Below, piece after piece: positions 1 to 64,000 of a stretch of DNA of 64,000 nucleotides. Each line of letters begins with the position of its first letter. The first letter of the stretch is position 1. This DNA is from Akkermansia sp. (lineage in GTDB: Bacteria > Verrucomicrobiota > Verrucomicrobiia > Verrucomicrobiales > Akkermansiaceae): NCBI GenBank assembly GCA_024405435.1, contig JAKSOU010000004.1, positions 576 to 64,575 of the forward strand, given 5' to 3'. Both the position numbers and the translations under genes were made by a program. The notes under the pieces were generated by a model. The model was not told the origin of the DNA. It searched no databases and was given only the letters and a program-made list of their open reading frames with translations.

Positions 1-1650
1 GAGGAGCCCTCCGGCCACGATTTCGCCCTGGATTCCCCGGAGGCCCAGGAGCGCGTGAAGGAACTCATCCGCCAGGCACAGGAGCAGGGCAACTACCTCA
101 CCTACGACGACATCAACGACATGCTGCCGCAGAGCCTGCTGGAGGCCGGCGACATGGACGACGTCATCTCCCGCCTGCGCGGCATGGGCATCGACATCAT
201 CGATGCCGCGGAGGTGGACTCGTACCGCGAGCGCCAGCGCCTGAGCAACGGCGACGACGAGACGGACGCGGAGAAACTGGACGCCAAGATGGATATCCTG
301 GACGACCCTGTGCGCATGTACCTGAAGCAGATGGGGCTCAAGGAGCTGCTCTCCCGCGAGAAGGAGGTGGAAATCTCCCGCCGCATCGACCAGGCGGAAG
401 GCTCCCTGCTGGAGAACCTGCACCAGTTCGGCGTGGTGGCAAACTACTACTGCGACGTGGCGGCCCGCATCCGCGCCAACAAGGAGCGGTTTGACCGCGT
501 GGTGTCCGACAAGACCATCGACCGCCGCGAGAAGTACACGGAGGAGCTGCCCCCGCTCATCAACAAGGTGCAGGCCAAGCGCGAATCCGTGAAGCGCCTC
601 TACAAGCACCTGAGCGATGCCCGCCGCCGCAAGCGCGGCGTGGCCGCCGCACAGGCCGCATTCGAGGAGGCCCGCAAGGAGCTCGTGGCTCTCTACCCCC
701 AGTTCTGCTTCAAGGGCAAGGTCTTCGAGGACTTCGTCAACAAGCTCAAGGAAACCCGCACCATGGTGGTCAAGCTCCAGAAACAGCTGGAGAAGAACCC
801 CAGGAACTCCCAGGCCAAGGATGCCCTGGCCGAGTACGAGATGGACCTCTGGATGACCATGGACGATTTCAAGCGCAGCTCCAAGCTCATGCGCCAGAGC
901 ATGCGGGAGGCCCAGGAGGCCAAGAAGGAGATGATTGAGGCCAATCTGCGCCTGGTGATCTCCATTGCCAAGAAATACACCAACCGCGGGCTCGCGTTCC
1001 TGGATTTGATCCAGGAGGGCAACATGGGGTTGATGAAGGCGGTGGAGAAGTTCGAGTACCGCCGCGGCTACAAGTTCTCCACCTACGCCACCTGGTGGAT
1101 CCGCCAGGCCATCACCCGCTCCATTGCGGACCAGGCGCGCACCATCCGCATCCCCGTGCACATGATCGAGACCATCAACAAGCTCATGCGCGTGCAGAAG
1201 GGCCTGGTGCAGAGCCTGGGCCGCGAACCCACGCCGGAAGAACTCGCGGCCGAGATCGGTTACACCGTGGAGAAGGTGCGCAATGTCCTCAAGATGGCCC
1301 AGCAGCCCATCTCCATGCAGCAGCCCGTTGGTGATTCCGACGACACCTCGTTCGGCGATTTCCTGGAGGACAAGAGCGCGGAGAACCCCATGGACGGGGC
1401 ATCCTACAACTCCCTGCGCGACAAGATAGCGGATGTGCTCAACACGCTCAACTCCCGCGAGCGCGCCGTCATCGAGCAGCGTTTCGGGCTGAAGGACGGC
1501 ACCCCGCGCACCCTGGAGGAGGTGGGCCGCCAGTTCAACGTGACCCGCGAGCGTATCCGCCAGATTGAGGCCAAGGCCCTGCGCAAGCTCAGGCACCCAA
1601 CGCGCATCAGCAAGATCACCGGCTACCTGCCGGATTCCGCGGAGGGCTGA
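1..1650 (+). CDS. rpoD: RNA polymerase primary sigma factor (5' truncated by window edge)
   Basis: Region 1.1 ([11 protein letters not shown]), 1.2 (DDPVRMYL), region 2 ([27 protein letters not shown]) and region 4 HTH ([20 protein letters not shown]). Frame is open back to base 1. Confidence 0.97.
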
Positions 1651-1675
1651 CCTGTCTCCCCCGCACGCTTTCCCA

Positions 1676-1712
1676 GGCGCTCTCCCCAAACGCGGGGCGG
1701 GCGCCTTTTTTT
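1676..1712 (+). terminator. Intrinsic terminator after rpoD
   Basis: GGCGC..CCCC / GGGG..GCGCC hairpin followed by T7. Confidence 0.75.
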
Positions 1713-1745
1713 GCCATTTTTTTTGTGAAATCCGCGCTTTTTGGG

Positions 1746-1774
1746 GTGACTTCCCGCGCGCGGTGTGGTATAGT
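1746..1774 (+). promoter_or_regulatory. Sigma70-like promoter of secretin gene
   Basis: GTGACT-17-TATAGT with TG extension; ATG lies 12 nt downstream. Confidence 0.6.
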
Positions 1775-1786
1775 ACCCGCAAAAGC

Positions 1787-4342
1787 ATGAGAAAAGCGAT
1801 TAATCGCCTTGCGGCCCTTTCTTTGGCAGTCCCGGTGGTCCTGTCCGGCGTTCCTGCGGCCTCTGCGCAGGATGACCCCGGCAGTATCGTCACGCGGGAG
1901 AGTTCGCGCCGGCAGCTCCAGCTGCAGGACGCCATGTTGCAGGTGCAGGAGGCCCGCCAGGCCTACAGGAGCAAGCGCTACACGGAGGCTGAGGAGCACT
2001 ACCGCAGCGCCCTGGCCGTCATCCCCAAGGTTGATGCCACCGCCCAGCACGTGCAGTTCATCAAGGACAGCCTGTCCGACGCCCTTATCGCCAAGGCCAT
2101 CGACTACCGCTCCGTGGGCCGCACGGACGAGGCGCTCGCCTTCCTCAAGGAGGCCGTGGAGCTCTCCCCCTCCAACAAGCGCGCCAAGGGTGAGCTGGCC
2201 ATGACCGCCGACCCCCAGCGCAACAACCCCGCACTCTCCCCCCAGCACGTGGGCAACGTGGAGGAGGTGGAGCGCCTCCTCACCCTCGCTTATGGCTACC
2301 TGGACCTCGGCAGGTACGACGAGGCCGAGCAGACCTTCCGCCAGGTGGCGAGGCACGATGCCTACAACACCGCCGCACAGCGCGGTATTGAGGCCGTCAA
2401 CAAGTACCGCTCGCGCTACAGCAAGTCCTCCCGCGACCAGGCACGCGCCAAGGCCCTGGAGGATGTGGACGCCACGTGGGACGACGAGAACCTGGAGACC
2501 GGCATGGCCCCCAAGCCGCTGGACGAGCCGACGGGCGATTCCGTATCCGCGGAGGTGAACGGCGGGCTCATCGTGGAGGACGCGGTGGAGGAAACGCGCG
2601 TATCCCACATGCTGGACGACATCCGCCTGCCGCACATGGTGTTCGACGAGGCCAGCGTGCTGGACGTGGTGGACGCGCTGCAGGCGCAGGTGACGCGCTA
2701 CGAGCGCGAGAACCCCACCGGCTCCCGCCATTTGAACATCTCCACGGATTTCGGCCCCGTGGACTCCCCCGGCTACACCGCCATCATGGAGAAGCACGTC
2801 ACCCTCAACCTGAGCGATGTGACGCTGCGCGAGATGCTGGACCTGCTCTCCCGCCAGCTGGGGCTTTCGTACTACCTGACGCCGCTGGGCGTGGAGGTGG
2901 CGTACTCCGGGCGTGATTTCGGCCCCATGGTGGAGCGCGTGTACTCCGTGCCGCCGCACTTCTTCGACCAGGAGGAGAACGAGGGGGACGAGACGAGCGA
3001 GGACGACTTCACCAGCGGCACCTCACGCGTGGTGGTGAAGCGCATGAACCCCGTGAAGGTGCTCAAGGACATGGGCATCTCCTTCCCGGACGGCTCCAAC
3101 GCCCGCTACGATTCCAACAACCGCCGCCTCACCGTGCGCAACACCGTGCACAACCAGGAGGAGATTGAAAACCTCATCGCCACCCCGCTCAAGACCAACA
3201 GCAACTCCGTGGTCCTCAGCGTGATCGCCGCAGAGGTGAGCGAGACCGACCTCAAGGAGCTCGGCTTCGAGTGGCTCGTCAACATGAACGTCTCCCCCAA
3301 GGGCAACTCCATCCTCAGCGGCGGCGGCGTGGACACGCTTGCACAGGCTGCCGGCCTGCCCATGGCCTCCGTGGAGGGCGGCGACCCCAACATTCCTGAA
3401 ATCGGCGGCCTGCGCTCCGGCGAGGGCGCCATCTCCACCTCCAGCATGGACCGCCTCATCTCCCGCGGCAGCACCTCCGCCTTCGCCGCCGCCATGACCG
3501 ACCAGCCCAAGGCTCCCGGCATCATGACCGTGCGCGGCGTCTGGGGCGCCGGTGACGTGGCCGTCATCATGCGCGGCCTGGACCAGAAGAAGGGTGCGGA
3601 CGTGATGGAGAACCCGCGCATGATCTTCACCCCCGGCATGGAGGAGCAGGTGGTGTTCGCCAATGTGCGCGAGCTCTACTACCCGGAATCCTACGAGGCC
3701 CCGCAAATCAGCTCCTCCACCGGCGGTGGCGGCGGCACCAACGCCACGGGTGGCCGGAACATGGGCATGCAGTCCACCGTTGCCACGGCCTCCCACCCGG
3801 AGAGCTTCCTGCGCTTCGGCATGACCGAGGACGCCGTGGGCGGCGTGGGCTCCATCCTCCAGGTCCACAGCGCGGAGGTTTCCGAGGACGGCCAGTTCAT
3901 CACCATCGCACTCACCGTCACCGTCAATGATTTCGAGGGCTTCGTCAACTGGGGCTCCCCAATTGACTCCTACCTCTGGGGCCCCGGCGTAGGCGTGAAC
4001 GCCAACGGCAACGCCAACCGCAACCTCACCAAGGTGCGCCTTACGGAGAACAGGATCCTGCAGCCCATCTTCAAGCGCCGCATGGAGAACACCAAGATCA
4101 CCCTGGCCCCAGGCTCCGTGGTGGTCATCGGCGGTTTGCAGGAATCCAAGATGGTGCGCTTCGAGGACAAGCTGCCCATCCTGGGAGACCTGCCGCTCGT
4201 GGGGCGCTTCTTCCGTTCGGAAGGCCAGGAGAGCACACGCAAGGCGCTCATCTTCTTCGCCAAGGTGGATGTGGTGGATCCCACCGGCAAGGACCCCAAC
4301 ACCGGAAGGCATCCCGGTTCCTTCTTCGATGCCCAGAACTAA
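1787..4342 (+). CDS. TPR-containing secretin (type II/III secretion or type IV pilus outer-membrane channel family)
   Basis: Signal peptide after ATG 1787, TPR-like helices, and C-terminal secretin motif (VVIGGL...EDKLPILGDLPLVGRFFRSE...ALIFF). Confidence 0.85.
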   Translation: MRKAINRLAALSLAVPVVLSGVPAASAQDDPGSIVTRESSRRQLQLQDAMLQVQEARQAYRSKRYTEAEEHYRSALAVIPKVDATAQHVQFIKDSLSDALIAKAIDYRSVGRTDEALAFLKEAVELSPSNKRAKGELAMTADPQRNNPALSPQHVGNVEEVERLLTLAYGYLDLGRYDEAEQTFRQVARHDAYNTAAQRGIEAVNKYRSRYSKSSRDQARAKALEDVDATWDDENLETGMAPKPLDEPTGDSVSAEVNGGLIVEDAVEETRVSHMLDDIRLPHMVFDEASVLDVVDALQAQVTRYERENPTGSRHLNISTDFGPVDSPGYTAIMEKHVTLNLSDVTLREMLDLLSRQLGLSYYLTPLGVEVAYSGRDFGPMVERVYSVPPHFFDQEENEGDETSEDDFTSGTSRVVVKRMNPVKVLKDMGISFPDGSNARYDSNNRRLTVRNTVHNQEEIENLIATPLKTNSNSVVLSVIAAEVSETDLKELGFEWLVNMNVSPKGNSILSGGGVDTLAQAAGLPMASVEGGDPNIPEIGGLRSGEGAISTSSMDRLISRGSTSAFAAAMTDQPKAPGIMTVRGVWGAGDVAVIMRGLDQKKGADVMENPRMIFTPGMEEQVVFANVRELYYPESYEAPQISSSTGGGGGTNATGGRNMGMQSTVATASHPESFLRFGMTEDAVGGVGSILQVHSAEVSEDGQFITIALTVTVNDFEGFVNWGSPIDSYLWGPGVGVNANGNANRNLTKVRLTENRILQPIFKRRMENTKITLAPGSVVVIGGLQESKMVRFEDKLPILGDLPLVGRFFRSEGQESTRKALIFFAKVDVVDPTGKDPNTGRHPGSFFDAQN

Positions 4343-4354
4343 CCCTTTCCCATC

Positions 4355-6100
4355 ATGGCACAGCACAAGGACGACAAGTACGCAGACGAACCGACGCAGG
4401 TTCGCAGCATCATCAAGCAGCTCAACAACGACAAGCCCTCCAAGGTCAAATCCAAAGAGGTCGTCATTCGGGCGGACGGCACCAAGGTCGTCCGCGTCAC
4501 CAAGAAGCGCAGGGTGATGCTTTCCGAATCCGACAAGAAGCGCAAGGGGCGCAAGCAGTTCCTGCTGGTGCTGCTGGCTATCTTCCTGCTCTCTGTGGTG
4601 GGGCTGGGCGTCTTCTTTGTCCGCATGGCGAGCATGACGGGAGAATCCTACGTGAACAAGCAGGCCGCGGAGCTGAAGGAGGTTTGGGGCGCAAGCGATA
4701 TGCGCGTGGTGGGCAGCGGCGTGAGCGGAAACGGCTTCCACCTGGATTCCCTGGTGGTCACCTTCCCGGAATCCTCCATGGTGGAGCGCGTGGAAATCAA
4801 CGGCATTGAGGCGGAGCTGGATTCCTCCACCTTCTTCTCCGGCCACCTCACAGGCGACCTCATCCGCGCCAAGCGGATATTCATCCGCATGCGCGAGGGT
4901 GCCAAGAACCTTTCCTTCCCCCTCCGCCACGGGGACGACCTGTGGTTCTTCCGCCGCGTGGAGTGCGCCGATTTCAACCTCTGCTTCGGGGAAGGGGAGA
5001 ACTCCCCCGTTTCCATTGAGCACAGCTACGCCTACATGTACTACCCCGACAACGCCTACCGCGACGAGTGCGTGTTCTGCCTGAAGGACGGCGTGGTCAA
5101 GATGTCCGGCTGGAAGAAAATCCATATCACCAACGGCAAGTTCAACGTTTCCAAGGTGGCTATCGAGGATTTCGCGCTGGAGGGCACCACGGACGCCGTG
5201 GGCGCCGGCAACACCATGGAATCTGCCGTCACCAGGCTCGCCATCTACGGCAGCATCCTGGACCAGGCTCCCCTGGCGGGCCCGTACACCTTTGATTCCG
5301 ACAACATGCCGCTGACGGAGTTCACCGATGGCCGTTTCCAGTTCTTCATGGCGGCCAAGACGCGCTCCGTTCCGCAGGCCAAGGAGAAGTCCAAGGCTCT
5401 TGTCACGCTGCCTTTCAACCACAACAAACCCCAGTTCCGCGGCGATTTCCCCGTCAAGCAGCTCAGCATCATGGAAATCCCCGCCGTCTTCAAGCTCATT
5501 GAGCATATCGAGCCGGTGCGCCGCAAGACCTACACCCCGCCCACCATTCACGAGGCCCTGATTCAGCTGGACCACGTGGACGATTCCATCATCGCCCGCA
5601 TCGAGGAAGGCCAGGCCGTGGAGCGCGACACCATTGAAATCCGCTGCGACCTCAGCGTGGATGATGTCAACCAGCTCAAGGGCACCATGTCCTTCGGCCT
5701 GCCGGCGGTGCTCACCCATGCGGAGTATCCGGACGGCATGGCGGACCCCATCCTGCAGGAGACGGACGGTATGGCGTGGCTCACCGCCCAGGTGAGCGGC
5801 CCCGCCAACCACCCGCAGGATGACAGCGACATCCTGGAGGCCCGCGCGGCGGAGGCCCGCAAGAGCCGCCCCGAACGGATTCCCTTCGAGCGTATCGACG
5901 TGGACCGCCTGGCCGAGAGGATGCGCCAGGCCACAGAGGAGCGCGACGTGCGCCCGCAGCCGGAGAACAACAAGGATTTTGACCTGGACAAGCGCAACCG
6001 CGACAACCCCTTTGGGTCCGGGGCGGATGAGAAGCAGAAGGCCCCGACCATAGACGATTCCGCGAGTGACATTTTCAACAACGAGGTCTCTCCGTTCTAA
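4355..6100 (+). CDS. Membrane-anchored hypothetical protein (possibly AsmA-like)
   Basis: 581-aa ORF with typical codon usage, a basic N-terminus, one TM helix (FLLVLLAIFLLSVVGLGVFFV) and a beta-rich extracytoplasmic part. AsmA similarity is inference only. Confidence 0.7.
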   Translation: MAQHKDDKYADEPTQVRSIIKQLNNDKPSKVKSKEVVIRADGTKVVRVTKKRRVMLSESDKKRKGRKQFLLVLLAIFLLSVVGLGVFFVRMASMTGESYVNKQAAELKEVWGASDMRVVGSGVSGNGFHLDSLVVTFPESSMVERVEINGIEAELDSSTFFSGHLTGDLIRAKRIFIRMREGAKNLSFPLRHGDDLWFFRRVECADFNLCFGEGENSPVSIEHSYAYMYYPDNAYRDECVFCLKDGVVKMSGWKKIHITNGKFNVSKVAIEDFALEGTTDAVGAGNTMESAVTRLAIYGSILDQAPLAGPYTFDSDNMPLTEFTDGRFQFFMAAKTRSVPQAKEKSKALVTLPFNHNKPQFRGDFPVKQLSIMEIPAVFKLIEHIEPVRRKTYTPPTIHEALIQLDHVDDSIIARIEEGQAVERDTIEIRCDLSVDDVNQLKGTMSFGLPAVLTHAEYPDGMADPILQETDGMAWLTAQVSGPANHPQDDSDILEARAAEARKSRPERIPFERIDVDRLAERMRQATEERDVRPQPENNKDFDLDKRNRDNPFGSGADEKQKAPTIDDSASDIFNNEVSPF

Positions 6101-6122
6101 GGCATAGCCGCCGGCCCCGTAG

Positions 6123-6845
6123 ATGGACAATCGGGATACAGAACTGCGCAGCGCGTGGTGGTCGCGCCTGGCGGGGCATCTCCTCTGGCTTGTGGCGATA
6201 CCCTGGTGCATGAGCCTGCGCAAGCGCTTTGTGGCATCGGAGGCGGAGCGTGCGCGGACCCCCGGCACGGAACCCGTGATTGCGGCCTTTTGGCACAACC
6301 GCATCTTTGTAACGGCGCATTTCCACCGCTACGTGATCAGGCAGCGCGTGCCCATGTGCCTGCTCAGCAGCGCCAGTAAGGATGGCGCCATGATGGAAAC
6401 TTTCGTCGACCACTACGGCATCCGCGTGGTGCGCGGCTCAAGCCGCCGCCGCGGCATTGCCGCCTTCAAGGGCCTGCTCCGCGCCGCGCGCGAGGGATGC
6501 AGCGTCAGCATCACCACGGACGGCCCCAAGGGGCCCGTCTACAAATCCCACCCGGGCGTGGTGAAGCTGGCCTCCCTCACCGGGCTGCCCATTGTGCCCG
6601 TGAGCGTGGATATGCCGTGCTGCTGGCGCGCCAGGAAGGCGTGGGACAAGTTCGCCGTGCCCCTGCCGTTCTCCAAGGTGACCCTCTTCTGGGGCGACCG
6701 CATCACCGTGCCCGCCGATGCCTCCGACGAGGTGCTGGCGGAATACGCGCAGCGCCTGGACGCCGCCATGAGCCACGGCCTCCCGGACTTTGAACCCATT
6801 GATGATTTTATCCAACAACAAAGACATGACACCGACACTGATTGA
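6123..6845 (+). CDS. DUF374 / lysophospholipid acyltransferase family protein
   Basis: [24 protein letters not shown] motifs. Confidence 0.85.
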
Positions 6846-7704
6846 CGGAAAGGAAGTGGCCAACCGCGTGCGCGAGGGCCTGAAAGCCGAGATTGCAGAG
6901 CTCACCGCCGCCGGGCACACCCCGGGGCTGGCCGTGGTGCTGGTGGGGGAGGACCCCGCCTCGCAGGTCTACGTGGGCTCCAAGGTCAAGGCCTGCGCAG
7001 AGCTCGGCCTCTACTCCCAGAAGTGGGCGCTCCCCACGGAAACCACCCAGCAGGAGCTCGTGGAGCTCATTCACAAGCTCAACGCGGACGACCGCATCCA
7101 CGGCATCCTGGTGCAGAGCCCGCCCCCGCCGCATATCGACGAGGAGGCCGTCATCCTCAACATCGACCCCCGCAAGGATGTGGACGGCTTTCACCCCGCG
7201 AACGTGGCCAAGCTGGTGCTGGAGGACGAGGAGGGCTTTGTTCCCTGCACGCCGCTGGGCTGCATGGAGCTGCTCAAGGCGTACGGCATAGAGACCGCCG
7301 GCAAGCACGCCGTGGTGGTGGGCCGCAGCATGATTGTGGGCAAGCCCATGGCCAACCTACTGGTGGCCAAGAAGGCGAACGCCACCGTCACCATCGCCCA
7401 TTCCCGCACCAAGGATTTGCCGGGCCTCTGCCGCACCGCGGACATCATCGTGGCCGCCGTCGGACGCCCGGAGATGATCAAGGCCGATTTCGTGAAGGAG
7501 GGCGCCGTGGTCCTTGATGTGGGCATCAACCGCATCCCGGACGCCACGCGCCCGCGCGGGTACCGCATCGTGGGCGATGTGGACTTCGCGGCCGTGAAGG
7601 ACCGCTGCTCCTACATCACCCCCGTGCCCGGCGGCGTGGGCCCCATGACCATCGCCATGCTCATGGCCAACACGGTGAAGGCCTGCCGCCAGCTCACCCG
7701 CTGA
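6826..7704 (+). CDS. folD: Bifunctional methylene-THF dehydrogenase/cyclohydrolase
   Basis: [43 protein letters not shown]. Confidence 0.97.
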
Positions 7705-7707
7705 ACC

Positions 7708-8313
7708 ATGCGCGCCCTTTCCACAGCCCTTGCCCTGCATGCCGCCCTCATGCTGGCGGCTTGCACGGGCGTGGACGGCCACGCCAAGGTCACCCTCAAC
7801 ACCCCGCCCCAGCTCTCCGGCCAAAACGCGCAGGCCGTGGCCGCCTACTACAACAGCCCGGAATTCAAGCTGCGGTATGAGGATCCCCGCGTGCCGGACG
7901 ACTACGACGAATTCAAGCGCGTCTCCATCTACCCCCTCACCTACAAGGTCTGGAAAAGTTCCGCCCTCATGAAGGCCGCCGGCCCCCGCCGCGTCCTCAT
8001 CGATTTGCAGCTCCAGCGCGGCTTCCTCTACGTGAACGATGAAATCGCCATGGATTTCCCCGTCTGCTCCGGAAAGGAGGACGGCACGCCCCGCGGCTCC
8101 TACACCGTGCTGGAAAAGCAGGTCCACCACGTCTCCAACCTCTACGGCGTCTCCATGCCCTACTTCATGCGCCTCTCCAATGACGGCATCGGCATGCACG
8201 TCGGCTATGTCGGCCGCGAACCCCTCTCCCACGGCTGCATCCGCATCCCGCGCAACGCCTGCGTGCCCCTCTACAACAACATCCCCAACGGCACCCCCGT
8301 GGATGTGCAGTGA
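7708..8313 (+). CDS. L,D-transpeptidase (YkuD family) lipoprotein
   Basis: Lipobox LAAC; catalytic HVG...SHGCIR motif. Confidence 0.88.
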   Translation: MRALSTALALHAALMLAACTGVDGHAKVTLNTPPQLSGQNAQAVAAYYNSPEFKLRYEDPRVPDDYDEFKRVSIYPLTYKVWKSSALMKAAGPRRVLIDLQLQRGFLYVNDEIAMDFPVCSGKEDGTPRGSYTVLEKQVHHVSNLYGVSMPYFMRLSNDGIGMHVGYVGREPLSHGCIRIPRNACVPLYNNIPNGTPVDVQ

Positions 8314-8365
8314 ACGGTTGGAAAAAACACTCGCCAGATGGGCGGTCTTGTGATAAGAGGAGAAT

Positions 8366-9322
8366 ATGCACAAGGCATTATTTGTTTTGCTGGCGTGCCT
8401 GGTGACGCTGGCCACGGCGTTCGGGCTGGACTACTCCGCGGATGAGCTGTGGGTGTTCCGCGAGAATGAAAAGCCCACGGCGGAGAAGCCGGTGGACGTG
8501 TTCTTCCTCTGCCCCACGGTGTCCATGGGGAGCGAGCAGAACATGGATGTGAAGAGCACCGCCTCCCGCTTCATCTTCAAGCGCAGCGTGAGCGGGCAGA
8601 AGGGTATCTATTCCGATGCCGCGCGCTTCTTCGCCCCCTACTACCGCCAGAAGACCATGGCGCACTACATGGACCCCAAGGCGCAGGAGGTGGCCTACGG
8701 CGACGCCAGGGACGCCTTCCTGTACTTCCTGGAGCATGAGAGCCAGGGACGCCCGTTCATCATCGCGGGCTTCAGCCAGGGCAGCGAGCACGCGCTGCAC
8801 CTCATCAAGGATGTGCTGGCGGATCCCAAGATAGCCAAGCGCATGGTGGCCGCGTACCTCATCGGCTGGTGCATCACGGAGCGCGACACCGCCGCAGCCC
8901 CGCAGCTCAAGCCCGCCCAGGGGGAGAAGGACACCGGCGTGTTCGTCTCCTGGAACACGGAGGCGCCGGACGTGACGGCGTCCGCCCTGGTGCCGCGCGG
9001 CGCGCGCTCGCTGTGCATCAACCCGCTCAACTGGAAGACGGACGCCACGCCCGCGCCCGCCGAGCTCAACAAGGGCGCCCAGGTGGACAGCATGCTGGGC
9101 GGCGGCAAGAGCAAGCCGCACTACTGCGGCGCCGTCATCAACACCAAGCGCGGCACCGTGAACCCCGTCTTCCCGAAGGGCACCTCCGCCCCGAGCGGTG
9201 CGGGCATCATGGGCCGCGGCGTCTACCACGCGTACGATCCCTTCTTCTTCTATGAGAACCTGCGCGAGAACGTGCAGACCCGCATCCACGCCTACACTTC
9301 CAATCACTCCAAGAAATCATGA
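8366..9322 (+). CDS. DUF3089 family secreted alpha/beta hydrolase, copy 1
   Basis: Signal peptide; VDVFFLCPT, FAPYYRQ, GRPFIIAGFSQG, CINPLNW, YHAYD. Confidence 0.85.
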   Translation: MHKALFVLLACLVTLATAFGLDYSADELWVFRENEKPTAEKPVDVFFLCPTVSMGSEQNMDVKSTASRFIFKRSVSGQKGIYSDAARFFAPYYRQKTMAHYMDPKAQEVAYGDARDAFLYFLEHESQGRPFIIAGFSQGSEHALHLIKDVLADPKIAKRMVAAYLIGWCITERDTAAAPQLKPAQGEKDTGVFVSWNTEAPDVTASALVPRGARSLCINPLNWKTDATPAPAELNKGAQVDSMLGGGKSKPHYCGAVINTKRGTVNPVFPKGTSAPSGAGIMGRGVYHAYDPFFFYENLRENVQTRIHAYTSNHSKKS

Positions 9323-10263
9323 AAAAGGCATTTGGCATATTGCTGGCATGCCTCCTGGCGCTGGGAACGGCGCGGGGGCTGGACTATTCCGACAACGAGA
9401 TGTGGGTGTACCGCGAAAACGGAACACCCGCGCCCGACAAGCCGGTGGACGTGTTTTTCCTCAGCCCCACCGTGGGCATGGGGAACGTGGTGAACCTGGA
9501 TGTGAAGGATCCCGCATCCCGCGCCAACACCAAGCGCGCCGTGGATGCAGAGAAGGGCATCTATGCCGATGCCGCGCGCTTCTTCTCCCCCTACTACCGC
9601 ATGAAATCCATGCCCCAGCGCCTGGACCCCAAGGCCCAGGAGGTGACGTACTCCGACGTGAAGGCCGCGTTCCTGCACTATCTGGAGCACGACAACCAGG
9701 GCCGCCCGTTCATCATTGCGGGCTTCAGCCAGGGCAGCCAGCAGGCCATGTTCCTCATCCAGGACGTGCTGTCGGACCCCAAGATCGCCGGGCGCATGGT
9801 GGCGGCGTACCTCATCGGCCTGAGCGTCACGGAAAGGGAGACCGCCGGGCATCCGCAGCTCAAGCCCGCGCAGGGGGAGAGCGACACCGGGGTGTTCGTC
9901 TCTTGGAACACGGAATCCGCGGACACGAAGGGTTCCATGCTGGTTCCCCCCGACACGCTCTCCCTGTGCATCAACCCGCTGAACTGGAAGACGGATGCCA
10001 CGCCCGCGCCGCCGGAGCTGAACGAGGGCGCGCGCATGGACCTCGGGCCGCGCGGCAAGCTGCAGCCGCACTACTGCGGCGCGGTCATCAACCCCAAGCG
10101 CGGAACGGTGAACCCCGTCTTCACCGCGGAGCATCCCGCCCCGCCCCACCTGCACGGCGGCTCCTACCACGGGATGGATCCCTGCTTCTTCTACGAGAAC
10201 CACCGCCGCAACGTGCAGACCCGCATCCGCGCCTACACCGCCAAACACTCCAAGCGCCGGTGA
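9319..10263 (+). CDS. DUF3089 family secreted alpha/beta hydrolase, copy 2
   Basis: Paralog of the upstream gene with the same motifs; ATGA overlap. Confidence 0.85.
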   Translation: MKKAFGILLACLLALGTARGLDYSDNEMWVYRENGTPAPDKPVDVFFLSPTVGMGNVVNLDVKDPASRANTKRAVDAEKGIYADAARFFSPYYRMKSMPQRLDPKAQEVTYSDVKAAFLHYLEHDNQGRPFIIAGFSQGSQQAMFLIQDVLSDPKIAGRMVAAYLIGLSVTERETAGHPQLKPAQGESDTGVFVSWNTESADTKGSMLVPPDTLSLCINPLNWKTDATPAPPELNEGARMDLGPRGKLQPHYCGAVINPKRGTVNPVFTAEHPAPPHLHGGSYHGMDPCFFYENHRRNVQTRIRAYTAKHSKRR

Positions 10264-10279
10264 CCCGCCCGCCCGGCGC

Positions 10280-11656
10280 CTATCGCGTGCGCCACTGGCA
10301 GAGCTGGCGCGGGAAAAGGCATTCCGCGCAGGGTTGCGCGGCGCAGAAATCCGCGTCTATCTGCAGCAGCGCCTGGTGGGCGTAGCTCAGGGAGAGCAGG
10401 GAGGCAAGGTCCGCGCGCTCGCCGAAAAGGCGCTGCGCGGTGCGCGCGATGCGTGATGCCGGGGCGCCGCCGGGCAGCGCCAGGTAGGTTTGCCACGCGG
10501 CGGGGGAATCATCCTGCGCGTAGACGTGGTTGATGAGGAAATCCGTGATGCGCTGCCGGCCCACCAATGCGGATTTGCGGGGCATGGGGGCGGAGGGCAG
10601 GGAGCAGTGGGTATCCCAGTACGGGTGGGAGATGCCGCCCAGGGCCTTGGCCAGCAGCTTGGCGCGCGCGGCGTTCAGGTTGGGCTCTATCTGCGTCCAG
10701 CGCATGGCGCTTTCCGCCAGCGCGGCCACGCGGCGCTGCGGGTGGTTGAGCGGGCGCACGGGAGAGAGCACCCACGGCAGGTTGTGCGGGTCCGCAAGCT
10801 CGAACCGCTCCCGCAGTTCCCACCAGGAATCCCACACGCGGCGGTGGTACGCCCGCGCATCCGCCGAGCAGCGCGCCGGAAGCACCGGCACCAGGAATCC
10901 CGCCGTGCCGAACAGGATGGATTCCGCCTGTTTTCCCAGCTGCGCCAGCGGCGCGCGCCGCGCCAGCATCTGCATAGCCACCTTGTTGGCGGAATAGCCC
11001 AGCGTTTCCGCCCAGGCCTCGAACCAAGCCTGGCGCAGCCCCAGGTGCTCCGCCTTGGCGCGGAAGAGGTGCCGCTTGTTCTCCAGGCGGTGCGCGGCCG
11101 CCGCCTGCAGCAGGCCCGCAATCTCTGCCGCGTCCATGGTGCGCAGCGGCTCGCGGCAGCGCTCCGTCTCAAAGTCGTTCGCCTTGCGCGGCAGTCCTGC
11201 GGCGCGCTGCCACACCTCCTGCGGCACGGTGAGGACGGGCACCTCCCGGTGCAGGGAGTTGCGTGTGTACCAGCCGGCGGGCGGCTCCTTGAACACCACG
11301 TGCAGCATCACCCTGTTGAACCCGGGATTGGCGCCGTGGCCGTGGTGTTCCCAGTCCTGCGCGGTGGGGTCCAGCTCAATGTCGCCGCGGTGGCGCACGC
11401 CGTCCAGCTCCATCTCCGCGTTCAGGAAATCCGGGCCGGCGCAGCGGTTCCACTCGCCGAAATCCAGTATGCGCACGGTGCCGTGCCCGCGCGTCTCCCC
11501 GCCCGTGCCCAGCATGCCCGCGCTCCACAGCGCCTGAAGCTCCATCTCCGGCACCTTCGCCGCAGGCTCCACGTCCTCCCCGGCCGCCATGGCGGGAAAC
11601 ACGCTGCGCAGCAAATCGCCGTAGGCGGCTGCAGCCCTCTGTCGGTCCGCGGGCAT
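10280..11656 (-). CDS. DUF2851 family protein
   Basis: ELQALW, GEWN..GPDFLNA, GDIELD, DWEHHGH..NPGFNRVMLHVV, NHPQRR. Confidence 0.88.
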   Translation of the reverse strand: MPADRQRAAAAYGDLLRSVFPAMAAGEDVEPAAKVPEMELQALWSAGMLGTGGETRGHGTVRILDFGEWNRCAGPDFLNAEMELDGVRHRGDIELDPTAQDWEHHGHGANPGFNRVMLHVVFKEPPAGWYTRNSLHREVPVLTVPQEVWQRAAGLPRKANDFETERCREPLRTMDAAEIAGLLQAAAAHRLENKRHLFRAKAEHLGLRQAWFEAWAETLGYSANKVAMQMLARRAPLAQLGKQAESILFGTAGFLVPVLPARCSADARAYHRRVWDSWWELRERFELADPHNLPWVLSPVRPLNHPQRRVAALAESAMRWTQIEPNLNAARAKLLAKALGGISHPYWDTHCSLPSAPMPRKSALVGRQRITDFLINHVYAQDDSPAAWQTYLALPGGAPASRIARTAQRLFGERADLASLLSLSYAHQALLQIDADFCAAQPCAECLFPRQLCQWRTR

Positions 11657-11666
11657 GGCGTGCAGC

Positions 11667-12206
11667 TTACTTGTCCTCTTTGCGGTCCAGGCCCTCCTGC
11701 AGGGTCTCGCAAACGTAGCCGAAGGTCTCGTTGTTCTTCTCGTTCATGGAGCGCAGGGTCTGGTGCGCCTCCAGCACGTGGCGCGTGCGCTCCGTGTCGC
11801 CGAGCGGCGCGGTCTCCGTCTCCCCGGCCTGGGCGTCCACCTCCTGCAGCTGTTCGCGTCGCGCCTGCACGTCATTCTCCCAGAACGGGTGCGGCGGGTC
11901 GATTTCCATGAGCATGTCCAGCCCCAGGTTTTCCATGGCGGCGCGTGCGCGCTGCGTGGGGGATGCCACCAGGGCCTTGCCGCCCACGGCCTGCAGCTTG
12001 CGCGCCAGCGCCGCCAGCGTGCCCATGAACGTGGAATCCACGCCCGGGCACACCTCCAGGTCCACCACCACGCAGGTGCCGCCTGTTTCGAGGTAGCTTT
12101 CCGTCAGGCTCTTGAGGGTGGGGCTGTTGATGAAGCTGCCGCGGTTGGCGCAGCGTATCCACAGGCAATCATCGAATCGGTGGTGGGGAAGGGAGGTCTC
12201 TGACAT
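11667..12206 (-). CDS. STAS domain protein (anti-anti-sigma factor type)
   Basis: VVVDLEVCPGVDSTFMGTL, with the phosphorylatable DS motif. Confidence 0.85.
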   Translation of the reverse strand: MSETSLPHHRFDDCLWIRCANRGSFINSPTLKSLTESYLETGGTCVVVDLEVCPGVDSTFMGTLAALARKLQAVGGKALVASPTQRARAAMENLGLDMLMEIDPPHPFWENDVQARREQLQEVDAQAGETETAPLGDTERTRHVLEAHQTLRSMNEKNNETFGYVCETLQEGLDRKEDK

Positions 12207-12225
12207 GGCAGTGCGATTACCCGCC

Positions 12226-12254
12226 ATCCTAGCGCAAACACCGCACGATTGCAA
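12226..12254 (-). promoter_or_regulatory. Sigma70-like promoter of STAS gene
   Basis: TTGCAA-17-TAGGAT on the minus strand. Confidence 0.55.
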
Positions 12255-12276
12255 GGGAATTCAACCCGCGCCCCAC

Positions 12277-12298
12277 AAAAAACGCGCGCGGAGCGCGC
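12277..12298 (-). terminator. Intrinsic terminator after histidine kinase
   Basis: GCGCGC-TCC-GCGCGC then G and T6 on the minus strand. Confidence 0.6.
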
Positions 12299-12309
12299 CT
12301 AACTTTCAA

Positions 12310-12340
12310 AATCGTCAATCGTAAATTGTCAATCGTAAAT
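12310..12340 (-). repeat. Heptamer array (KACRATT)x4, copy 1
   Basis: Plus strand AATCGTC AATCGTA AATTGTC AATCGTA AAT, 5 nt past the kinase stop codon. Confidence 0.9.
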
Positions 12341-12345
12341 CCCCC

Positions 12346-13482
12346 TCACGCCGGGAGCAGGCGCACCACCTTGTCCGCGCGGGGCAGGGTGATGGTGACG
12401 CTGGTGCCGGTACCCTCCTTGGAGGCGAAGGCGAGCGAGCCTCCGTGGTCCTTGATGATGCGGCGCACAATCAGGAGACCGAGGCCGTTTCCCTTCTTCT
12501 TGGTGGTGCGGAACGGCTCGTACATGGAGCCCATAACCTCGTGCGAGATGCCCGTTCCGGTGTCGCTGATGTTGATGCGCACATCGGAGTCCGTGTGGGC
12601 GGTGGCGATGTAGATGCCGCCGTCGCTTCCGGGGATGGACTGGTAGGCGTTGCGGATGAGGTTGTAGAGGGCCTGGAAGAGTTGGTCGGGGTCGGCGGAG
12701 AGCTCCGGCTGCTGCGCGTCCAGCTCGGTGTGGACGGCGATGCCGCGCGGCGCAATCTCCGGGGTGAGGGTGGAGATGACGCGGTTGATGATGTCCGCCA
12801 GGTCCACGGGTTGGCGCTGCGGGCGCGTGGGGCGCATGGACTGCAGGAACTGGTGCAGCAGGGTGTCCAGCCGCCGCGTTTCGCCCAGCGCGCCCTCCAG
12901 CAGCGGGGCCACGCTCTCCCATTCCTGCGGCGGCAGCTTCTTGAGCTTGCGCTCCAGCAGCTGCAGGTTCAGGCCGAGGGAATTGAGCGGGTTGCCGATT
13001 TCGTGCGCCACGGCGCTGGAGAGGTAGGTGAGCAGGTTCATTTGCTCCGCCTCCGCGTCCTCCTCGCCCTGCATGCGGGTTTCCGTGTCGTCGCGGATGA
13101 GCAGCAGGTACTCCGCGCCATCGCCCACGGGGGTGATGAGGAAGTTGTAGTGGCGCGGTTCCGGGTAGTTCACCTGGAGGTCGCGGGTGACGGCCACGCC
13201 GCTGCCCTGAATATCCTTCCAGCTGCAGGTGTTGCCCACCAGGGTCTCGAACGGCTGGGCGAGCAGCTCGTGCAGCGGGCTGGCGTAGATCTTGGCCGCG
13301 GCGCGGTTGGCGAGCCGCGCATGCCCTTCCGCATCGAAGAGGATGAGCCCGTCGCGCAGGGCGTCGAACACGTCTTGCAGCAGCCCTTTGTCGGAAGCCA
13401 TGCGCAGGAAGATGCGGCGCAACTCCTCCGTGCCCAGGCTGTCCAGGCGTGCCACAATCTTGTCCAGCGTGTCCTTTTTCAT
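12346..13482 (-). CDS. PAS-domain sensor histidine kinase (NtrB-like)
   Basis: H-box AHEIGNPL, N-box NLIRNA, G1 DTGTGI, G2 GNGLGL; PAS-like region. Start MKKDTL. Confidence 0.92.
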   Translation of the reverse strand: MKKDTLDKIVARLDSLGTEELRRIFLRMASDKGLLQDVFDALRDGLILFDAEGHARLANRAAAKIYASPLHELLAQPFETLVGNTCSWKDIQGSGVAVTRDLQVNYPEPRHYNFLITPVGDGAEYLLLIRDDTETRMQGEEDAEAEQMNLLTYLSSAVAHEIGNPLNSLGLNLQLLERKLKKLPPQEWESVAPLLEGALGETRRLDTLLHQFLQSMRPTRPQRQPVDLADIINRVISTLTPEIAPRGIAVHTELDAQQPELSADPDQLFQALYNLIRNAYQSIPGSDGGIYIATAHTDSDVRINISDTGTGISHEVMGSMYEPFRTTKKKGNGLGLLIVRRIIKDHGGSLAFASKEGTGTSVTITLPRADKVVRLLPA

Positions 13483-13489
13483 GGCGGGT

Positions 13490-15862
13490 TCAGAAAGTGA
13501 TTTCCAGCGTGGCGAAGTTGGCGGGCAGGGTGGCGCGCAGCAGGTGCGTCTCCGTATCGAAATCGCACGCAAGCTCCTTGCCGTCGCAAACGGCGTGCGG
13601 CGCGGCATCCCGCGGCAGGCCGTGCAGCGCGAACGCAAACTCCGTGCGTCCGTTCTCCAGGCTGCCGGTGCGCTCCGCGGTGAGTCGCAGGCTGCGCGCC
13701 TCCGCGCGGTAGCGGAATGTGTGCAGACGGTACGCACCGAACCTCTCGGCGTCCGGGCCGTCGCCCGCATCCTCGTACAGGCTGCTCGTTTCCTCCGTGT
13801 CGGGCGCCCACCACAAATCCAGCGTGCAGGGCGGCACGGGGATTTCCCCCACGTACTGCTGCACCGGCCAGCGCGGGACGACACAGCCGCCCTTCACCAG
13901 CACGGGAATGTGCGCGCGCACCACCGGGGTGACGAATTCCGCGTTGCTCACCGGCACGCGGTTGTCCGTGTGGTAGCAGTACCACGTGCCGGGCGGCACA
14001 AAGAGCTTCTGCTCCGCCTGGCCCTTGTAGTGCACAGGGACGATGTACAGGGCGTCGCCCAGGAAGAATTCCGTGCTGCGCCAGTACATGTCCGTGTTTT
14101 CATGGAGCATGAGCGCGAGGGAGCGTATGACGGGCGTGCCGTCGGCGTGGTAGCGGTGGAACTGGGTGTAGAGGTAGGGGAGTAGGCGGTAGCGCGCCTC
14201 GATGGCCTCGCGCACCAGCCCCTCCACCTCCGCGCCGAAGCACCAGGGCTCCTGGCCGCCGAACTCGCCGTTGTTGTGGTTGCGGAAGAACACGTGGAAC
14301 GCCGCCATTTGCATCCACCGGCAGAACAGCTCCGGCGTGGGGTGCCCCAGGAAACCGCCCGTGTCCGCCCCGCAGAACGACACGCCGCTGGCGCTCAGCC
14401 GCTGGATCATGAGGTTGGCCATCTGCAGGTTCTCCCAGTCGGAATCGTTGTCGCCCGTCCACGTGGCGGCCCAGCGCTGCAGCCCCGCAAACCCGGAGCG
14501 CGACAGCACGAAGGGCCTGCGCTGCGGCGCAGCCTGCTCCATGCCCTGCCGCGTGGCCTTGGCCATGCACTGGCCGTACACGTTGTGCGCCTTCAGGTGC
14601 GAGCAGGAGAAGCCGTCGAACGCGTGCCGCGTGTCGTCCGGGAACGTCTTGTCCGGGAACATCACCGGCTCGTTCATGTCCGTCCAGATGCCGCGCACGC
14701 CGTACTCCGCCACCTGGCGGTGGAACAGCCCCGCCCACCATTGACGCGTGTCCTCCGAGGTGAAGTCAGGGAAGTTGCACTCGCCCGGCCACACCGTGCC
14801 GCGCAGCAGCGCGCCGTCGTGACGCCGGCAGAACAGGTTCCTCTCGAACCCGCTTTTCCAGACGTAGTTGTTGGGGTTGATCTTGATGCCGGGGTCCACG
14901 ATGCAGACCACCTTGAATCCCTGCTCGTCCAGGCGGCGGATCATGCCGGGCGGGTCCGGGAAATGCGTGCGGTCCCAGGTGAGGGCCTGGTAGCGCTTCA
15001 TGTGGTGGATATCCAGGTGGATGGCGTCGCACGGGATGCGGCGCTTGCGGAACTCGGCGGCCAAATCGGTGACCACCTGTTCCGGGTAGTAGCTCCACTT
15101 GCTCTGGTGGTAGCCCAGGGTCCAGAGCGGCGGCATGGGCGGCAGCCCCGTGAGCCGCGTGTACAGGCTCACCGTCTCCAGCGCCGTAGCCCCCAGGATG
15201 AAGTAGTAGTCCATCACCCCGCCGTCCGCCCCGAACAGCAGGCTGTCGTCGCGCTCCCTGCCGAAATCGAAGTAGGAGCGCATCGTGTTGTCGAAAAAGA
15301 TGCCGTACTGGTGCCCCTCGTTCAGGCACAGGAAGAACGGGATGCTCTTGTAGAGCGGGTCGCTTTGCGGCGTGAACTTGTAGTGGTCCGCGCCCCACAT
15401 CTCCAGGCGCCGCCCGCGCAGGTTCAGCTTGCCAGGCTTGTCCCCCAGCGCAAAGAAATGCGCCTCCGGCGGCATCTGCTTGCGCACCCACACAAAGTCG
15501 TCCCCCGTGCGCTCGTTGAGACGGTGCCCGAACCCGTCCGCATCCGCGCACAGGCACACCCCCTGCGCGTCATAGAACTCCAGCCCGCCGTCCGCCTTGC
15601 GGATATGCAGGCAAAGCCGCCCTGTGCGCACCTGCAGGAACTCCCCGCGGTCCTCCGCCTGCAGCTGCGGCGGCGCCGCGCGGTACTCCGGCGCCACGCC
15701 GTAGCTCGGTATGTTCTCGAACACCGGGCTCGTCACGTAGCGGCAGCGCACCAGGCCGTCCTCCAGAAAGGAAAGCCGCAGCCTGCTGTGCGACATCACC
15801 ACCTCCAGCGTGTGTTGGGAAACCCACACCGTGCGCTCCACCTTCTGCCTGTTCATGGGCAT
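13490..15862 (-). CDS. Glycoside hydrolase family 31 (alpha-glucosidase-like)
   Basis: LYKSIPF, GYHQSKWSY, IWTDMNEP (nucleophile), WTGDN (acid/base). Confidence 0.93.
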   Translation of the reverse strand: MPMNRQKVERTVWVSQHTLEVVMSHSRLRLSFLEDGLVRCRYVTSPVFENIPSYGVAPEYRAAPPQLQAEDRGEFLQVRTGRLCLHIRKADGGLEFYDAQGVCLCADADGFGHRLNERTGDDFVWVRKQMPPEAHFFALGDKPGKLNLRGRRLEMWGADHYKFTPQSDPLYKSIPFFLCLNEGHQYGIFFDNTMRSYFDFGRERDDSLLFGADGGVMDYYFILGATALETVSLYTRLTGLPPMPPLWTLGYHQSKWSYYPEQVVTDLAAEFRKRRIPCDAIHLDIHHMKRYQALTWDRTHFPDPPGMIRRLDEQGFKVVCIVDPGIKINPNNYVWKSGFERNLFCRRHDGALLRGTVWPGECNFPDFTSEDTRQWWAGLFHRQVAEYGVRGIWTDMNEPVMFPDKTFPDDTRHAFDGFSCSHLKAHNVYGQCMAKATRQGMEQAAPQRRPFVLSRSGFAGLQRWAATWTGDNDSDWENLQMANLMIQRLSASGVSFCGADTGGFLGHPTPELFCRWMQMAAFHVFFRNHNNGEFGGQEPWCFGAEVEGLVREAIEARYRLLPYLYTQFHRYHADGTPVIRSLALMLHENTDMYWRSTEFFLGDALYIVPVHYKGQAEQKLFVPPGTWYCYHTDNRVPVSNAEFVTPVVRAHIPVLVKGGCVVPRWPVQQYVGEIPVPPCTLDLWWAPDTEETSSLYEDAGDGPDAERFGAYRLHTFRYRAEARSLRLTAERTGSLENGRTEFAFALHGLPRDAAPHAVCDGKELACDFDTETHLLRATLPANFATLEITF

Positions 15863-15890
15863 GGAAGCCAGGGAAACGAGACAAAAAATC

Positions 15891-16235
15891 CTAACCGGGA
15901 GGCCACTGCATGGAGCGCCCGCCGATGATGTGGATATGCAGGTGCGGCACGGTCTGCCCGCCGTCCTCGCCGGTGTTGAGCACCGTGCGGAACCCGCCCT
16001 CCGCGATTCCTTCCGCGCGCGCGATATCCCCCACCTTCAGCATCAGGTGGGAAAGCAGCGCCGCATCCTCCGCCGTGGCGCACGATATGTCCCGCAACGG
16101 CTTGCGCGGAACCAGCAGGATATGCACGGGCGCGCTCGGCGATATATCCCGGAACGCCACGCACATCTCGTCCTCGTACACCATGTCGGACGGTATCTCC
16201 TTGTCTGCTATTTTCTGGAACAACGTCTTTTCCAT
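15891..16235 (-). CDS. Histidine triad (HIT) nucleotide-binding protein
   Basis: TLFQKIADKEIP, FRDISP, GQTVPHLHIHIIGG. Confidence 0.95.
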   Translation of the reverse strand: MEKTLFQKIADKEIPSDMVYEDEMCVAFRDISPSAPVHILLVPRKPLRDISCATAEDAALLSHLMLKVGDIARAEGIAEGGFRTVLNTGEDGGQTVPHLHIHIIGGRSMQWPPG

Positions 16236-16343
16236 AGCACCACAAACACTACCACAAATCCCATGCCCGCGCAACTCAAAAGGAAGCGTCGGCGCCAATT
16301 CCCGGCCAACGCTTCCTGCACCGACCATAATCCGGCAAATCTC

Positions 16344-16412
16344 AAAATCATCCCAATTCGGATATTTTGCTTGCGTCCTTTCTGGAATGTTGTAAAATCA
16401 TCCCAATTCGGA
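16344..16412 (+). promoter_or_regulatory. hipBA promoter with two identical 19-bp operator-like repeats
   Basis: AAAATCATCCCAATTCGGA at 16344-16362 and 16394-16412, 50 bp apart. TTGCGT-16-TAAAAT (16371-16398) overlaps the second copy. Confidence 0.8.
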
Positions 16413-16414
16413 AG

Positions 16415-16633
16415 ATGAATATCAATGACGAGACAGAGCTTGGGCTTGCGATACGCGCGCGGCGCAAGAAAATCGGGATGACGATCACGGAGCTGGCATC
16501 CGTGATACCGTGCAGCCCCCGCCTGCTCAGCGAGCTGGAGCGCGGACGGCGCGGCGTGAGCATTGCGGTGACGTTCCAGCTGATGCAGATGCTGGGCCTG
16601 GTGATGGACATCCGCGGCAGCGAGGAGAAATAA
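16415..16633 (+). CDS. hipB: HipB-like XRE/HTH antitoxin
   Basis: 72 aa HTH (LGLAIRARRKKIGMTITELA...LSELERG) directly upstream of hipA. Confidence 0.88.
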   Translation: MNINDETELGLAIRARRKKIGMTITELASVIPCSPRLLSELERGRRGVSIAVTFQLMQMLGLVMDIRGSEEK

Positions 16634-16642
16634 TACCGAGCC

Positions 16643-17875
16643 ATGAAAACACTACCGGTCTATTGCGGGAAACGTCTGGTCGCCGCGCTGGAGCAGGACA
16701 GCGCGGGCGTGTATGCGTTGACGTACGAGGACGTCTGGATCCGCGACGGCTTCGATGTCTCAGTGAACCTGCCGCGCACGCAGAAGCGCCATGCGGGGGA
16801 TGCGGTGCGCATTTTCTTTGAGAACATGCTGCCGGAGGGGGCCATCCGCGAGGCCCTGGCGCGGCGGTATGGGGTGAGCCGGCAAAACGTGTTCGGTCTG
16901 CTGGCGCGCATCGGGCGGGATTGCGCGGGGGCGTTCTCGCTGGGCGAGCCGCAGCGGGAGGGCGACTACAGGCCCGTATCCCCCGCCAAGCTCAAGGAGC
17001 TGCTGGAGAGCCTGCCCGCCAACCCCATGGCCACGCGCCAGCGCGGCACCAGCCTCTCCCTTGCGGGGGCGCAGGACAAGCTGCCGCTCCTGGTCAGGGA
17101 GGGGGCGTTCTACCTGCCGGTGTACGGCGCGGCCAGCAACTGCATCGTGAAGCTCCCCCTGCGCGATTTTCCGCACTCCGTGGACAACGAGCACTTCTGC
17201 ATGCATCTGGCGCGCGAGGCGGGGTTGCCCGCTGCGCCCGCAAGAATCCATCACCTTCCGGGCATGGATGTGCTGGTGGTGGGGCGCTACGACCGCGAGG
17301 GCGCGGGCTTCCACCCGCATAGGCTGGCGCAGGAGGATTTCTGCCAGCTCGCGGGCGTGAGCTCCGAGCTGAAGTATGAAAGCGACGGAGGGCCGGGCTT
17401 TGCGGATTGCGCCGCGCTCATCCGCCGCCACTCCATGCAGGCGGGGCGCGATTTGCTGCGGCTCATGCAGTGGGCGGCGTTCAACCTCTGCATCGGCAAC
17501 AACGATGCGCACGCCAAGAACATCTCCATGCTCCGCAACGGCTCCAAGCTCATGCTCGCGCCGTTCTACGACCTCATCAGCACCACCTTCTACGGGCACC
17601 GCCTGCCCCGGAAGCTCGCCATGAGAATCGGCGGCAGCGCCAAATCGTACTTTGTTTCCCGCAACCGCTGGGAACGCTTTGCGGGGGATGCCACCCTGCC
17701 GCCCGCCACCGTGCTGAAAGGCGTTGCCGCCATGGCGAACGCCATCCTGGCCGCCACGCCGCGCGCAGAGGAATCCGCCCTGACAGCCGGAACGCCGCCC
17801 GCGGTGGCCGCCAAGCTGCGCCACCACGTGGATTCCCGCGCCCAATCCGTCCTGGTGCAGCTCACCACCGCCTGA
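16643..17875 (+). CDS. hipA: HipA family Ser/Thr kinase toxin
   Basis: N-terminal coupling domain (FFENMLPEG), SLAGAQDK, RLAQEDFCQ, NNDAHAKN, LAPFYDL. Confidence 0.95.
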   Translation: MKTLPVYCGKRLVAALEQDSAGVYALTYEDVWIRDGFDVSVNLPRTQKRHAGDAVRIFFENMLPEGAIREALARRYGVSRQNVFGLLARIGRDCAGAFSLGEPQREGDYRPVSPAKLKELLESLPANPMATRQRGTSLSLAGAQDKLPLLVREGAFYLPVYGAASNCIVKLPLRDFPHSVDNEHFCMHLAREAGLPAAPARIHHLPGMDVLVVGRYDREGAGFHPHRLAQEDFCQLAGVSSELKYESDGGPGFADCAALIRRHSMQAGRDLLRLMQWAAFNLCIGNNDAHAKNISMLRNGSKLMLAPFYDLISTTFYGHRLPRKLAMRIGGSAKSYFVSRNRWERFAGDATLPPATVLKGVAAMANAILAATPRAEESALTAGTPPAVAAKLRHHVDSRAQSVLVQLTTA

Positions 17876-17876
17876 A

Positions 17877-17904
17877 TTAAATCATCCCAATTAGGATGAT
17901 TTAA
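17877..17904. repeat. 28-bp near-perfect palindrome; third copy of hip operator-like motif
   Basis: TTAAATCATCC-CAATTA-GGATGATTTAA, starting 2 nt after the hipA stop. Confidence 0.9.
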
Positions 17905-17935
17905 ATCTCCACGCGCGTGCGCGACGAACTCTACA

Positions 17936-17967
17936 AATTGTAAATCGTAAATTGTAGATTGTAAATT
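17936..17967 (-). repeat. Heptamer array, copy 2
   Basis: Plus strand AATTGTA AATCGTA AATTGTA GATTGTA AATT, just past the GT4 stop. Confidence 0.9.
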
Positions 17968-17975
17968 CCACGCGT

Positions 17976-19073
17976 TTACTTGTTGTATACGCGCAGATGC
18001 CCCTCCATCATGTCCTCCCTGCGGAAGGGGGGAGGCACGGGTGTCTTGGGGGTGGGGGCGTTGTTGTACCAGGAGGCGAGGAGGTCCGCCATGGCGGCGG
18101 TGTCGCCCACAGGGATTTTGCCTTGCGGCAGGAAGACATCCAGCAGCTCGCCCACGCCGCCGTGCTCGTAGCCCGCCACCGGGCGGCCCAGCGCCAGGGC
18201 ATCCAGCACGGTCTTGCCGAAGGATTCCGGGATGGTGGTGAGCGAGAGCGTCACATCGCACGCGCACAGCACATCGCGCAGGTCGCTGCGGTAGCCGGTC
18301 CAGGTGACGCAATCCTGCAGTCCGGCGATGGCGAAGGCGTCCTCCAGCTCGCGGCGCAGGGCCTCCTTGCCCCTCTTGGTCTCGCCCACGATGACGGCGT
18401 GCGCGGGGATGCCGCGCCCGCGCAGGGTGGTGAGCAGGGGCACCAGGTGGGCGGCGCCCTTGATGCGGGTGATGCGGCCGGGCAGGCAGAGGGTGAACTT
18501 GCCCTCCAGCTCGGGGTAGTCGTGCCTCCACTGGCGCAGCCAGTCGTCGGACGGGCGGTATTCGGGGAAGTTGAGCGAGGTGTCCACGGAGTTGGGCACG
18601 ACGGTGATTCTCTCCTCCGGCGTGGCGGGATAATTCTCCAGGATGTGCCGCTTCATGCATTCCGAAACGGCAATCACGCGGTCGCCTTTGGCCATGATGG
18701 CGGAGTAGAAGTTCACGGAGTGGAAGCCGTGGAAGCTTGTCACCACCAGCGGGCGCAGCGCTCTCTCCACGCGGCGTGCGGCGAGCCATCCCACCCACGC
18801 GGGCACGCGCGAGTGCAGGTGCAGCACGTCCGGCCGCTCCTCGCGTACCAATTCCGCCACGCGCGGCACCATCAGGAAGGTGCGCAGGCTCTTGCGGCCG
18901 ATGGGCAGCGTGACGTGCCGCGCGCCTGCGGCCTCCACCGCCGCAACCAGCGGGCCGCCCTCCGACACCACGATGGTCTCCACGCCGCGCGCGCAGAGCC
19001 CTTGGCAGAGCTCCACAACGACTTGTTCCACCCCGCCGGAGGACAGGGACGGCAGGAGATGCATCACCTTCAT
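17976..19073 (-). CDS. Glycosyltransferase family 4
   Basis: LPSLSSGGVE, LHLHSRVP, PGRITRIKG, PESFGKTVLDALA; ATGA overlap with the upstream gene. Confidence 0.92.
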   Translation of the reverse strand: MKVMHLLPSLSSGGVEQVVVELCQGLCARGVETIVVSEGGPLVAAVEAAGARHVTLPIGRKSLRTFLMVPRVAELVREERPDVLHLHSRVPAWVGWLAARRVERALRPLVVTSFHGFHSVNFYSAIMAKGDRVIAVSECMKRHILENYPATPEERITVVPNSVDTSLNFPEYRPSDDWLRQWRHDYPELEGKFTLCLPGRITRIKGAAHLVPLLTTLRGRGIPAHAVIVGETKRGKEALRRELEDAFAIAGLQDCVTWTGYRSDLRDVLCACDVTLSLTTIPESFGKTVLDALALGRPVAGYEHGGVGELLDVFLPQGKIPVGDTAAMADLLASWYNNAPTPKTPVPPPFRREDMMEGHLRVYNK

Positions 19074-20029
19074 GGCAGCAGGCGGGGGAAGCGTTCCAAA
19101 ATGTAGTCGGCGGTGCGTGCCGCCTCGTTGATGACGGTGGCCTGCGTGGGCAGGGAGTGGGAGGACTTGGCCCACTCGGTGAACGTGTGCACCATGCCGT
19201 CCTTCACCAGCATCTGTAGCCCGCGGGCCACGCGCGGCAGCTTTTTCTTGTCACCCTTCTTGCCGCGCTGCGGGGCCTCCTGCATCTCCAGGATGCCCAC
19301 GGGTGCGCCGCTGGAAAGGGCCTCGTACACCATGGACACGCTGTCCTGGGTGACCCAGACCTCACGGGCGCGGGAGAGGTGCACGGGCACCCAATCCGCG
19401 GAGGTTTCCTCCACGGGCACGGCGTGGATGCTGGGGCACGCGGCCTGGAGGTCGTGGATGAAGTCCTGCGGTGTGCGGCGCGAGGTGGTGAGCACCATGG
19501 GCGTGGAGTTGTGGTGCACGATGTTGGCAAGCTGGGTGAGCAGGAGCTCGGCGTCCCATGCGTAGCTTTTGCTGGGGCCGCCCACCAGAATGAGGGTTTC
19601 CGTCTTGGGAATGTCGGGCCGCGGGTGGATGCAGTTGATGGCGCCGTTGGTGCAGAAGGTGTTTTTTCCCGGCTCGCGGTTCTCCGGCACATCGTGGCGG
19701 GGCATGATGCACAGGTCGAACATGCGTAGCGGCAGGCTGGGCCGCATGCACACCATGCACAGGCTCTTCATGCGGCGCGCCAGGCTCAGCGCCGCCAGGT
19801 GCGTGCCGTGCCCCGCGCACAGCACCAGGTCCGGCTTCGGCAAATCCGCCAGGTCCTTCCCCTTGTAGAACATCTTGGCGAAATACCCCTTGCCGGTGAT
19901 GTCCACCTCGTGCACGCTGTGCGCCGTATCCGGCCGCAGCTTCTGCGCGCGGGCCACCAGCGCGCCCGCCAGCCCGCGCGTCTGCGAGAGGTGGCCCTTC
20001 TTGCCGTCGCTGATGATGTAGATGACCAT
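19070..20029 (-). CDS. ELM1/GtrOC1 family putative glycosyltransferase (DUF1022)
   Basis: SDGKKGHLSQ, LVGGPSK, TTSRRTP, WVTQDSVSMVYEA. Confidence 0.85.
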   Translation of the reverse strand: MVIYIISDGKKGHLSQTRGLAGALVARAQKLRPDTAHSVHEVDITGKGYFAKMFYKGKDLADLPKPDLVLCAGHGTHLAALSLARRMKSLCMVCMRPSLPLRMFDLCIMPRHDVPENREPGKNTFCTNGAINCIHPRPDIPKTETLILVGGPSKSYAWDAELLLTQLANIVHHNSTPMVLTTSRRTPQDFIHDLQAACPSIHAVPVEETSADWVPVHLSRAREVWVTQDSVSMVYEALSSGAPVGILEMQEAPQRGKKGDKKKLPRVARGLQMLVKDGMVHTFTEWAKSSHSLPTQATVINEAARTADYILERFPRLLP

Positions 20030-20038
20030 ATCCCGCGG

Positions 20039-21328
20039 TTATTGCAGGGGAAGGATGACGCTGCCGCAGAGCTCGCCGCCGATGAACGGTGAGTTCTGCG
20101 TGCCGCACGCCAGCTGCGCCGCCTGCACCGTGCCGCACGCCGACGGATCGAACAGCATGAGCGGCGCCACGCGCGGCTCGTCGTACTCGTCCACCGGCTT
20201 CACGATGCCGCAGGGCGCCGTGGAGCACGCGCGCACCAGCTCCGCCCACGTGAGCAGGCTCGGCTTCACCAGGTGCGTGTAGAGCGCGGGCAGGAAGTGG
20301 TCCAGCACGGCCATGCCGTGGGGCGCGGTGATGAAGTCCTGCTTCTTGGCGAAGGGGATGCAGGGCGTGTGGTCGCTCACGATGCAGTCGATGGTGCCGT
20401 CCTTCACGCCGGCAATCAGGGCCTCGCAGTCGCGGCGCTCGCGCAGCGGGGGCAGCACCTTGTAGTTGGTGTTGTAGTTGCCCACGTCCTCGTGCGTGAA
20501 CAGGAGGTGGTGGAGGGCCACCTCCGCGGTCACCTTCTGCCCGGCGGCCTTGGCGCGGCGGATGATATCCACGCCCTCGGCTGTGCTGACGGTTTGGATG
20601 TGGATGCGCGCGCCGGCGTCCGCGGCGAGGCGCAGGAGGGTCTCGATGCCGATTTCCTCGGCGCAGGCGGGGGTGCCGTGCAGGCCGAGGCGGTACGAGG
20701 TGGCGCCGGGGTGCATGTACGTGTTGCGGGTGAGCTCCGGAACATCGCCGCGGATGGCGAGCACCATGTCCAGCTCCGCCACGTACTTCATCACGCGGTG
20801 GAGTGTGAGCAGGTTGGCGGGCACGTGCTCGGCATCACTGAGGATGCGCACGCCGCGGGCGGCGAGGGTGTTGTACGGGGCCTGCTGCTCGCCGCCCATG
20901 CCGAGCGTGATGCATCCGGCCGCGTACATCTCCGCGGAGGAGCGCTGCTCCACGGCGTCGCGGAAGCTGTCGAGGTTCGGCGCGCTGTCGAAGCAGAAGC
21001 CGCGGTTGGGCATCACCAACATGGCCCACACGCCGCCGTTGGTGGCGGCCTGGCCCGTGCGGTTCACGGACTCGCGCTTGCTGCGCCCGCTGATTTCCAC
21101 CTTGGCGTGCATGTCGAACAGGGCGGGCAGCAGCAGCTTGCCCGCCGCGTCAATCACCTGCGCGCCCTGCGGCACGGGCAGCTTGCCCGCGGGCTCGCAG
21201 CGCTCCACGCCCGTGAGCGTGATGCCGTCCAGCTGCGGGTGTTTGCCGTCCTCGCAGGTGGTGAGGGACAAATCGTACTTTTCCCCGGAGATGGCCCAGG
21301 TGGCGTTTTTGATGATGGTGTCAGTCAT
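20039..21328 (-). CDS. pyrC: Dihydroorotase-like protein, probably inactive PyrC' partner of ATCase
   Basis: Amidohydrolase fold (MPN, AEV..HHL, PPLR, SDH), but metal ligands are substituted: DMHAK, AIRGD, HIQTVS. Confidence 0.8.
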   Translation of the reverse strand: MTDTIIKNATWAISGEKYDLSLTTCEDGKHPQLDGITLTGVERCEPAGKLPVPQGAQVIDAAGKLLLPALFDMHAKVEISGRSKRESVNRTGQAATNGGVWAMLVMPNRGFCFDSAPNLDSFRDAVEQRSSAEMYAAGCITLGMGGEQQAPYNTLAARGVRILSDAEHVPANLLTLHRVMKYVAELDMVLAIRGDVPELTRNTYMHPGATSYRLGLHGTPACAEEIGIETLLRLAADAGARIHIQTVSTAEGVDIIRRAKAAGQKVTAEVALHHLLFTHEDVGNYNTNYKVLPPLRERRDCEALIAGVKDGTIDCIVSDHTPCIPFAKKQDFITAPHGMAVLDHFLPALYTHLVKPSLLTWAELVRACSTAPCGIVKPVDEYDEPRVAPLMLFDPSACGTVQAAQLACGTQNSPFIGGELCGSVILPLQ

Positions 21329-22250
21329 TGTTCTGGGTCTGGGGTGTGAGGTGGTAAAGGATGCTCATGCGTGCGGCGATGCCGTTCTCCACCTGGTTGC
21401 ACACCAGGCAGTTGCGGTACTCCATGGCGGCGTCGCACAGCTCCACGCCGCGGTTGACGGGGCCGGGGTGCATGATGCCGAGGTCCAGGTCGTCGATGAT
21501 TTTCAGGCGCTCCTCGGTCACGCCGAACGCTTGGTGGTAGTCCCCCGCGGGGAAGAACGGCGTGTCGATGCGCTCGTTCTGCACGCGCAGCAGGTAGATG
21601 ACATCCGGCTTCCAGTCGAACACCTCGTCCCAGTTCGTGAAGCGCGGGATGCCCGTGTGCGCCTGCAGCGGCACCAGCGGGCCGGGGCCCATGTACGCCA
21701 CCTGCGCGCCCAGGCGCTGCAGGATGGTGCTGGTGGATCGCGCCACGCGCGAGTGCAGGATATCGCCGATGATGACCACGCGCTTGCCGGCCACCGTGCC
21801 GTACTTCTCGCGGATGGTGAAGGCGTCCAGGAAGGCCTGGCTGGGGTGCGCGTGTGCGCCGTCGCCGGCGTTGATGACGGCGGCCTTGCAGTGGCGGGCG
21901 ATGACGTCCGGGATGCCGCTGTTCTTGTGGCGCACGATGATGTAGTCCATCTTCATGCTCATGAGCGTGTCGATGGTGTCGTGCACGCTCTCGCCCTTGA
22001 CCACGCTGGAGGTGCCCACGGTGAACGTGGTGACATCCGCGGAGAGGCGGTGCGCCGCCACCTCGAAGGACGACCTCGTGCGCGTGCTCGGCTCGTAGAA
22101 GAGGGTCAACACGGACTTGCCCTTGAGCGCCGGAACCTTCTTCACGCTCTTGGTGAAGATGTCCTTCATCGCCGTGGCGGAATCCAGGATCGTGTTGATC
22201 TCCTCGTCGCTCAGAGACCCGATGGTGATTAAATCCTTTCTCGGCTTCAT
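21321..22250 (-). CDS. pyrB: Aspartate carbamoyltransferase catalytic subunit
   Basis: FYEPSTRT, KGES, HPSQAFLD, MHPGP. Confidence 0.97.
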   Translation of the reverse strand: MKPRKDLITIGSLSDEEINTILDSATAMKDIFTKSVKKVPALKGKSVLTLFYEPSTRTRSSFEVAAHRLSADVTTFTVGTSSVVKGESVHDTIDTLMSMKMDYIIVRHKNSGIPDVIARHCKAAVINAGDGAHAHPSQAFLDAFTIREKYGTVAGKRVVIIGDILHSRVARSTSTILQRLGAQVAYMGPGPLVPLQAHTGIPRFTNWDEVFDWKPDVIYLLRVQNERIDTPFFPAGDYHQAFGVTEERLKIIDDLDLGIMHPGPVNRGVELCDAAMEYRNCLVCNQVENGIAARMSILYHLTPQTQNND

Positions 22251-22258
22251 AAGTAAAA

Positions 22259-22283
22259 CTCCTAATCTTAATCCTAATCCTAA
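22259..22283 (-). repeat. AGGATT array between pyrR and pyrB
   Basis: Minus strand (TAA)TTAGGATTAGGATTAAGATTAGGAG; the last unit gives AGGAG 8 nt before the pyrB ATG. Confidence 0.85.
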
Positions 22284-22790
22284 TTAAAATTCGATTTTAT
22301 CCTCGCCATCCACTTCATGGAGCCGCACCTGCACCTCCTTCCCCGCCTCCGGTTCCAGGTGGAAACATGTATAATCCGCGCAGATGGGCACCTCCCGCCC
22401 CTCGCGGTACGCCAGCGTCTGCAGCTCCACCCGCGCCGGGCGCCCATACTCGAACAGCGCGTTCAGCGCCGCGCGGATGGTGCGCCCCGTGTACAGCACA
22501 TCGTCCACCAGGATCACATGCAGCCCATCCGTGGAGAACGGCAGGTACGACGACCGAAGCGGCAGCTTCTCCGCCCGCATGTCCAGGTCGTCGCGGTAGA
22601 GTGAAATATCGATGGCGCCGTACAGGGCATCGATTCCGCGCTCCTTGAGCCCGGCCACCAGGCGCTTGGCGAGCAAATCGCCGTGGCTCATCAGCCCGAT
22701 GACCGCCAGCCGTTCCGCGCCCTCTGCGGCAATCCTCTCCACCCAAGCAGAGATGGCGCTCTCAATCTCCTTTGCTCCAATGCAGCCCAT
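22284..22790 (-). CDS. pyrR: PyrR bifunctional regulator / uracil phosphoribosyltransferase
   Basis: IDISLYRDDL, VILVDDVLYTGRTIRAAL, REVPICADY. ATG 22790 preferred because the upstream extension is repeat-derived. Confidence 0.92.
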   Translation of the reverse strand: MGCIGAKEIESAISAWVERIAAEGAERLAVIGLMSHGDLLAKRLVAGLKERGIDALYGAIDISLYRDDLDMRAEKLPLRSSYLPFSTDGLHVILVDDVLYTGRTIRAALNALFEYGRPARVELQTLAYREGREVPICADYTCFHLEPEAGKEVQVRLHEVDGEDKIEF

Positions 22791-22802
22791 ACGCAGAAAA
22801 TT

Positions 22803-22827
22803 TCCTAATCCTAATCTTAATCCTAAT
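22803..22827 (-). repeat. AGGATT array between purE and pyrR
   Basis: Minus strand ATTAGGATTAAGATTAGGATTAGGA. Confidence 0.85.
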
Positions 22828-22841
22828 TCGCTCACACAGGA

Positions 22842-23249
22842 TTATTCAGCGAGCTGAATAATCCTGTGAGCGGCCATAGCCGCGTTGAGCGGTGTCTTCT
22901 TGTGCAGCCCCACCGTCAGCGCGGGCACGCCGCCCGGCAGCTGCGAGATGGCCAGCAGGGCGTCAATCCCGTTGAGCGGGCCGCACGGAACCGGCACGCC
23001 AATTACAGGCAGCGACGTGTTCATCACCACCACGCCCGGCAGCGCCGCGGAAAGACCCGCCACGCACAGCAGAACCGCCTTCGTCTTGGCGGCCTCCAGG
23101 CCCTTCAGGTACTCGATGAGCCCCGGCAAATCGCGGTGCGCGGAATACACCACCTCCTCATGCTCCACTCCGTGTTCTGCAAAATACACCCGCGCCGGCT
23201 CCATAAAGGGCAGGTCGCTCTTGCTACCGTATATCGTGATAACCTTCAT
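22842..23249 (-). CDS. purE: N5-CAIR mutase
   Basis: GSKSD, SAHR, AGLSAALPGVV, PVIGVP, GIDALL, QLPGGVP. Confidence 0.93.
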   Translation of the reverse strand: MKVITIYGSKSDLPFMEPARVYFAEHGVEHEEVVYSAHRDLPGLIEYLKGLEAAKTKAVLLCVAGLSAALPGVVVMNTSLPVIGVPVPCGPLNGIDALLAISQLPGGVPALTVGLHKKTPLNAAMAAHRIIQLAE

Positions 23250-23259
23250 ACCGACCGCC

Positions 23260-23288
23260 ACTCTACCACACCAACCGCCACAGCGCAA
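23260..23288 (-). promoter_or_regulatory. Sigma70-like promoter of purE-pyr operon
   Basis: TTGCGC-17-TAGAGT with TG extension; ATG lies 10 nt downstream. Confidence 0.65.
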
Positions 23289-23289
23289 C

Positions 23290-23320
23290 AAAAAACGCGC
23301 GCGTATGTATACGTGCGCGT
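23290..23320 (-). terminator. Intrinsic terminator after DMT gene
   Basis: ACGCGCACGTAT-AC-ATACGCGCGCGT then T-tract. Confidence 0.65.
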
Positions 23321-23345
23321 GGTGGACGTGCTGTTCCGTCTTCCC

Positions 23346-23711
23346 TTATGGGGTCATGAGGCCCTCGCGGTTCACGAAGAACACGGCGCCCATCACGCAG
23401 AGGAACGCCCACAGGTAGTCCCACTTCCAGTGCTCCCCCATGAAATAAATCATGAAGGGCACGAAGACGACCAGGGTGATGGCCTCCTGCATGATTTTCA
23501 GCTGGGCCAGGGAGAGCCCGTACTCGCGGCCGATGTGGTTGGCCGGAACCATGAAGCAGTACTCCAGGAACGCCACGCCCCAGCTCATCAGCACCAGCTT
23601 CCACCACGGCGCATCCGGCGTCTGCCCGGGGTCCCGCAGGAACCCGTACCACGCGAAGGTCATGAAGGTGTTGCTGGCGACGAGCAGGAGGATGGAGAGG
23701 GCGAGCTTCAT
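23346..23711 (-). CDS. DMT family protein (DUF486)
   Basis: SNTFMTFAWYG, SWGVAFLEY, QLKIMQE, WDYLWA. Confidence 0.9.
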   Translation of the reverse strand: MKLALSILLLVASNTFMTFAWYGFLRDPGQTPDAPWWKLVLMSWGVAFLEYCFMVPANHIGREYGLSLAQLKIMQEAITLVVFVPFMIYFMGEHWKWDYLWAFLCVMGAVFFVNREGLMTP

Positions 23712-23724
23712 GGCGTACGTGCCC

Positions 23725-24648
23725 CTACTTGGAGATGAGGAAGAAGCGGGCGGGGTCTTTCTTCTGCGGGTTGTGCACGAAGCGCAGGCCCTTGAGGGCA
23801 TCCATGCCGATGACGCCGTTCGGCCCCGGCTGGAGCTGCGGCGTGAGCGGGAGGGTCTGCACGCCCTTGCCGAGCGCGAGGGCCTTCGGCTTGCCCAGCC
23901 CCACGTTCATGTAGCGCCCGCCGTTCACGTCGGACACGCCCACCGTGGCCTTCGCGTCCAACGCGCCCATGCCCCACGCCTGCGCGGGCATGTAGGTCAC
24001 GGAGCTGCCCGTGTCCAGCAGCAGCACCGCGGGATGCGGCTTCTCCGGCGTGCCGGTGTCCACCTGCATGTGCGGGCGCTGCATCTGGTCCACCTGCAGG
24101 GGCTCCATGGGCACCATGGTGTCCACGTCCTCCGGCAGGCCCCAGTGGCAGTTGTCGCCGTTGCGCAGGTCGAAGGTGAAGGGCAGCCAGCCGAGGATGT
24201 CCATGCCGAGGATACCGTCGATGGGCGTGGCCATGCTGCCCTGCACGCCGTCCAGCTGCAGGCAGAGCACGGGCTGCTCGAAGACGGTTTTCTCACCGGC
24301 CTTGGCTCCGGTGTCCAGCTTCACGAAATAGAGGTCCGGGCGCTGGCGGGAGCCCTGGCTGTTGAACTGCATGCCGCTGGTGTCTATCTTCTGCGCGTTG
24401 GGCAGCTTGGTGTCCACGAACCGCTTGCTGAGCACGGTGTGGGACGCCCCGGTGTCCAGCATCATCAGCGCCTTCACTCCATCGATGGTGACGTGGGTGA
24501 GCACCTGGCGCGTGCGGGCGTCGCGGTACATGCCGCTTTCGCTCGGCTGCGCCTGCGGCGCGGGTTGCGGGGCAGGGGAGGGTGTCGCCTCCTGGGCGGC
24601 ACAGAGGCCGCATGCCAGCATGGTCAGGAGAATGGCTGCGTTTTTCAT
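23725..24648 (-). CDS. Secreted aspartyl protease with two retropepsin-like domains
   Basis: Signal peptide; LDTGAS and LDTGSS motifs, each followed by G(I/V)(L/I)GMD. Confidence 0.82.
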   Translation of the reverse strand: MKNAAILLTMLACGLCAAQEATPSPAPQPAPQAQPSESGMYRDARTRQVLTHVTIDGVKALMMLDTGASHTVLSKRFVDTKLPNAQKIDTSGMQFNSQGSRQRPDLYFVKLDTGAKAGEKTVFEQPVLCLQLDGVQGSMATPIDGILGMDILGWLPFTFDLRNGDNCHWGLPEDVDTMVPMEPLQVDQMQRPHMQVDTGTPEKPHPAVLLLDTGSSVTYMPAQAWGMGALDAKATVGVSDVNGGRYMNVGLGKPKALALGKGVQTLPLTPQLQPGPNGVIGMDALKGLRFVHNPQKKDPARFFLISK

Positions 24649-24663
24649 GGCTGGGGAATGCTG

Positions 24664-26151
24664 TTACCCGCGGTTCTTGAGCTGCGGGAAGAGGATGATG
24701 TCGCGGATGGAGCAGGCCCCGGTCAGGAGCATGCACAGGCGGTCGATGCCGATGCCGATGCCGCCCGCGCTGGGCATGCCGGACTCCAGGGACTCCACGA
24801 AGTCGTAGTCGATTTTCTGCGTTTCCTCGCCGGCCTGGTGCTTGAGGCGCTCCAGCTGTTCAATGGGGTCGTTCTGCTCGGAATAGCCGGGGCAGAGCTC
24901 CTGGCCGTTCATCACCATCTCGAACACGTCCACCACCTCCGGGTTCTCCGGGTTGGCTTTGGCCAGCGGCACCAAATCGCGCGCCACGTGGCACACGAAC
25001 AGCGGGTTCGCCTGCTTCTCTTCGACGAGCTTCTCGTACACCTGCTGGGTCACGCCCACGTCGTCGAGGTCCTCGCCGATCTGCACGCCCAGCTCGTTCT
25101 CCGCCTTGGCGCGGCGCTGCTCCGGCGTGAGGTCGAACCAGTCCGCCCCGGCCACCTCCTTCACCAGGTCCACGTAGTCCGCGCGCCGCCACGGACGCGT
25201 CAGGTCGATGGTCCAGCGCAAGTTGCCCTCGTCGTCGTACTGGTCGAACTGCAGCTTGCCGAAAACCTTCTGCGCCACGGTGGTCACCATGTCCTCTACC
25301 AGATCGGCCATGGTCTCGTAGTCGCCGCCGGCTTCATACACCTCCAGCACGGTGAACTCCGGGTTGTGGCGGCGGTCCACGCCCTCGTTGCGGAAGTTGC
25401 GGTTCAATTCAAAGACCTTCGGGAAGCCGCCCACCATCAGGCGCTTCAGGTACAGCTCCGGCGCAATGCGCAGCGTCACGGGCTTCTTCAGCGCGTTGTA
25501 GTACGACTCGAACGGCTTGGCCGCCGCGCCGCCCGCCACGTCCTGCAGCATGGGCGTCTCCACCTCCAGGAACCCGCGCTCCTGCAGGAAATTGCGGATT
25601 TCCTGGACGATGAGCGAGCGCTGCACGAAACGCTGCGCGCTGTCTGCGTTGCTCATGAGGTCCAGGTGGCGGCGGCGGTAGCGCAGGTCCTGGTCCGCCA
25701 GCCCGTGGAACTTGTCCGGCATGGGGCGCAGGGCCTTGGAGAGCACCTTGAATTCCGCCACGCGGACGGAAGGCTCGCCCGTGCGGGTGACGAAGGTCTC
25801 GCCGTCGATGCCCACCCAGTCGCCGCGCTCCAGCAGCTTCCAGAGCGCCCAGGCCTCCTCGCTCACGGCCTTCTTGGTGAGCATGCACTGGATGGAGCCG
25901 CGCACGTCCGCCACGGTGAAGAACTGGGTCTTGCCCATATCGCGCAGCCCGGTGATGCGGCCCAGGAAGCGCACCTGTTTGCCCTCCTCGAAATGAGCCT
26001 TGATTTCCGCCGCGTTCGTGGTCACGTCGAACCGCCCGCCGTAGGGGTTCACCCCCAGCTCGCGGATCTTGCCCACCTTCTCGCGGCGCACGGCAATCAG
26101 CTCCTCCTCTGAAGAGCCCGGCGCTGTCTGTACAGGTTCATTTTCGCTCAT
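24664..26151 (-). CDS. lysS: Lysine--tRNA ligase (class II)
   Basis: YRRRHLDL, EVETPML, LRIAPELYLKR, FRNEG, HNPEF, GIGIDRL. Confidence 0.97.
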   Translation of the reverse strand: MSENEPVQTAPGSSEEELIAVRREKVGKIRELGVNPYGGRFDVTTNAAEIKAHFEEGKQVRFLGRITGLRDMGKTQFFTVADVRGSIQCMLTKKAVSEEAWALWKLLERGDWVGIDGETFVTRTGEPSVRVAEFKVLSKALRPMPDKFHGLADQDLRYRRRHLDLMSNADSAQRFVQRSLIVQEIRNFLQERGFLEVETPMLQDVAGGAAAKPFESYYNALKKPVTLRIAPELYLKRLMVGGFPKVFELNRNFRNEGVDRRHNPEFTVLEVYEAGGDYETMADLVEDMVTTVAQKVFGKLQFDQYDDEGNLRWTIDLTRPWRRADYVDLVKEVAGADWFDLTPEQRRAKAENELGVQIGEDLDDVGVTQQVYEKLVEEKQANPLFVCHVARDLVPLAKANPENPEVVDVFEMVMNGQELCPGYSEQNDPIEQLERLKHQAGEETQKIDYDFVESLESGMPSAGGIGIGIDRLCMLLTGACSIRDIILFPQLKNRG

Positions 26152-26160
26152 AGCGCGCAG

Positions 26161-26234
26161 ATTATACCGCACTCCGCGCAACTTTCAAGCGAAATCAATT
26201 TCTGCTTCCCTTGCGCGCCCCGCGGGTGTAGAAT
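26161..26234. promoter_or_regulatory. Divergent promoters for lysS and lpxC
   Basis: Minus: TTGAAA-16-TATAAT (26188-26161). Plus: TAGAAT at 26229-26234. Each -10 lies 9 nt from its ATG. Confidence 0.6.
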
Positions 26235-26243
26235 ACCACGAGT

Positions 26244-27560
26244 ATGGCAACTCTCAAGCAAAGGACTCTCGCAAAAAGCGCCTCCATTGCAGGCACCTCC
26301 CTCCACACAGGCAAGCCCGTCAAGCTCACCATCAAGCCCGCCGAGCCCAACACGGGACTGCGCTTCCGACGCATCGACCTGGCGGACAAGCCCTTCATCC
26401 CCGCCTCCGCGGACCGCGTGCAGACCGTGGAGCGCGCCACCACGCTGGCGGAGGGCTCTGTGAAGGTGCACACCGTGGAGCACATCCTCTCCGCCCTCAC
26501 CGGCATGGGCGTGGACAACGCCGTTATCGAGATGGATGCCAACGAGCCCCCCATCGGCGACGGCTCCGCAGCCCCCTACGTGAAGCTCATCAAGAAGGCC
26601 GGCGTGGTGGAGCAGGACGCCGTCTGCACCCAGTGGCAGATTCGCGAGCCCATCAAGGTGGAGACCAAGGGCGGCTCCCTCATCGTCATCCTGCCCGCCA
26701 ACGAGTTCCGCGTGTCCGTGACCTCCGTGGGCCCCAACGGCCGCGTCACACAGTACTTCGATTCCGTCATCACCCCGGAAACCTACGAGAAGGAGCTCTC
26801 CACCGCGCGCACCTTCTGCTTCTACGAGGATATCCAGCCCCTGCTGGAGAAGGGCCTCATCCAGGGCGGAACGCTGGAGAACGCCATCGTCATCAAGGGC
26901 GACGAGTTCGTGTGCGCCGGCGGCCTGCGCTTCCCCAACGAGTGCGCGCGCCACAAGGCCATGGACATGATCGGCGATCTCATCCTCAACGGCTGCCGCA
27001 TCCTGGGGCACGTGGTGGCCATCATGCCCGGCCACGGCGTGAACACCCAGATGGCCGCCGCCCTGCAGAAGAAGTACGCGGGCATGGTGGCCATGCGCCC
27101 CAAGGCCGTGGAAATCCCCACCGGGGACGCCGTGATGGACATCACGGACGTGCTCAACATGCTGCCGCACCGCTACCCCTTCCTGCTGGTGGATCGCGTC
27201 ATCGGCTTTGAGGGTGAGCACAAGTGCATCGGCCAGAAGAACGTTTCCATCAACGAACCCTACTTCCATGGCCATTTCCCCAACCGCCCGGTCATGCCCG
27301 GCGTGCTGCAGATCGAGGCCATGGCCCAGGTGGCATCCATCCTCATGCTCCGCATCCCGGAGAACGCCGGCAAGATCGGCTACTTCATGAGCTGCGACAA
27401 GGTGAAGTGGCGCCGCCCCGTGGTCCCCGGAGATGTCCTCACCATCGAGATGGAGCTCACCAAGATGCGCGGCCCCATCGGCGTGGCATGCGGGCGCTGC
27501 CTGGTGGGCGACGAGGTGGCCTGCGAGGCCGAGCTCAAGTTCATGGTGGCCGACGCCTGA
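26244..27560 (+). CDS. lpxC-fabZ: Bifunctional LpxC / FabZ fusion
   Basis: LpxC TVEH and RHKAMDMIGD; FabZ LPHRYPFLLVD and GHFP..PVMPGV. Confidence 0.96.
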   Translation: MATLKQRTLAKSASIAGTSLHTGKPVKLTIKPAEPNTGLRFRRIDLADKPFIPASADRVQTVERATTLAEGSVKVHTVEHILSALTGMGVDNAVIEMDANEPPIGDGSAAPYVKLIKKAGVVEQDAVCTQWQIREPIKVETKGGSLIVILPANEFRVSVTSVGPNGRVTQYFDSVITPETYEKELSTARTFCFYEDIQPLLEKGLIQGGTLENAIVIKGDEFVCAGGLRFPNECARHKAMDMIGDLILNGCRILGHVVAIMPGHGVNTQMAAALQKKYAGMVAMRPKAVEIPTGDAVMDITDVLNMLPHRYPFLLVDRVIGFEGEHKCIGQKNVSINEPYFHGHFPNRPVMPGVLQIEAMAQVASILMLRIPENAGKIGYFMSCDKVKWRRPVVPGDVLTIEMELTKMRGPIGVACGRCLVGDEVACEAELKFMVADA

Positions 27561-27578
27561 TTCACCCCGCTGCCAGCC

Positions 27579-28154
27579 GTGTTGGAGGTCTTTCTCATTG
27601 CACTGGCCCTGGCGGTGGACGCCACGGTGTACTCCTTCTCCTACGGGCTGGTGCTGCGCGTGCAGCGCGTGGTGTCGTCCCTGTGGCTGGCACTGTGCGT
27701 GGGCGGGTTCCAGGCGGCCATGCCGCTGCTGGGCTACGCCGGGGGTGAGGCCGTGCGCGGGCTGGTGGAGGCCTGGGCGCCGTGGATTGTGTTCGCGGTG
27801 TTCCTGCTGCTCGGCGGCAGCGTGATTCTCCAAAACCTGCGCGGCGGGGAGGATTCACCCTCCCGCGCTTCCGAATCCCCCCTCGGCCCATGGACCCTCC
27901 TCCTCGTCGGCGTGGCCACCAGTATCGATGCCCTCGCCGTCGGCGTCTGCATGTCCCTCGGCGGCATCGGCGGCGGCAGACCCGGCATCCCCGGCCTCCT
28001 GCTGGACGTGGCCGTCATCGGCGCGGTCACCTTCGCCTGCTCCCTGGCCGCGTTCCACGCCGCGCGCGCCCTCCAGCACCTCCCCGTCAAGTGGCTGGAA
28101 TGCTTCGCCGGGGGCCTCCTCATCGCCCTCGGCGTCTTCCAGCTCGTCCGCTGA
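27579..28154 (+). CDS. mntP: Manganese efflux pump MntP family
   Basis: ALALAVDA, FQAAMP, ATSIDALAVG; multiple TM helices. Confidence 0.85.
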   Translation: MLEVFLIALALAVDATVYSFSYGLVLRVQRVVSSLWLALCVGGFQAAMPLLGYAGGEAVRGLVEAWAPWIVFAVFLLLGGSVILQNLRGGEDSPSRASESPLGPWTLLLVGVATSIDALAVGVCMSLGGIGGGRPGIPGLLLDVAVIGAVTFACSLAAFHAARALQHLPVKWLECFAGGLLIALGVFQLVR

Positions 28155-28277
28155 CATTTGTCAATCGTTTCAGGTTGGTTAAGCATTTTCGCACCGCCCG
28201 CATCCGCGCCGGAACCCGCGTTTGCGCGCATTGGCGCGGAATTTGCCCGCACCGCAAAATAATGTGCGGTTTCCGGC

Positions 28278-28305
28278 TTGACGCCCCCAGGTCTTGTGGT
28301 AGCAT
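28278..28305 (+). promoter_or_regulatory. Promoter of nrdR (probably leaderless mRNA)
   Basis: TTGACG-16-TAGCAT with TG extension; ATG lies 6 nt downstream. Confidence 0.7.
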
Positions 28306-28311
28306 GGCGGC

Positions 28312-28803
28312 ATGAAATGCGTTCAATGCGGATACATGGATGACAAGGTCATCGACTCCCGCACATCCAAGGACGGGTTGTGCATACGCCGGCGCCGCGA
28401 GTGCCTGCGCTGCGGCTACCGGTACACCACCTACGAGCAGATCGAGCGCATGGACCTGCGCGTGGTCAAGCGCGACGGCATGCACGAGGCCCTGAGCCGC
28501 GACAAGATCCTGCAGGGCATGATGAAGGCCTGCGAGAAGCGCCCCGTCAGCATGGACCAGCTGGATTTGGCGGTGGACGAAATCGTGGCCGCCCTGCATG
28601 CCGACCACCAGCGCGAGGTGCCCTCCTCCGTCATCGGCATGAAGGTTATCGAAAAGCTGCAGAACATCGATTCCGTGGCCTACATCCGCTTCGTCTCCGT
28701 GTGCCGCCAGTTCCAGACCGTGGAGGAATTCATCGAGCTGCTGCGCAAATCCGAACGCAAGACCGCACAAGACGCCCTTCAACGCAAACTCCCCCTCAAA
28801 TGA
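28312..28803 (+). CDS. nrdR: Transcriptional repressor NrdR
   Basis: CxxC...RRRREC..C zinc ribbon plus ATP cone (KACEKRP, VAYIRFVSV). Confidence 0.96.
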   Translation: MKCVQCGYMDDKVIDSRTSKDGLCIRRRRECLRCGYRYTTYEQIERMDLRVVKRDGMHEALSRDKILQGMMKACEKRPVSMDQLDLAVDEIVAALHADHQREVPSSVIGMKVIEKLQNIDSVAYIRFVSVCRQFQTVEEFIELLRKSERKTAQDALQRKLPLK

Positions 28804-29312
28804 TGATCGCCTTCAAGAACAACAGACCCTTCCTGCAAACCGGCCACTGCGTCATCTCCGACTACGATGTGGACTGGATGGAGCACGTGCTGCTGGAAGC
28901 CGCGCAGGAGGCCGGAACCACGCTGCCCTGCAGCCGGGAGGTGGCCCAGGCCGTCATGCTCTACCTGGAAAAGGAGTGCCCGCTGCACGCCGTGCCGCTG
29001 GACTACCTCTTCAAGCGCATCCGCGCCATGCTGGAAAAGGCCGGCCTGCCGCTCATCGCGCAGCACCTGCGCTGCCAGACCCCGCCCGTGGACATCCCCC
29101 TCGATTCCCTCGCCGGGGAATCCCCCCTGCCGCTCTTCTTCTACACCCAGCTGGATTCCCAGTTGAAGGACCTGCGCCGCATGGGCCTCACCACCTACCG
29201 CTTCTCCGGCAAGAAGCGCTGCAGCCTGCTGCTCGGCTGCCGCCGCCGCGCATGCCCCACACAGCGCCGCGCCCTCGCGGAGCTGGACGCCTTCCTCAGC
29301 CGTGCCTGCTAG
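28800..29312 (+). CDS. Hypothetical protein
   Basis: Fills the gap between nrdR and aroD with overlaps at both ends; typical codon usage; no recognised domain. Confidence 0.7.
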   Translation: MMIAFKNNRPFLQTGHCVISDYDVDWMEHVLLEAAQEAGTTLPCSREVAQAVMLYLEKECPLHAVPLDYLFKRIRAMLEKAGLPLIAQHLRCQTPPVDIPLDSLAGESPLPLFFYTQLDSQLKDLRRMGLTTYRFSGKKRCSLLLGCRRRACPTQRRALAELDAFLSRAC

Positions 29313-29976
29313 CGATACCAGAATCGTCGGCTGCATCACCGATTGGCAGCTCTGGCAGCAGGCCGTGGACGGCACGCTGCCGCTGCCCTGCGATGTGATT
29401 GAACTGCGCGTGGACGCCCTGCCGCCGGAGGTGACCGCGGAGGATGTGCTGGCGCGTCCGAGCCCCAAGCCGCTTTTGGTGACCGTGCGAGATGCCGCGG
29501 AGGGCGGCGTGCGTGAGATGCCGTACGTCCTGCGCAGCGCGTGGGCGCTCAAGCTCCTGCCCGTGGCCGCGATGCTGGACTGGGAGCTGGCCAACCTGGA
29601 AAAGGCCCCCGCCATGGCCCAGCTGGTGCATGCCGCCGGCGTGCAGCTGGTGGCCTCCTTCCATGATTTCAACGCCACCCCCGCGCTGGACGACCTGCTG
29701 GCCAAGGAGCGCCGCGCCCGCGAGCTCGGCGCTGATATCGCCAAATTCGCCTTCCGCCTCAATTCGGAACAGGACATGCAGGTGGGCCTGGACCTCCTGT
29801 CCCGCGCCACCGGCCCCGTCGCCGTCATGGGCATGGGCCCCCAAGCCGCACAAAGCCGCCTCCTTTACGCCCGCCAAGGCTCCCGCCTCGTCTACGGCTA
29901 CCTGGGCAACTCCCCCGCCGCCCCCGGCCAAACCTCCGCCGAATTCCTCCAAGCCCATCTCCGCGAAGGAGTGTGA
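29302..29976 (+). CDS. aroD: Type I 3-dehydroquinate dehydratase
   Basis: IELRVD, LLVTVR, SFHDF, AKFA, MGMG, SRL, YGYL, APGQ. Confidence 0.88.
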   Translation: MPASDTRIVGCITDWQLWQQAVDGTLPLPCDVIELRVDALPPEVTAEDVLARPSPKPLLVTVRDAAEGGVREMPYVLRSAWALKLLPVAAMLDWELANLEKAPAMAQLVHAAGVQLVASFHDFNATPALDDLLAKERRARELGADIAKFAFRLNSEQDMQVGLDLLSRATGPVAVMGMGPQAAQSRLLYARQGSRLVYGYLGNSPAAPGQTSAEFLQAHLREGV

Positions 29977-29994
29977 ATCACCCCAAGAAGGGGG

Positions 29995-30376
29995 GCCGTT
30001 CGGGTTCTGTAAGCCGGATTCTGTCCGCCCCTTGCGGGGTTGTGCGGCCATTTTTCTCACGGCGGTGAGGCCGTGCCCCGCGTTTATAGCGGGGTGCAAC
30101 TAATACCCGGAGGACTTGGTCGGGCAAGGCGTCCCTCCTCCTGTTTGTCTTGCATCGCGCGGGGTTTACCGAGCCTCCATCGTTACCTCCGGAGCGGTGG
30201 GCCCTTACCCCACCTTTTCACCCTTACCCTTGCGGGCGGTTTGTTTTCTGTGGCACTTTCCGTCCACCCGGCATTGTCTCCGGGCGTCTCCCGCTTTCAC
30301 GGGACGCGCTGCCTTGTGATGTCCGGACTTTCCTCTACCCGTGTTTCAGGGCAGCGGCCGCCCGAACCCGAACGGC
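29995..30376 (-). ncRNA. rnpB: RNase P RNA (type A)
   Basis: Universal GAGGAAAGUCC and ACAGAAUCCGGCUUA segments; 13-bp P1 helix GCCGUUCGGGUUC / GAACCCGAACGGC. Confidence 0.96.
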
Positions 30377-30382
30377 ACGCCA

Positions 30383-30450
30383 AGACTACACCGCCGCGCC
30401 CGCCAATGCAAGGCTTATTTCTTGCATTGCGCGCGGCGCGGGCGTATAAT
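30383..30450. promoter_or_regulatory. Back-to-back promoters of rnpB and dxr
   Basis: Minus: TTGCAT-17-TAGTCT (30411-30383). Plus: TTGCAT-17-TATAAT (30422-30450). Confidence 0.75.
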
Positions 30451-30460
30451 AGGCGCGTTC

Positions 30461-31621
30461 ATGAAGAAGCGTCGCGTTGTCATCCTCGGCTCCACAGGCA
30501 GTATCGGCACCAGCGCCCTGAAGGTGGCGCGGGATATCCCGGAGCGCATGGAGGTGGTGGGCCTGGCCGCCCATTCCAACATCCAAAAGCTGGCGGAGCA
30601 GGCGCGCGAGTTCGGCGTGAAACACGTTTGCATCTTCAACGAGACCAAGGCCGCCGAGCTGGAGAAAATGTTGCCGGGCGCGGCGGTGTACACCGGGCTT
30701 GACGGCCTGTGCGAGCTGGCGCGCCTGGAGGGGGCGGACATGGTGCTGGTGTCCATCATCGGCACGGCGGGGCTCAAGCCCACGCTGGAGGCCATCGACG
30801 CCGGGAAGGACCTGGCCATCGCCTCCAAGGAAATCCTGGTGATGGCGGGGGAGGTGGTGATGCAGCGCGCGGCGGAGAAGGGCATCAGCGTGCTGCCGGT
30901 GGACAGCGAGCACAACGCCATCTTCCAGTGCCTGCAGGGCAACCATGGCGGGGCGGGGGCGGTGAACCGCCTCATCCTCACCGCCAGCGGCGGGCCCTTC
31001 CGCACCTGGCCCGCGGAGAAGCTTTCCGGGGTCACGCTGGAGCAGGCCCTGGCACACCCCACCTGGAAGATGGGACGCAAAATCACCATAGACTGCGCCA
31101 CCCTCTTCAACAAGGGCCTGGAGATGATCGAGGCCCGCTGGCTCTTCAACATTCCCATGGAGCGCGTGGATGTCATCGTGCACCCCCAGAGCATCGTCCA
31201 CTCCCTGGTGGAGTACCGAGACGGCTCCATCCTGGCCCAGCTGAGCAGCAGCGATATGTGCTTCCCCATCCAGTACGCCGTCACCTGGCCGGACAGGATC
31301 GAGAACTCCCTGCCGCACCTGGACCTGGCGGCGCTGGCCAGCCTGAAGTTCGAGGCCCCGCGGTGGAACGATTTCCCCGCGCTCAACCTGGCCCGCCGGG
31401 CCGGGCTCACCGGCGGCACCATGCCCGCCATGTTCAACGCCGCCAACGAGGTGGCCGTGCAGGCCTTCATAGACGGCCGCATCTCCTTCCCCGGCATCTG
31501 GCAGACCGTGGAGAAGGCCCTCTCCAACCTCTCCCCGCGCCCCTACCACGGCCAGCTCTCCATCATCCTGGAGGACGACGCCGCAGCGCGGGAGGAAGCC
31601 CGCAGAATCATCATAGGATAA
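30461..31621 (+). CDS. dxr: 1-deoxy-D-xylulose 5-phosphate reductoisomerase
   Basis: ILGSTGSIG, PVDSEH, LTASGGPF, HPTWKMG, NKGLE, NAANE. Confidence 0.97.
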   Translation: MKKRRVVILGSTGSIGTSALKVARDIPERMEVVGLAAHSNIQKLAEQAREFGVKHVCIFNETKAAELEKMLPGAAVYTGLDGLCELARLEGADMVLVSIIGTAGLKPTLEAIDAGKDLAIASKEILVMAGEVVMQRAAEKGISVLPVDSEHNAIFQCLQGNHGGAGAVNRLILTASGGPFRTWPAEKLSGVTLEQALAHPTWKMGRKITIDCATLFNKGLEMIEARWLFNIPMERVDVIVHPQSIVHSLVEYRDGSILAQLSSSDMCFPIQYAVTWPDRIENSLPHLDLAALASLKFEAPRWNDFPALNLARRAGLTGGTMPAMFNAANEVAVQAFIDGRISFPGIWQTVEKALSNLSPRPYHGQLSIILEDDAAAREEARRIIIG

Positions 31622-31630
31622 ATCACCGCC

Positions 31631-32227
31631 ATGCTGGGAAAAATCAAAATGATAGTTGTCAAGGGGCTGTTTGCCGTGCACGCCCTCCGCTTGCGCCTGA
31701 AGGGCGTGCAAATGGGGCGCTCGTGCTACATCGGAGGCCGCGCACGGGTGCGCATGTGCAAGGGCTCGCAGATTGTCTTGGGCGATGAGGTGGCCGTGCA
31801 TTCCAGCGAGCGCTGCAACCCCCTCCTCCGCCTCCCCGCCTCCCTCGTCACGCTGGAGCCCGGCGCGTGCATTGAGCTGCACTCCCACTGCGGTGTCAGC
31901 GGCTGCAAGATCGAGGCCGCCTCCCGAATCTCCATCGGCGAATACACCATAGTGGGCCCGGGAACCGTCATCTATGATGCCAAGGAGCACCAGTACTCAC
32001 CGGAAACCGGCTGGCTTTGCCGCTCCCAGCGCACAGGAAAGCCCATCATCATCGGCAAGCGCTGCTTCATCGGCATGAACTGCATCATCCTCAAGGGCGT
32101 CACCATTGGCGACGACTGCGTGATTGCCGCCGGCACCGTCATCAACAAGGATGTGCCCGGCGGTCATATCGCCTTCGGCAACCCCGCCCAATACAGCTTG
32201 CTGCCGGAGCATTTGCGGCAGGGGTAG
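31631..32227 (+). CDS. Hexapeptide-repeat O-acyltransferase
   Basis: Left-handed beta-helix repeats (IIIGKRCFIGMNCIILKGVTIGDDCVIAAG...GNPA). Confidence 0.88.
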   Translation: MLGKIKMIVVKGLFAVHALRLRLKGVQMGRSCYIGGRARVRMCKGSQIVLGDEVAVHSSERCNPLLRLPASLVTLEPGACIELHSHCGVSGCKIEAASRISIGEYTIVGPGTVIYDAKEHQYSPETGWLCRSQRTGKPIIIGKRCFIGMNCIILKGVTIGDDCVIAAGTVINKDVPGGHIAFGNPAQYSLLPEHLRQG

Positions 32228-32244
32228 GAGCCCCTGTGCCGCGG

Positions 32245-33249
32245 CTAGTATTGCTTGCGGACCTTGTCAGCCTGCTTTTTCATCTTGCGCTCAACGGCAA
32301 GCATGCAGCGCCGCACCCCCCAGCGCATGAAATGGAGCGCCACATCCGCCAGTTTGCTCCACATGAGCATCCAACAGGTGGCTGGCGCGCCAACCAGTTC
32401 CTTGCGTGCGGCAAAATCCGTGCGCCATTCCCCCGGCATCATCGCGGAGGAGATGCAGCTCCACCAGTCACCCAGGGCAAAATGGCGGAAATACAGTTTG
32501 GCTTCTGGCGGGCAATCCGGCTCCCTGTAGAATTCCGCGTGTTTGGCCAGGGCCTTTTTCACCTGCTCCGTGCGCTCGCCGTGGCGGCACACGTTGTAGG
32601 TGGTGCATGCATTGCCCTGCCAGAAACGGTATAGCACGGTGGAGGTTTCCGCCACGCCCATCATGGGGTGCACCTTGGCAAACTTGCACCAACCCAGGTT
32701 GTCGCCGAACATTTTGTAGCCCTCTGCAAACAGGTGAGGGAACGCATCTAGAGCCTCGCGCCGCATCGTGGTGGACGAGGGAAGGTGCAGCGCATGCCCC
32801 TCCAAGTACCAGTTTGTCAACATGGTGGTGTCCCCGGTCAAATCGGCTGCGTGTATGTCTTCCTCCCGTATGTCCTCCACCCGCGTGTAGGTGGATGCAA
32901 ACCATTTGCAGTCCGGGTGTGCGTCCATGAACTTCTGCGCCTGTTCCAAGTGGTTTTCCAGCCACACGTCATCGCTGTCTATAAAGGAGACATACTTGCC
33001 GCGCGCTTCACGGAAGCCTTGGTTACGTGCCGCGCACTCTCCGCCGTTTTCGCGGGTGATGACGCGTAGGCGCGGGTCTGATATGCCTTGCAACACCTCC
33101 AGAGTGTCGTCCGTGGAACCGTCGTTCACCACTACTATCTCGAAATCCTGCACCGTTTGCCGCAGGATGCTCTCAATGGTCAGGCGAATGAATTTCCGTG
33201 CGTTGTAGGCAGGGATGACAACGGAAAAGAGTGGGGATGGCGGGTTCAT
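32245..33249 (-). CDS. Glycosyltransferase family 2
   Basis: SVVIPAYN, VVNDGSTD, ARNQG, FIDSDD. Confidence 0.92.
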   Translation of the reverse strand: MNPPSPLFSVVIPAYNARKFIRLTIESILRQTVQDFEIVVVNDGSTDDTLEVLQGISDPRLRVITRENGGECAARNQGFREARGKYVSFIDSDDVWLENHLEQAQKFMDAHPDCKWFASTYTRVEDIREEDIHAADLTGDTTMLTNWYLEGHALHLPSSTTMRREALDAFPHLFAEGYKMFGDNLGWCKFAKVHPMMGVAETSTVLYRFWQGNACTTYNVCRHGERTEQVKKALAKHAEFYREPDCPPEAKLYFRHFALGDWWSCISSAMMPGEWRTDFAARKELVGAPATCWMLMWSKLADVALHFMRWGVRRCMLAVERKMKKQADKVRKQY

Positions 33250-34406
33250 GGCTTCTTTTGGTCAATGGCTTTCTGATAGGTTGCTTTGGTTTCTTCTGCA
33301 CATTTTTCCCATGAGAAGCGGGAGAGGCGTTCCGCACCGCGCGCGCGCAGCTCGTTGGCGTAGTCTTGGCTTTCCAGCACTCGCTGCATGGCGGCGGCCA
33401 TGGCGGCCGCATCGTCCGCAGGGAAATAGTCTGCGCCATCCCCGGCGATTTCCGGGAAGCAGCTGGCCTTGGCGCACAGCACCGGGGCGCCGCAGGAGAA
33501 GGCTTCCAGCAGGGGAAGCCCGAATCCCTCGTACGCAGAGGGGTACACGAATGTCTGGCAGCGGTTGTACATGATGGCCAGCTCCTCATCCGTAACCCAC
33601 CGCTGGTGTACGCGCCCTGTGAGATGAAGGCCGTTTATCAGCGAAAGCTCTTCCGGGGTGAATGCGCCGCCGCCGGCGCAGACAAGTTGCAGCTCGCGGT
33701 CGGCATCCGCCAGTTCGCCAAAGGCCTTCAGGAAGATGTCGAAATTCTTGTAGCCGCTGCGCTTGCCCACAAAGAACACGTAGCGCTCCGGAAGCTCCAT
33801 GGGGCGTGTGGCCGCATCTGCCGGCAGAACCAGGGAGTTGCCGTGGTGGATTACGTCAATCTTTTCCTGCTCAATCCCGCAAATGGCCACCAAATCCCTT
33901 TTGGTGCATTCTGAGATGGCGATGATACGGTCGGCCCGCCGCGCGTAATCCAGCTTGCGCTGAGCCGTGGGGTCGTTTTTGAACAGGTGCGGGTAGATTT
34001 CATGCGTCATGTCATGCACCGTCAGCACCAACGGCGTTTTGCCTATGAAGGGAATCAGGTCGTATGCGTTGGTGTGGGTGGGGTGGATGACATCGAAACG
34101 GTGGCCGGCGCGCATGTACTTGCGGATTTCCTCACGCAAGGCGTGGCGGTTGGCCTTCCCTGCGTACGGGGTATGGGAAAGCATGAGCCTTATGGCGCGG
34201 GCGGCCAACGGTATCCCGGGCGCCTCCGCCGAGGTTTGCGGGAAAAAGGGGGCCGTCTTGAGGTTCTCGTTGGGTGTTTCCCTGATGGGAATGTGAACGT
34301 TGACACCAAGCTGCATCAAATGCGCCGCGAGTTCGCAATGGTAGCGGGCGAAACCGCTGACGCGGTCGCTCCAAAACGTGCAGGGGTGCATGAATACTTC
34401 CATCAT
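33246..34406 (-). CDS. Glycosyltransferase family 4
   Basis: TVHDM, IAISECTK, GYKNF, YPSAYEGFGLPLLEA. Start is 34403 or 34406. Confidence 0.92.
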   Translation of the reverse strand: MMEVFMHPCTFWSDRVSGFARYHCELAAHLMQLGVNVHIPIRETPNENLKTAPFFPQTSAEAPGIPLAARAIRLMLSHTPYAGKANRHALREEIRKYMRAGHRFDVIHPTHTNAYDLIPFIGKTPLVLTVHDMTHEIYPHLFKNDPTAQRKLDYARRADRIIAISECTKRDLVAICGIEQEKIDVIHHGNSLVLPADAATRPMELPERYVFFVGKRSGYKNFDIFLKAFGELADADRELQLVCAGGGAFTPEELSLINGLHLTGRVHQRWVTDEELAIMYNRCQTFVYPSAYEGFGLPLLEAFSCGAPVLCAKASCFPEIAGDGADYFPADDAAAMAAAMQRVLESQDYANELRARGAERLSRFSWEKCAEETKATYQKAIDQKKP

Positions 34407-34413
34407 AATTGTG

Positions 34414-35457
34414 TCAGGATTTGATTTTTCTGATAAGGGCCAATAGCGCTGCGAAAACGGGCATAGGCAGGCAGCGCAGCATATCATACGGCCTTGTCAT
34501 ACCCAGTTCCCGCGCCATGCGCACGCGGTTGATTGTACCCTTTCTCCAGTAGGAACGCAAGGTTTCTGTTACGCAAATCTTTTCCTGCATGTCTGCAAGG
34601 AACGCCAGCACGCCCGGTTGTTCATCCTGCGGCATGCGGCGCGCGAAATCCAGCAGGTCCTCGTATGTTTGGCGCATAGGGGCCGCCGTGCTGTTCTGGT
34701 ATTCGTCAAAGAGACGCTCGCGGCGCATGATGTCACGGTAGCCTTCGTTCCTGTTGTCGGACCCTATGCTTTGGTGCATGCTGTTGTTGCGCACCAGCAC
34801 GGCGTTGGCATTGTCCACGAGCACGCCCTTGCCCAGTACGGAAGCCCGGAAGTACAGGATGTAGTCGTCTGCAAGGTGCGCCGCCGCCGGAATATCCCCA
34901 AAGGTCCGGAAGCAGGCCATGTTCCATGCCTTGTATGAGTATTCTTTCGAGAGAAATGCGCATTGGCCCGGACTCATGGTGCGGATGTCAATCTCCCTTG
35001 TGCTCATTCCCTGCGCGCAGGGAATGCGGCTTGTCTCCACTGCCGCTGCCTCTTCTTCATCCTGGAAATAATAGCTCGATTCCGTGGCTACGTATGTGCA
35101 GCCCGGAATTGAGGAGACAACCTTCCCGATTACGGAGCACCTGTCAATGGCGGAAATGTCGTCATCGTCCGCGCGGATAATCCAATCACCCTGGGCAAGG
35201 GAAACGGCGTGGTTGAAATTGCCCGCCGTTTTCAGGTTGGTAGGCGGCTGGGTGACCACCACGCGGCGGGTTCCCTTGTAGGCGGCCACGCATTCCTTGA
35301 TGATTTCGAAGGTGCGGTCCGTGGAGCAGTCGTCGGAGAAGATGTACTCCATCTCGCCCTCATAGTCCTGCGCCAAAGCGCTCTCCACCGCCGCCCGCAC
35401 GTACTTCTCCCGGTTGTGGGAGAGCAGCACGTAGGAGAGCTTGGGCAGGGGCGGCAT
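34414..35457 (-). CDS. Glycosyltransferase family 2, paralog B
   Basis: SYVLLSHN, SDDCSTD, RADDDD. Confidence 0.9.
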   Translation of the reverse strand: MPPLPKLSYVLLSHNREKYVRAAVESALAQDYEGEMEYIFSDDCSTDRTFEIIKECVAAYKGTRRVVVTQPPTNLKTAGNFNHAVSLAQGDWIIRADDDDISAIDRCSVIGKVVSSIPGCTYVATESSYYFQDEEEAAAVETSRIPCAQGMSTREIDIRTMSPGQCAFLSKEYSYKAWNMACFRTFGDIPAAAHLADDYILYFRASVLGKGVLVDNANAVLVRNNSMHQSIGSDNRNEGYRDIMRRERLFDEYQNSTAAPMRQTYEDLLDFARRMPQDEQPGVLAFLADMQEKICVTETLRSYWRKGTINRVRMARELGMTRPYDMLRCLPMPVFAALLALIRKIKS

Positions 35458-35458
35458 G

Positions 35459-36511
35459 TTAGGATTTCCCTTTCAGCTTTCTGATGATGGACAGCAGCCC
35501 GGCGTATATGGGCATGGGCAGGCAGTACAGCATGGTGAAAGCGGCGGGATAACCCATCTCCCTGCAAATTTTCAATCGGTTGAGCGTGCCTTTGCGCCAG
35601 TACGAGCGCAGGTGGTCGCGGTGTTCCATGTTGATGGCGAAATCCGCCATGAACGGGGCTGCAGCCTCTTTTTCCTGCGCGGAAAAATGCTCCTCCACAT
35701 AGTCTTTGAGCTGGTTGTACGTGGCGAGCATGGGGGCGTATGTCAGGTTGTAGTATTTGTCGTTGAACTGCTCCAGGCGGATAATGGCACGGTAGTCACG
35801 GGCGTTGTCATCGTCTCCACGGCTTTGGTTGCCGCTGCCGTTGCGAATGAGAACGGCAACGGCATTGTCCACAAGCACGCCCTTGCCCAGCACGGCAGTC
35901 CTGAAGTAGAAGATGTAGTCGTCCGCCCAGTATGCATCCAAGGGCAGTTCCCCGAATGCGCGGTAGGCTTCCATGCTCCATGCCTTGTAGGAATATGTCT
36001 TCGCATGGTAGGCGCATTCGTCCGGGGATGCCTCGCGTATGTCTACCACTCTGGGGTGCATGAAGGTGCCACAAGGGGTCCGGCTTTCTGCTACAGCTGC
36101 CTGTTCCTCGTTATCCGTAAAGTATTTGCTGGCTTCCGTGGCTATGTAGGTGCAGCCGGGAACGGCATTGATAACTTTGCCTATGACGGTGCAGCGGTCC
36201 ACCACGGAAAGGTCGTCATCGTCCGCGCGGACAATCCAATCGCTTTGCACAAAGCTGAGGGCGTGGTTGAAGTTGCCGGCGGTCCTCAGGTTGGTGGGCG
36301 GCTGCGTGACCACCACGCGGCGGTTGCCCTTGTAGGCGGCCACGCACTCTTTGATGATCTCGAAGGTGCGGTCCGTGGAGCAGTCGTCGGAAAAGATATA
36401 CTCCAGCTCCCCCTCATAGTCCTGCGCAAAGGCGCTTTCTATGGCGGCGCGGATGTATTTTTCCCGGTTGTGGGAGAGCAGGACGTATGAGAGTTTGGGG
36501 AGCTGCGGCAT
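35459..36511 (-). CDS. Glycosyltransferase family 2, paralog A
   Basis: First ~100 aa nearly identical to 34414..35457. Confidence 0.9.
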   Translation of the reverse strand: MPQLPKLSYVLLSHNREKYIRAAIESAFAQDYEGELEYIFSDDCSTDRTFEIIKECVAAYKGNRRVVVTQPPTNLRTAGNFNHALSFVQSDWIVRADDDDLSVVDRCTVIGKVINAVPGCTYIATEASKYFTDNEEQAAVAESRTPCGTFMHPRVVDIREASPDECAYHAKTYSYKAWSMEAYRAFGELPLDAYWADDYIFYFRTAVLGKGVLVDNAVAVLIRNGSGNQSRGDDDNARDYRAIIRLEQFNDKYYNLTYAPMLATYNQLKDYVEEHFSAQEKEAAAPFMADFAINMEHRDHLRSYWRKGTLNRLKICREMGYPAAFTMLYCLPMPIYAGLLSIIRKLKGKS

Positions 36512-36526
36512 GTCTTGTATGGGGGA

Positions 36527-37813
<1,287 letters not shown>

Positions 37814-37848
37814 TTTCTATCTCAAGCGCGCATCGCGCGCACGGGCTG

Positions 37849-37877
37849 ATTGTACGCCTTGGTTTATCAAAAATCAA
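37849..37877 (-). promoter_or_regulatory. Promoter of argG
   Basis: TTGATT-17-TACAAT. Confidence 0.55.
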
Positions 37878-37895
37878 AGTAAAGTTGTGTCACGG

Positions 37896-40800
37896 TCACT
37901 TTCCGCGGCAGATGGCGCGCAGGCGGCGGGAGGCTATGAGGATGGGAACCAGGCCCATGAGGAAGAGGTAAATGCTGTCCCGCTTGACGGTGGAGACGGA
38001 GCCGGAGTCCGTGTCCTGGTCGAAACTGCCGAAGGGCGCGGGCTGGCGCGGGGCCAGGAAGAAGCCGCGGTCCTCCTCCTGGCGGTCGTCCTTGCGGGCG
38101 GTTTTCACGCCCTCTCGCACGGATGCGAGCTTGCGGTTGGAGAAGTAGAATTCCGCCGGGTGGTCCGTGGCCTGCCGCGCGCGGTTGTCCTGCTCCGCGG
38201 AGAGCTCGTCCAGGTATTTCTCATCCATGGAGAGGGCGGCCTTGCGCACGCGGCGCAGCAGGTCGCTCGCCTCCTCGTCGTCCGCGGCCATGCCGTTGAA
38301 GGCCAGTGCGGCGCGCTGGATGAAGCGCAGGTCCTCCTCTGTGCCGTGCTCCTTGAGCTCGTCGCGGAATTCTTTCACGCGGTCGTTCTCCAGGTCCCAC
38401 AGGTTGTCGGAGGTCTGCATAACGAACATCATCTCGAAAGCGTAGCGCAGGGGGCAGAATTCCGCGATGAGGGGCACGGGCTTGGAGCTGATGTTGTGGG
38501 TGGTTTCGTCCTGGTACGCCACGCGGTGGCGCAGGGTGGAGAGCTTGTGGTCGATGGCGGCGGGGAGCACGCCGTCCGGTATGTGGGGGCTGAACTCGTT
38601 CATTTCCTCGAACCGCACCAGGGCGCCCGCCAGCAGGATTTGCGGCACCAGCAGCAGCGGCACGATGTTGAGCGCCGTGCGCTCCGAGCGCACAAAGGCG
38701 GAGACGCAAAGCGAGAGGGAAATGCCCACAAAGGCCGTGAGCAGCATCACCAGGAAGTGCTCCCAGAACATGCCGTGGATTTCCAGCACGGCGTTGCCCA
38801 CCCACAGGTAGAGCGCGCACTGCAGCCCGGCAATGCCGGTGAGCACCAGCGTTTTGGCCAGCAGGTAGCCGCTCGTGAAGAGCTTGTAGTTGCTCTCGCG
38901 CCGCAGGATGGGGCGGTCCCGCAGGATTTCGCACGCGGAGTCCGTGAGCCCGAAGAACATGGCCAGCACCAGGGAGAGGAACAGGTACTCCGTGATGTGA
39001 AGGGATTTGTAGAACGTGTACGGCGCATCCGTGGCCGCACGCAGCGTGCCCGCTATCAGCAGCGCCAGCACAGGTCCCTCCAGCAGCAGCGCGTACAGGC
39101 CCATTCTGCTGCGCAGGCGCGACAGGAACGTGCGCGACACCCACAGCGTGAACAGGCGCCACAGCTCCATGGGGCGGCGGCGCGGCATGTTGGGGATGGG
39201 TTTCGCCTGCTCCGCGGAGGGCTCTGCGGGAGCGCTCTCCGCGGCGTTGCGGTAGGCGTACCGCTCATAGCGCTCCTGCCACAGGTCCGGGGAGACGTCC
39301 GTGCGGTTCTCGATGGCGCGGAAGGGGGCGTCCAGCACCTCGAACACGTAGTCCGCACCGCCGGCCGCTATGGCCTCCTTGGTGACGTGCAGCCCCAGCT
39401 CCTCCGCCGCGGCGCGGAAGTAGTCAACCATCTCCTGCGGCGTGCCCCAGAAGGCCATCTTGCCGTGCGGGTCCAGCACCATCACCTTGTTGAACCGGTT
39501 GAGCAGCACCTGCGCCGGGCGGTGCAGGGTGCAGATGAGCATGCGCCCGTAGGTCATGTTCTCCAGGGTCTGGATCACGCGCTCCGCATCGCCGGAGGAG
39601 AGGCCGCTGATCGGCTCGTCGATAAGGTAGACCTCCGCCGTGCCGGTGAGGTCCAGCCCCAGGTTCAGGCGGGTGCGTTCGCCGTCGGAGAGGGTGCGTT
39701 CGCCGGCGCGGCCCACGTTGCGCTTGGCCAGGTGGGAGATGCCCACAAAGCTGAGCACGGAGAGGGTTCTGCGCATGCGGTCCACCGGGCTGAGCAGCGG
39801 GCGGCGCGCAATGGAGGCCTGGTACACGTGCTCCTCCACGGTCATGGCCTCGTCCAGGATGTCCTCCCGCGGGATGAAGGCGATGTAGCGGCGCAGGTTG
39901 TCGGAATCCGGGGTGAGCTCCTCGCTGTTGTAGTGGATGCTGCCGAAGGAAGGCGCCAGGTGCCCGGCGAGCATGGAGAGCAGGGTGCTCTTGCCGGAGC
40001 CGCTGGGCCCCAGGATGCACGCCATCTCCCCGCGCTTCAAGGAGAAGTCGATGTTGTTCACCACGCGCCCGGCGCGCATGAAATCGCGCGTGAGGCCGCG
40101 CACGCGCAGCGAGGTCACCGCGCTGGATTCCTCCTCCAGCACTCCTGCGGAGAACCGGCAGCGCAGGTATTGCACCGCGCTCAGCGCTATCAGGTCGCCG
40201 TCTATGAGCTTGGTGTCGCCGCGCACCGGCTGGTCGCCCACGGTGATGCTGTGGGCGTCTCCCTCCAGCACGCGGAGCATGCCGGTGTTGGTGTTGCGGG
40301 AGTAGGTGACCTCGAAGACGGTTCCGGGTGCCAGGCCGGGGGTGAGCATGAGCGCGCCGGGGCGGTTCATGTAGGGCATGTTGCTCACCAGGATGCGGCG
40401 CTTGCCGGGATCCAGCTGGAAACTGTGGCCGGTGGAATCTTTGTCCGCCAGTTCCGCAAAGTTGAAGGGCCCCTGGCCCTGCACGGTGAACGGCGTGTAG
40501 TAGGAGGCGCCCACGGCGTCCCCGTAGTGCAGCAGCCTGCCGTCCAGCACAAACTGCGCATCGTGCCGCATGATTTCAATCTCCACGTGCACGCCGAACT
40601 TCAGGCGGGCGATGCAGTTGAGCGGGCGCTGGCGGGTGATGGACACCATGTCGTCCTCCATTTCCAGGTAGTACACCAGCATCATGCCGGAGTACTGCGC
40701 CTGCAGCAGGCGGCGGATGGTGCCGTAGCGGAAGTGACAGCTTCCCAGCTCCACGCGCTGCCCCTGGGAGAGCGGCAGAATGTCCCCCTTCTGCAGGTAG

Positions 40801-41516
40801 CGGCCGCGCACGGAGATGGGCTTCATGCCGTCGTTCACCACCAGCAGCACGTTCACGCAGCGCAGCACGCGGAAGCGCACGGCGTCCTCGCTCTCCGGCA
40901 GCTGCACGTTGCCGAAGGTGATGTCTGTGGAGAAGGAGAGGCTCTCGATGGGGCGCGTGGCAATCTTGCCGGGGGTGTTGACCAATTTGTCGATGATGCC
41001 CGCGGCACCGGGGAGGTTGAGGCCGTTTGCCACCTCCTCGAAAAGCTCCGGGGTGCCTTCGCGGCCCTGGATGCGGTGCAGCAGGGTGTACACCTCCAGC
41101 GCCAGGGCAATGCGCTCCTCCGCGGTGCGCTTGGCCGCTGCAAGCGTGAGGGTGGATTGCAGCGGGTAGTGCGCCTCGTACGATTTGCGGAAGCGCTCCG
41201 CCAGCCAGATGTGCTCCACGTTCGGGAAATCGTAGCGCAGGATGTCCATGGCCGCGTACAGCACCTCCGGCGCCGGGTTGTCCAGCATTCCCAGGATGGA
41301 GGCGAAGAGGTCCGCTATGATGCCGGCGTGGGCGCGGTCGCTCTCGGCCTTCGGGATGAAGCGGCGCGGGGCGTCCGCGGCAAAGGCCACCACATCGGTG
41401 TACGCATGCAGTACCGCGCGGTGGCCGCGCTGCAGGGCGTCCCAGGCCGCCGCCCGTGCAGAGGAGAGGAAAGCCACGGCCCTGGTGAGGGCGTCTCGGA
41501 TGTCCTGCATCTTCAT
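37896..41516 (-). CDS. Large NBD-TMD (ABCG-type) half transporter with long N-terminal extension containing FHA-like segments
   Basis: Walker A GPSGSGKST, signature LSDGE, Walker B YLIDEP, H-loop TLH; C-terminal ABC-2 TM domain (EILRDRPILRRE). ~600 aa precede the NBD. Confidence 0.85.
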   Translation of the reverse strand: MKMQDIRDALTRAVAFLSSARAAAWDALQRGHRAVLHAYTDVVAFAADAPRRFIPKAESDRAHAGIIADLFASILGMLDNPAPEVLYAAMDILRYDFPNVEHIWLAERFRKSYEAHYPLQSTLTLAAAKRTAEERIALALEVYTLLHRIQGREGTPELFEEVANGLNLPGAAGIIDKLVNTPGKIATRPIESLSFSTDITFGNVQLPESEDAVRFRVLRCVNVLLVVNDGMKPISVRGRYLQKGDILPLSQGQRVELGSCHFRYGTIRRLLQAQYSGMMLVYYLEMEDDMVSITRQRPLNCIARLKFGVHVEIEIMRHDAQFVLDGRLLHYGDAVGASYYTPFTVQGQGPFNFAELADKDSTGHSFQLDPGKRRILVSNMPYMNRPGALMLTPGLAPGTVFEVTYSRNTNTGMLRVLEGDAHSITVGDQPVRGDTKLIDGDLIALSAVQYLRCRFSAGVLEEESSAVTSLRVRGLTRDFMRAGRVVNNIDFSLKRGEMACILGPSGSGKSTLLSMLAGHLAPSFGSIHYNSEELTPDSDNLRRYIAFIPREDILDEAMTVEEHVYQASIARRPLLSPVDRMRRTLSVLSFVGISHLAKRNVGRAGERTLSDGERTRLNLGLDLTGTAEVYLIDEPISGLSSGDAERVIQTLENMTYGRMLICTLHRPAQVLLNRFNKVMVLDPHGKMAFWGTPQEMVDYFRAAAEELGLHVTKEAIAAGGADYVFEVLDAPFRAIENRTDVSPDLWQERYERYAYRNAAESAPAEPSAEQAKPIPNMPRRRPMELWRLFTLWVSRTFLSRLRSRMGLYALLLEGPVLALLIAGTLRAATDAPYTFYKSLHITEYLFLSLVLAMFFGLTDSACEILRDRPILRRESNYKLFTSGYLLAKTLVLTGIAGLQCALYLWVGNAVLEIHGMFWEHFLVMLLTAFVGISLSLCVSAFVRSERTALNIVPLLLVPQILLAGALVRFEEMNEFSPHIPDGVLPAAIDHKLSTLRHRVAYQDETTHNISSKPVPLIAEFCPLRYAFEMMFVMQTSDNLWDLENDRVKEFRDELKEHGTEEDLRFIQRAALAFNGMAADDEEASDLLRRVRKAALSMDEKYLDELSAEQDNRARQATDHPAEFYFSNRKLASVREGVKTARKDDRQEEDRGFFLAPRQPAPFGSFDQDTDSGSVSTVKRDSIYLFLMGLVPILIASRRLRAICRGK

Positions 41517-41854
41517 GGGCGGCTCTCCTTTCCGTATCCCGGGCAGCGCAGCTCCCAGCCGGGGAAGTTCCATTTCTGCGGGAAATCGCGGCACTGCTGC
41601 GGCTTCACGGATTGGATGCGGCAGGTGTTGTCCGCGTTGAGCATGATGCACGCGCCGTCCGCGGCCTCCGTGAGGGAGAGTCCGCGGCGGTTGCTCTGCA
41701 GGCGGCAGTATTGGTTGATGAATTCCTGTTCGTCCAGGTGCAGGAAGGCGGCAATGGCGGTGATGTCACCCTCCGTCAGGCACACGTTGCCCTCCCAGCG
41801 GCAGCATGCGCCGCAGCGTTGGCAGGTGTGGGGCTGGGTCAGAGGGGTGGTCAT
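41513..41854 (-). CDS. YkgJ family cysteine-cluster protein
   Basis: CQRCGACC, ACIML, CRIQSVKPQQCRDFP. Confidence 0.88.
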   Translation of the reverse strand: MTTPLTQPHTCQRCGACCRWEGNVCLTEGDITAIAAFLHLDEQEFINQYCRLQSNRRGLSLTEAADGACIMLNADNTCRIQSVKPQQCRDFPQKWNFPGWELRCPGYGKESRP

Positions 41855-41864
41855 CGTAAAGGTG

Positions 41865-42497
41865 TCAGTGTGGGAATTCCCAGGGTTTGTGCCGGGCGTC
41901 CGTGATGTGCGGCGGGCGCACGTAGATGGGTTCCGCGGGCTTGGCGGCCAGCGCGGCGCGCGCGGCGTCATCCATGCCCAGCCACGTTTCCACCAAACCC
42001 TGTGCCGTGGGGCGCAGCCCGCAGCGTTCCGCGGGAATGTGGGTGCCGCGCATGTATTCTGCATCTTCCACACTGTAGATGGGCGCGCCTTCGGCGGTCA
42101 TGCGCCCCAGCTCGTTGTAGTTGATGACGTCAATTGTCCCGTCGGGCTTGCGCAGGGTCCAGCCGCCGCGGCGTGCGTTGGAAATGATGTAGGCGCCTTC
42201 CGCCGCCAGCTGGTTCCAGGAAGGCACGGCCACCAGCTTGGCGCCGCGCACCATGGAGACGCCCACGCCCGCGGCCAGGGCCACGCGCACGCCGCCGTAG
42301 CTGCCGGGGCCCGCGCCCACCAGCACCGCATCCAGCGGGGAATCGCCCAGCGCATCCAGCGCGCGCTGCAGGGCGGGGAAAAGGTAGGCATCGTGGTTGC
42401 GCTCCGCGTGCCACGCGGACTCCGCGGCGAACCCGCCGCCCGTGTAGAGGCAGAGGGTGGCGTCCGCAACGGAGGTTTCTATGGCGAGGAGGTTCAT
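41865..42497 (-). CDS. tsaB: tRNA threonylcarbamoyladenosine biosynthesis protein TsaB
   Basis: LAIETS, GAGPGSYGGVRV, NARRG, PIYVRPP. Confidence 0.88.
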   Translation of the reverse strand: MNLLAIETSVADATLCLYTGGGFAAESAWHAERNHDAYLFPALQRALDALGDSPLDAVLVGAGPGSYGGVRVALAAGVGVSMVRGAKLVAVPSWNQLAAEGAYIISNARRGGWTLRKPDGTIDVINYNELGRMTAEGAPIYSVEDAEYMRGTHIPAERCGLRPTAQGLVETWLGMDDAARAALAAKPAEPIYVRPPHITDARHKPWEFPH

Positions 42498-43345
42498 GGG
42501 CGGGAGAGCAGGGCGGTGGTCCACTTGCCGCGGGAGACTTTCTTCTGCAGTTTCAGCCCGGCGGCCTGCGCGGCTTGCAGGGTTTCCTGCCACTGGGTGT
42601 TCAGGATGCCGGAGACGATGAGCGCACCCTGCGGCTTCATGGCTCGCAGCAGTTTGGGAAATGCCTTTTGCAGCACCGCGGAGAACAGGTTGGCCAGCAC
42701 CACGTCCGCCACCTCCGCCTTCGCGGGCTTCCACTTGAACACATCCGCCTGGAAGAGGCTCAGGTCCGGCGCGCCGCCGTTGCGCTTGATGTTGCGCTGC
42801 GCCACCTCCACGGCCTTGGGGTCGAAATCGAACGCCACGGCGCGCGCCGCGCCCAGGCGCAGCCCCGCCAGCGCCAGCACGCCCGTGCCGCAGCCTATGT
42901 CCGCCAGGGTCCACTCCTTGCCGCGCAGTTGGCGCGCGCAGTCGCACAGCATGCGCAGGCAGGTGGAGGTGGTGGCGTGGTTGCCCGTGCCGAACGCCTG
43001 CTCCGCCGGGAACGTGAGCAGGATGCGGCCGGGGTATTTCCCTTGCAGCCGCGCCAGCACCTTCGGATTGTCCGATGCGGAAATCACCAGGCGGTCGCGT
43101 ATGATGAGCGGCGGCGTGTTCTCCGGCGCGGTGGCCGCCACCCAGTCCACGTCCTCCATGCGCTCCACGGAGCCGCCGTGGCAGGCCTGCAGCACCAGAA
43201 GCTCATCCACGCTGTCCGCATACACGTCCAGCGACAGCGTGCGGGCCTGGAAGCCGGCGGACACCACGGCGCCGGGGAAGGGGCTGAGGCGTTGCTGCCA
43301 AAGCTCCTCCTGTGCGGCGGGTGCGCTCTTGTGCCACTTCCACAT
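42494..43345 (-). CDS. prmA: Ribosomal protein L11 methyltransferase
   Basis: AFGTGNHATT, DIGCGTGVLA, LANL, SGIL. Confidence 0.92.
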   Translation of the reverse strand: MWKWHKSAPAAQEELWQQRLSPFPGAVVSAGFQARTLSLDVYADSVDELLVLQACHGGSVERMEDVDWVAATAPENTPPLIIRDRLVISASDNPKVLARLQGKYPGRILLTFPAEQAFGTGNHATTSTCLRMLCDCARQLRGKEWTLADIGCGTGVLALAGLRLGAARAVAFDFDPKAVEVAQRNIKRNGGAPDLSLFQADVFKWKPAKAEVADVVLANLFSAVLQKAFPKLLRAMKPQGALIVSGILNTQWQETLQAAQAAGLKLQKKVSRGKWTTALLSRP

Positions 43346-43353
43346 GGTGGATT

Positions 43354-45246
43354 CTACTTGGCGGGATAGATGTTGATTTCCGCGGCGGAGGAACCGGAGC
43401 CCTCGATGGAGCGGGTGGCGGTGAAGCGGAAGAAGCGGGCATCCACGGGGGAGAAGTCCACGCGCTGCTCGATGGGGTTGGCGCGCAGGTTGCCGAACTC
43501 GCCCTCGCCCACCTTCTGCCACGCCTTGCCGTCCTTGCTCACCTCGAAGGTGTAGCGGTCCGTCATGTCCTGCACGGAGCCGTCCTGGCGCGGCGTGTAG
43601 GAGAACGCGGCAATCTTTTGCCTCTGCCCCATGTCCACCGTGATGGATGCCGGGCACTTGTCGGAATGCCAGAGGGTGTCCTCCTTGCCGTCGATGGCGG
43701 CGGCGCCCTTCTTGCTCGTCCAGGAGCCCTTGGCCAGCCCGGTGTCCTGCACCGCGGGCGCGGTCACGGACGAGATGTCCGGCATCTTCAGCAGGGAGAG
43801 CTCGCTGATGCAGGGGCAGGCGCGGCTCTTGGTGATGCGCAGGCGCACCTTGTCCGTGGTGGTGGGTTGCACTCGGCGCATCACCTGGTTGCCGATGCTC
43901 TTGCCGGCGGCGTCCTCAGCGTCGATGGTCTGCCACTGTCCGTCCACCCAGGCGTCGATGGCGAAGTTCTGCACGCGCTGGCCCAGGCGGATTTGCTCGC
44001 GCACGCGCACCACGTCGAACGTGGCGGGCTTCTTGAGCTGCAGCTCCACCTCGCCCGTGGTCTCCTTGTCGTCCGTGCACCAGTAGGACTCGATGTCGCC
44101 GTCCGTCAGCTTCTCCGGGCCGAAGTTCTTGGTGTCCCCGCCGCGCACGTTGCTAGCCTTGGCCTTGGCTCCCTTCGCAAAGTCGTTGGCCAGCAGCTGG
44201 CGGCGTGCCTCGCCGAAGCGCAGCAGCGCATCCACGTCCGCCGGGTCCAGCTGGCCGTCGCGGTTGGCCGCCACGTTCAGGATGAGGTTGGCGCCGTAGC
44301 CCACGCTCTTCATGTACACGTCGTCCATGAGCTTCTGCGGGCTCTTCACGCGGCCCTCCTGGTTGGGGTGCCAGAACCAGCCGGAGCCGTTGATGGTGGT
44401 GTCAGCCTCCAGCGCGAGCCACTTCTCGGTCTTGTCCGGCATGTCGGCCAGGGTTCTGGGATGTCGCTCGTTGGCGGCGTTGGCGGTGTTGATGACGTTC
44501 CAGTAGGGGTACTTCACGAAGCCTTGCTCGGAGCCGCCCCAGGAGGCGTCGCCGCGGCCGGCGGCGCCCCAGATGATGCAGTTGGGCTGCAGCTTGCGGA
44601 TGAGCTTCACCACGTTGGTGAAGTTGTAGTAGTCGTCCGCCTTGCCGATGTTGCGCTTCTCCCTGGCGCCGCCGTAGAAGCCATCGCCGCCGTTGGCGCC
44701 GTCGAACCAAATCTCGAAGATGTTGCCGTACTTGGTGAGCAGTTCCTCAATCTGCTTGTAGTAGACCTTGAGGTAGCCGGGCTTGCCGTACTCCGCGCAG
44801 TTGCGGTCCCACGGGGAGAGGTACACGCCGAAGCGCATGCCGTGGTTCTTGCAGGCGGTGGAGAACTCGCGCGCCACATCGCCCTTGCCCTTCTTCCACG
44901 GGGATTGTGAGATGTTGTGCTTGGTGGCCTTGGTCTGCCACAGGCAGAAGCCGTCGTGGTGCTTGGCGGTGTAGATCATGCCCTTCATGCCCGCCTGCTT
45001 GAAGGTGGAGACAATCTTGTCCGCGTCGAACTGTGTGGGGTTGAACATGGCGGGGTCCTCGTCGCCGTAGCCCCATTCCTTGTTGGTGAAGGTGTTGAGG
45101 CCGAAGTGAACGAAGGCGTACCATTCCATGCGCTGCCACTGGATTTGCTGTTCCGTGGGGACGGCACCGCAGGGTGCGGGGGGACTGGCGGCCCCGGCGG
45201 TGGAAGCCAGCGCCAGCAGGGAGGTGATGATGTGTTGCGTTTTCAT
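43354..45246 (-). CDS. Alpha-L-fucosidase (GH29) with F5/8-type C-terminal domains
   Basis: Signal peptide; FVHFGLNTF, AKHHDGF, YLSPWDRN, EIWFDGA. Confidence 0.93.
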   Translation of the reverse strand: MKTQHIITSLLALASTAGAASPPAPCGAVPTEQQIQWQRMEWYAFVHFGLNTFTNKEWGYGDEDPAMFNPTQFDADKIVSTFKQAGMKGMIYTAKHHDGFCLWQTKATKHNISQSPWKKGKGDVAREFSTACKNHGMRFGVYLSPWDRNCAEYGKPGYLKVYYKQIEELLTKYGNIFEIWFDGANGGDGFYGGAREKRNIGKADDYYNFTNVVKLIRKLQPNCIIWGAAGRGDASWGGSEQGFVKYPYWNVINTANAANERHPRTLADMPDKTEKWLALEADTTINGSGWFWHPNQEGRVKSPQKLMDDVYMKSVGYGANLILNVAANRDGQLDPADVDALLRFGEARRQLLANDFAKGAKAKASNVRGGDTKNFGPEKLTDGDIESYWCTDDKETTGEVELQLKKPATFDVVRVREQIRLGQRVQNFAIDAWVDGQWQTIDAEDAAGKSIGNQVMRRVQPTTTDKVRLRITKSRACPCISELSLLKMPDISSVTAPAVQDTGLAKGSWTSKKGAAAIDGKEDTLWHSDKCPASITVDMGQRQKIAAFSYTPRQDGSVQDMTDRYTFEVSKDGKAWQKVGEGEFGNLRANPIEQRVDFSPVDARFFRFTATRSIEGSGSSAAEINIYPAK

Positions 45247-47474
45247 AAGTCTAGCATGTCTCCGGCAAGCCCCTGCGCGTCTTCGTAGCGCAGGATGAAG
45301 AGTTCGCCCGTCTCCTTGAGCCTGCCGTAGAAGAAGGGGGTGTCTGATGTGTTGTCCCCCGGCACGATTTCAATCGTCCGGGTTTCCCGGTGAGTCTTTT
45401 GCCTGCCCTCGGCGGCGTGCAGCGGGTCCTCCTGCGCGGCGGAGAGCAGCTCCTCCGGCGTGGCCTCCGCGGTCTCGGCCTCCTGCTGTGCGCTGGCCGC
45501 CACGGCCTGCGCCGTCTCCGGCGCGTCCGGCAGCTCCAGCTCCACCGTCACGGTGAACACGGGCTTCTCCAGCGCCTTGAGCGCGTCCTCGTCCGTGCTG
45601 TCCAGCCACTGGGAGGCCTTGAGCTTCTGGAGGCTGCGCAGGTAGTATTCCGCGCGGTGAATGTTGATGTTGGCCGTCACGTCCTTCTCTCCCAGTTTGC
45701 CGGTCCAGGATTCGCCGATGTGGTCGTAGTCCAGCACGAGGGGTGCCTGCCTGTATCCGAGGGTGAGTCTGCGGACGGCGGCGAGGGGAATCGGCGTGAC
45801 GTTCTTGGATTTCCACTTGGCGGCGCGCAGGGAGATTAGGCGGGTGAACTTGGTGTTGAGGCGGAAGACGGAGGAGCCGCCCAGCTCCATGCCGAACCAG
45901 GCCTGCTTGCCGGACTTGGGGTCCGCGTGGCGGCCGATGAGGAAGGTGCGCGCCTCGCGGTCCTTCACCAGCGGCAGGTCGCAGCCGAAGATGACGGCGC
46001 GCACGTTGCACGGGTTGGGCAGCACGGAGAGCACGTAGTTGGGTGCGTCAAGCCCGTACTTGGCGGCCATGGCGCGCGTGTCCTCGCCGGGCGCGGCATC
46101 CGCCGCCACCTCGTCCACCGGGATGTCCCTCATGCCGTGCAGCAGGCTCACCGCCGCGTTGGTGTCGGCGGGCCTGTAGGGCTGGTCTCCCTCGGAGTAC
46201 ATCCACTCGTCGTTGATGCCGCCCTCCGTGTTGCCGGGTATCTTGACCAGGCGGATGGCATCTGCGGAGCGCATGGAGCGGATGGAGATGCGCGCCACGT
46301 CGTTGGCCGCCAGGTCGGAGAACTGGTGGGAGCGCAGCTGGTCCGCGGTGAGCTCCAGGTTGCGCGTGTACGCCGGGCGGTTGCCGGATTTGATCTGCCC
46401 CAGCACCTTCTCCGGCAGCAGGGGCAGCTCCAGGATGCCGCCCATCAGCGTGGCGTAGCTGCCGCCGCGCTCCACATCCGGCGCCGCCTGCAGCAGGAAC
46501 ACGGAATCGCGGTCCGGAACCTTCGCGTAGCGGTACGTGCGCTTGTCCTGCCCATCCTCGAATTCCGGGTACAGGTCAAGCATGATGGGCTGCGGGCCCC
46601 AGCTGCCGTGCAGCTCCACCCGCATTTCAGGCTTCTCCGCCAGCTTGGCATCCGCCGGGTTGAGCACGTGCCGCGCGCGCAGCCGCAGCAGATCCACCAG
46701 GAAGGCGTCCGCCTTCTCGCCGTCTCCCGCCGCCAGGAACGGCGCGGTCACCGCCCAGGCGGATTCCGCGCTCGCGCGCGAGAGGCGCACCTCTGGCTGC
46801 CCCTCCCGCCGCAGGGTGAAGCCCAGGATGCTGTCCGGGTCGAAGAGCAGGGGGTGCGGGTCCCGCAGCCCCTCCAGCCCCTGCTGGAAGATGGGCAGGA
46901 TGTTGCAGGTGACCACGTGGATGCGCTTGTCTCGCCCGTAGAAGTCGGTTCTCAGGTAGACGGTGGGGATGATGTCCTTCCCGTTGCCGGCATCCGCCAT
47001 CCAGGGTGAGGTGTTGCCCAGGGTGAAGCGCGCCACGGTGTGGCGCTTGCCCTTCGAGTGGGAGGGTGCTTTCAGCGTGATGCTGTGGGGGGAGGTCTCC
47101 ACGCCGTACTCGCGCATGTTCAGGCGGGTGGTGTTGTTGAGCGGCAGGGAATCCACCAGGCGCGTGTTGCCGGCGAACGCCAGGATGGCCTCCACCGCGC
47201 CGGTGGACATGCGGTCCCGGAACGGCTTCTCTATCCACCACACCCCGCCCGCATCCTTCTGGCACACGATTTCATCGTGCAGGTCGCGGATGCGTATCCA
47301 GTCCACATCGTCCAGTTGCGCCAGGCCGGCCTTGGTGAGCAGGGGCTCCCCAGGCTCGAAACGGTGCCAGCCCGTGATGCTCGACAAGTTGCCGTAGCGC
47401 ACCTCTTCCACCACCAGGGCAACGCAGAACGCGGCCAGGGCGGTCAGGATGGATGTTGTGAGGCTGCAGCGCAT
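45243..47474 (-). CDS. DUF4340 domain-containing protein
   Basis: N-terminal TM; repeated DUF4340-like segments (EYGVETSPHSITL, KYGLDAPNYVL); follows the GldG-like gene. Confidence 0.75.
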   Translation of the reverse strand: MRCSLTTSILTALAAFCVALVVEEVRYGNLSSITGWHRFEPGEPLLTKAGLAQLDDVDWIRIRDLHDEIVCQKDAGGVWWIEKPFRDRMSTGAVEAILAFAGNTRLVDSLPLNNTTRLNMREYGVETSPHSITLKAPSHSKGKRHTVARFTLGNTSPWMADAGNGKDIIPTVYLRTDFYGRDKRIHVVTCNILPIFQQGLEGLRDPHPLLFDPDSILGFTLRREGQPEVRLSRASAESAWAVTAPFLAAGDGEKADAFLVDLLRLRARHVLNPADAKLAEKPEMRVELHGSWGPQPIMLDLYPEFEDGQDKRTYRYAKVPDRDSVFLLQAAPDVERGGSYATLMGGILELPLLPEKVLGQIKSGNRPAYTRNLELTADQLRSHQFSDLAANDVARISIRSMRSADAIRLVKIPGNTEGGINDEWMYSEGDQPYRPADTNAAVSLLHGMRDIPVDEVAADAAPGEDTRAMAAKYGLDAPNYVLSVLPNPCNVRAVIFGCDLPLVKDREARTFLIGRHADPKSGKQAWFGMELGGSSVFRLNTKFTRLISLRAAKWKSKNVTPIPLAAVRRLTLGYRQAPLVLDYDHIGESWTGKLGEKDVTANINIHRAEYYLRSLQKLKASQWLDSTDEDALKALEKPVFTVTVELELPDAPETAQAVAASAQQEAETAEATPEELLSAAQEDPLHAAEGRQKTHRETRTIEIVPGDNTSDTPFFYGRLKETGELFILRYEDAQGLAGDMLDL

Positions 47475-47489
47475 AGGGATTTTCTCGGT

Positions 47490-49019
47490 TTAGTGGCGGC
47501 GGGCGTTCCAGATGAGAAGGGCCACCAGCAGGGCCAGCAGCGGCATCACCAGCAGGGTGAGCGTCTCCAGCATGCTGCGCGAGTGCCGGTTCAGGTCGAT
47601 CTTCACCGTCATGTCGTGGTTGGCGCTCTTGCCGGCGTACTCCGGGCGCGCGCACATCCACGACCACAGGGAGTACAGGTAGTCGCGCTGCTCGGCGCGG
47701 GAGTTCTCGCGCAGCAGGATATCCGTGCTGCCCAGCACCATCAGGGTGGACATGTCGTTCGGGTATTTCGGGTTGCCGCGGGTTACGGCGGCGGCCAGGC
47801 AGAGCGGGCCCTCGCGGTCCTCGTGCGGCGTGAACGTGGGGTTCAGCTCAAGCCGCGTCTCCCCGTAGTACTCGTCCGTGGTCGTCAGCAGCGGGAACAC
47901 CGTCAGCTTGCGCATGCTCGCATCGCTCTCGTCCACGTGCTCCAGAGTGAGGGACATGCACTGGCCCTCCACGTGGGTGGTGCCGTTCCAGAAGGATTTG
48001 GTGCAGTTGAGCCCGCGGGGGAAGACGGCGGAGATGTCGAAGTACGCGCGGCTGCGGTCGCGCAGCAGCACGCGGTCCGCGTTGGGGCGCACGCCCTGCT
48101 CGCGCAGGAAGCGGTACAGGTACGGCAGCTTGTCCGGGTTGGCGGGGTTGAGCGCCACGAACACGGAGTTGCGGCCCTCGCGCTCCCAGAACTCGCGCAC
48201 CACGTCCATCTCCTTCTCCGTGAAATCCGTTGTGGGGGAGACAATCAGCAGGCCCTCCGCATCCTCCGGCAGCTTCTCCGCGTTCGCCACGTCCACCCAG
48301 GAGAGCTGGATGTTCAGGGAGGTCGTGATGTCGCCGATGAGCTCCAGCAGCTTCTGGTCGTCGCGCGAAACGCCGCCCTTGCCCTCCACGGCGTACATGT
48401 GGCGCATCTGCCCCTCCACGGCCTCGGTGAGCGCGCCGCACACCACCTCGTCCATCACCAGCGCCACCGCGCGCCGCGTCTCGTCCGGCAGGGTCTCGTA
48501 CTTCACGAACGCGGTGCCGGGGCACATGCGCACGTGCTGGCGGTCGCCCTGCTGCTCCTCGAAGGTCTTGATGGGCACGGTGCAGTCCTTGCGGGCGTCC
48601 ACCACGCAGAGGTTCTGGTTGAAGTCGATGCCGTAGATTTGGGAAATCTCGCGTGCGCGGTTGGGCTGGCGCATGGGGTCGAAATACTCCACCTCCACCT
48701 TGCCGTTGCCGTAGCGCACGTACTCCTCCAGCAGGTAGCGCATGCGGGCGTAGTTGGGCGTGGAGCGCTTGAAGGCGAAGATGATGCGCACGGGCGTCTC
48801 GCGCTGCTGGATGCGCTCGCTCTGCAGCACGTTGCGCGTGCGCTCGGAGATGGAGAAGCGCTGCTCCTCGCCCGTCAGGTCCTTGCGGCCGTACTCGTGG
48901 CAGCCGATGTAGTTGCAGGCCAGCACAATCACAGCCAGCAGGAGGAGGTTGAGCCAGGCGAGCGGGTTGCCCTTGGGTCTGCGGGCATCCGGATGCCCCG
49001 TGTAGTCGTTCTTGCTCAT
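47490..49019 (-). CDS. GldG-like ABC auxiliary component
   Basis: KDLT...FSISERT, EYFDP, LLIVSPTTDF, C-terminal TM. Confidence 0.82.
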   Translation of the reverse strand: MSKNDYTGHPDARRPKGNPLAWLNLLLLAVIVLACNYIGCHEYGRKDLTGEEQRFSISERTRNVLQSERIQQRETPVRIIFAFKRSTPNYARMRYLLEEYVRYGNGKVEVEYFDPMRQPNRAREISQIYGIDFNQNLCVVDARKDCTVPIKTFEEQQGDRQHVRMCPGTAFVKYETLPDETRRAVALVMDEVVCGALTEAVEGQMRHMYAVEGKGGVSRDDQKLLELIGDITTSLNIQLSWVDVANAEKLPEDAEGLLIVSPTTDFTEKEMDVVREFWEREGRNSVFVALNPANPDKLPYLYRFLREQGVRPNADRVLLRDRSRAYFDISAVFPRGLNCTKSFWNGTTHVEGQCMSLTLEHVDESDASMRKLTVFPLLTTTDEYYGETRLELNPTFTPHEDREGPLCLAAAVTRGNPKYPNDMSTLMVLGSTDILLRENSRAEQRDYLYSLWSWMCARPEYAGKSANHDMTVKIDLNRHSRSMLETLTLLVMPLLALLVALLIWNARRH

Positions 49020-49047
49020 GGAAAAATGAGGAAAAGGGGTTATGCGT

Positions 49048-49875
49048 TTATCGGTGCCAGCGGCGGTAGTCCACAATGCGCTTGGTGAGCGCCAGCGTGA
49101 ACACGGTCAGGGTGAGGTACAGCACCACGGGGCGCGTGTCCAGCAGACCGCGCGAGAACGCGTCCACCTGCTCCGTGCAGGAGAGGTAGTGGAACGCGGG
49201 CGCGGCGGGGAACTCGCCCCACAGCTCCGTCACGCGGCCCAGGAAGTAGAACATGATCATGAAGCAGGTGGTGATGATACCCGCGATGATCTGGCTGCGC
49301 GTGAGCGCGGAGCACAGCACGCCCAGCGCAATGAAGAACGCGCCCGCCAGCGCCAGGATGCAGTACGGGCCCACCCAGTCCGCCAGCGTGTAGGTGATGC
49401 AGCCCTCCGGCGTGATGCCGTAGCGCACGCTCGTGTACCAGTTGCCGATCTCGCTCATCCACGGATACAGGTACATCGGCAGCCACAGCAGCAGGTAGAA
49501 CACGTACGCCGCGAAATACTTGCCCAGCACGATCTGCCCGGTGGTCACGGGCGCGGTCAGCAGGCCCTCCAGCGTGCCCTGCCGCTCCTCGTCCGCGAAC
49601 GTGCGCATGGTGATGAGCGGGAAGATGAAGATGAAGTAGAACCAGAAGTTCACGTTGCCCAGCATGTAGTACATCACGCTCTCCCCCGTGGCCTTCGTCA
49701 TGGTTTGCAGCACAGCCTGCAGCCAGAAGCCCTGCAGTGCCATGGTGCATCCCAGGATGACCCAGCCGAACGGCGTGCACAGGTAGGAGCGCAGCTCCTT
49801 GAAGAAGATGGTGAGGAACGAGCGCAGGCTGCTGCGCGATCGCTTGATGTCGGTGGATGGTGTGGTTTCTGCCAT
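49048..49875 (-). CDS. ABC-2 permease (GldF-like)
   Basis: KELRSY, ITMRTFADEERQGTLEGLLTAPV, RGLLDTR. Confidence 0.9.
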   Translation of the reverse strand: MAETTPSTDIKRSRSSLRSFLTIFFKELRSYLCTPFGWVILGCTMALQGFWLQAVLQTMTKATGESVMYYMLGNVNFWFYFIFIFPLITMRTFADEERQGTLEGLLTAPVTTGQIVLGKYFAAYVFYLLLWLPMYLYPWMSEIGNWYTSVRYGITPEGCITYTLADWVGPYCILALAGAFFIALGVLCSALTRSQIIAGIITTCFMIMFYFLGRVTELWGEFPAAPAFHYLSCTEQVDAFSRGLLDTRPVVLYLTLTVFTLALTKRIVDYRRWHR

Positions 49876-49902
49876 GACGGAAGGGGAAGGGGTGAATATG
49901 CG

Positions 49903-50844
49903 TTAGTCTCGGCGGGTCATTTCCACGAACACGTCCTCCAGGCTCGGGATGTGGCGGTACAGGTGCCGCAGCACGCCGCTGTGCGCCGCCACCACAGCCG
50001 CCGCCTTCTCCCGCGTGTCCGTGCCCGGCTCCGCGCGCAGCACCAGCCGGTGCCAGCCGTCGCCGCGGTCGTCCTCCACCATCACCTTCATGATGGGCTC
50101 GAACGCCTCCAGCTCCTGCACCACGGGGTCAAGCTCGCCCTTGAACTCCAGGGAGACGCGGCCGGCGGCGCGCAGCCCGGCGGTGAGCCTGGCGGGGGTG
50201 TCCGCGGCCTTGATGTTGCCCTGGTCGATGATGATAACCTTGTTGCAGATCATCTCCACCTCGCTGAGAATGTGGGTGGAGAGGATGACGGTGTGCTCCT
50301 CCGCCAGCGAGCGTATCAGCTCGCGTATCTGGCGGATCTGGTTCGGGTCCAGCCCGTTCGTCGGCTCGTCCAGGATCAGCAGGTCCGGGTTGCCCAGCAG
50401 CGCGTCTGCCAGGCCCGTGCGCTGGCGGTATCCCTTGGAGAGCGTGCTGATCATGTTCTTGCGCTTGGGCTCCAGGCCGCAGCGGTCGATGGCCCAGCCC
50501 ACCTGCTGGCGCACGCTGGACCCGCAGATGCCCTTGAGCTTGGCGCGGTACTCCAGGTAGTCGTACACCCGCATGTCCTCATACAGCGGCACGTTCTCCG
50601 GCATGTAGCCCAGGTGGCGGCGTGCCTCCAGCGGGTGGTCCAGGATATCGTATCCGGCAATGCTGGCCGTTCCGCTGCTGGGCGGCAGGTAGCCCGTGAG
50701 CATCTTCATCGTCGTGGTCTTCCCGGCCCCGTTCGGACCCAAAAATCCCACAATCTCGCCCTTGTCGATGGAGAAGTCCGCGTCCCGTACCGCCACAAAG
50801 CGGCCGAAACTCTTGTGCAAGTGCTGCGCTGTCACCATACTCAT
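49903..50844 (-). CDS. ABC transporter ATP-binding protein (GldA-like)
   Basis: GPNGAGKTT, LSKGYRQR, LDEPTNGLDP, STHILSE. Confidence 0.93.
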   Translation of the reverse strand: MSMVTAQHLHKSFGRFVAVRDADFSIDKGEIVGFLGPNGAGKTTTMKMLTGYLPPSSGTASIAGYDILDHPLEARRHLGYMPENVPLYEDMRVYDYLEYRAKLKGICGSSVRQQVGWAIDRCGLEPKRKNMISTLSKGYRQRTGLADALLGNPDLLILDEPTNGLDPNQIRQIRELIRSLAEEHTVILSTHILSEVEMICNKVIIIDQGNIKAADTPARLTAGLRAAGRVSLEFKGELDPVVQELEAFEPIMKVMVEDDRGDGWHRLVLRAEPGTDTREKAAAVVAAHSGVLRHLYRHIPSLEDVFVEMTRRD

Positions 50845-50855
50845 ATCGCGCGGTC

Positions 50856-50885
50856 ATTCTACCACAACCACGCGCGCGCACGCAA
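50856..50885 (-). promoter_or_regulatory. Promoter of the gldA-like to ABCG operon
   Basis: TTGCGT-18-TAGAAT with TG extension; ATG lies 11 nt downstream. Confidence 0.6.
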
Positions 50886-50912
50886 GAAAAATCACCGCAC
50901 GCCGCGTGCGGT
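50886..50912 (-). terminator. Intrinsic terminator after rSAM gene
   Basis: ACCGCACG-CGG-CGTGCGGT followed by GATTTTT. Confidence 0.7.
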
Positions 50913-50914
50913 TT

Positions 50915-50934
50915 TCCTAATCCTAATCCTGATT
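50915..50934 (-). repeat. AGGATT array overlapping rSAM stop codon
   Basis: Minus strand TCAGGATTAGGATTAGGAAA. Confidence 0.75.
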
Positions 50935-52044
50935 CCCGCCGTAGAACTCCCGCATGAACAGCGCGTTCCTTTCCGCGTACAGCGCCTCCGCCAGCTCGTC
51001 CGCCAGGCGGATGAACACCCGCTCCGCGGAGCAGAGGAAAGGCGACACGCGGTCGATATGCCCGCTGGCGGCGTAGTTGGAGCAGCCGCAGCCGTTCATG
51101 CAGCGGGAGCGCAGGGCGCAGACCTTGCATTCCGGCGTGGAGTTGCCGCGAGTGGCAATAAGGTAGTTCTGGCGGGCGCGGTTGATGCCCTCGCGCACGT
51201 TGCCGAAGTTGAAAAAGTCGGAGTTGCCCTCGCCCACCAGGCGGGAGCAGGGGAAGAAGTTGCCCTCCGCGCTCACGGCGATTTCGCGTTCGCCGATGCG
51301 GCATTGCGCGCAGGTGTCGCCGTTTAGGTGCGTGCGGATCTTGTCCTCGAAATTCTCCAGCTTCACGGGCCGCACCCCGCCGCGGTAGGATTCCAGCACC
51401 ATCTCTTTCACCCGCTCCAGCTGCGCGCAGAAGACATCGAACTGCTCATCCGTCCACTCGTGCCAGTAGTCCAGGTTCAGGCCGAAGCCGTGGTCGTAGT
51501 GTTCATGCAGCCAGGCCACGCCCTCCGCCAGCAGGTGGCAGTTGGCGGCGTTCACCACGCACACCGCCTTGCTGCGCAGGTTCGGGTACTTGCGGATTTC
51601 CTGCAGCGCGGGCTGCAGGGCGGCGTGGCTGCCCGTGCCGTCCGCAAAGCGGCGGTTGATGTCGTGCATGGCGGGCGACCCGTCGACCGATACGCCCACC
51701 AGGAAATCCCGCTCCGCCATCCATGCCAGCTTCTCCGGCGTGAGCAGGGTGCAGTTGGTGGTGATGCCGTAGCGCGGCGGCATGCACATCTCGCCGCGCC
51801 GCTCCTCCATGTACGCGTGGCAGCGCTGCAGCAGCTCCCACTCCAGCAGCGGTTCCCCGCCGAAAAACGACACATCGAGCGGCAGCTCCAGGCGCTTGGC
51901 CTCCGCCACGCACAAATCCATCGCGGCACGCGCCGTCTCCCAGCTCATGCAAGCCGCATGCTTGCGCCCCGCGTAGCAGTACCGGCAGCGCAGGTTGCAG
52001 TTGTGCGTGAGACACAGGGTCAGCTCTAGAGGCTGTATCAACAC
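50923..52044 (-). CDS. Radical SAM enzyme with SPASM domain (anSME / peptide-maturase-like)
   Basis: CNLRCRYC, FFGGEPLL, TTNCTLL, SVDG; SPASM Cys pattern CAQC..G..AVSAEGNFFPC and CKVC...RC..GCGC...C. Start GTG 52044 or TTG 52041. Confidence 0.92.
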   Translation of the reverse strand: MLIQPLELTLCLTHNCNLRCRYCYAGRKHAACMSWETARAAMDLCVAEAKRLELPLDVSFFGGEPLLEWELLQRCHAYMEERRGEMCMPPRYGITTNCTLLTPEKLAWMAERDFLVGVSVDGSPAMHDINRRFADGTGSHAALQPALQEIRKYPNLRSKAVCVVNAANCHLLAEGVAWLHEHYDHGFGLNLDYWHEWTDEQFDVFCAQLERVKEMVLESYRGGVRPVKLENFEDKIRTHLNGDTCAQCRIGEREIAVSAEGNFFPCSRLVGEGNSDFFNFGNVREGINRARQNYLIATRGNSTPECKVCALRSRCMNGCGCSNYAASGHIDRVSPFLCSAERVFIRLADELAEALYAERNALFMREFYGGNQD

Positions 52045-52084
52045 ATCCCCAATCCCAAATCTTAAAATCCTCAATCCTAAATCA
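52045..52084 (-). repeat. Degenerate (A/G)GGATT array between lipoprotein and rSAM genes
   Basis: Minus strand GATTTAGGATTGAGGATTTTAAGATTTGGGATTGGGGAT. Confidence 0.75.
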
Positions 52085-52098
52085 CACCGCGCTAGTGT

Positions 52099-52455
52099 TC
52101 ATTGCTTGGGCGGTGCCACCTTCTTTCTGCCGCACACTCTCTGCGGGGGCCGCACGGGCTTGGTGGGGGGCACCACGCTTCCCATCACCGGTTGCTGTGA
52201 CCGCTGATCCTTCCCGACTTCCTTGGATTCCACCTTGGGCTTTTTGCCGACCACTCCCTGCGGGGGCCGTTTTCCCATCACCGGTTGCTGTGACCGCTGA
52301 TCCTTCCCGACTTCCTTGGATTCCACCTTGGGCTTGACCTTGCCCGTGAGGGTCTGCGGCGCCTCGCAGGCGGGCAGGGCCAGCATGGCTGCCGCCACCG
52401 CCGCAATCACGGGGTAGCACGGTGTGTGCGTCTTGTTTTCTGCTTGGATTTTCAT
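52099..52455 (-). CDS. Small putative lipoprotein with repeated QxxxG motifs; candidate rSAM substrate
   Basis: 118 aa; hydrophobic stretch ending in lipobox-like LPAC; Lys/Pro/Gln-rich body with five [PQ]Qx[VL]xG[KSR] motifs; has its own promoter. Confidence 0.8.
   Translation of the reverse strand: MKIQAENKTHTPCYPVIAAVAAAMLALPACEAPQTLTGKVKPKVESKEVGKDQRSQQPVMGKRPPQGVVGKKPKVESKEVGKDQRSQQPVMGSVVPPTKPVRPPQRVCGRKKVAPPKQ
52179..52335 (-). repeat. Two exact 64-bp direct repeats (period 93 bp) inside the lipoprotein gene
   Basis: 52179-52242 equals 52272-52335, encoding KPKVESKEVGKDQRSQQPVMG twice. Confidence 0.95.
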
Positions 52456-52465
52456 GATGGTATGG

Positions 52466-52495
52466 ATTGTACTCTACACCCCTTTAAGCGCGCAA
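52466..52495 (-). promoter_or_regulatory. Promoter of lipoprotein-rSAM unit
   Basis: TTGCGC-18-TACAAT; ATG lies 10 nt downstream; A/T tracts upstream (UP-like). Confidence 0.6.
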
Positions 52496-52573
52496 GCACG
52501 AAAATGCTGAACGAAAAATGAAAAAAAATGATTTTTTTTGCAATGAGGATGCCTTGTAGGTGCGTGGCACCCC

Positions 52574-52604
52574 AAAAAAGCGCCCCGCCGAGACGGCGGG
52601 GCGC
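52574..52604 (-). terminator. Intrinsic terminator after galE
   Basis: GCGCCCCGCCG-TCT-CGGCGGGGCGC followed by T6. Confidence 0.88.
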
Positions 52605-52633
52605 GGAGGAAAATCACGTGTTAGCGGCACGCA

Positions 52634-53623
52634 TCAATAATGGCCGCCGTGGGGGCCGGTCATCCACTTCCAGGCCGTGGCCACGATGTCGTGCGCGTCC
52701 TGGTACTTGGGCACCCAGCCCAGGATTTCCTTGGCCTTGCGGGCGTCGGCAATCAGGCGGGGCGGGTCGCCCTCGCGGCGGTCGCCGTAGGTCACGGGCG
52801 CCTTCTTGCCGGTCACCTTTTCCGCGGCATCGATGATTTCCTTGACGGAAAGGCCCTTGCCGGTGCCCAGGTTGAACCAGTTGGTCTCGCCGCCCTTCAT
52901 CAGGTAGTCCAGCGCGCGCAGGTGCGCGTCCGCCAGGTCGTCCACGTGGATGTAGTCGCGGATGCATGTGCCGTCGGGGGTGTCGTAGTCGGTGCCGAAG
53001 ACGGTGATGCCGGGGCGCTCGCCCTTGATGGCCTGCAGGATGACGGGGATGAGGTGGGATTCTGGCTCGTGGTCCTCGCCGATGAGGCCGTCGGGCGCGC
53101 AGCCGGAGGCGTTGAAGTAGCGGAGGAAGACGCTCTTGAGTCCGTAGGCGCGGTCGCAGTCCTTGCAAACCTTCTCCAGCATGAACTTGGAGCCGCCGTA
53201 GGGGTTGATGGGGTCCTGCTTCTCGGTTTCGGGGATGGGGACCTGGGTGGGCACGCCGTAGGTGGCGCAGGTGGAGGAGAACACGAACCTCTTGGTGCCG
53301 GCCAGCATCATGGCCTTCAGCAGCGTGAGCGGCTTGGCGATGTTGTTCTCATAGTACTTCAGCGGGTCGGTCACGGACTCGCCCACTTGGATGAACGCGG
53401 CGAAGTGCACCACGGCGTCGAACTTGCCGTTGAGCAGCAGGGGGTAGACCACGGTGGGGTCGCCCAAATCGCCCTTGACGAGCTTGACCTCCTTGTCGAC
53501 GATGGCGCCGGGGTGGCCGTAGACCATGCTGTCCAGCACGGTGACGTCAGCGCCGGCCTTGACGAGCTGGCGCACAGTGTGCGAGCCGATATAGCCGGCT
53601 CCGCCTGTTACGAGTACTTTCAT
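52634..53623 (-). CDS. galE: UDP-glucose 4-epimerase
   Basis: TGGAGYIGSH, HFAA, FSSTCATYG, YGGSK, RYFNASG, RDYIHVDDL. Confidence 0.96.
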   Translation of the reverse strand: MKVLVTGGAGYIGSHTVRQLVKAGADVTVLDSMVYGHPGAIVDKEVKLVKGDLGDPTVVYPLLLNGKFDAVVHFAAFIQVGESVTDPLKYYENNIAKPLTLLKAMMLAGTKRFVFSSTCATYGVPTQVPIPETEKQDPINPYGGSKFMLEKVCKDCDRAYGLKSVFLRYFNASGCAPDGLIGEDHEPESHLIPVILQAIKGERPGITVFGTDYDTPDGTCIRDYIHVDDLADAHLRALDYLMKGGETNWFNLGTGKGLSVKEIIDAAEKVTGKKAPVTYGDRREGDPPRLIADARKAKEILGWVPKYQDAHDIVATAWKWMTGPHGGHY

Positions 53624-53661
53624 TTTCGTAGTAGTATTGTATTGTTGGAAGTGTTTTTACA

Positions 53662-54615
53662 TCACATCATGCCGGAGAGCAGGGCCTCCAGCTTGCGGAT
53701 ATCCGCGGAGAACCGGCGGATGCCCTCCGCGGTCTTCTCCGTGGCCATGGCGTCCTCGTTGAAGAGGAAGCGGAAGCTCTTCTCGTCCGCCGGGATGCGC
53801 CGGATGTCCGCCGCCTTGGCGGCCTCCACGCTCAGCGCGGGCGCCACCGGCTCCTCGCTTGCGGCCAGCTCCGCCAGCAGGCCGGGGGAGATGGTCAGCA
53901 GGTCGCACCCCGCGAGCGCCAGCACCTCCCCCTTGTTGCGGAAGGATGCGCCCATGATTTGCACGGGATAGCCGAATTTCTTGTAGTAGTTGTAGATGCT
54001 GCGCACGGAGAGCACGCCGGGGTCGGTCTCCGCGGTGTATTCCTCGCCGGTGGCCTTCTTGTACCAGTCCAGGATGCGCCCCACGAACGGGGAAATCAGC
54101 CGCACGCCCGCCTCCGCGCACGCCACCGCCTGCACCAGGCTGAACAGCAGCGTCAGGTTGCAGTGGATGCCCTCCCGCTCCAGGATTTCCGCGGCGCGGA
54201 TGCCCTCCCACGTGGAGGCTATCTTGATGAGTACGCGCTCGCGCGGGATGCCCGCAGCCTCGTACAGCGCCATGATTTCACGCGCTTTCTGCACGGTGGC
54301 CTCCGTGTCGAACGACAGGCGCGCGTCCACCTCGCTGGACACGCGGCCCGGCACGCGCTTCAGGATTTCCAGGCCGAACGCCACGATCACGCGGTCCATG
54401 AGCGCGCCGATGTCGCCCTTGTCCACCGCTTTGGCCTTGAACTCCGCCACCACGCTTTCAATGATGGGGCGGTACTCCGGCTTGCCGGCGGCGGCCAGGA
54501 TGAGGGATGGGTTGGTGGTGGCGTCCTGCGGGGAGAATTCCTCCATCTGGCGGAAATCCCCCGTATCCGCCACCACGGTGGTGTACTGTTTCAGTTGGTC
54601 GAGCTGCGTAGCCAT
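53662..54615 (-). CDS. tal: Transaldolase
   Basis: [38 protein letters not shown]. Confidence 0.97.
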
Positions 54616-54629
54616 ATCTAAGCGCCCGT

Positions 54630-54658
54630 ATTCTACCACACCGCCCCCCGCCCATCAA
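54630..54658 (-). promoter_or_regulatory. Promoter of tal-galE
   Basis: TTGATG-17-TAGAAT with TG extension; ATG lies 14 nt downstream. Confidence 0.6.
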
Positions 54659-54701
54659 GCCAGTTTTTCGGGAACGCGGTGATTGCGTGGCGACATCGCT
54701 C

Positions 54702-54762
54702 CCGCGCCGAACGGCGCGGCTAACTTCCCAAATCGTCAATTGTCAATCGTCAATTGTAAATT
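54702..54762 (-). repeat. Heptamer array copy 3 plus GC hairpin; array supplies the stop codon of the upstream ORF
   Basis: Minus strand AATT TACAATT GACGATT GACAATT GACGATT TGGGAAGTTAG CCGCGCC-GTTC-GGCGCGG. Confidence 0.9.
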
Positions 54763-55619
54763 ACCAGGCCTTCCTCCGGCAGGGGGCGGAAGTGCAGGGA
54801 GGGCGGGTTGGGGCAGCGCTCCAGCTTGGCGGAGCAGTTGTATCGGATGCGCGTGGTGAGCTTGCCGCTCCAGAAATCCGCGTACAGCGCCACGCGCCGC
54901 GGCGACAGCGTGCACGTGAGCAGCATCACCAGGCGCGACACCGTTTCCACCACCAGCGTGGCGTCCGTGTAGTCCATCTCCTCCCACGGCACCTGCACGG
55001 GCAGCAGGTGCAGCTGGCCGCACGGCACGATGCCGCCGCGGCGCCTGTGCGCCCCCTGCGGCACGCCCCCCCGCGGCAGGTAGAGCACCAGCGTGTCGTC
55101 ACGCGTCTCCCGCATGGCGAGCGCGAGCGCGGCGTTGATGCGCCGCACCGGGCAGCCGTAGCGGTGCGCAAGGTGTTCCTCCAGCCCGCACGGCGGCAGC
55201 GTTTCCGGCAGGCTCAGCGTGATGCCCCGCAGCGGCGAGCCCCCGCGCCGCGCGTCCGCGTCCAGCCAGTCGTCCAGGCTTTCCGCATGCAGCATGGCGA
55301 AACTCATTTCCCGGCTGCGATGCAGCGGCTCGCCCCGCATGTCCGTGACCACCGCGCCGCCGCGCAGCACGTGTCCCGCACGCTCCACGCGGAAATGCAC
55401 CAGCCGCCCGTACCCCGCCGCCACGCGGTACTGCATCACGGGGCGTCCCCCGCCCGACGGCACGCGGCCCGCCTCCTCCACCTCGCCGCGCGCCACCAGA
55501 CGCGCCACGATGCGCCCCGCCAGCACCGCGCTCACGCCCGCCGCGCGCGCCAGTGCGGGGCGTGTCACCGCCTCCCCGGCCCGCAGCAGACGGCGTATCC
55601 TTTCCTCGGCGTTCGGCAT
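54750..55619 (-). CDS. Degenerate ROK-family transcriptional regulator
   Basis: N-terminal wHTH (TRPALARAAGVS...SGGGRP); ROK-like body without clear sugar-binding motifs. Confidence 0.65.
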   Translation of the reverse strand: MPNAEERIRRLLRAGEAVTRPALARAAGVSAVLAGRIVARLVARGEVEEAGRVPSGGGRPVMQYRVAAGYGRLVHFRVERAGHVLRGGAVVTDMRGEPLHRSREMSFAMLHAESLDDWLDADARRGGSPLRGITLSLPETLPPCGLEEHLAHRYGCPVRRINAALALAMRETRDDTLVLYLPRGGVPQGAHRRRGGIVPCGQLHLLPVQVPWEEMDYTDATLVVETVSRLVMLLTCTLSPRRVALYADFWSGKLTTRIRYNCSAKLERCPNPPSLHFRPLPEEGLVIYN

Positions 55620-55762
55620 ACTTAGTAAACAGTGTTAATAAAGTCTAGCCGCCATTCCGACCTCTGGCAAGGAAATTCTGCAATTTGTTGTGACTCAATG
55701 CCTAAAAATGCGCATTTCCTGCTGAAATCCACCAAATTCGGCACGCTTCCACCGTGAAAAGC

Positions 55763-57429
<1,667 letters not shown>

Positions 57430-57462
57430 CGCAGCCCCCCGCACGCCGCCCGCGTTCCCGCC

Positions 57463-59034
57463 ATGCTGGACATCGCTGTCATAGCCGCGTACTTCTGCGC
57501 CATCTTCGGCATCGGGCTGTACGTGGGGCGCCGGCAGGACAGCCTGGAGAGCTACGCGCTGGGCAACCGCAGCCTGCCGTGGTGGGCCATCCTGGCCTCC
57601 ATCATCGCCGCGGAGATCAGCGCCGCCACCTTCCTCGGCACACCGGGCGAGGGCTTCGCCCTGCGCAACTTCACCTACGTGCAGCTCGGCATCGGCACCC
57701 TGCTGGGCCGCATCGTGGTCGGCAAGCTCTTCCTCAAGCCGTACTACCAGTACAAGGTGGTGTCCATCTACGAGTACCTGGAGAAGCGTTTCGGCGTGAC
57801 CACGCGGCGCTGGGCGAGCGTCACCTTCCTCATCAGCCGCGTGCTGGCGAGCGGCACGCGCCTGTTCTTCGCGGGCATCCTGCTGGTGCTGGCGTACATG
57901 TTCCTGGTGGGGCGGGAGTCCGCCACGCCCACAGAGACCGTGGTCATCTACATCGGCGCGCTCACCCTCATCACCGTCGCCACCGCCGTGTACACCACCC
58001 TCGGCGGACTCAAGGCCGTGGTGTGGACCGATGTGCTCCAGGCCTCCATCCTCTTCATCGCCGTCTTCACCACCATCGGCATCCTCCTCTTCAGCATCAA
58101 GGGCGGCGGCTCCTGGGGCGACGCCTGGAACACCATCTGCGCCACCCTCGGCAACACCGACTACAACCCCTGCAAGGTGGAGCACCTGCAGCCCGGAAAG
58201 GTCTTCGACTGGGGCGTGACGGGGCAGGGCTTCATCGCCGACGTGAAGAACATCCTCGGATCGGAGTACACCCTCTGGAGCGCGTTCCTCGGCGCCACCT
58301 TCCTCACCATGGCCACCCACGGAACCGACCAGGACATGGTGCAGCGCATGCTCGCTGCGCGCGACAGCAAGACCGGCACGCGCGCGGTCATCCTCTCCGG
58401 CATCCTGGACATGCCGATTGTGCTGGTGTTCCTCTCCTGCGGCATGCTGCTGTTCGTGTACTTCGCCGTGAACGGAATCGCCCCGCCGGAGAAGCAGATT
58501 GAGATTTTCCCCTACTTCATCATCCACTACCTGCCCGCGGGCGTGCGCGGCCTGCTGGTGGCCGCCCTGCTCGCCACCGCCATGGGCTCCCTCTCCACCG
58601 CCCTCAACGCACTGGCCACCACTGCCACGCGCGACTGGTACCGCGACGTCTTCCACCCCGACGCCACCGACGCCCAGATGCTGCGCGCCGTGCGCCTGCT
58701 CACCGTCGGGTTCGCGGTGCTGCTGATAGCCGTGGGCGCGGTCACCGCCTGGTACAGCGTGATGGATCCCACCGTGCGCATCCTGCCCATTGCGCTGGGC
58801 ATCTTCGGCTACACATACGGCTCCCTGCTCGGCATCTTCCTGCTCGGCATGCTCACCAAATCACGCGGCAACGACCTCGGCAACGTCCTCGCCATGCTCG
58901 CCGGATTCGCCGCCGTCATCGCCCTGGAGCTCCTTGGCCGCAACGGCATCCTCCCCCCCATCGCCTTCCCCTGGCGCGTCACCATCGGAACCGCCGTCAC
59001 CTTCCTCGTCGGCGCCTGCTTCCGCAAGAAGTGA
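57463..59034 (+). CDS. Sodium:solute symporter family protein
   Basis: YALGNRSLPWWA, SAATFLG, GGLKAVVWTD, GTDQDMVQR, MGSLSTALN. Confidence 0.92.
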   Translation: MLDIAVIAAYFCAIFGIGLYVGRRQDSLESYALGNRSLPWWAILASIIAAEISAATFLGTPGEGFALRNFTYVQLGIGTLLGRIVVGKLFLKPYYQYKVVSIYEYLEKRFGVTTRRWASVTFLISRVLASGTRLFFAGILLVLAYMFLVGRESATPTETVVIYIGALTLITVATAVYTTLGGLKAVVWTDVLQASILFIAVFTTIGILLFSIKGGGSWGDAWNTICATLGNTDYNPCKVEHLQPGKVFDWGVTGQGFIADVKNILGSEYTLWSAFLGATFLTMATHGTDQDMVQRMLAARDSKTGTRAVILSGILDMPIVLVFLSCGMLLFVYFAVNGIAPPEKQIEIFPYFIIHYLPAGVRGLLVAALLATAMGSLSTALNALATTATRDWYRDVFHPDATDAQMLRAVRLLTVGFAVLLIAVGAVTAWYSVMDPTVRILPIALGIFGYTYGSLLGIFLLGMLTKSRGNDLGNVLAMLAGFAAVIALELLGRNGILPPIAFPWRVTIGTAVTFLVGACFRKK

Positions 59035-59058
59035 CAACTAAACGGCCCGCCGCGCGGA

Positions 59059-60612
59059 TTGTATGATTTCACGCGGAATAGACTGTACAAAAGGGCGCGG
59101 TTGTGGTTGAATTCGCGCGTGAGCACGGGAGACGGCAGGGACGGCAAGGTACGCTCCGTTATACTCAAGGGAGAACTGGGCGGAAACCTCGCCGGGCTCA
59201 GCCTGCCGCGCCAGATTGTCACCATCGCCCTGTGGCCCCTGCTGGAGCAGGTCATGAGCTTCATCTGCTCCTGCAACACCGTGATCCTTTCCAACAACCT
59301 GGGCACCACGCCGGAGCAGACCACCCAGATCGCCGCCGGCATGGGCGTGGTCTCGTACGTGATGTGGATGGGCTTCCTCATGCAGGGCTCCGTGGCCATG
59401 GGCGCCACCGCCATCGTCAGCCGCATGACCGGCGCCCGCCGCTTCGGCGAGGCCAACTACGCCGCCAACCAGTCCGCCACCATGGGCCTGATGGCCGGTA
59501 TCGTCTCCGCACTGCTGATGTACTTCGCCACGGACTACCTCATCGTGGATTTCCTCGGGCTCGTGGGGTACGCGCAGGAGGTGGCCATCCGCTTCATGCG
59601 CATCGGCTGCCTTGCCGCCATCTTCTCCGGCGTGACGTTTGCCGTGAACGCGGCCCTGCGCGGCGCGGGCGACACGCGCACGCCCTTCTTCGTCATGCTG
59701 TCCATGGACGGCCTGCAGGTGGTGTTCAGCCTCATCCTCACCCAGTGTTTCGGCATGGATATCGAGGGCCTGGCGTGGGGCATGATCCTGGCGATGGCGG
59801 TCACGGCGGCGTTCCTGGTGGGGCTGCTGGTGCGGCGGACCATGCGCATCACGCGCAGTATGGGCGCCTGCACGGACCTGGACGAGTTTGCGCGCTCGGT
59901 GAGCGCCACCTTCGTGCCGCCCATCTTCCTGCGCCTCCACTCCCTCGTGCCGCAGTGGGACATGGTCTACCGCATCGTTTGCATCGGCTTCCCGCAGGCC
60001 GTGGAGGTCTGCGGCGTCTGGCTCGTGCAAATCTACGTGATGCGCATCATCTCCTCCCTGGGGGATGCAGCCGTGGGCGCCCACAACATCGCCATCCGCA
60101 TCGAGTCCCTCAGCTTCCTTCCCGGCTTCGCCGTCGGCATCGCCAGCGCAACCCTCGTCGGTCAGTACCTCGGCGCACGCAACCCCCGCATGGCCGTGGC
60201 CACCGTCTGGAAATGCACCGGCTACGCCCTCCTCTTCATGGGCCTCATGGGCGTGGTCTTCTTCGCCTTCCCGGAACTCTTCATCTACCCGTTCGCCGCC
60301 GGCTCCCAGGCCCTGGTGGACACCGCCCGCCCCGTCGTGCAGCTCTTCCTCATCGCGGAGCCCGTGTACGCCACCATGATGCTCTTCAAGACCAGCCTGC
60401 GCGGCGCTGGAGACACCCGCCGCGTCATGTACGTCACCTACACCTGCATGGGCATCTTCCGTTTCGTGGTGCTCTTCCTCTGGAACCGCTACTGCCCGGA
60501 GTCCATCACCCTCGTGGGCATCTGGAGCCTCTTCGTGCTGGATATGGCCATCCAGTCCGTCATCCTCTACCGCCTCGTCACCGGCCTCAAGTGGACCAGG
60601 AAGAAAGTCTAG
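59059..60612 (+). CDS. MATE family efflux transporter
   Basis: 12-TM pattern, LRGAGDTRTP and LRGAGDTRRV repeats, GQYLGA. Start uncertain (TTG 59059 or GTG 59119). Confidence 0.9.
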   Translation: MYDFTRNRLYKRARLWLNSRVSTGDGRDGKVRSVILKGELGGNLAGLSLPRQIVTIALWPLLEQVMSFICSCNTVILSNNLGTTPEQTTQIAAGMGVVSYVMWMGFLMQGSVAMGATAIVSRMTGARRFGEANYAANQSATMGLMAGIVSALLMYFATDYLIVDFLGLVGYAQEVAIRFMRIGCLAAIFSGVTFAVNAALRGAGDTRTPFFVMLSMDGLQVVFSLILTQCFGMDIEGLAWGMILAMAVTAAFLVGLLVRRTMRITRSMGACTDLDEFARSVSATFVPPIFLRLHSLVPQWDMVYRIVCIGFPQAVEVCGVWLVQIYVMRIISSLGDAAVGAHNIAIRIESLSFLPGFAVGIASATLVGQYLGARNPRMAVATVWKCTGYALLFMGLMGVVFFAFPELFIYPFAAGSQALVDTARPVVQLFLIAEPVYATMMLFKTSLRGAGDTRRVMYVTYTCMGIFRFVVLFLWNRYCPESITLVGIWSLFVLDMAIQSVILYRLVTGLKWTRKKV

Positions 60613-60613
60613 G

Positions 60614-60660
60614 AATTGACGATTTACAATTTACAATTGACGATTTGGGAAAGTTCGCGC
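60614..60660 (+). repeat. Heptamer array, copy 4
   Basis: AATT GACGATT TACAATT TACAATT GACGATT TGGGAAAGTTCGCGC, 1 nt after the MATE stop. Confidence 0.9.
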
Positions 60661-60684
60661 TGTAGCCTCTGGCGTATGTTTGCC

Positions 60685-60713
60685 TTGCCAAGGCCGCCGC
60701 GGGGTGATATATT
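60685..60713 (+). promoter_or_regulatory. Promoter of ddh
   Basis: TTGCCA-17-TATATT. Confidence 0.55.
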
Positions 60714-60749
60714 CGCACCCGTCGTTTATCCCTTTCACATACATACAAG

Positions 60750-61652
60750 ATGATGAACAAGATCAAAGCAGCTATCGTTGGTTACGGAAATATCGGCAAG
60801 TACGCACTGGAGGCCATTGAGGCTTCTCCCGACATGGAATGCGTGGGCATCGTGCGCCGCACGGCATCCAGGGAGGGCTATCCCGAGCTGGCCGCCTACC
60901 CCGTGGTGACCGACATTGCCGAGCTGGGCAAGGTGGATGTGGCGATTCTCGCCACGCCCACGCGCTCCTGCAGGGAACACGCCGAGAAATGCCTGGCCAT
61001 GGGCATCAACACGGTGGATTCCTTCGATATCCACACCTCCATCCTCGACTACCGCGCCGCGCTCATGCCCGTGGCCAAGGAGCACGGCACCGTGGCCATC
61101 ATTTCCGCCGGTTGGGACCCCGGCTCGGATTCCGTGGTGCGCACCCTCATGGAGAGCCTGGCACCCAAGGGGCTTTCCTACACCAATTTCGGGCCGGGCC
61201 GTTCCATGGGCCACAGCGTCTGCGTGCGATCCAAGGCGGGCGTGAAGGATGCCCTTTCCATGACGATTCCGGTGGGTGAAGGCATTCACCGCCGCATGGT
61301 GTATGTGGAGCTGGAGGAAGGGGCCGACCTCGCCGAGGTGACGGCCGCCATTAAAGAGGATCCCTACTTTGCTTCCGACGAGACGCACGTGTTTGCGGTG
61401 GACAGCGTGGATGCGCTCAACGATGTGGGCCACGGCGTGAACCTGACCCGCAAGGGCGTGAGCGGCAAGACGCACAACCAGCTTTTCGAGTTCAACATGA
61501 AGATCAACAACCCCGCCCTCACGGCGCAGGTCCTGGTCAACGTGGCCCGCGCCTCCCTCAAGCAGCAGCCCGGTTGCTACACCATGATTGAGATTCCCGT
61601 CATCGACATGCTTCCCGGTGACCGGGAAGACATTATCAAGCACCTTGTTTAG
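60750..61652 (+). CDS. ddh: meso-Diaminopimelate D-dehydrogenase
   Basis: AAIVGYGNIG, VDSFDIH, AGWDPG, FGPGRSMGHS, HRRMVYV, NPALTAQ; 300 aa. Confidence 0.93.
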   Translation: MMNKIKAAIVGYGNIGKYALEAIEASPDMECVGIVRRTASREGYPELAAYPVVTDIAELGKVDVAILATPTRSCREHAEKCLAMGINTVDSFDIHTSILDYRAALMPVAKEHGTVAIISAGWDPGSDSVVRTLMESLAPKGLSYTNFGPGRSMGHSVCVRSKAGVKDALSMTIPVGEGIHRRMVYVELEEGADLAEVTAAIKEDPYFASDETHVFAVDSVDALNDVGHGVNLTRKGVSGKTHNQLFEFNMKINNPALTAQVLVNVARASLKQQPGCYTMIEIPVIDMLPGDREDIIKHLV

Positions 61653-61668
61653 AAACAAGGTGCTTGAT
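61635..61668. repeat. Perfect 16-bp inverted repeat across the ddh stop
   Basis: ATCAAGCACCTTGTTT-AG-AAACAAGGTGCTTGAT. Confidence 0.95.
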
Positions 61669-61725
61669 GATTTACAATTTACAATTTACGATTGACGATT
61701 TGGGAATAACGGCGCCTGTCGGCGC
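61666..61725 (+). repeat. Heptamer array copy 5 plus GC hairpin
   Basis: GATGATT TACAATT TACAATT TACGATT GACGATT TGGGAATAAC G GCGCC-TGTC-GGCGC. Confidence 0.9.
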
Positions 61726-61743
61726 GGGGAGGATACACGCCAA

Positions 61744-61846
61744 CTACGGGGCTTCGGGGGGCCTGTTGTGGCGGGGGTAGCGGGAGTCGAGGTGCTTTTT
61801 CATTTTGGGGTAGCCGTTTTTCCAGAAGGAGGCTAGGTCGGAGGTG
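61744..61846 (-). pseudogene. Duplicated, diverged 3' end of hrpB
   Basis: 61765-61846 matches 61965-62046 at 75/82 nt; translates to TSDLASFWKNGYPKMKKHLDSRYPRHNRPPEAP-stop. Confidence 0.92.
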
Positions 61847-61858
61847 CTTGTCAAGCGC

Positions 61859-61935
61859 TTTCCCTCGAATTATTGCCAATTTTGCACACTTTTCCCAGTG
61901 AAAAATTGCCAAAACTGCACATTTTTCGAGGGAAA
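61859..61935. repeat. 77-bp element: 11-bp terminal inverted repeats enclosing two imperfect direct repeats
   Basis: TTTCCCTCGAA ... TTCGAGGGAAA; internal ATTGCCAA-N4-GCACA-YTTTT twice, period 33. Confidence 0.85.
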
Positions 61936-61940
61936 ATGGG

Positions 61941-64000
61941 CTAAAGCGGTGCCTCTGATGGCCAGTTGTGGCGGGGGTAGCGGCCGGCGAGGTCCTTTTT
62001 CATCTGGGGGTAGCCGTTTTTCCAGAAGGAGGCGAGGTCGGAGGTGATTTGGTAGGGGCGCTGGTTGGGGGCCAGGATTTCCACGAGGCAGGGCACGCGG
62101 TTGTCGGCGATGCGCGGGGTGTCGTGCACGCCGAAAAGGAGCTGGCACTTGAGGCCGAAGGTGGGCGTGCCGTCCTCGCGGTAGAGGAGCTTCACCTCGC
62201 GCCCGTTGGCGAGCTTGATGGCCTTGGGGGCGTACTTGTTGAGGCATTCGCGCTGCCAGGGGGAGAGCCACTCCGCGAGCACGGGCAGCACGGGGCGGGT
62301 GGCGATGTCCTTGTAGCACACGGCGCCCTCGCAAATCATGGTGATGGCCACCAGGCGGTCGTCCTCGCCGAATTCCGGCAGCTCCAGTTCCGGCATGGCG
62401 TTGCGGAGGCATGCGAGGCGGTGGATCCATTGCAGGACGTGGCCGTCCCACTGCTCCAGCTTCAAATTGCCGCGCACCACCTGGTCTGCGAGGATGGGCG
62501 CAGCGGCCTGCGGGTCGGCATCGCCCGTTTCCTTTTCCGCGAGCACCAAATCGCGGTAGAGGGTTCGGCGGATGTTGAGCACGCGCTTGCGTGCGGGGTC
62601 GTACACGGGGACGTTGTCCTGCCGCGTGGGCAGGATATCCTGCGGGATGACGGTGCAGCGGGAGAGGCGGGTCTCCACACGCTTGCCGCCGATTTCCGTG
62701 ATATCGGCGGGCAGGAAGACACTCCCGTTGGCGTGCGCGGCCACGGAGTCGGCATCGATGCTGCCGCCGCGGCCTCCGCAAATTCGCGCGGTGTTGGATG
62801 CGGTGCCGTTGCGCACGGCGAGGTTGGCGGGATAGCAGCGCAGCAGCGCGCGCGGCAACACGTCCGCCAGGTTTTCCATAAAAATCTCCTGCGGCTCGCC
62901 GTTGCCGCCGAGCTGTCGCCAGGCCTTGACGATTTCGCGTGCGGCGCGGGCCTGGATGCCAAGGCGGGTGCATTCCTGCGGTGCGAAGCTGCAGCGGGCG
63001 GCGGCCTGCACGGCGCGCCACTCCGCCTGGAAATCGCAGAAGTCGCCGCGCTCGCGCAGACTGGGATGCAGCCCGCTGGAAAGGGCAATGGATTCCCCCT
63101 GCAGCAGGGCCGCCACCGCCGCCATCTCCGGCACCAAGCGGGCATCCTCGCCCTCCACCATCAGCCGCGCCAGCACGGGCGGCAGCGGGTGCGCCAGCAT
63201 GCGCCGCCCCAGCTCCGTGAGCCCTTTTTCATCCGCCGCCTCCAAGTCCAGCAGCAACTGCCACGCGCGCTCGGTCTCGGTTTCCGTGGGGGCGTCCGGC
63301 CAAGGGAATTTTTTAATATCATCCAGCGATTTGCAGCCCCAGGCCAGCAGGTTGAGGAAGGCCATGGAGATGTCCGCGCGGTGGACCTCCGGCGAGGGGA
63401 ACGGCGCGCGGCGGCGCTGGTCGGCCTCGCTCCACAGGCGGATGCAGCGGCCGGGGCCCAGACGCCCTGCGCGGCCGGTGCGCTGATCCGCCTGGGCTTG
63501 GGAGATGGGGACGATGTGCAGGGTGGAGAGCCCGCGGTGGGGCTCCCAGCGGGCCTCGCGCACGGTTCCGGCATCCACCACGGAGCGGACGCCCTCGATG
63601 GTGAGCGAGGTTTCCGCGATGTTGGTGGAAACGATGACGCGCGGGCGCTCGCCGCACTCCACGGCGCGGTTCTGGGCCTCCGGCGGCAGCGCGCCGTGCA
63701 GCGGGAACACATCGCGCCCCTTCATCCAGGAAACATTCTCCAGCAGCTCCACCGTGCGGCGGATTTCATACGCGCCCGGCAGGAACACCAGGATGTCCCC
63801 GCAGTCGTCGTGCGCCAGCAGATCCTTCACCGCGGCGGCGCACTGGTCCCACACCGGGGGCGGGGCGAGGTGGCCGAAGCGGTCGCGCACAGCCACGGGC
63901 TGGCGGTAGGCCACCTCCACGGGGAAGAGACGGCCCTCCGCGCGCAGCACCTGCGCCTGTGGCAGGTAGCCCTGCAGCTTGTCCAGCTCCAGCGTGGCGG
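61941..64000 (-). CDS. hrpB: ATP-dependent RNA helicase HrpB (5' truncated by window edge)
   Basis: ATL (motif III), LVFLPGAYEI, STNIAETSLTIEGV, QRTGRAGR, C-terminal EILAPNQRPYQIT.DL.SFW..GY...KKDL.GRYPRH.WP. Confidence 0.96.
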   Translation of the reverse strand, partial: ATLELDKLQGYLPQAQVLRAEGRLFPVEVAYRQPVAVRDRFGHLAPPPVWDQCAAAVKDLLAHDDCGDILVFLPGAYEIRRTVELLENVSWMKGRDVFPLHGALPPEAQNRAVECGERPRVIVSTNIAETSLTIEGVRSVVDAGTVREARWEPHRGLSTLHIVPISQAQADQRTGRAGRLGPGRCIRLWSEADQRRRAPFPSPEVHRADISMAFLNLLAWGCKSLDDIKKFPWPDAPTETETERAWQLLLDLEAADEKGLTELGRRMLAHPLPPVLARLMVEGEDARLVPEMAAVAALLQGESIALSSGLHPSLRERGDFCDFQAEWRAVQAAARCSFAPQECTRLGIQARAAREIVKAWRQLGGNGEPQEIFMENLADVLPRALLRCYPANLAVRNGTASNTARICGGRGGSIDADSVAAHANGSVFLPADITEIGGKRVETRLSRCTVIPQDILPTRQDNVPVYDPARKRVLNIRRTLYRDLVLAEKETGDADPQAAAPILADQVVRGNLKLEQWDGHVLQWIHRLACLRNAMPELELPEFGEDDRLVAITMICEGAVCYKDIATRPVLPVLAEWLSPWQRECLNKYAPKAIKLANGREVKLLYREDGTPTFGLKCQLLFGVHDTPRIADNRVPCLVEILAPNQRPYQITSDLASFWKNGYPQMKKDLAGRYPRHNWPSEAPL

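Follow-up and report, generated by a model that had tools for sequence, protein, structure and literature searches.

To our knowledge, radical SAM/SPASM enzymes are a main source of new peptide chemistry, and the substrates of almost all characterized members are small secreted peptides, which are altered at Cys, aromatic or acidic side chains. In the window analyzed here, a 64,000-nt stretch of a contig from the genome of an uncultured gut Akkermansia sp. (GenBank assembly GCA_024405435.1), one such enzyme is encoded behind a small lipoprotein-like protein that carries repeated motifs with a Gln and a Gly, and a sequence-only reading of the window had proposed that the enzyme modifies the protein at these repeats. 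Is the small protein indeed the substrate of the enzyme, and if so, what chemistry could take place at sites of this kind?

Organization of the locus

On the minus strand, two intrinsic terminators (52604-52580 and 50912-50894) bracket exactly two genes, according to the open reading frame listing and a terminator scan (Table 1); the unit first described from the letters alone was thus recovered with both of its borders. The upstream terminator separates the unit from genes for a GalE-type epimerase (52634-53623) and a transaldolase, which match PF01370 and PF00923. Downstream of the other terminator lies an ABC-2 transporter operon (45243-50844) that is not retained even in close relatives. 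As first read, no RRE protein, protease or exporter was found between the two terminators, and no conserved third gene of these kinds was found to be common to the different contexts in which the pair occurs.

Both genes are short and self-contained. The enzyme could start at GTG 52044 or TTG 52041, giving 372-373 aa; an alternative TTG at 52074 would give 383 aa, and homologs are about 372 aa long. A consensus promoter scan of the unit found none: TTGCGC-N18-TACAAT fails its criteria because the candidate -35 agrees at only 3 of 6 positions, and with 10 nt between the putative -10 element and the ATG, transcripts would have almost no leader. The GGATT/AAATCC heptamer repeats that flank the enzyme gene were considered as cassette borders and rejected, as they are a dispersed genome repeat with 56 loci, occur in the closest clade only and do not surround the cassette in other species.

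Table 1. Features of the two-gene unit, in window coordinates
Feature	Position	Strand	Basis
Intrinsic terminator 3' of enzyme gene	50894..50912	-	terminator scan
Radical SAM/SPASM enzyme without RRE domain, about 372 aa	50923..52044	-	profile search, structure model
SPASM region, eight Cys	51031..51303	-	family alignment; aligns to CteB SPASM region
CX3CX2C (C15/C19/C22), SAM-binding [4Fe-4S] cluster	51976..51999	-	invariant columns in 20 homologs
Intergenic spacer with imperfect GGATT-type heptamer repeats	52042..52098	-	repeat analysis
Small precursor-like ORF, 118 aa	52099..52455	-	ORF listing; family HMM, 72 bits
Motif 5, PQRVCGR, aa 104-110	52126..52146	-	sequence
Motif 4, QQPVMGS, aa 87-93	52177..52197	-	mostly within copy 1 (52179-52242), which begins 2 bases into the motif
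Recent tandem duplication, two identical 64-nt copies (52179-52242 and 52272-52335)	52179..52335	.	repeat search
Motif 3, PQGVVGK, aa 65-71	52243..52263	-	sequence
Motif 2, QQPVMGK, aa 56-62	52270..52290	-	within copy 2 of 64-nt repeat
Motif 1, PQTLTGK, aa 33-39	52339..52359	-	sequence
h-region VIAAVAAAMLAL and lipobox-like LPAC, aa 16-30, Cys30	52366..52410	-	AF2 helix 14-25; family alignment
N-terminal tag MKIQAENKTHTPCYP, aa 1-15, before hydrophobic core	52411..52455	-	family conservation
Promoter-like TTGCGC-N18-TACAAT	52466..52495	-	read from sequence only
Intrinsic terminator 3' of galE	52580..52604	-	scan: 11 G-C pairs, 3-nt loop, T-run

Architecture of the small protein

The small ORF has a unique in-frame ATG, with a stop codon 6 codons upstream. 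Its product runs, in order, through MKIQAENKTHTPCYP, a 12-residue hydrophobic stretch, LPAC and a Lys/Pro/Gln-rich body, all as originally described. In an AF2 model the sole helix spans residues 14-25 and no secondary structure is predicted for the body, which is disordered and basic with a net charge of +14; across the family, net charge ranges from -15 to +15. By its sequence, the ORF looks like a prolipoprotein with a long n-region. LPAC occupies residues 27-30, with a Pro at -2 that is atypical for a lipobox, and a lipobox-like Cys stands at position 27-38 in 29 of 30 family members. Lipoprotein signal peptides are about 20 residues long, and the position of this Cys therefore suggests that extra sequence has been added before the export signal. 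Lipidation would not be universal, since L007, a partner protein from Akkermansia, is entirely free of Cys; the lipobox Cys is also absent from some distant partner proteins.

The N-terminal tag is the best conserved part of the small-protein family: M1 and I3 are invariant and P15 is kept in at least 90% of members. Among strains whose enzymes are 93-98% identical, 28-29 of the 30-31 positions of the leader segment are identical, compared with 46-87% identity and indels in the body. The tag, in the form MKIxP...YP(T), recurs in partners of distant enzyme homologs. We propose that it is a candidate recognition leader for the enzyme, as had been suggested for its K-I...P-x-Y-P segment; conservation above the rest of the protein is what one would expect of a leader.

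Five QxxxG motifs are present in the body with the positions and sequences first reported, but they are not five independent sites, because the exact 64-nt repeat and a second, 87% identical repeat (52123-52152 versus 52240-52269) generate two of them. The period of the 64-nt repeat is 93 nt, or 31 codons; TRF missed this duplication in the small ORF, and a direct-repeat search revealed it. Close strains carry 3 to 5 motifs, and the C-terminal version seen in motif 5, [PT]-Q-R-[LVM]-x-G-[RK]-[KR], is common to several ORFs directly upstream of the enzyme in other species. The enrichment of QxxxG itself is real: 66 occurrences were counted in 30 family members versus 14.0 +/- 3.4 in composition-preserving shuffles, and only this spacing is enriched, other Q-to-G spacings occurring 6 to 25 times. 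Of the two residues that had been called invariant, the Gln is conserved only within Akkermansia, and what the Akkermansia and distant partners have in common is a hydrophobic-x-Gly element with a Pro at most a few residues after it. In L040, a partner adjacent to its enzyme gene, the tag is present and the QxxxG motif is missing.

Distribution of the pair

A survey of 151 Akkermansia species genomes found the enzyme in 97 and the small-protein family in 95. Both occur in 89 genomes, the enzyme only in 8, the small protein only in 6 and neither in 48, counts that ignore phylogeny. Among the best 150 small-protein matches, 94 lie at most 2 kb from an enzyme gene, in unrelated contexts. A small lipoprotein-like ORF likewise stands upstream of enzyme homologs of 41-98% identity in unrelated neighborhoods, marked by galE at the present locus, ankyrin/DUF4236 genes at L008, an RNase J-type gene at L010 and MarR/MatE genes at L016. 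The partner ORFs often come in 2-3 tandem copies, the last of which can overlap the enzyme start.

Distant enzyme homologs (28-38% identity), on metagenome contigs with a G+C content of about 0.43 to 0.62 (L053 being visibly AT-rich), are preceded by MKIxP...YPT-tagged proteins that are mostly lipoprotein-like, with repeats that show a hydrophobic-x-Gly core (EPLSGDVAEP, PLAGDPIV, ILMGDIAPIYP). With some distant partners, which contain folded domains or no Gly repeats (L055, L040), the tag is the only element in common. Enzyme copies without an adjacent partner occur as well (a 48% paralog, G000:C86; L003 and L027, with a 96% identical enzyme; L031; L042), some partner genes stand alone, and several apparent orphan genes sit at contig ends. 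The precursor gene is co-located and co-inherited with the enzyme across lineages, and the pair of enzyme and small protein is a widespread family; at E <= 1e-30, RRE-less homologs of the enzyme number 315 representatives. The check that the sequence-only reading had proposed, collecting homologs and inspecting the small ORFs upstream of them, came out largely in its favor: the pair recurs in varied contexts, with the tag and hydrophobic-x-Gly repeats also near the 28-38% homologs. Literature searches returned no described system of a radical SAM enzyme with a lipoprotein precursor and no radical SAM RiPP from Akkermansia.

Comparison with known systems

The enzyme matches the radical SAM core profile PF04055 with 45.6 bits (cut-off 29.5), whereas the SPASM profile PF13186 gives 17.9 bits, below its cut-off of 21.5. 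The SPASM region, which in this class uses seven or eight Cys for two auxiliary [4Fe-4S] clusters, is instead recognized by eight conserved Cys (C247, C265, C305, C308, C314, C318, C320 and C337) and by a fold match to CteB and anSMEcpe (TM 0.75-0.82); together with the CX3CX2C motif, these residues bear out the complete Cys set noted at the outset. The structure model has a pLDDT of 91.9 and is nearest in fold to CteB (TM 0.81), anSMEcpe (0.75-0.78) and ChlB (0.78-0.79), and the enzyme has no signal peptide.

Of the solved structures, that of CteB, the SCIFF thioether synthase (PDB 5WGG/5WHY), comes nearest in both sequence (E 2e-30) and fold, and the two enzymes share the SPASM twin-cluster architecture. 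The present enzyme lacks the N-terminal RRE domain, as the alignment begins at CteB residue 99. Its family has eight conserved SPASM Cys compared with seven in the aligned CteB stretch, and auxiliary cluster I is probably fully Cys-ligated, in which case it need not bind a substrate thiolate. ChlB, a cyclophane synthase (PDB 9GM3/9GMC), resembles the enzyme as an RRE-less SPASM protein of about 375 aa with a similar fold. It was crystallized with the leader region of its precursor, as entry 9GM3 records (cited in PMC12912966), which shows that a leader can be bound directly without an RRE. ChlB is described as forming three-residue cyclophanes on aromatic residues (PMC12912966), whereas 13 of 30 partners here have no mature aromatic residue, and the sequence similarity between the two enzymes is low (E 1e-9).

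Among curated families, PapB (NF047865) scores best, with 199.4 bits over the whole profile against a cut-off of 340; it is also the top family for ten homologs of the enzyme, at 185-230 bits. The likeness to the PapB/PapA (freyrasin) system lies in a radical SAM/SPASM enzyme and a precursor with repeated short i to i+4 motifs. PapB precursors present Cys-Xn-Asp/Glu motifs to be joined as thioethers (PMC9413430); the partners here have neither a conserved Cys nor an acidic pair, and they carry a putative export/lipoprotein signal.

Two systems share the link to lipoproteins. In the TIGR04133 (rSAM_w_lipo)/TIGR04134 (lipo_with_rSAM) system, itself defined only computationally, a lipoprotein gene lies beside a radical SAM/SPASM gene, as it does here, and this is the Bacteroidetes pair to which the earlier reading had pointed. 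Profile scores place the present pair elsewhere: the enzyme reaches 25.3 bits against a TIGR04133 cut-off of 425, TIGR04134 (cut-off 39.8 bits) has no match in the genome at E up to 10, and no match was found among 24 family members, the small protein and 23 relatives. Membership in both families was rejected, as they are a different enzyme clade with a different partner family. The second system is that of the DAG-RiPPs (DybA/DybH, NedABC), for which RiPP precursors on the lipoprotein pathway have been proven with MNIO enzymes (PMC13056109). There, a lipoprotein signal peptide serves as the precursor's N-terminal leader, modification takes place in the cytoplasm, and the product is then anchored in diacylglycerol-modified, N-acylated form; the enzymes are MNIOs acting on Cys motifs, and radical SAM enzymes are not mentioned (PMC13056109). 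We propose the same logic here, with a putative lipoprotein signal in the precursor. The differences are that the enzyme is of the radical SAM/SPASM type and not an MNIO (DUF692), that the motif is centered on Gly, and that an extra conserved tag precedes the signal peptide.

The small protein as a probable substrate

Most likely, judging from sequence and gene arrangement, the enzyme modifies the small protein before export. We favor with some confidence the reading in which the unit encodes an enzyme and its substrate, the tag being bound, the P-Q-x-[V/L]-x-G sites being modified and the product being exported and lipid-anchored. From these features we infer a modification, a recognition role for the tag, a Gly-centered site and lipidation, in the following order. 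Synthesis in the cytoplasm would yield the 118-aa protein as a prolipoprotein whose n-region is unusually long, and the cytoplasmic enzyme, lacking an RRE, would bind the tag (MKIxP...YP) directly. It would then modify the P-Q-x-[V/L]-x-G repeats of the disordered body by means of a 5'-deoxyadenosyl radical. Sec would export the chain in this modified and unfolded state, Cys30 would be acylated and signal peptidase II would cleave, so that the product stays membrane-anchored.

An unlikely rival places the target in the conserved tag or the signal peptide, for instance at Tyr-Pro, and treats the QxxxG body as a variable surface domain; the product could even be a modified signal-peptide fragment freed by signal peptidase II. 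The tag is, after all, the most conserved part of the family, is the sole element common to some distant partners (L055, L040) and stays on the cytoplasmic side, with the enzyme. Yet many members have Leu, Ile or Phe in place of the Tyr, which leaves only Pro15 nearly invariant, and the enrichment of the Gly-centered motif and its recurrence near distant homologs would be unexplained if the body were irrelevant. In known RiPP systems, moreover, a conserved N-terminal segment is usually the leader and not the core.

We consider it improbable that the enzyme is the organism's anSME, or that it acts on a protein encoded elsewhere, with the small lipoprotein a mere neighbor. The genome does have about seven sulfatase genes, none of its proteins reaches the TIGR03942 cut-off for anSME, and its only FGE-domain match is weak; the enzyme resembles anSMEcpe as an RRE-less SPASM protein of about 370 aa with a close fold, and some enzyme copies have no partner gene. 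Like anSME, which acts on an unfolded exported protein before export, the enzyme may act on its partner at that stage, but the partner has no C/S-x-P-x-R site. The TIGR03942 profile gives 90.4 and 89.8 bits against a cut-off of 349, below six peptide-maturase families. Nor does presence of the enzyme track sulfatase genes: nine high-quality Akkermansia genomes without an enzyme homolog have 2-17 sulfatase genes each. On these scores and absences anSME identity was rejected, and the clustering with anSMEs that had been named as grounds for abandoning the proposal was not seen. Enzyme and partner stay together in different contexts, the partner also adjoins distant homologs, and, in line with the first description, no sulfatase gene was found on this contig. 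Papers on an Akkermansia anSME concern a different, 1,412-bp gene (PMC8920140).

Slightly less probable again, in our view, is that the small protein is an exported accessory, for instance an immunity factor, an anchor in the membrane or a surface protein that is co-regulated and subject to diversifying selection, and that the substrate is another protein. Its body evolves as those of surface proteins do, fast, by repeat gain and loss and with a net charge from -15 to +15 across the family, and stand-alone copies exist; against this, an exported protein cannot partner a cytoplasmic enzyme, a conserved tag before the signal would have no obvious role, and no alternative substrate gene is conserved beside the enzyme. 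We regard as very improbable the reading in which the small ORF is no real gene and its motif pattern a by-product of low-complexity repeat DNA. In its favor, a very recent DNA duplication accounts for some of the repeat structure, the ORF matches no family in Pfam or NCBIfam, and gene prediction at times overlooks it or places a gene on the other strand. Against it, more than 90 genomes keep the frame, the start and the signal-peptide architecture, close strains differ in length only by in-frame changes, and the family HMM finds a single member in this genome at 72 bits, with the next best match at 20 bits.

Candidate chemistry and implications

If the small protein is the substrate, its composition narrows the reaction. 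The mature part of the 118-aa protein has a single Cys, and 23 of 30 mature partner proteins have none. Because most mature partners lack Cys and many lack aromatic residues, thioether formation, cyclophane formation and YG splicing cannot be what the family does in general; the PapB, sactipeptide, cyclophane and splicease chemistries were rejected in this role, since the residues that they require are missing. The composition of the 30 members agrees here with the initial view that Cys-, aromatic- and YG-dependent chemistries do not map onto the repeats. Epimerization of the aliphatic residue at -2 is one remaining candidate, and hydrogen abstraction at the invariant Gly or a neighbor, followed by cross-linking or oxidation, is another.

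A bolder reading, which we put forward tentatively and regard as less likely than not, is that lipoprotein-pathway RiPPs have a radical SAM branch, represented by this family and present in very different bacteria, in which a tag before the signal peptide is read by an RRE-less SPASM enzyme and the reaction at hydrophobic-x-Gly is new for the class. Hydrogen abstraction from the Gly alpha-carbon followed by a Gln-Gly cross-link would be one possibility within this bolder reading, and oxidative backbone cleavage a second. In the basic Akkermansia branch the motif sites read x-G-K/R-K/R, and such sites resemble the Gly-dibasic amidation signal of animal peptide hormones.

Any modification found would probably extend the known reaction scope, because the conserved site is an aliphatic-x-Gly element in a disordered lipoprotein-like body, mostly without Cys and often without aromatic residues; it would also widen the lipoprotein-pathway RiPPs from MNIO to radical SAM enzymes. 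Uncultured Akkermansia from animal guts commonly carry the family, which occurs in about two thirds of species genomes and often in several copies. Rapid divergence of the putative substrate bodies, whose charge reverses from lineage to lineage, suggests that they act at the cell surface, in the mucus habitat. If the reading as a radical SAM lipoprotein-RiPP is true, the bacterium would display multiply modified peptides, membrane-anchored or released, at its surface in the gut mucus.

Organization of the two-gene unit

Terminators bracket the small ORF and the radical SAM gene, bearing out the sequence-only reading of the unit as two genes only (table below); genes for a GalE-type epimerase and a transaldolase lie upstream on the minus strand, before the first terminator. 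The promoter proposed for the unit can be read in the sequence but fell short of the promoter scan's criteria; if it is real, the mRNA would be nearly leaderless, since the -10 element ends 10 nt ahead of the small-ORF ATG. The four-gene operon downstream, which may resemble gliding-type GldA/F/G transporters, is not kept beside the unit in other strains. The source organism is an uncultured Akkermansia, and the contigs nearest to that of the window belong to MAGs of Akkermansia sp., including one recovered from horse faeces. Short tandem repeats flank the enzyme gene; runs of at least three AGGATT-type units occur at 56 places in the 2.5-Mb genome (typical sequence AGGATTAAGATTAGGATTAG), about nine AAATCCC units lie about 30 nt past the enzyme stop at locus L006, and the repeat upstream of the enzyme gene is inverted in some strains.

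Features of the unit and of related loci outside the window (C86 and C91, other contigs of the same genome, G000)
Feature	Position	Strand	Detail
Intrinsic terminator after galE	52604-52580	-	Terminator scan; 11 G-C pairs
Candidate promoter	52495-52466	-	TTGCGC-N18-TACAAT, read from the sequence
Small ORF	52099-52455	-	118 codons
Spacer between small ORF and enzyme gene		-	54-57 nt
Radical SAM gene	50923 to about 52041/52044	-	
Second terminator, after enzyme gene	50912-50894	-	Terminator scan
Short tandem repeats, both sides of enzyme gene	52042-52098, 50913-50940		AGGATT/GGGATTT type (complement AAATCC)
ABC-2 transporter operon, directly downstream	45243-50844	-	ABC ATPase, ABC-2 permease, ABC_transp_aux/DUF7088 protein, DUF4340 protein
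Second radical SAM/SPASM paralog	C86:3392-4492	+	384-aa open frame
Two small lipoprotein-like ORFs	C86:4531-4959, 4935-5267	-	Repeated CxxCxGxG zinc-finger-type motifs
Two tandem radical SAM genes	C91:7733-9444	+	Open frames of 460 and 641 aa

Pairing of the enzyme with the small protein

The small ORF is retained in close relatives with 93-98% identical enzymes, and also stands beside enzyme homologs of 77%, 61%, 58%, 47% and 41% identity in unrelated neighbourhoods. Many loci carry two or three small ORFs in tandem, the last sometimes overlapping the enzyme start. Among 151 species genomes of the genus, the enzyme was found in 97, often as two to four copies or fragments, and the small-protein family, searched with an HMM built from 24 members, in 95; 89 genomes hold both, 8 the enzyme only, 6 the small protein only and 48 neither (Fisher value 3e-24, genomes being counted as independent despite shared ancestry). 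Because this value ignores shared ancestry, more weight falls on adjacency in different contexts, and 94 of the best 150 small-protein matches lie at most 2 kb from an enzyme match. Several apparent orphan small-protein genes are at contig ends and one is beside an enzyme fragment; others truly stand alone, in genomes with the enzyme elsewhere. No adjacent partner was found at enzyme loci L003/L027, L031 and L042.

G000 encodes exactly one member of the small-protein family (72 bits in a profile search of the genome, where the next ORF scores 20) and two enzyme paralogs, the second of which (48% identity) has no small partner ORF. Judged by eye, this paralog is divergent from a sugar-kinase-like gene; the two lipoprotein-like ORFs just downstream of it are convergent.

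Conserved tag and variable body

The small protein of the window has one possible start only. Its 15-residue n-region (MKIQAENKTHTPCYP) is followed by a 12-residue hydrophobic stretch, the lipobox-like LPAC and a Lys/Pro/Gln-rich basic body of net charge +14. A single-sequence AF2 model (pLDDT about 60) places the sole helix at residues 14-25 and leaves the body without secondary structure, a weak hint that the body may be disordered. Among strains with 93-98% identical enzymes, the N-terminal tag (MKIxP...YP) is identical at 28-29 of 30-31 positions, while the body is 46-87% identical with many indels, a pattern typical of a variable core behind a conserved leader. A lipoprotein signal peptide spans about 20 residues; the lipobox Cys stands at position 27-38, indicating extra sequence ahead of the export signal. 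One partner (L007/L030, enzyme 77% identical) retains the tag (MDIFPQNKTRIPAYP) and hydrophobic core with zero Cys (…LAMPAAATDNQ); in place of a lipoprotein, it would be either a substrate of signal peptidase I or a protein anchored in the membrane.

The five QxxxG motifs lie where the sequence-only reading placed them, but five sites are not a fixed design. Two of them stem from an exact 64-nt direct repeat (period 93 nt, 31 codons), and an older 87% repeat underlies one more; motif counts range from 3 to 5 among close strains, whose proteins are 91 to 129 aa long and always keep the frame. Repeat number is thus fast-changing.

Distant homologs were collected by scanning metagenomes with the enzyme alignment and by two contig look-ups. 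These enzymes have 28-38% identity, and their contigs differ widely in base composition (G+C about 0.43 to 0.62 where partnered). Most of the distant upstream ORFs open with the same tag (MKIIPEIDEKKGFYPTLKEY, MKFKISPQKKGNDYPTKSEY, MDIKKVDEAAPVAYPTFDEF, MKVEPILKYSLPKYPQIHEF, MKIEKK...), followed by a hydrophobic segment, usually with a lipobox. Most also contain repeats, such as ALNGEVAPV, ILMGDIAPIYP, EPLSGDVAEP, PLAGDPIV and EPVLAGDIIIP, so that the shared element is hydrophobic-x-Gly followed by a small or acidic residue, with Pro within a few positions. The Akkermansia logo reads P-Q-x-[L/V]-x-G-x-V-P, its Gln at -4 being an Akkermansia feature. In four metagenome loci (L062, L065-L067) the partner is 170-245 aa long, with a folded domain after the motif, which suggests that full-size proteins may be substrates of the enzyme family as well. 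All four share a PP-hydrophobic-hydrophobic-S/A-E-x-E-A-L-x-I-I...E-F/Y...K-x-G segment, placed in L066 directly after a hydrophobic-x-Gly...Pro site.

Enzyme affiliation and chemistry

The CX3CX2C motif and eight Cys are conserved in 20 enzyme homologs, down to 33% identity. The best family profile is that of the NCBIfam PapB ranthipeptide maturase (199 bits against a cut-off of 340), followed by the nif11, CcpM, QhpD, CXXX-repeat and SCIFF maturases (132-156 bits); none of ten homologs with 35-47% identity reaches any family cut-off either. The AF2 model (pLDDT 91.9) resembles CteB (TM 0.81), ChlB (0.78-0.79) and anSMEcpe (0.75-0.78). In sequence, CteB aligns (E 2e-30) only from its residue 99, and the RRE domain is therefore absent from the enzyme, as it is from ChlB, whose structure was solved with its substrate's leader bound. 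Relative to the enzyme family, the aligned stretch of CteB has one conserved SPASM Cys fewer; we infer that the extra Cys, C320, would make auxiliary cluster I fully Cys-ligated and would suit Cys-free substrates.

One of the two paralogs could in principle mature sulfatases, as G000 carries about seven genes for sulfatases but no anSME over the cut-off, and a single FGE-sulfatase domain match, weak and partial (37 bits, on contig C100 within a 784-aa frame). We regard this role as very unlikely: the enzyme does not group with anSMEs (TIGR03942, 90 bits against 349), which rank under six peptide-maturase families, the partner gene moves together with the enzyme, and nine high-quality Akkermansia genomes without any enzyme homolog hold 2-17 sulfatase genes each.

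Among 30 Akkermansia partner proteins, net charge ranges from -15 to +15, 23 have no Cys beyond the lipobox and 13 lack aromatic residues in the mature part. Thioether formation (sacti-/ranthipeptide or QhpD-type) and cyclophane, Lys-Trp, Glu-Tyr and Tyr-Gly splicing chemistry therefore cannot be the family's common reaction.

Relation to known systems

The catalogued rSAM/lipoprotein pair is a separate family: the window enzyme scores 25 bits with TIGR04133 against a 425-bit cut-off, and its partner gives no match to TIGR04134. The best TIGR04133 matches in G000 are the tandem genes on C91 (94 and 80 bits, under the cut-off). No description of the present pair was found in the literature searched. 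Among proven concepts, the DAG-RiPP class comes closest: its MNIO enzymes modify precursors having a lipoprotein signal peptide as leader; radical SAM enzymes are unmentioned there (PMC13056109).

Taken together, the proposed pairing of a maturase with a lipoprotein-type precursor that bears an N-terminal tag for recognition is largely supported, with the modification, lipidation and expression still putative. We lean towards the small protein being the substrate that the enzyme modifies, and propose that the pair represents a peptide maturase of the radical SAM/SPASM type and the precursor on which it acts, the latter being routed through the lipoprotein pathway.
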